Positions 1 through 19,956 of a DNA stretch of 19,956 bases are shown in pieces. The stretch's first letter is position 1; each line of letters begins with the position of its first letter. Made by a program: the position numbers and the translations under genes. The DNA comes from Armatimonadia bacterium (GTDB taxonomy: Bacteria > Armatimonadota > Zipacnadia > Zipacnadales > UBA11051): NCBI GenBank assembly GCA_039683575.1, contig JBDKRC010000056.1, forward strand, positions 1 to 19,956, read 5' to 3'. Below the pieces are notes generated by a model that worked only from the letters and a program-made list of their open reading frames with translations, was not told the origin of the DNA and searched no databases.

Positions 1-462
1 CCCCTCGCAAGTCCCCACCCATCGCCCCAGGACCTCCCCCGCCCGGCACAGCGCCACCACGCAGACCAACCGCGCGCGCCGCTCCTCCGGTTTGAGACCC
101 TCCAGCTCCCCCAGAAGTTTCGCGATTCGCTCCTCATCATCCCGCCCATAGCGGCTGGAAAACACCCCCGGCCTTCCCCCCAGCGCCTCAACCTCAAGCC
201 CCGAGTCGTCCGCCAAAGCCCAGCATCCACAGAACTCCGCCGCCGCCATGGCCTTGCTGACGGCATTCTCCTCAAAGGTCTCAAACGGCTCCGGCAACTC
301 CGGCACGTCAGCATAGTCCCCGAGCCCCACAACCTCAATGCCTCCCCAACCCGGCTGCCTGTAGGAGCGCTCACCAGAGCGCGATCTGGAGTCGTTGTCA
401 CCGAGCAACTCCCGTATCTCCCGCACCTTCCCCTCATTAGCCGACGCCACCAATAATCTCAT
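1..462 (-). CDS. rdgB: RdgB/HAM1 family non-canonical purine NTP pyrophosphatase (3' end outside window), carrying a REP-derived in-frame insertion
   Basis: Not in the ORF track. Manual translation from ATG at 462 gives MRLLVASANEGKVREIRELLG...ETFEENAVSKA...ALADDSGLEVEALGGRPGVFSSRY, which contains the HAM1/ITPase motifs. The frame is open to the window edge. Confidence 0.95.
   Translation of the reverse strand, partial: MRLLVASANEGKVREIRELLGDNDSRSRSGERSYRQPGWGGIEVVGLGDYADVPELPEPFETFEENAVSKAMAAAEFCGCWALADDSGLEVEALGGRPGVFSSRYGRDDEERIAKLLGELEGLKPEERRARLVCVVALCRAGEVLGRWVGTCEG
346..385 (+). repeat. REP-like element (family A) inside the rdgB coding sequence
   Basis: GTAGGA-GCGCTC-ACCA-GAGCGC-GA at 361-384. 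The stretch 346-385 is 37/40 identical to 16658-16697. Confidence 0.9.
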
Positions 463-508
463 CTAGCCATCCTAACCTGCGAACTCTGTCCAACTTTTGG
501 CATTCTAG

Positions 509-1441
509 CTACACAAACATCTCCCGCAATCGCCTCTCTTCCTCCGCGCTCAGCACCCACCCCGCCGCCCCCGCCGACTCCTCGATATGATGCGGCCGCT
601 TCGCCCCGCACAGCGCGACCGTCACCCCCGGCTGGTTGAGCACCCATGCAATCGCCATCTGCCCCGCCGTCTTCCCATGCTCCGCCGCCATCCGCGCCAT
701 CTTGTCCACCGCCGTCACGATTCGCTCCAGCCTCTCGCCCTGGAACATCGGGTCCCTGCTGCGCGTATCGCTCTCTGGGAACGTCGCCCCCGGCCGGTAC
801 TTCCCCGTCAGAAGCCCCCTCTGCATCGGGCTATAGCAGAGCACCGCCAGATCATGCTCCCTGCAATATGGCAGCAACTCGGCTTCCGCATCCCGTCGCA
901 GCAGGCTGTAGGGCGGCTGCAGCGACACCAGCGGCCCCGCGGCGCGCATCCGGTCCATCATCGGTATCGTGAAATTCGACACGCCGATATGCCGGATCTT
1001 CCCCTCCTCGCGCAGCTCCCTCAGCGCCGCCATCGTGTCCTCAAAGGGCGTCTGCTCGTCAGGCCAATGCACCTGGTAGAGGTCAATGTAGTCGGTCTGC
1101 AGGTTGCGCAGGCTCTGCTCGCACTCGGCGCGAATCCCCGCCCGCGACGAGTCGTTGAACAGCTTCCCCTCCGCATCCCGCCTCCGTCCGCACTTTGTCG
1201 CCACGATCACCTCGCCGCGCCTGCTCCCCAGCCCCTGTGCCAGCACCCGTTCGCTATGCCCCTCCCCATACACCGCTGCCGTGTCGAAGAAGTTGATCCC
1301 TAGCTCCAGCGCCCGCCGCACCGCCGCCACCGAGTCCTCATCCACCACATCCTCCCCCCAAAACAGCTTCCCCATGGCCCAGCCGCCAAAGCCTATCTCG
1401 GAAACGCGCAGGTCAGTCCCGTCCAACTGCCGATACTGCAT
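509..1441 (-). CDS. Aldo/keto reductase
   Basis: Motifs VSEIGFGGW, GINFFDTAAVYG, ATKCG, TDYIDLYQVHWP, GKIRHIGVSNF and QPPYSLL. Start moved to MQYRQL at 1441, with GAGGTG upstream. Confidence 0.95.
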   Translation of the reverse strand: MQYRQLDGTDLRVSEIGFGGWAMGKLFWGEDVVDEDSVAAVRRALELGINFFDTAAVYGEGHSERVLAQGLGSRRGEVIVATKCGRRRDAEGKLFNDSSRAGIRAECEQSLRNLQTDYIDLYQVHWPDEQTPFEDTMAALRELREEGKIRHIGVSNFTIPMMDRMRAAGPLVSLQPPYSLLRRDAEAELLPYCREHDLAVLCYSPMQRGLLTGKYRPGATFPESDTRSRDPMFQGERLERIVTAVDKMARMAAEHGKTAGQMAIAWVLNQPGVTVALCGAKRPHHIEESAGAAGWVLSAEEERRLREMFV

Positions 1442-1532
1442 CCCATTGTCACCTCGATCCTCTACAATCTTCGCCATCATCCGGCCAAAGCCCTGCTGTG
1501 CTTGCCCATCGCTACTCCCGGGGCGCACGCAA

Positions 1533-1619
1533 AAAACTGGGGACTGGCACCATTTTCGCATGCTTCCCCTGCCCTCCCGAGCAGAGCCTCATGCGGAAAC
1601 GGTGTCTGTCCCCAGTTTT
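1533..1619. repeat. Long imperfect inverted repeat, MITE-like palindromic element
   Basis: Arms 1533-1562 (AAAACTGGGGACTGGCACCATTTTCGCATG) and 1590-1619 match 26/30 as reverse complements and enclose a 27-nt spacer. Confidence 0.75.
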
Positions 1620-1633
1620 GCCCCCGCCTCTTG

Positions 1634-2359
1634 TCAGACTATGCCCCACCGCTCATGGTCAGACGGATGGTACGGCTGCGCCTCGCCTCGTGCGTGGCGG
1701 TGCCGCGTGAGAAACCGGCTCAGAAACACCAGAAGAATGAAAGCCACCGTAGCAGCGCCCACAACCACCACTCCAGGGATGCTGCTGACTGCGGCGTGGC
1801 TAAACAAATCAAGCGGACCGCGCGCCGGGTCAGGCCACATTCCCAGCTTCAGCAGCCACCCGCCGTAAGCCAGCAGCACCAGCCACAGGTAGTTCCGCCG
1901 CAGCCGCCGCCCCAGTGCCTCCGAATACGGCATGTGGAAGCTAGCGCGGTGCAAATCCTCAGCCAAGAGCCTCCTCCACTCCTCCTCATGGTCCAGCTCC
2001 CGCTGACAAGCCTCCCGCGACAGCGCCGGCGCCACCAGCCCCCGCTCGATCATCCGCAGCCGCGCCCGCCAGATGTCATAGTACATGTAGCGGCGCGCCT
2101 CGATGTGCAGCATGATGAAGATCACGCCCAGGATCAGCAGCACGGTCCCATGCGGCGCCCTCGCGTCACTGAGCATGAAGGTCAGCATGGCCGCCGTCGC
2201 GCCAATGGCCCAGTTGGTGGTCACATCCAGCCGCTGGCGCCACACCGTCGCACGGTTCATCTCGCCGCGGTAGAAGTGGATCATAAGCTGCATCCACTCC
2301 GCGTGGCTTACCTCGTGGCAGTATTTCTCAAACGGGACGGGGGTATCATCGTCTGGCAT
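1634..2359 (-). CDS. DUF2270 family integral membrane protein
   Basis: Motifs HFYRGEMNRATVWRQRLDVTTNWA, IEARRY..YDIWRARLR and EALGRRLRRNY, with several hydrophobic segments. Start taken at MPDDD. Confidence 0.85.
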   Translation of the reverse strand: MPDDDTPVPFEKYCHEVSHAEWMQLMIHFYRGEMNRATVWRQRLDVTTNWAIGATAAMLTFMLSDARAPHGTVLLILGVIFIMLHIEARRYMYYDIWRARLRMIERGLVAPALSREACQRELDHEEEWRRLLAEDLHRASFHMPYSEALGRRLRRNYLWLVLLAYGGWLLKLGMWPDPARGPLDLFSHAAVSSIPGVVVVGAATVAFILLVFLSRFLTRHRHARGEAQPYHPSDHERWGIV

Positions 2360-3743
2360 GGCCGGCACCACCACTTAGGCAGTCCAAACAATGTGCTGAT
2401 CCGCTATCATTAGCTGGCGCGTGTTGCGCCAGGGCCTTGCCGACACCGTCTATGGTCCCGCCGCCAACATGCCCCTGCCCGCCGTGCTCACCATGCAGCG
2501 GCTTGTTGGCCAGCTTACCCTTCGCCGCTCCATGCGCCTGCCCCACCTGCTGGTCTCTTAGGCGAGCCTTAGTTTTTACATTGGTCTTAACTTTATCGGT
2601 CATCTCGCGGTCGATGCGGTTGCTGCGCACCCTTGCCCCCGACGAAGCCCGCCTCTCCTCGTCCTGCTGCACCAGCATCCGCAGCTTTGCCTTTGTGGCC
2701 GACTTGTTCTTCACCTTGTCAACCGTCTCCGGCGTCACCACCAGCTTATTGACCTCGCCGTCACGGACCTTATCAACCTTCTGGGGAACTGCCAGCACGG
2801 CCGCCGCAGGTGCCGGCCGCGCCGCAGGCTGCGTCGCCGGGCCCTCCGCGCCGCGCCCCACCGCCGCCGCGTTGAAGGACTTTTCCGGCACTCCCGGAGC
2901 AGCTGGCACGGCCGCCGCCGAATCCATAGCCGGCATAGCAGGTGGCGCCGTGGGGGCCTCGACTACGGCCCTGGGCCCCGTTCGATGTACAGGTAGCACC
3001 TTAACAACCTTGGCAGCAGACGGACCCACGTGCCTGTGGTAGGTCACACCCGCCCTCTGGACTAAGCGATAAGTATCCGCCGAGACCGCTTTGGGCGCAC
3101 TCGGTTCGCTCGCAGGCGCAACTACTGGCCGGCTCGCAACCGGCTTCGGCCCCGTCGAGGGCGCCACTGCCCCGCCAACCGCTGCGGGAGGCTTTACAGT
3201 GGTCATATGCTCGCTCAGAGGCGCTACAGCCGCCGCCGGTGCGGCCTTCTCGGGGGTGGGCTCCCTGGTCTCTTTCGCCGTCTGCGCAGCCATTTCTTCG
3301 GCCGGCCTCGGGGGCGGCGCAAATCCTGGCTCCTGCCGGTAGCCACCGGTCACATAGAAGATCCCAATCGCGAGCAGCAAAGCCGCCGCGGCCGCGAGCC
3401 CCGACAGGCTTCGCGGCACCACAAACGACCGCTTGCGCCGTGGCAGGGCCCCGTAGATCGCCGCACACTCCGGGCACTGCCCCAGGTGGGTCAGCACGCG
3501 GGCGCGCTGGTTCGACTCCAGCGTGCCCTCCGCCATCGCCGCCAGGTCCTCATCAGTCGGATGGTGCGCTTCAGCGGCCTCGCTGGCCAGCAGGGCAAGC
3601 TGCCCTGTGGTCCATTGCAGGCCCTCGAGATCGCTCCGGCACCCGGCGCACTCTTCGAGGTGCTCCTGCACCTCCCAGCGCCGCCGCGTGGCCAGCCGGT
3701 CCTCGGCATATTCGTTTAGTTCAACTTCAGACGGGCACTTCAT
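2346..3743 (-). CDS. Membrane-anchored anti-sigma factor with two zf-HC2 (ZAS) motifs
   Basis: HLEECAGC and HLGQCPEC motifs, one transmembrane helix (LAAAAALLLAIGIFYV) and a long Ala/Pro-rich region. Lies directly downstream of an ECF sigma gene. Confidence 0.85.
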   Translation of the reverse strand: MKCPSEVELNEYAEDRLATRRRWEVQEHLEECAGCRSDLEGLQWTTGQLALLASEAAEAHHPTDEDLAAMAEGTLESNQRARVLTHLGQCPECAAIYGALPRRKRSFVVPRSLSGLAAAAALLLAIGIFYVTGGYRQEPGFAPPPRPAEEMAAQTAKETREPTPEKAAPAAAVAPLSEHMTTVKPPAAVGGAVAPSTGPKPVASRPVVAPASEPSAPKAVSADTYRLVQRAGVTYHRHVGPSAAKVVKVLPVHRTGPRAVVEAPTAPPAMPAMDSAAAVPAAPGVPEKSFNAAAVGRGAEGPATQPAARPAPAAAVLAVPQKVDKVRDGEVNKLVVTPETVDKVKNKSATKAKLRMLVQQDEERRASSGARVRSNRIDREMTDKVKTNVKTKARLRDQQVGQAHGAAKGKLANKPLHGEHGGQGHVGGGTIDGVGKALAQHAPANDSGSAHCLDCLSGGAGHARR

Positions 3744-3772
3744 GCGAGTCCTCAGAATAGGATAACCGTCAG

Positions 3773-4351
3773 TCAGTTAGTGGCGACCGCGCCGTGATTT
3801 CTTCCCCGCCCATTCTCCTCGGTCAGCATCTCGCGCAGCCGCCGCTTGGCGCGGCAAATGCGCGTCGCCACCGTGTTCCCCGGAACGCCCAGGAGCTCGG
3901 CGATCTCGTGGTACTCCAGGCCCCCGAAATGGTGCAGCATCAGCGGCGTACGGAACTGCTCGGGCAGGGCCGTCATCGCCTGGCGCACCTGTGTCGCAAC
4001 GACCCCGCTGTCGGTCGGGTCAGCGGACGGCTCCGGGGTGGAGTCATCAGCGGCGTCCACAACCTGCGGCTGCCGCTGCTGCCGGCGATAGCACCGCCGC
4101 AGCCCGATAGTGCACAGCCACGTGTACATTGAGGAACGTCCCTCAAAGCCCCGCAGCGCCGCGTAATCGTTCGTCAGAAGGGTGGTGAAGACGTCTTGCG
4201 TGACGTCCTCCGCCTCCTCCTGAGAAAGCTGCTGCCGTCCCTTTAGAAAGCCGGTGAGACGCTGGCGGTACCGGCCCTCGAGGGTCGCAAACGCCCCGCT
4301 GTCCCCGGCAGTGATCCGCTGGATCAGTTGCAGGTCAGAGAGTTCACTCAT
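3773..4351 (-). CDS. ECF (sigma-70 group 4) RNA polymerase sigma factor
   Basis: Region 2 motifs (GDSGAFATL, EAEDVTQDVF, F..RSSMYTWL.TI) and region 4 motif (LEYHEIAELLGVPGNTVATRICRAKRRL). Start at MSELSD. Confidence 0.95.
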   Translation of the reverse strand: MSELSDLQLIQRITAGDSGAFATLEGRYRQRLTGFLKGRQQLSQEEAEDVTQDVFTTLLTNDYAALRGFEGRSSMYTWLCTIGLRRCYRRQQRQPQVVDAADDSTPEPSADPTDSGVVATQVRQAMTALPEQFRTPLMLHHFGGLEYHEIAELLGVPGNTVATRICRAKRRLREMLTEENGRGRNHGAVATN

Positions 4352-4700
4352 AGGTGCAGACACAAAACCACACGGACAGTCCTGCACCCGCAATAGCAGG
4401 GCAGAGCTGCCTTAAAGAGATATCACTACATGCTGAAACGACATTGCGCCCGAGAGGAAAGACCGCTATCAATTCGCCCCCTTTCCCACGACACCTCCTG
4501 TCATCTGCGAAGAAATCTAATCTTTTTCTGGTACCATTTTCTCGCACGGTAGCCCGGGCAGAGCCATGTCAGGCAGGACATGCCACTCCTTCCAGCGAAG
4601 ACCTCCCGCGTTGACGTAAGTCTCGGCACGACCGCCGCGCGGCCTCTCGCGATTGCCTCACGGACTAGACCTAACACTGTCTAGGATCAGGGTGACAAAC

Positions 4701-6773
4701 ATGCATAGACTGATGCCGTTAGTCGCCTTCCTCACCGTCGCCTCGCTTGCTCAAGCCCAGCCTCCCGCCTCCGCTCCAGTCTCCGGGCCCAATACGCTCC
4801 TCCTCTGGCATCTCGACGAGGGTCAGGGCGATCAGGCCAAGGACGCCTCCGGACACGCCCGCAACGGCAAGATCACCGGCGCAACCTGGGCTGAAGGCAG
4901 ATTCGGCCAGGCCCTGCGCTGGGCCGAGGATTCCGGCACTGTAGTCGGCCCCACGGACCTCCCTGACCTGAAAGACGCCTTCACCCTCTCCATGTGGGTC
5001 AAGCTGGACAAGCTGCCGACGGGCAAGATCCCCTTCTGGACTGCGGACGTGGGCGGCAAGCTCGGCTCGATGATGATCACCATCCGCCCGCCCGGCCTCC
5101 TCTACGTCGGCCTGCAACTCGGCGGCCAGCCCAACCACCTCATGGGCCAGACCCAGATAGAGCTGAACCAGTGGACCCACCTCGCCCTGACCTACGATGG
5201 CGCGGCCGGGAAGATTGGCCTCTTCGTCAACGGCAAGCTCGATACCGAGTACGACGTCGCGACGGGCTCACCGCTGGAGGTCAATCCCTCCAAAACGCCC
5301 TTCTTCGTGCGCAGCTACAATGGCGGCGACGAAAAGCTTATCGGGCTTATTGATGAGGTGTGCCTAACAAACATTGCCGAGACTTATGGTCACAGGTGGC
5401 GCAGCAACGTGTACCTCCACCTCCTGCGCTACCAGTCTGCCTTCCTCGTAGGCGCAGCCAAGCGTCGCTCGGGCCCGGATCCGGTCAGGGAGTACCAGCT
5501 TCTGGTGAAAGACGCGCGGGGCAAGACTGTCGTGGATCGCAAGCTCAAGTCGCCGGAGGTGGGGGAGGGGGCTCTCGTGCCCGCGCCGGGGCTGAAGGCA
5601 GGGGAGTACCTGGCCACGATCATAGGCCACCGCACTGACGGCGCGACCGAGACAATGCTTGAGCGCAAGATCAACTACACGCCCCCCGTGAAGAGCGTCG
5701 TCAACCTCACCGACCAGAACGTCTGCCTCGTTCAGGGCAAGCCGTTCTTCCCAATCGGGGCCTACCACGTGCGGCAGGAGGATTTCGCCACGGTGAAAGC
5801 CGGCGGGTTCAACACCGTCTTCTCCTTCACGACCACGCTGCCCCCGGGTGCGCCCAAACCCAGCGACGGCGTCGGCTACATCGAAAAATGCGCCGAGCAC
5901 GGCCTGATGGGCATCGGCCTTGGCGGCGTAAATGAGGCGATCCTAACTCACTACCGCAGCAACCCCAACCTGCTCTTCTGGTATATCGCGGACGAGCCCT
6001 CGGGTCCGATTGACCCGCTCATGACGCGCTACGAGACCTGGGCCGCCGTTGACCCGACCCATCCATACTTCCTGCTGCAGAACAAGCCCGCGGAGTTCAT
6101 GCGCCACGCCGCCGCTTGCGACATCTACGCGACCGACCCCTATCCCATCCGCTTTGACGCGCAGGCCGACCTCACGCACGTCGCCCGCTACACCGAAGGC
6201 GCCGTCGCGGCAGTCTTCGACCGCAAGCCCGTGTGGGTCGCGCTGCAATGCTATACAGTCAAGGCCGTCTCAGAGGCCGGCAAGCCCTCCGATGGCAAGC
6301 CTCGCCTGCCGACGCAGGCCGAACTCCGCTGCATGAGCTACATGGCCCTCGCCTGCGGCGCCCGTGGGCTGCTCTACTATGCCTTCGACGACACCTACTA
6401 CAACAACGGCAGCATCCGCGGCGTGAACATCGGCAAGGAGTACCCGGAGTTCTGGTCGCAGATGACGCAGGTTCTCAAGGAGATCGGCGCGCAGGAAAAA
6501 GTGTGGGTCGCGCCATACGCAACGCTGCGTCCGGTCGCCGACGCGCCCGACATCATCGTCCAGAAGCGCCCCTTCGCCGTCGGCGGAGCGACCTACGTGC
6601 TGGTAGTGAACCCGAAATACGAAGCCCGCGACGTCCGCGTCAAGCTCCCTAGCTGCAAGGCCAAAGGCGCAGCCGCCGACGCCCTGGGTGGCAAGCCCGG
6701 CCAGATACAATCAGCCGTCCTCACAGACCGCCTGGAAGCGCTGGAGAGCAAGTGTTACATGATTGGGGGATAG
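4701..6773 (+). CDS. Secreted protein: LamG/ConA-like jellyroll domain plus putative glycoside hydrolase TIM barrel
   Basis: Signal peptide (MHRLMPLVAFLTVASLAQA). LamG motifs LWHLDEGQG, FTLSMWVK, WTHLALTYDG, LFVNG and GLIDEV. C-terminal part has GKPFFPIGAY, AGGFNTV, WYIADEP, DPYP and GARGLLYY. Confidence 0.8.
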   Translation: MHRLMPLVAFLTVASLAQAQPPASAPVSGPNTLLLWHLDEGQGDQAKDASGHARNGKITGATWAEGRFGQALRWAEDSGTVVGPTDLPDLKDAFTLSMWVKLDKLPTGKIPFWTADVGGKLGSMMITIRPPGLLYVGLQLGGQPNHLMGQTQIELNQWTHLALTYDGAAGKIGLFVNGKLDTEYDVATGSPLEVNPSKTPFFVRSYNGGDEKLIGLIDEVCLTNIAETYGHRWRSNVYLHLLRYQSAFLVGAAKRRSGPDPVREYQLLVKDARGKTVVDRKLKSPEVGEGALVPAPGLKAGEYLATIIGHRTDGATETMLERKINYTPPVKSVVNLTDQNVCLVQGKPFFPIGAYHVRQEDFATVKAGGFNTVFSFTTTLPPGAPKPSDGVGYIEKCAEHGLMGIGLGGVNEAILTHYRSNPNLLFWYIADEPSGPIDPLMTRYETWAAVDPTHPYFLLQNKPAEFMRHAAACDIYATDPYPIRFDAQADLTHVARYTEGAVAAVFDRKPVWVALQCYTVKAVSEAGKPSDGKPRLPTQAELRCMSYMALACGARGLLYYAFDDTYYNNGSIRGVNIGKEYPEFWSQMTQVLKEIGAQEKVWVAPYATLRPVADAPDIIVQKRPFAVGGATYVLVVNPKYEARDVRVKLPSCKAKGAAADALGGKPGQIQSAVLTDRLEALESKCYMIGG

Positions 6774-6782
6774 GGGAGAGGG

Positions 6783-6856
6783 GTAGGGGCGGACCGTGGT
6801 CCGCCCGCTTGGGGGCACACAACTAAGGCATCGGGCGGACCACGGTCCGCCCCTAC
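6783..6856. repeat. Inverted REP doublet (REPIN-like, family B) between convergent genes
   Basis: Perfect 25-bp inverted repeat GTAGGGGCGGACCGTGGTCCGCCCG at 6783-6807 and 6832-6856. Each arm is a GTAG tetranucleotide followed by a hairpin. Confidence 0.9.
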
Positions 6857-7587
6857 TTCAGCCGCCGGTGCAGCCGCCGAATCCGGAACAGATCCATGAC
6901 CATCTTGAACCCGTCGCGCAGCATCTTCACCTTGCTGTTCGGGTCGTTGGTCCACGTCACCGGCACCTGCGCGATCTTCAGGCCCAGCTTGCGCGCGATG
7001 AACATCAACTCGGCATCAAAGGCCCACCCGCTAAGCTTCTGGTGCGACAGGATCTCATGGGCCGCCTCGCGCCGGAAGGCCTTGAACCCGCACTGGCTGT
7101 CGGGGATTCCGGGCAGCAGAATGACCTGGTTGATCCATCCGAACATGCGCCCCGCGACCTCGCGGTACCACGGCTGATGAACGGTAAGCACCGAGTCCGG
7201 GAGTTGCCGCGAGGCGATAGCGACGTCGGCTCCCGCCTCAAGCTCCGCCAGCAGCTTACCCGCCTCCTCGATCGGTGTCGAGAGATCCGCATCCGAGAAT
7301 AGCAGGTACTTGCCGCGCCCTTCGAGCAGCCCGCGCTTGACCGACAGCGCCTTGCCGCGGTTGGGCTCATTGCGTACGATGCGATGCAATGGGAAGTCCT
7401 TGATCGCCGCCTCAGCCACCTCGCCGGTGCCATCGCTGCTGCCGTCATCGACAATGATGAGCTCAGTGGTGAACGGCTGGGCGGACAGGTACGCAAGCAC
7501 GCGAGTCAAAGTCGGCGGCAGCCGCAGCGCCTCGTTGTAAGCCGGGATTATGAGAGACAGATGGATTGAATCGTTGGTTTCACTCAT
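6853..7587 (-). CDS. Glycosyltransferase family 2 (dolichyl/polyprenyl-phosphate glucosyltransferase-like)
   Basis: Motifs LSLIIPAYNE, IIVDDGSSDGT, NRGK, FSDADLS, DSQCGFKAF and WAFDAEL. Confidence 0.95.
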   Translation of the reverse strand: MSETNDSIHLSLIIPAYNEALRLPPTLTRVLAYLSAQPFTTELIIVDDGSSDGTGEVAEAAIKDFPLHRIVRNEPNRGKALSVKRGLLEGRGKYLLFSDADLSTPIEEAGKLLAELEAGADVAIASRQLPDSVLTVHQPWYREVAGRMFGWINQVILLPGIPDSQCGFKAFRREAAHEILSHQKLSGWAFDAELMFIARKLGLKIAQVPVTWTNDPNSKVKMLRDGFKMVMDLFRIRRLHRRLK

Positions 7588-7653
7588 GGTGTAAGCTCTG
7601 GTTCAAGAGCATTCGCCATCGGCGGAAAGTTCCCTCGCCACGGAGGCAAACCC

Positions 7654-8760
7654 ATGTCGGGCCGCGACTGCCTGAATGCCCTTTTGGACCGCCAGGGCGC
7701 GCCGCGCCTCTGCTGGACCACCCTCGTGGACGACACCACCCGCTCGGTCATGCCGCCGGACATCCGCGCCCTGCCGGTTCTCGACTTCTACCGCTATCTC
7801 GGCTGCGCCCACCTGCAGTTCGGCAACTACGGTCTCCCGCCTGACCTGCAGGTTCAGTCTCCCTGCCGCCGCGTCGAGCCCGAGACGCACGTTGAGCGCA
7901 CTACTGACGATCTCGGCACCCTTCACGTTCGCCTCGAAACCGACTGGGGCCCTCTCTACTCAACCTTCCGCAACGGCCACCCCCTCAAACATCCCATCGA
8001 GACCGTCGACGAACTGCGCATCGCCCGCGCCCTCTGGGAGCGCACTCATTACGAGGAGGTCGAAGGCTCCGAAGCCACCTTCCACCGCACCGCAGCCGCT
8101 CTCGGCGACGACGGCCTCTACGCGCCCACCCTCGGCCCCTCGCCCGTCCAGCAACTCCTCGAAATGGACATGGGCCTGATCAGCTTCTACGGTCTCCTGC
8201 AGGACCATCCACGCGAGGTCGAGAGCCTCCTCGACGTCATGCATGCCGTCCGCCGCCAGGAGTGGGAGATCACGGCCCGCCGCAGCCCTGCGCGCTTGCT
8301 GATACCTGTTGAGAACACCAGCTCGACCATGATCAGCCCCGCCCTCTACCGCCGCTACAGCGTGCCGCAGCTTCGCGACTTCGCGGACCTCTGCCACGCC
8401 CACGGCAAGCTTGCGGTCTTCCACATGTGCGGCCTGCTGCGCGACCTCCTGCCAGACATCATGGCCACCGGCCTCGATGGCGCCCACGCCACGACCCCTC
8501 CGCCACATGGCGACACAACGCTCGAGCACGCGCTTGACGTCTGCGGAGAGGACTTCCTGCTCCTGGGGGGAATCTTTGATGGGAGCATCTTCCAGGCCCC
8601 CGAGGTCTCGAAGGAGCAGATCATCGCCGCGCTTGACGCCCTCTACACGCCGCGCCTGCGCCGCGCCAACCTCCTGCTCGCCCTCGGCGCCGATGGCCTC
8701 CCGACCCCGCTCTGGCGCTTTGAGGTTGTGAGAGAGTGGTTCGAGCGCCAATCGCCTTAA
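7654..8760 (+). CDS. Uroporphyrinogen decarboxylase / corrinoid methyltransferase (URO-D/CIMS) superfamily protein
   Basis: Motifs MISPALYRRYSVP.LR, FHMCG (H-x-C metal motif) and LLPDIMATGLDG. Length is typical for the family. Confidence 0.75.
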   Translation: MSGRDCLNALLDRQGAPRLCWTTLVDDTTRSVMPPDIRALPVLDFYRYLGCAHLQFGNYGLPPDLQVQSPCRRVEPETHVERTTDDLGTLHVRLETDWGPLYSTFRNGHPLKHPIETVDELRIARALWERTHYEEVEGSEATFHRTAAALGDDGLYAPTLGPSPVQQLLEMDMGLISFYGLLQDHPREVESLLDVMHAVRRQEWEITARRSPARLLIPVENTSSTMISPALYRRYSVPQLRDFADLCHAHGKLAVFHMCGLLRDLLPDIMATGLDGAHATTPPPHGDTTLEHALDVCGEDFLLLGGIFDGSIFQAPEVSKEQIIAALDALYTPRLRRANLLLALGADGLPTPLWRFEVVREWFERQSP

Positions 8761-8783
8761 CCGCCTCTGAAAGCTGGGCTCCA

Positions 8784-11700
8784 ATGCGAGAAGTTTTGCT
8801 GGCCGGACTCTTCCTCCTCACCTGTACCGGAGTCGCACTGGGCGAAAAGCCCGATCCCTTCCGCGTCTCCGCCGACCCCCTCATTGGCCCGGTCAGCGTG
8901 CCCGTGATGGAGCAGGTCTTCTGGGTGCAGCTAGACCGGCCCCCCGGCGCCGAGCTGAAAGTCACCGCCCCCGAAGGCGTCCGCCTTCTCGACCAGACCA
9001 AACCCGGCCCCGGCCGCAAGATCACCCGTCTCTACTTCCGCTCCGACCGTGGGATCAGCGACGGTAAGCTCACCATCACCCCCGCTGGCGGCGCGGACCT
9101 CATCCTGCCCCTGCGCGTCCTGACCTACCGCGAAGACCTCGCCAACCAGGTCAAGGACATCCCGCAGTGGACCCCGCAGGCGCACAAGCTCGGCCGGTCC
9201 TTTTACACCCCTGAAGTCATCGCCACCGCCAAACAGAATCTCGCGAAGAATCCTGACCTCCTCGCCGGCCTCAAAGCCCCGACCGTCGTCGAAGGCCTCA
9301 GCGATGACGCCCTCTTCGCCTTTCTGCCCTCGTGGAACGTCCCGCGCCAGTGCTACAGCACCTGGCCCTGCCCTTTCTGCGGCGAGAAGATCTACGAGAA
9401 AGCCGCCTTCTATCCGTGGGTGCACACCAAGCGCGGCAGCTTCAAGGCGACCTGCCCCCTCTGCGCCAAGAGCTTCCCCACCAATGACTACGCCAAGGAC
9501 GACTTCACCAGCGGTGACTACCCCGACGACGGCTGGGGGCTGGACCTCGGCGGCAAAGGCGACCGCATGCAGTACGCCGGCTGGGTCGCGCTGCACAACC
9601 ACCACACGCTGTGGATGAGCACCGGCGGGGAGCTGAAGAAGCTCGGCGAGCGCTACCTCCTGCTCGGCGACGAACAGGCCGCTCACAAGGTCGGGCTGTT
9701 GCTCGCCCGCCTCGCCTACATCTACCCCGGCATGGACATGACCTGGCAGCAGGTGCAGACCAAGTACCTCCGCTCCGGCCGCCTGCTAGTGGACGGCAAC
9801 TGGGAGCGCACCGGCCTCACCGTCCCCGCCTGCCAGGCGTACGACGCGATCTTCGACTACCTCGACCGCGACATGGAGTTGGTCAAGTTCCTGCAGAAGA
9901 AGGACCCCACGATCCAGACCCCCGCCGATGTAAAGGCCCTCATCGACCAGTACCTCATCCAGGTCTTCGGCTGGGACTGGGTCAACTCCCGCCTCTCCGG
10001 CGGCAACCAGGGCGCCCGCGAGCGTGACGCCGCCTACACCGCCGTCTGCGCCAACATGGGCGATGTCTCGGACGCCTGGATCGAGAAGCTCTTCACCAAT
10101 TCCTACAACAGTGGCCTCGGCAAAGGCGGCTTCGATGACGAGATGCTGGTCAACACCCTCACCCGCGAGGGCATCACGCTCGTCAACGGCTTTGACTACG
10201 CCAACGGCTACCTGACCGCCAAGTCCGGCCTCATGGAGATCCTCGCCCAGGTGCAGTCGCCGAAGTGGAAGGCCCGCTGCAGCCTCTACGACGAGCGCCA
10301 ATACCCCAAGCTCCGCGCGGAGTACGACGTCTGGACCGAGATGCTCGTGGCCGGCGACCACGTCCCCTGCTATGGCGACGATGCCAACGCGCGCGGCCGC
10401 AAGCTAGAAAAGGGTGTCGCCAGCCTCCACCGCAGCGAATACGTCCGCGCCTACCGCCACTGGCCCACCGACCGCCTGGCCTGGGCCCTCCAGCGCGCCG
10501 GGCAGGGCGGCAGCGACCTCGTCGAGCCCTATGTCTGGGACCAGGTCACCGAGCAGGTCAAACGCGCCGGCCCCGAGCCGCCCCTCGAGAGTCGCGTCCT
10601 CGACGGCGTCGGCTTCGTCTTCCTCGAATCCCGCGCCCATGCGGAAAAGGTCGCCGACCGCGCCGGCCTGGCCTTCCGCTACGGCTACGGCGTCGGCCAC
10701 CAGCACCAGGACAACCTCAACCTCGAGTTCTGGGCCAAAGACCTCGACCTCGCGCCCGAACTCGGCTACCCCTGCTGGGCCCACCCACAGGGCGCCACGG
10801 GCCACGTCGTCCACCACAACACCGGCATGATCGACCGCTCTCCCCAAAGCAAGGGCGGCGGCATCGCCCACGGTACCCTCGAGCTCTTTGCGGGCGCTCC
10901 CGAAGCCTCCTTCGCCGACCTCTCCGCCACGCCCGACGGCTTCCCGAACCGTTTCTTCCGCCGCGCCGTCTGCCTCGCCGACGCCCCCGGCGGCAACGTC
11001 TACCTCCTCGACATCCTCCGCCTCGCGGGCGGCAGCAAGCGCACCTACTGCTTCCACGGCCCCGCCCACCGCGACTTCACCTCCAGCCTCACTTTCGGCC
11101 AGAAGAGCCCGCAGGCGTTCGACATCGCCAACATGAGCCGCAACCTCGACAACAATATCCTCGAGCCGCAGACTGCCCAAAGCGACGGCGACGTCTGGGC
11201 CGACTGGCTCTACGACCAGAAAGACGTCCACCTCCGCCTCGACCTGCTTGGCGCGAAAGGCCGCCAGTACACCACCGCCCGCTACGGCAAGCCCGATGCC
11301 CCGCCGATCCGCTTCCTCTTCCCGGAAGACCAGGGCGCTGATGGCGCAAGCGAGTTCATCGCCGTCTGGCAGCCGTACGAGGGCCAGCCCTTCATCCAGA
11401 AGATCGAGCGCCTCGACTGCCAGACCACCGGCCCCGCCTCCGAGTACGCCCCGGTAGTCGTCCGTGTCACCCTCACTGGCGGCCAGGTGGACACCTTCTT
11501 CTACGACCACGCGGGCCGCTCACTCACCAGCGGGCCCTTCACCTTCACCGGCAACTTCGGCTACTGGTCGGAGCAGGACGGCAAGCTCCGCTGCCTGCAC
11601 CTCGCGGGCAGCCAACTGCTCAAGAGCGGCGTCGGCGTAGCCAAAGCCCCGCCACCCTACACCGGCAAGATCACCGCCATTGACCTCCTCGACAACAAGC

Positions 11701-12191
11701 TAACCCTCGACTGCAAGCTGCCGATTGGCGAGCTGCTCAAGGGCAAAATGATCTACCTGAAGGGCGGTGAGCATCGCACTGCCTACCGCATCGCCGAAGT
11801 CCTGCCCCCCGGCAACATCGTACGCCTCGCCCACAACGGCCTGCTCTTCCGCTCGCGTCTCGACGCGATCAGCGACGACAAGACTGCCCTCCAGACCGAA
11901 CTGGCCCCACCCATCGAGGCCACCAAGGGCATCAAGCCCGGCTACTACAACGGCGCCTTGGTCACCGACGAAACCCTGAAGGCCCGCTACCGGGTCAAAG
12001 CAGTAGTAGAGGGCAAGCTGGTGCTCGACCGCCCGGTCAGCGCGTCAGACTTCGCCGACAGCGACAAAGACGGCCGCCGCGTGGTCTACCTCTACGACCA
12101 TGCCGAGGGCGACGAGTTCACAATCCCGCAGTCAGTCTTCATCAAGTCCGGCGAAAAGACCGACAGCGCAGTATCAACCAGGGGCTTGTAG
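8784..12191 (+). CDS. Large secreted heparinase II/III-like (polysaccharide lyase-like) protein
   Basis: Signal peptide from ATG 8784. Heparinase II/III-type motifs GHQHQDNLNLEFWA...APELGYP...HHNTGMID, and an N-terminal CxxC-24-CxxC. Confidence 0.75.
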   Translation: MREVLLAGLFLLTCTGVALGEKPDPFRVSADPLIGPVSVPVMEQVFWVQLDRPPGAELKVTAPEGVRLLDQTKPGPGRKITRLYFRSDRGISDGKLTITPAGGADLILPLRVLTYREDLANQVKDIPQWTPQAHKLGRSFYTPEVIATAKQNLAKNPDLLAGLKAPTVVEGLSDDALFAFLPSWNVPRQCYSTWPCPFCGEKIYEKAAFYPWVHTKRGSFKATCPLCAKSFPTNDYAKDDFTSGDYPDDGWGLDLGGKGDRMQYAGWVALHNHHTLWMSTGGELKKLGERYLLLGDEQAAHKVGLLLARLAYIYPGMDMTWQQVQTKYLRSGRLLVDGNWERTGLTVPACQAYDAIFDYLDRDMELVKFLQKKDPTIQTPADVKALIDQYLIQVFGWDWVNSRLSGGNQGARERDAAYTAVCANMGDVSDAWIEKLFTNSYNSGLGKGGFDDEMLVNTLTREGITLVNGFDYANGYLTAKSGLMEILAQVQSPKWKARCSLYDERQYPKLRAEYDVWTEMLVAGDHVPCYGDDANARGRKLEKGVASLHRSEYVRAYRHWPTDRLAWALQRAGQGGSDLVEPYVWDQVTEQVKRAGPEPPLESRVLDGVGFVFLESRAHAEKVADRAGLAFRYGYGVGHQHQDNLNLEFWAKDLDLAPELGYPCWAHPQGATGHVVHHNTGMIDRSPQSKGGGIAHGTLELFAGAPEASFADLSATPDGFPNRFFRRAVCLADAPGGNVYLLDILRLAGGSKRTYCFHGPAHRDFTSSLTFGQKSPQAFDIANMSRNLDNNILEPQTAQSDGDVWADWLYDQKDVHLRLDLLGAKGRQYTTARYGKPDAPPIRFLFPEDQGADGASEFIAVWQPYEGQPFIQKIERLDCQTTGPASEYAPVVVRVTLTGGQVDTFFYDHAGRSLTSGPFTFTGNFGYWSEQDGKLRCLHLAGSQLLKSGVGVAKAPPPYTGKITAIDLLDNKLTLDCKLPIGELLKGKMIYLKGGEHRTAYRIAEVLPPGNIVRLAHNGLLFRSRLDAISDDKTALQTELAPPIEATKGIKPGYYNGALVTDETLKARYRVKAVVEGKLVLDRPVSASDFADSDKDGRRVVYLYDHAEGDEFTIPQSVFIKSGEKTDSAVSTRGL

Positions 12192-12287
12192 GGGCACCGC
12201 GGCGCGCCCGCGGCTACCGCGTAGTGCGGGCGTCTCGCCCGCTCCCTATAGGCAAGGGACATAGTGGGAGGGCTCTCCAGAGCCCGA
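12188..12287 (+). repeat. Cluster of three different REP-like hairpins
   Basis: GTAGGGGC...GCCC (12188-12209, imperfect), GTAGT-GCGGGCG-TCT-CGCCCGC (12221-12242) and GTGGGA-GGGCTC-TCCA-GAGCCC-GA (12264-12287, family A). Confidence 0.8.
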
Positions 12288-12310
12288 CCCGCAGCAAAGG
12301 ACAATCCCAG

Positions 12311-13162
12311 ATGAACCTCACCTCCGACTTCCACATCCACACCGCGCACTCGTGCGACAGCGCCTGCCTCCCCATGGTCGACCTCCCCGGCGCCGCCTCT
12401 GCCTCCGGCGTCACCGTCTACGGCGTCAGCGACCACCTCCACACCCCCTACAACCTCCCCGACGTCGTGGCCTCTCGCCGCTCCTTCGACGAGCACGCCC
12501 GCGACGGCTTCCACTTCGGCATCGAGATAAGCTGCGTCTCAACCTGGGAACTGGAGGAACTCGCCCGCGGTGACTACGAGAACCCCGTCTACGGCCTCCG
12601 CAGTGGCGGCCCGGCGGGTGCGGACCCCGCCATCGGCCTGACCGAGCAGGACATCGCCGCCCTCGGCATCGAATATGTAATCGGCGGCACCCATTGGCCG
12701 CTATATGTCGAACTCGAACCCGGGATAGTCACTCGCGACTACCACCGCCAGAACATGTTCCTCGCCACCCATCCGCTGGTGGACATCGTCGCCCACCCTT
12801 GGTGGTGGATGGGCAAGTGGAAGCAGGACGATGGCACGTACCCGACCGACCCGTGGTTCGATGATTTCACCCGCGTCCCGCTCTCGATGCACGACGAATT
12901 CGCCGCCGCCGCGGTCCAGCATGGCACTGCCGTCGAGATCAACCTCAGCGCCACGCTGCTGAACCCCGGCTATCCCGAGCGCTTTCATTACCAGTACGCC
13001 GACTATCTGGCCTACCTGCAAGGGCGCGGCGTGCAACTCTCAGTCGGCTCCGACTGTCACTCAGCGACCTACGCGCCACCGTTCACCAGGGCCGCTGAGA
13101 TGCTCGCCCAGGCCGGCGTGAACACCGATAACCTCTGGCTCCCGGGCCAGCGAACGAACTGA
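12311..13162 (+). CDS. PHP domain metal-dependent phosphoesterase (HisK/YcdX-like)
   Basis: Motifs DFHIHT, GVSDH, GIEIS, IGGTH, IVAHP, EIN and GSDCH. ATG at 12311 follows AAAGGA. Confidence 0.9.
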   Translation: MNLTSDFHIHTAHSCDSACLPMVDLPGAASASGVTVYGVSDHLHTPYNLPDVVASRRSFDEHARDGFHFGIEISCVSTWELEELARGDYENPVYGLRSGGPAGADPAIGLTEQDIAALGIEYVIGGTHWPLYVELEPGIVTRDYHRQNMFLATHPLVDIVAHPWWWMGKWKQDDGTYPTDPWFDDFTRVPLSMHDEFAAAAVQHGTAVEINLSATLLNPGYPERFHYQYADYLAYLQGRGVQLSVGSDCHSATYAPPFTRAAEMLAQAGVNTDNLWLPGQRTN

Positions 13163-13189
13163 CCATAGCCACGCGTCTGAAATACCGAA

Positions 13190-13263
13190 CGCGTAGGTGG
13201 GTTCGTCCCGAACCCACACTATCTCTCGCCACCGCGCGGGTTCGAGACGAACCCGCCTACGCG
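13190..13263. repeat. Inverted REP doublet (REPIN-like, family C)
   Basis: CGCGTAGGTGGGTTCGTCCCGAACCCAC (13190-13217) and an inverted copy at 13236-13263 match 25/28, including a compensatory stem pair. Confidence 0.9.
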
Positions 13264-13282
13264 AAACTCACCGAGGCCCCTC

Positions 13283-13942
13283 ATGACCCAATTCCGCTCC
13301 TCCTACCGCCACAATCTCGACGACCTGCGCAACACCGTACTGCGCATGGGTGCCTTCGCTGAGGGCATGCTCGGCCGTGCCATGCAGGCCCTCGTCAGCC
13401 AGGACGTCGAACTCGCCCGCGAAGTCCATCGCAGCGACGATGTCGCCGACGACTTCGACCGCGAGATCGAGCGCACCGCCATCAGCCTCCTCGCCTCCCA
13501 GCAACCCGTCTCTGGCGACCTCCGCAACATCCTCGGCGCCCTGCGCATCGCCACCGACCTCGAGCGCATCGCCGACTATGCCAAGGACATTGCCAAGGTC
13601 ACCATCGCCGTCGCGCCCACGCCCTGGTTCGCCCCGCTCGAAGACATCGCTCTGATGGGGGAGATGGCCGGGGAGCTACTCCGCCAGGCCCTCCGTGCCT
13701 TCGCGGATCAGGACCTCACCCTCGCCCGCAAGGTCGCCGCTGACGATGAAAAGCTCGACGAGCTGTGGCACAAGCTCTGGGCGCAACTCAATCTGCGCAT
13801 GGCCGGCGATCCTGAGGTCATCAGCCAGGCCACCTACCTGCTCCTGGTAGCCCGCTACCTCGAGCGCATCGGCGACCACACGATCAACATCATGGAACGC
13901 CTCAACTACATGGAGACCGGCAAGCTGGAACCCATGGCATGA
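13283..13942 (+). CDS. phoU: Phosphate signalling complex protein PhoU
   Basis: Two PhoU repeats: QQPVSGDLR...DLERIADYAKDIA and ARYLERIGDHTINIMER. Confidence 0.95.
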   Translation: MTQFRSSYRHNLDDLRNTVLRMGAFAEGMLGRAMQALVSQDVELAREVHRSDDVADDFDREIERTAISLLASQQPVSGDLRNILGALRIATDLERIADYAKDIAKVTIAVAPTPWFAPLEDIALMGEMAGELLRQALRAFADQDLTLARKVAADDEKLDELWHKLWAQLNLRMAGDPEVISQATYLLLVARYLERIGDHTINIMERLNYMETGKLEPMA

Positions 13943-14409
13943 AAACCGCCGTCGCGCTGGTCATCTCGCTGTTGGTCTGCTACGCTGTCGCCGCCGGCGG
14001 CTCGTACTTCACCTTCGCCTCCGTCCGCGACTGGTACCCGACCCTCGTCAAGCCCACCTGGACGCCCCCGGCGTGGCTCTTCGGCCCGGTCTGGACGCTG
14101 CTCTACACGATGATGGCGGTTGCGGCCTGGTTGGTGTGGAAAAGACATGGGGAAGCGCCGGTTGGTCTGGCGCTGGGGATCTTCGGGGTACAACTCGCGC
14201 TCAACTTCGCGTGGTCGCTGCTCTTCTTCGGCCTGCATCGCCTTGACCTGGCAATGCTCGACATCGTGGCCCTCTGGCTGAGCATTCTCGCCACGATCAT
14301 CCTCTTCTACCGCCTCTCAACCCTCGCCGCCCTCCTCCTCATCCCCTACCTACTCTGGGTGACCTTCGCCTCCGCCCTCAACTACGCCCTCTGGCACCTC
14401 AATCGCTGA
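13939..14409 (+). CDS. tspO: TspO/MBR tryptophan-rich sensory protein
   Basis: Motifs WYPTLVKPTWTPPAWLFGPVWTLLY, QLALNFAWSLLFFG and LIPYLLWVTFASALN. ATGA overlap with phoU. Confidence 0.95.
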   Translation: MKTAVALVISLLVCYAVAAGGSYFTFASVRDWYPTLVKPTWTPPAWLFGPVWTLLYTMMAVAAWLVWKRHGEAPVGLALGIFGVQLALNFAWSLLFFGLHRLDLAMLDIVALWLSILATIILFYRLSTLAALLLIPYLLWVTFASALNYALWHLNR

Positions 14410-14437
14410 TCAGACTCGTCTCTCCTCCCTATCCTCT

Positions 14438-14460
14438 GTACGAGCGATCACCGATCGCGA
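14438..14460 (+). repeat. Single REP-like element (family A, GTAC variant)
   Basis: GTACGA-GCGATC-ACC-GATCGC-GA. The stretch 14436-14461 is identical to 16764-16789. Confidence 0.85.
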
Positions 14461-14487
14461 CCCATCACCGACCACCCCTCGTCCCGC

Positions 14488-14910
14488 CTACTGCGCCGAA
14501 TACACAAACGCCGTCTGGCTAAGCCCGTCCCACCTCACCGTCCCGCCGAACGCCTCCGCCACAAACCGCAGTGGCACATACGTCATCCCTGCCACCAGCG
14601 CCGGCGGCATCCTCAACTGCACCGGCGCACCGTTCACCTGCGCTACCGGCGTATTGATCCAAAGCTCGACCACGCGGCCCGGTCGCTTGGCGACGATCTT
14701 CCCCAGCTTCGGCCTCCACTGGACCTCCGCCGCCAGCGCCTCAAACACCACCCGCATCGGCAGCATGACCGCGCCACCACGGTTCAGCACCGGCTGCGCC
14801 GTGTTGAGCACCTTGCCATCCACCACAATGGTAGGCGCCGCCACAGCCATGGCGGCGCCCAGTGACACAGTTGCTGCCATTAGCAGGCAGCGGAGCATCA
14901 TCTTCATCAC
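14488..14910 (-). CDS. Secreted copper amine oxidase N-terminal (stalk) domain protein
   Basis: Signal peptide plus motifs MLPMRVVFEALAAEVQW and TYVPLRFVAEAFGGTVRWD. The start overlaps the upstream TGA. The exact start codon is uncertain (14910 or 14907). Confidence 0.85.
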   Translation of the reverse strand: MMKMMLRCLLMAATVSLGAAMAVAAPTIVVDGKVLNTAQPVLNRGGAVMLPMRVVFEALAAEVQWRPKLGKIVAKRPGRVVELWINTPVAQVNGAPVQLRMPPALVAGMTYVPLRFVAEAFGGTVRWDGLSQTAFVYSAQ

Positions 14911-15389
14911 TTGTTGGCCTTCAGTAGCTTCACCATCTCCTCCGGGCTCACGAACCCCACCTGCCGTCGCTTCTCCGAGCCCGCGCTGTCCATGAAGATG
15001 ATGGCGGGAATGCCTGTGATCTCGTACTTTCGCGCGAGGTCCTGGTTCTTGTCCGTATCAAGCCTCACCGCCACATAATCCGCCAGCGCCTGCTTCACCT
15101 GCGGGTCCGGCCACGTCTGCTCATCGAGCATCCGGCACGGTCCGCACCACGTCGCGAAGAAGTCCACCACCAGCGGCTTGCTTTGTTGCCTGGCCAGCTT
15201 CATGCCTTCGTCCAGCGAAGTGAGCCACTTCCCCTCCGCAGCCGCGCCCTCCGACTTCGGGTCGGTGCTCGCCGCAGCGGTTCCCCCCTTGGTCTTCTGC
15301 GTCTCATCCATCCCCGTCTGTTGTGGCTGCTTCTGACATCCGGCCAGAATCACCAGTGCCACTAGACCCATCAAGTACAGGTATTTCAT
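14907..15389 (-). CDS. Thioredoxin-family lipoprotein
   Basis: Lipobox ILAGC, active site VDFFATWCGPC and cis-Pro loop ITGIPA. Start at MKYLYL (15389). Confidence 0.9.
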   Translation of the reverse strand: MKYLYLMGLVALVILAGCQKQPQQTGMDETQKTKGGTAAASTDPKSEGAAAEGKWLTSLDEGMKLARQQSKPLVVDFFATWCGPCRMLDEQTWPDPQVKQALADYVAVRLDTDKNQDLARKYEITGIPAIIFMDSAGSEKRRQVGFVSPEEMVKLLKANK

Positions 15390-15426
15390 CTTCCACCTCT
15401 CATCTGGACCCCCATCAACCACCCCC

Positions 15427-15461
15427 CAACTGACAACTGATAGCTGACAACTGGTAGCTGA
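15427..15461. repeat. Heptanucleotide tandem repeat (5 units)
   Basis: CAACTGA CAACTGA TAGCTGA CAACTGG TAGCTGA. Confidence 0.8.
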
Positions 15462-16649
15462 TTACCTGACCACTGCCACCAGTCCCGTCCCCGGCGGCGG
15501 CAGTATCACCTTCTCGAGCGGTTTCACAATCACCCGCCCCTCCTCGGCTACGATCCCGTCAATCGCCCCTGTGAACCGCTTGCCGCCCTGCGGCGTGATC
15601 TCCAGCCGCTGGCCCATCCGCAGCTGCCCGAGCTGCTGCCCCGGCACGTTGAAAACCAGCCGGGCCTCCTCGGCCTGCTCCACGACTGCCAATTGCTGTC
15701 CCGCCTTGACGCGCTCGCCGGGACGGGTGTTCAGCCGGGCCAGCGTCCCTGCCTGCGGCGTCTTGACCATCAACCCGCCCACCATCTTCTCCGCCTCGGT
15801 CATCGCCTGCCGCGCCGCCTTCGTCTGCTGATCCCCCTCGACCAGCGCCTTCCCCTCGGCCGTCCCGCTGATCTTGTTCACTTCGTCCTGTGACTGCGCC
15901 ACCAGCTTCTCCGCCGCCCGGGCCCGCTTGCTCAGGCGCTCCAACTGCTGGCCCTGCTCATAGAGCGGCTGCGCCTTCTCCCCAAGACCCTTCAGCCGCT
16001 GCTGGGCAATTTTCAGTTCATTGTCCCGTGCGGTCAACCTCCGCTGCGTCTCCTCCACCGCCGGGTCACGCCGCTGCGCCTTCTCCTGTGCCTCGCGCTT
16101 GCCCGCAAACTCCCGCCGCACTTCCTCAAACGCCGCCCGCTTCCGCTCCATCTCCTGCTGTGCCTGCCGCAGCGTCTCCAGGTCCTTCTCCAGCGTCGGG
16201 TGACTGCTCTTGAATTCCGCCAGCTCCTGCCGCGCAATACTCAGCCCCGCCTGCGCCCCCTCGAGGTGTATCCGCGCTGCCTCAAGCTTCCTTTGCGTCT
16301 CCGACCTCGGAGCCTTCTGCACCCGTCCCTCCACTCCCGCCAGCGTCTTCTGCGCCGCTTGCAGCTTCGCGCGGGCCGCCTCATTCTTCAGCTGCAGCAC
16401 AGCCTCCCCAGCCTGCACTGCCGCCCCCTCACTGGCCAGTAGCGCCACGACCCGCCCCTCCACTGGCGCGGTCAGCACCACCTGCTTCGCCGCCTCCACC
16501 TGCCCCAAAAGCGTGATCCGCGCCGCCTTCGCAGGTCCGCGCCCAGGCACCGGCTGCCAAACCACCGGCCGCCCCAAGAACGCGAGCCCCACCAACCCCA
16601 CGGCCACCAACACCGCCACAATAATCAGAACCGAACGCCGAACACGCAT
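15462..16649 (-). CDS. HlyD/membrane-fusion (periplasmic adaptor) family protein
   Basis: N-terminal transmembrane helix, split lipoyl halves (APVEGRVVALLASEGAAVQAGEAVLQL and TPQAGTLARLNTRPGERVKAGQQLA) and a long coiled coil between them. Start taken at MRVRR. Confidence 0.85.
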   Translation of the reverse strand: MRVRRSVLIIVAVLVAVGLVGLAFLGRPVVWQPVPGRGPAKAARITLLGQVEAAKQVVLTAPVEGRVVALLASEGAAVQAGEAVLQLKNEAARAKLQAAQKTLAGVEGRVQKAPRSETQRKLEAARIHLEGAQAGLSIARQELAEFKSSHPTLEKDLETLRQAQQEMERKRAAFEEVRREFAGKREAQEKAQRRDPAVEETQRRLTARDNELKIAQQRLKGLGEKAQPLYEQGQQLERLSKRARAAEKLVAQSQDEVNKISGTAEGKALVEGDQQTKAARQAMTEAEKMVGGLMVKTPQAGTLARLNTRPGERVKAGQQLAVVEQAEEARLVFNVPGQQLGQLRMGQRLEITPQGGKRFTGAIDGIVAEEGRVIVKPLEKVILPPPGTGLVAVVR

Positions 16650-16672
16650 TGCATTCACCAACCCGGCCGCCT

Positions 16673-16832
16673 GTAGGAGCGGTCACCAGACCGCGATTTT
16701 GTTGTGCAACTACGCCGTAGGAGCGGACCGGTCACCAGACCGCGACTTCCTCGGGAGGTAACCCTGTACGAGCGATCACCGATCGCGACTTCGTTGTGTA
16801 ACCACACTGTGGGAGCGGTCACCAGACCGCGA
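16673..16832 (+). repeat. Tandem array of four family-A REP-like hairpins with 20-nt spacers
   Basis: Units at 16673-16696, 16717-16745, 16766-16788 and 16809-16832. Spacers at 16697-16716, 16746-16765 and 16789-16808. Confidence 0.9.
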
Positions 16833-16862
16833 CCATCTACGACCAACCCTCACCTTCTCCGC

Positions 16863-17294
16863 CTACCCCTCCACCTCCGCCTCCCCCAACCAAACCGCCC
16901 CGCCACACCCTTCCGCCGCCAGCCGACACAGCTCCCCCAACTGCTCCGGAAAATGCTTCACCCCTCCCAGCCCCTCCACCTCAACCCAAACCACCCGCCG
17001 CTCCTCTCCTGCGTCCTCTTCTGCTTCGCCCAGCAGCCTCGCCACCAGATACAGTTCCAGTACCCGCCTGTGCCCCTGTGCAAACTCTCGCCAGGCCACC
17101 ATCGCCCCCGCCTCCACCTCCAGCCCCGCCTCTTCGGCCACCTCCCGCACCACCGCCTCCGCCAGTCCCTCCCCGGCCTCCACGCCGCCCCCCGGCGGCA
17201 CCAGGTACCCCGGCTTCCCCCGCTTGGTGCTGACCAGCAGCACCTTGCCATCATGCACAATCAACGCTGCAACGCGTATGCGAGTTTCCGTCAT
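16863..17294 (-). CDS. NUDIX hydrolase
   Basis: Nudix box GGGVEAGEGLAEAVVREVAEEAGL. Start at MTETRIRV (or GTG at 17297) after a GGAG. Confidence 0.93.
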   Translation of the reverse strand: MTETRIRVAALIVHDGKVLLVSTKRGKPGYLVPPGGGVEAGEGLAEAVVREVAEEAGLEVEAGAMVAWREFAQGHRRVLELYLVARLLGEAEEDAGEERRVVWVEVEGLGGVKHFPEQLGELCRLAAEGCGGAVWLGEAEVEG

Positions 17295-17309
17295 CACTGA
17301 TCTCACTCC

Positions 17310-17353
17310 AAAAGCCACGAGCCCCGAGGGCCGGAGGTCCTCAGGGCCCATGG
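17310..17353 (-). terminator. Terminator/attenuator-like hairpin just upstream of the NUDIX RBS
   Basis: On the minus strand CCATGGGCCCTGAGG pairs with CCTCGGGGCTCGTGG (15 bp including 3 G-U pairs), followed by CTTTT. Confidence 0.55.
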
Positions 17354-17394
17354 TGACCGCCGATCTTCCTGCTCCGGAACCTGGCGAAAAACAT
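17341..17394 (-). CDS. Candidate 17-aa leader peptide MFFARFRSRKIGGHHGP
   Basis: ATG preceded by GGGGGA. The stop codon lies within the 5' arm of the attenuator-like hairpin. Confidence 0.35.
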   Translation of the reverse strand: MFFARFRSRKIGGHHGP

Positions 17395-17467
17395 CTGAAC
17401 AATTCCCCCGCAGGTATCCTAACCCCTGCAAGGAAACACACTCTCATTGCGTCGAGCAGCCTCTAGT

Positions 17468-17644
17468 CGCGTGGCAGGCATGCTCCGCATGCCGGAACTC
17501 GGCTCAATAGCTCTGCAGGGACGCGTAGGTGGGTTCGTCCCGAACCCACGCCGTTACGACCTCTCGACGCGTGGTAGGCACACTCCGTGTGCCGGAACTC
17601 GTGACGTCCAGTGAGTCCGGCATGCGGAGCATGCCTACCACGCG
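17468..17644. repeat. Composite REP cluster (three family-D copies plus one family-C copy)
   Basis: Family D copies at 17468-17500 (+), 17568-17600 (+) and 17613-17644 (-). The family C copy at 17521-17549 is identical to 13189-13217. Confidence 0.9.
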
Positions 17645-17688
17645 AAGAGATACGCCGCCTCACGTCCGAGTGTTTTCCGTTTTCGCCG

Positions 17689-17723
17689 TTCCAGATTCCC
17701 GATTCCCAATTCCCGCCTCCCGG
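17689..17723. repeat. Heptanucleotide tandem repeat (5 degenerate units)
   Basis: TTCCAGA TTCCCGA TTCCCAA TTCCCGC CTCCCGG. Confidence 0.7.
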
Positions 17724-17737
17724 AAAGGTCCCCCCCC

Positions 17738-18733
17738 ATGACCAAACTTCGCTTCGGAATCATCGGCGTCGGCGGACGTGGCATGTGCAACGCCCGCGCC
17801 GTCAACGCCCGCGAAGACCTCGAACTCGTCGGTACCTGCGACCTCCGCCAGGAGCGCCTCGACCTGTGCGATGAGGAAGGCATCGCGGGCAAGCGCTTCC
17901 TCGACTACCGCGACCTCCTCGACCAGGGCCTCGACGCCGTCTGCATCAACACCGACAACAACATGCACTGCGAGCAGACCCTCGCCGCCGCCGAGCGTGG
18001 GCTGCACGTCTACTGCGAAAAGCCCATCGCCCTCAACGTCGACGACGCCCGCCGCATGGTCGAGGCCACCCGCAACGTCGCCACAGTCGTCAACCTCAGC
18101 ATGCGCGCCAATGCCGACTACCAGTTCATGCGCCAGGTCCTGCGCGAGGAGCGCTATGGCAAGCTACTCTGCGTCGGCGCCGTCCACCCCAAGCCCGGCG
18201 GCCTGCTCGTCCAGGGCAAGGGCCACCGTGCGACCAACGACCCCGCCGTCTGGGGCCCGATCATCATGCACGACGGCGTGCACATCTGCGAGTGGCTGCG
18301 GTACATGGGGGGAGAGGTCGAAACAGTGGTAGCGCGCACGAAGACCACGGGCCCGGACCCGCTGAACGAAGAGTTCATCCACGCCATCACCACCCACGAG
18401 GGCGACGTCCTGGGCAGCCTCTCGTACCTGGCAATGCCGTTCATCCCCGGCAAGCAGTACGCCATCTGCGAGCAGGCCAGCGTCTGGCCCGAGCGCACCG
18501 AACAGGGCTCGTGCCTCCACATCGCCCGCGTGGGCGAGGAAGACGAACTCCTCCCCGTCCCGCCCAACGCCCTAACCGGCGACGCGTATTACGTTGACGA
18601 GTTCGTAAGAGCCATTCGCGAAAACCACCAGCCCTACGCCACCATGCACGACGGCTACGAGGGCCAGAGAATAGTAGAAGCCATCCGCCGCTCCGGCCAG
18701 ACCGGCCAACTGGTCAACATGCCCGAGATCTAG
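17738..18733 (+). CDS. Gfo/Idh/MocA family oxidoreductase
   Basis: Rossmann motif FGIIGVGGRG, plus HVYCEKPIA and HDGVHICE. Confidence 0.93.
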   Translation: MTKLRFGIIGVGGRGMCNARAVNAREDLELVGTCDLRQERLDLCDEEGIAGKRFLDYRDLLDQGLDAVCINTDNNMHCEQTLAAAERGLHVYCEKPIALNVDDARRMVEATRNVATVVNLSMRANADYQFMRQVLREERYGKLLCVGAVHPKPGGLLVQGKGHRATNDPAVWGPIIMHDGVHICEWLRYMGGEVETVVARTKTTGPDPLNEEFIHAITTHEGDVLGSLSYLAMPFIPGKQYAICEQASVWPERTEQGSCLHIARVGEEDELLPVPPNALTGDAYYVDEFVRAIRENHQPYATMHDGYEGQRIVEAIRRSGQTGQLVNMPEI

Positions 18734-18745
18734 CCATTCGCCACT

Positions 18746-18768
18746 GTGGGAGGGGCCACTGGCCCCGA
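18746..18768 (+). repeat. Single REP-like element (family A, GTGG variant)
   Basis: GTGGGA-GGGGCC-ACT-GGCCCC-GA. Confidence 0.75.
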
Positions 18769-18770
18769 CA

Positions 18771-18806
18771 AAGAAAAAGGGACGGAGCCCAAAAGCTCCG
18801 TCCCTT
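18771..18806 (-). terminator. Rho-independent terminator between convergent oxidoreductase genes
   Basis: Perfect 12-bp stem AAGGGACGGAGC/GCTCCGTCCCTT with a 6-nt loop and a T-rich tail on the minus strand. Confidence 0.8.
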
Positions 18807-18833
18807 GCCGTTTCTGTTCCCAGTTCCCCGCCT

Positions 18834-19877
18834 CTACAGCGGCAACCCCACCACAGTCCCCGTCTCCGACGCCTTATATATCGCCAATATCAGCTCCACC
18901 GCCCGCCGCGCCTCCTGCCCGTTCAGCGTCGGCTGCCGGCCCTCGTCTATCGCCTGTAGCAGATCGCCGATCTGCTCCGCATGGGCCTTCACAGCCTCCC
19001 CTGCCATCCCCTTCGTGGGGTCCGCCGACCCGCCGGCCTCGCCCGCGGTCGGGTTGTACTCCGTCTCCTCCCCCTCGACTTCCCATAGCTGCATCTGGTC
19101 GCCCACGACGATGATGTTGCCCTTCGTCCCGTGAACTTCCAGCCGGTGCTGGTGGCCCTTGTACGTGCAGGTCGTGCCCTGGATGATCCCATGGGCCCCG
19201 CTCTCGAACTTCAGCACCGCATTGGCGCAGTCCTCGACCTCAATGCTCTTGTGCCCCAGGTTCTCGGCAAAGCCAAACACCTGCGTCGGGTTCCCCATCA
19301 GCCACAACAGCAGGTCGATGTAATGAATCCCCTGGTTGATAAGCGCCCCGCCGCCGTCGAGACCCTTGGTCCCGTGCCACCCGTCGCTATAGTACTCCTC
19401 GGTCCGGAACCACGGAATGATCGCGTTGCCATAGAGCAGCTTCCCCAGCCGCCCCTCATCCACGGCCGCCTTCACGCGCTTGTACACGCTGAAGTTCCGC
19501 GACTGGTGCGTCGCCCCCACCAGCACGTTATTGCGCGCCGCCGCCGCGATCAGGTTGTCAATGCGCTCGAGGGTGATATCAATGGGCTTGGTGCAGATGA
19601 CATGCTTGCCCGCCTCGGCGCACATGATGCCAAGCTTGGCATGCAGGCCGCTGGGCACGACCACATTGACCACATGCAAATCCTCGCGCTTGAGCATCTC
19701 GGCGAGGTCGGTGTAGTAATCGCAGCCATACTTCTCAGCCTTGGCCTTAGCTGCATCCTCACGGGTGTCGCACACGGCAATGATGCTGGCATTGGGCAGC
19801 ATCCTGATGGCATCCAGATGAGTATCGGAAATAACGCCACAGCCGACGACCCCAAAGCCGTACTTCTTGTCCGTCAT
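18834..19877 (-). CDS. Gfo/Idh/MocA family oxidoreductase
   Basis: Motifs FGVVGCGVIS, GKHVICTKP, GGGALINQGIHYIDLLLWLMG and EVED. Confidence 0.95.
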   Translation of the reverse strand: MTDKKYGFGVVGCGVISDTHLDAIRMLPNASIIAVCDTREDAAKAKAEKYGCDYYTDLAEMLKREDLHVVNVVVPSGLHAKLGIMCAEAGKHVICTKPIDITLERIDNLIAAAARNNVLVGATHQSRNFSVYKRVKAAVDEGRLGKLLYGNAIIPWFRTEEYYSDGWHGTKGLDGGGALINQGIHYIDLLLWLMGNPTQVFGFAENLGHKSIEVEDCANAVLKFESGAHGIIQGTTCTYKGHQHRLEVHGTKGNIIVVGDQMQLWEVEGEETEYNPTAGEAGGSADPTKGMAGEAVKAHAEQIGDLLQAIDEGRQPTLNGQEARRAVELILAIYKASETGTVVGLPL

Positions 19878-19956
19878 TGGTTACACGCTCCGCCAAAAAG
19901 AAGTGGCACCCCGGCCCGGGGAACAACCATGAGCCAGGATAATCTGCGCCCGATCC

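What the first reader, a model, noticed from the sequence alone, without database searches (positions are those of the whole stretch)
346..402. A REP-like palindrome is translated as an in-frame insertion inside rdgB
Seen: rdgB reads ...RELLG-DNDSRSRSGERSYRQPGWG-GIEVVGL..., and the DNA for SRSGERSYRQPGW (346-385) is 37/40 identical to the intergenic repeat at 16658-16697. Two of the three differences are a compensatory pair that preserves the hairpin (GCGCTC/GAGCGC vs GCGGTC/GACCGC), and the reading frame is intact. Known: RdgB/HAM1 proteins usually have only a few residues between helix 1 and the next strand. REPs are by definition extragenic, while coding palindromic insertions are best known from Rickettsia palindromic elements. 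Inference: a GTAG-type REP inserted into a housekeeping gene and became a surface loop of about 16 aa, so this family may generate new peptide sequence genome-wide.
Basis: partly seen in the sequence, partly recalled or inferred. Interest (0 to 1): 0.85.

Follow-up and report, generated by a model that had tools for sequence, protein, structure and literature searches.

The report
REP repeat translated inside rdgB
A small mobile DNA hairpin repeat has landed in frame inside a nucleotide-cleansing gene of an uncultured Armatimonadia bacterium and adds a floppy 17-residue loop, which is real but is a kind of insertion already described in other bacteria.

Summary
Window 346-385 matches 16658-16697 at 37 of 40 bases. 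It lies in frame in rdgB (minus strand, 462..1).

- **The repeat.** It is a GTAG-headed REP with 122 copies in this genome.
- **The insertion.** It is 51 nt (17 aa, about 340-390). None of 29 relatives' RdgB has it, and none of 30 in a second alignment.
- **The gene is not a pseudogene.**
  - Its 3' end lies on contig C309.
  - A 97% identical, complete 212-aa protein with the same insert exists elsewhere.
  - Two strains that both carry the insert differ by 12 synonymous and 4 non-synonymous codons.
- **Structure.** AlphaFold models are confident everywhere except the insert, a coil between helix 1 and strand 2.
- **Genome-wide.** About 50 of 737 REP copies lie inside ORFs with a coding signature. 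17 of 20 sampled ORFs have Pfam domains.
- **The "compensatory pair".** It is a difference between two abundant sub-families, not a change that arose at this site.
- **Novelty.** Intragenic GTAG REPs were catalogued in 2013 (PMC3733652). This scan has 26 similar notes on other genomes. This is a new member of a known kind, in a new phylum and a new host gene.

The parts
1..462 (-). rdgB (RdgB/HAM1 non-canonical purine NTP pyrophosphatase), codons 1-154. The ORF runs off the contig and continues on contig C309.
   Evidence: The 3' part is at C309:1-~225, with a 51-nt overlap (3 mismatches), an intact ORF and a stop codon. A full-length 212-aa near-identical protein, P0002, exists.
340..390 (-). 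51-nt in-frame insertion, codons 25-41 (SRSRSGERSYRQPGWGG). The boundaries are good to within a few bases.
   Evidence: A 17-column gap in 29 of 29 relatives and in 30 of 30 other sequences. Codon-level comparison. No flanking direct repeat.
346..385 (+). Conserved 40-nt REP unit: a 15-nt 5' arm (CC.cCcCgGCtGCCT), the 24-nt core and a T.
   Evidence: Consensus of the 61 ACCA-loop copies with flanks. 37 of 40 identical to 16658-16697.
361..384 (+). REP core: GTAG head plus hairpin (stem 367-372 / 377-382, loop 373-376).
   Evidence: This exact 24-mer occurs 25 times in the genome.
16655..16832 (+). Intergenic cluster of four REP units of the same or sister families (16671-16696, 16720-16745, about 16768-16790, 16807-16832), between two minus-strand ORFs.
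   Evidence: (D2, D3). No frame shows a coding GC3 signal between about 16700 and 16850.

Best explanation
A copy of a GTAG-headed REP inserted into the rdgB coding sequence of this Armatimonadia lineage. A REP is a small non-autonomous hairpin repeat of the kind associated with RAYT tyrosine transposases. The insertion survived for three reasons: it is a multiple of three (51 nt), it lies in one of the four stop-free frames of the element, and it falls in the loop between helix alpha1 and strand beta2, away from conserved residues. It is read through as a 17-residue Ser/Arg/Gly-rich disordered loop, and the enzyme stays under purifying selection. The same process has decorated about 50 other genes in this REP-rich genome. 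Most genic insertions were presumably removed by selection.

Shown: the insert is present, derived and in frame; it belongs to the family; the gene is intact; selection has acted since the insertion; the loop is predicted to be disordered; other genic copies exist.

Inferred: mobilisation by a RAYT, actual translation, and a near-neutral effect on the enzyme.
For: - **Family.** 122 copies of the core at up to 2 mismatches. Sub-families with covarying stems have 32, 27, 25, 14 and 9 copies. There are 7 Y1_Tnp ORFs, and 3 pass the NCBIfam REP-associated tyrosine transposase cut-off. One RAYT (C338) is flanked by inverted copies of a sister REP.
- **Derived state.** The insert is absent in 29 of 29 relatives and 30 of 30. 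This includes G003 and G004, which carry 56 and 19 copies of the same REP.
- **Intact gene.**
  - The C-terminal part on C309 has FGFDPVF and SHRG motifs and a stop codon.
  - P0002 is 212 aa, 97% identical and has the same insert. It passes TIGR00042 (164.6 bits against a cut-off of 145.35).
  - P0002 keeps all 37 invariant columns of A2.
- **Selection.** A Logan contig of a roughly 95% identical strain carries the gene-REP junction. It differs at 16 codons, 12 synonymous, with 12 of 16 changes at third positions (P = 8e-4).
- **Structure.** pLDDT is 90.8 and pTM 0.86. The only low stretch is residues 22-41 (below 50 at 25-28 and 30-36). The 154-aa model agrees. The fold matches E. coli RdgB 1k7k (TMq 0.76).
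- **Genome-wide.**
  - 58 frame hits, about 54 copies, out of 737 REP copies lie in ORFs with a coding signature on both sides.
  - 17 of 20 sampled ORFs have Pfam hits, as do 6 of 9 in a first batch.
  - MiaB orthologues lack 13-17 residues at the REP site in 11 of 11 cases.
Against: - No RNA or peptide evidence exists. The one metatranscriptome laid on the region covered only the repeat itself and the neighbouring gene.
- No contig in the laid runs spans the whole insert. They break inside the repeat, at 1-381 and 360-466.
- Those runs and P0002 may come from the same study as the MAG, so they are not independent support.
- The cognate RAYT of this exact REP was not found.
- The hairpin is no more stable than shuffled sequence (z = -0.7, -0.1 and -1.5). 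Its support is covariation only.
- The nearest insert-free relative is only about 62-67% identical, so the insertion cannot be dated closely.
- The genome-wide count rests on my own GC3-based proxy for coding, not on a gene caller.
- In GH31 the REP sits in a loop of variable length, and two genus-mates have loops as long without the REP.
Confidence: 0.88

Rival explanations
1. Assembly or binning artefact: the REP was spliced into rdgB by the assembler at a shared repeat, and the real gene has no insert.
For: The genome is a fragmented MAG of 352 contigs. Contigs in public runs break inside this repeat. The contig itself ends inside rdgB, with 3 mismatches in the 51-nt overlap to C309.
Against: Both flanks of the repeat are rdgB, in the same frame and in the right order. 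Separate contigs in two runs pass from the left gene flank into the REP (1-381, 1-373) and from the REP into the right flank (360-466, 357-473). No joint skipping the insert was reported. A separate 1916-nt contig encodes the full 212-aa protein with the insert.
Confidence: 0.03
2. The gene is disabled: the insert inactivates RdgB, or translation starts downstream of it, so the REP-encoded peptide is not part of a working enzyme.
For: There is no expression or activity data. The insert lies only 24 codons from the start. A GTG codon (V45) lies just behind it.
Against: Residues 1-21 upstream of the insert keep the invariant N9, K12 and E15. There are 12 synonymous and 4 non-synonymous codon differences between two insert-bearing strains. 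The ORF is intact to a normal stop. No other Ham1-family hit appeared in the genome with this query; the two extra hits match only the repeat peptide.
Confidence: 0.05
3. The loop is an adaptation: the REP-derived loop or its mRNA hairpin was kept because it changes RdgB regulation, interactions or expression.
For: The insert shows no change between two strains that differ at 16 codons elsewhere in the gene. A second, unrelated repeat occupies the same loop in G021. PMC3733652 reports that many intragenic REPs lie in replication and repair genes (abstract).
Against: Zero changes in about 42 nt is not significant at roughly 5% divergence (about 2 expected). The loop is predicted to be disordered. 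REPs sit in many unrelated proteins here, which fits tolerance better than function.
Confidence: 0.04

Closest known systems
Intragenic GTAG-tagged REPs (Di Nocera, De Gregorio & Rocco 2013, PMC3733652; passages and supplement search read), most numerous in Opitutus terrae
   Same: A GTAG head with a short GC-rich stem-loop. Hundreds of mostly intergenic copies, with sub-families, inverted dimers and RAYT genes in the genome. A minority of units lie entirely within ORFs of known proteins and are read as extra residues. Genome-maintenance genes are among the hosts.
   Different: The host phylum is Armatimonadota, which is not among the phyla named in the passages I read. The host gene is rdgB: 'rdgB', 'Ham1' and 'pyrophosphatase' have 0 hits in the text and in the 4 supplementary files. 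The core sequence GTAGGAGCG was not found there either. The unit carries a conserved 15-nt 5' arm.
Rickettsia palindromic elements (RPE), as described in the MITE review PMC10969869 (passages) and in PMC3733652
   Same: Selfish palindromic repeats inserted in frame in housekeeping genes and tolerated as extra peptide segments.
   Different: RPEs are described as about 150 bp and encode a conserved peptide. R. conorii RPE sequences end in CGTC, not GTAG. Here the unit is 40-51 nt and different copies use different frames.
REP/REPIN-RAYT systems (Nunvar 2010, PMC2817692; TnpA-REP work, PMC8266576; search listing and abstracts only)
   Same: GTAG-headed hairpins, inverted doublets, and Y1 HUH transposase genes flanked by REPs.
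   Different: No RAYT flanked by this exact REP was found in the assembled contigs. The rdgB copy is a singlet, not a doublet.
E. coli RdgB (PDB 1k7k, 2pyu, 2q16)
   Same: Same fold (TMq 0.76, 34% identity) and same family.
   Different: The sequence match to solved RdgB/Ham1 chains splits around query residues 22-42, which have no counterpart.

Membership tests
GTAG-tagged REP | GTAG (or GTRG) tetranucleotide at one end of the unit | tested here: met
   GTAG at 361-364. 122 family copies start with GTAG or GTGG.
GTAG-tagged REP | Short GC-rich stem-loop (stem 5-13 bp, loop 2-20 nt in Table 1 of PMC3733652) | tested here: met
   6-bp stem and 4-nt loop. Stem variants GCGCTC/GAGCGC, GCGGTC/GACCGC, GGGGTC/GACCCC and GCGATC/GATCGC covary. 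Folding energy alone is not exceptional (z = -0.7).
GTAG-tagged REP | Many dispersed copies, mostly intergenic | tested here: met
   122 copies. 8 family copies passed the coding-signature filter; at least 6 of them, rdgB included, lie in ORFs with Pfam hits. Gene calls are my GC3 proxy, not a gene caller.
GTAG-tagged REP | Inverted dimers (REPIN-like) | tested here: met
   At least 7 inverted pairs 23-46 nt apart in G000. 15 of 70 loci in relatives hold an inverted pair. The rdgB copy itself is a singlet.
GTAG-tagged REP | Cognate RAYT gene flanked by the same REP | tested here: inconclusive
   3 ORFs pass NF047646 (118.8, 85.6 and 83.0 bits against a cut-off of 80). The C338 ORF is flanked by inverted GTACGAGCGGCTTCCAGCCGCGA and C102 by GTGGGAGGGGCCACTGGCCCCGA. 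None is flanked by the rdgB-type core. The genome is in 352 contigs.
RdgB/HAM1 (PF01725, TIGR00042) | Profile match above the curated cut-off | tested here: met
   PF01725 scores 117.7 bits against 22.5 for the 154-aa part. TIGR00042 scores 164.6 against 145.35 for the 97% identical full-length P0002. The truncated window ORF alone is below the equivalog cut-offs.
RdgB/HAM1 (PF01725, TIGR00042) | Fold and conserved residues | tested here: met
   Foldseek best match is 1k7k (E 3e-12, TMq 0.76). P0002 keeps all 37 invariant columns of A2. Enzyme activity cannot be tested here.
Rickettsia palindromic elements | Elements of about 150 bp with a conserved encoded peptide and a CGTC end | tested here: not met
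   The unit is 40-51 nt with a GTAG end. Different genes use different frames: SRSGERSY, CRSAHQSA, GRAQGSAPT. RPE features are taken from passages.
MITE | Terminal inverted repeats and a target-site duplication | tested here: not met
   No direct repeat of 3-10 nt at the edges of the 51-nt insert. The only inverted repeat is the internal hairpin.

The most novel reading that the evidence does not exclude
The helix1-strand2 loop of RdgB may be a recurrent landing site for small mobile repeats in this order. Two unrelated dispersed repeats occupy it in two different families (G000 and G021). This could reflect targeting, for example insertion beside a CACCGA[CG]CAAC-like sequence or at a hairpin-prone single-stranded site. 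It could instead reflect selection for altering a nucleotide-pool sanitising enzyme. The latter would fit the reported excess of intragenic REPs in replication and repair genes.
Probability: 0.1. Interest if true: 0.55.

Novelty: new member of a known kind. Interest (0 to 1): 0.3.

Why it matters
- It adds Armatimonadota and rdgB to the list of lineages and genes in which REP-type repeats are read through as protein loops.
- It gives unusually direct evidence that such an insert can persist under purifying selection: two strains both carry the insert and differ mostly at synonymous sites.
- It bears on MAG annotation. Such inserts lower profile scores and break contigs.
- It shows how selfish hairpin repeats feed short disordered loops into proteins.
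- It does not open a new question. The phenomenon has been in print since 2013, and this scan has met it repeatedly.

Tried and rejected
- **Expression.** The one metatranscriptome (X3) covered only the repeat and the neighbouring reductase gene, so it says nothing about rdgB.
- **Cluster members of P0002.** Whether any of the 8 members lacks the insert is unknown.
- **Hairpin stability.** It is not distinguishable from shuffled sequence. I rely on covariation instead.
- **Target-site duplication.** None was found.
- **Tail motif.** ATC[AT][CA]CGACCAAC often follows REPs: 32 of 69 copies lie within 40 nt of a REP, all on the same strand. rdgB has an 11 of 13 look-alike (my own count from the sequence) about 11 nt further from the core than in typical copies, inside conserved native codons. 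I could not tell target preference from chance.
- **GH31 as a second clean case.** Rejected as clean, because the loop is length-variable in homologues.
- **Cognate RAYT.** Not identified.
- **ORFs without support.** L036, L038 and L039 and L152, L156 and L157 had no Pfam hit, so they are not counted as confirmed genes.
- **Literature searches.** 'Armatimonadetes' with 'repetitive extragenic palindromic', and 'Armatimonadota' with 'REPIN', each returned 0 papers.

Full report
**Observation.** rdgB lies on the minus strand from ATG 462 to the contig end at base 1 and gives 154 aa. It matches Pfam Ham1p_like at 7.4e-34 over profile positions 1-135 of 186. The DNA at 346-385 agrees with the intergenic stretch 16658-16697 at 37 of 40 positions, differing at 356, 370 and 379 (D10). 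The 24-nt core pattern GTAGGAGCGNTCACCAGANCGCGA occurs 3 times in the window, and 200 shuffles gave none. Positions 370 and 379 are the two sides of one base pair of a 6-bp stem (367-372 / 377-382) with a 4-nt loop.

**The insert is derived.** I searched 40 related genomes, and 39 of them had a match (40 of 41 with G000).
- I aligned the RdgB ORFs of 29 loci. None has the 17 residues SRSRSGERSYRQPGWGG, and all go from LL[AGS]xxx straight to [VIL]E[VL].
- A second alignment, with a further database protein and three more distant ones, gave the same result: 30 of 30 lack it.
- The insert is therefore 51 nt, about 340-390.
- Matches to solved RdgB/Ham1 chains split around query residues 22-42.
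- G003 (same genus) and G004 (same family) carry 56 and 19 copies of the same REP but have insert-free rdgB.

**The gene is not broken.**
- The window is a whole contig.
- The missing 3' end of rdgB is at the start of contig C309. The two contig ends overlap by 51 nt with 3 mismatches, and the frame runs on through FGFDPVF and SHRG to a stop.
- The protein database holds P0002, a 212-aa protein on a 1916-nt contig. It is 97% identical, has the identical insert and the same C-terminus.
- P0002 passes the RdgB equivalog TIGR00042 (164.6 bits against 145.35) and keeps all 37 invariant columns of alignment A2.
- The next best database hit is only 62% identical, so no close insert-free allele is on record.

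**Support from public runs.**
- In contigs of wastewater metagenomes from one study, one contig covers window 1-381 and another covers 360-466. In a second run the pieces cover 1-373 and 357-473.
- The gene-to-REP junction is therefore seen on both sides.
- No contig spans the whole repeat, and no joint that skips it was listed.
- These runs may be the MAG's own source, so they are not independent.
- The 1-381 contig differs from the window at 16 substituted positions in 16 codons. 12 are synonymous and 4 are not. 12 of the 16 are at third codon positions (binomial P = 8e-4). Its non-synonymous changes match those of P0002.
- Two strains that both carry the insert have thus diverged under purifying selection on this frame.

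**The repeat family.**
- The genome holds 122 copies of the core at up to 2 mismatches.
- The main exact variants are GCGCTC-CCCT-GAGCGC (32 copies), GCGGTC-ACCA-GACCGC (27), GCGCTC-ACCA-GAGCGC (25, the rdgB form) and GCGCTC-CCCC-GAGCGC (14).
It is good covariation evidence for the hairpin, but it did not arise in rdgB.
- In the 61 ACCA-loop copies, conservation covers a 15-nt 5' arm, the 24-nt core and one T. That is 40 nt, exactly window 346-385.
- The rest of the 51 nt is not conserved, and there is no target-site duplication.
- At least 7 inverted pairs occur in G000.
- Exact copies occur in 70 loci of the species collection. 67 of them are in three MAGs labelled Armatimonadota or Armatimonadia. 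This fits earlier notes that call this genome Armatimonadia.
- The genome has 7 Y1_Tnp ORFs. 3 pass the REP-associated tyrosine transposase model, and 3 pass the IS200 model.
- The RAYT on C338 is flanked by inverted copies of a sister REP, GTACGAGCGGCTTCCAGCCGCGA.
- No RAYT flanked by the rdgB-type core was found, so mobilisation by a RAYT is inferred.

**Structure.**
- The 154-aa model has pLDDT 87.7 and pTM 0.81. It is low only in residues 21-40.
- The full-length model of P0002 has pLDDT 90.8 and pTM 0.86. Helix 10-21 is followed by coil, then strand 43-46. The only stretches below 50 are 25-28 and 30-36.
- The fold matches E. coli RdgB 1k7k (TMq 0.76).
- The insert is thus predicted to be a disordered loop between helix 1 and strand 2.

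**Genome-wide picture.**
- The core is stop-free in 4 of 6 frames. This follows from the sequence and is visible in the peptides.
- 8 copies of this family passed a both-sides codon-position GC filter. Of the hosts checked, rdgB matches Pfam and 6 of 9 further ORFs do too. Five of these hold the REP inside the gene: a MiaB-like radical-SAM enzyme (REP inside the Radical_SAM domain), GH31, a GH42-like protein, YfhO, and GH106 with two copies.
- 11 of 11 MiaB orthologues lack 13-17 residues at the REP site. The GH31 site is a variable loop and is not a clean case.
- Across all GTAG, GTRG and GTAC hairpin words with 5 or more identical copies there are 737 non-overlapping copies. 58 frame hits, about 54 copies, lie in ORFs with a coding signature on both sides.
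- The rdgB copy is missed by that filter because its upstream flank is short.
- I picked 20 of the longer ORFs in list order, and 17 have Pfam hits at E <= 1e-4. In several the REP lies inside the matched domain: AMP-binding, DEAD helicase of an MrfA-like protein, PFL-like, GFO_IDH_MocA_C.
- Bacterial genomes are mostly coding (general knowledge, not measured here). About 7% of copies in genes therefore implies strong removal of genic insertions.

**What is known.**
- Di Nocera et al. 2013 (PMC3733652; passages and a supplement search read) describe GTAG and CGTC REPs located entirely within ORFs.
- They list the encoded residues and note that many hosts are replication and repair genes.
- rdgB, Ham1 and this core sequence do not occur in the text or the 4 supplementary files.
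- A 2024 MITE review (PMC10969869; passages) treats in-frame insertions and RPEs as established.
- Two searches linking Armatimonadetes or Armatimonadota with REP or REPIN found no paper.
- This scan already holds 26 notes of the same kind in at least 26 other genomes.
- The finding is therefore a new member of a known kind.

**A second repeat in the same loop.** In G021, a different family of the same order, RdgB has a 21-aa insert three residues upstream of the G000 site. Its 63 nt are bounded by the direct repeat CGGACTGG. It matches 13 other places in that genome at 76-100% identity. Two unrelated dispersed repeats have thus entered the same loop independently. This fits a tolerant loop and leaves a small chance of a true hotspot.

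**Limits.**
- There is no expression or peptide evidence.
- No single read spans the insert.
- The genome-wide count uses my GC3 proxy, not a gene caller.
- The cognate transposase is unknown.
- The members of P0002's cluster could not be listed.

Noticed in passing
L021:1555-1625 (G021:C534:3074-3144): RdgB of a relative in another family of the same order carries an independent 63-nt (21-aa) insert in the same helix1-strand2 loop. It is bounded by the direct repeat CGGACTGG, and its DNA matches 13 other places in that genome (76-100% identity).
   Followed up: partly
window 6783-6856: A perfect inverted pair of another REP family (GTAGGGGCGGACCGTGGTCCGCCCG; 25-nt arms, 24 nt apart), like a REPIN doublet. 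The core word has 24 copies in the genome.
   Followed up: partly
window 13189-13217 and 17521-17549: Two identical 29-nt copies of a third GTAG hairpin family (GTAGGTGGGTTCGTCCCGAACCC; 9 copies of the word genome-wide).
   Followed up: no
window 17460-17650: Three copies, two direct and one inverted, of the GGTAGGCA[TC][GA]CTCCG[CT][AG]TGCC family. Its word is among the most abundant in the genome (58 + 25 copies).
   Followed up: no
window 1-51 and G000:C309:1-51: The assembly breaks inside rdgB. The two contig ends overlap by 51 nt with 3 mismatches in a G-rich stretch.
   Followed up: yes
L144 (G000:C168:3212-6325): One 1038-aa open frame joins a DUF1638 domain (114-300) to hydantoinase domains (390-709), with a REP at residue 349 in between. 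This may be a fusion or a read-through of two genes across a REP.
   Followed up: no
L151 (G000:C182:3919-6513) and L142 (G000:C135:19845-21473): An MrfA-like DEAD helicase, another repair-type gene, has a REP inside its DEAD domain (residue 149). An AMP-binding enzyme carries an inverted REP pair at residues 169 and 186.
   Followed up: partly
genome-wide; in the window about 398-410: A 13-nt tail motif, ATC[AT][CA]CGACCAAC, has 69 copies. 32 of them lie within 40 nt of a REP hairpin, always on the same strand. rdgB has an 11 of 13 look-alike (my own count) in native codons, about 11 nt further from the core than in typical copies.
   Followed up: partly
G000:C338:4691-5475: A RAYT gene (83 bits to NF047646) is flanked by inverted copies of GTACGAGCGGCTTCCAGCCGCGA, a sister family whose core word GTACGAGCGGCTTCCAGCCGC has 30 copies. 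This is a classic REP-RAYT arrangement in Armatimonadia.
   Followed up: partly
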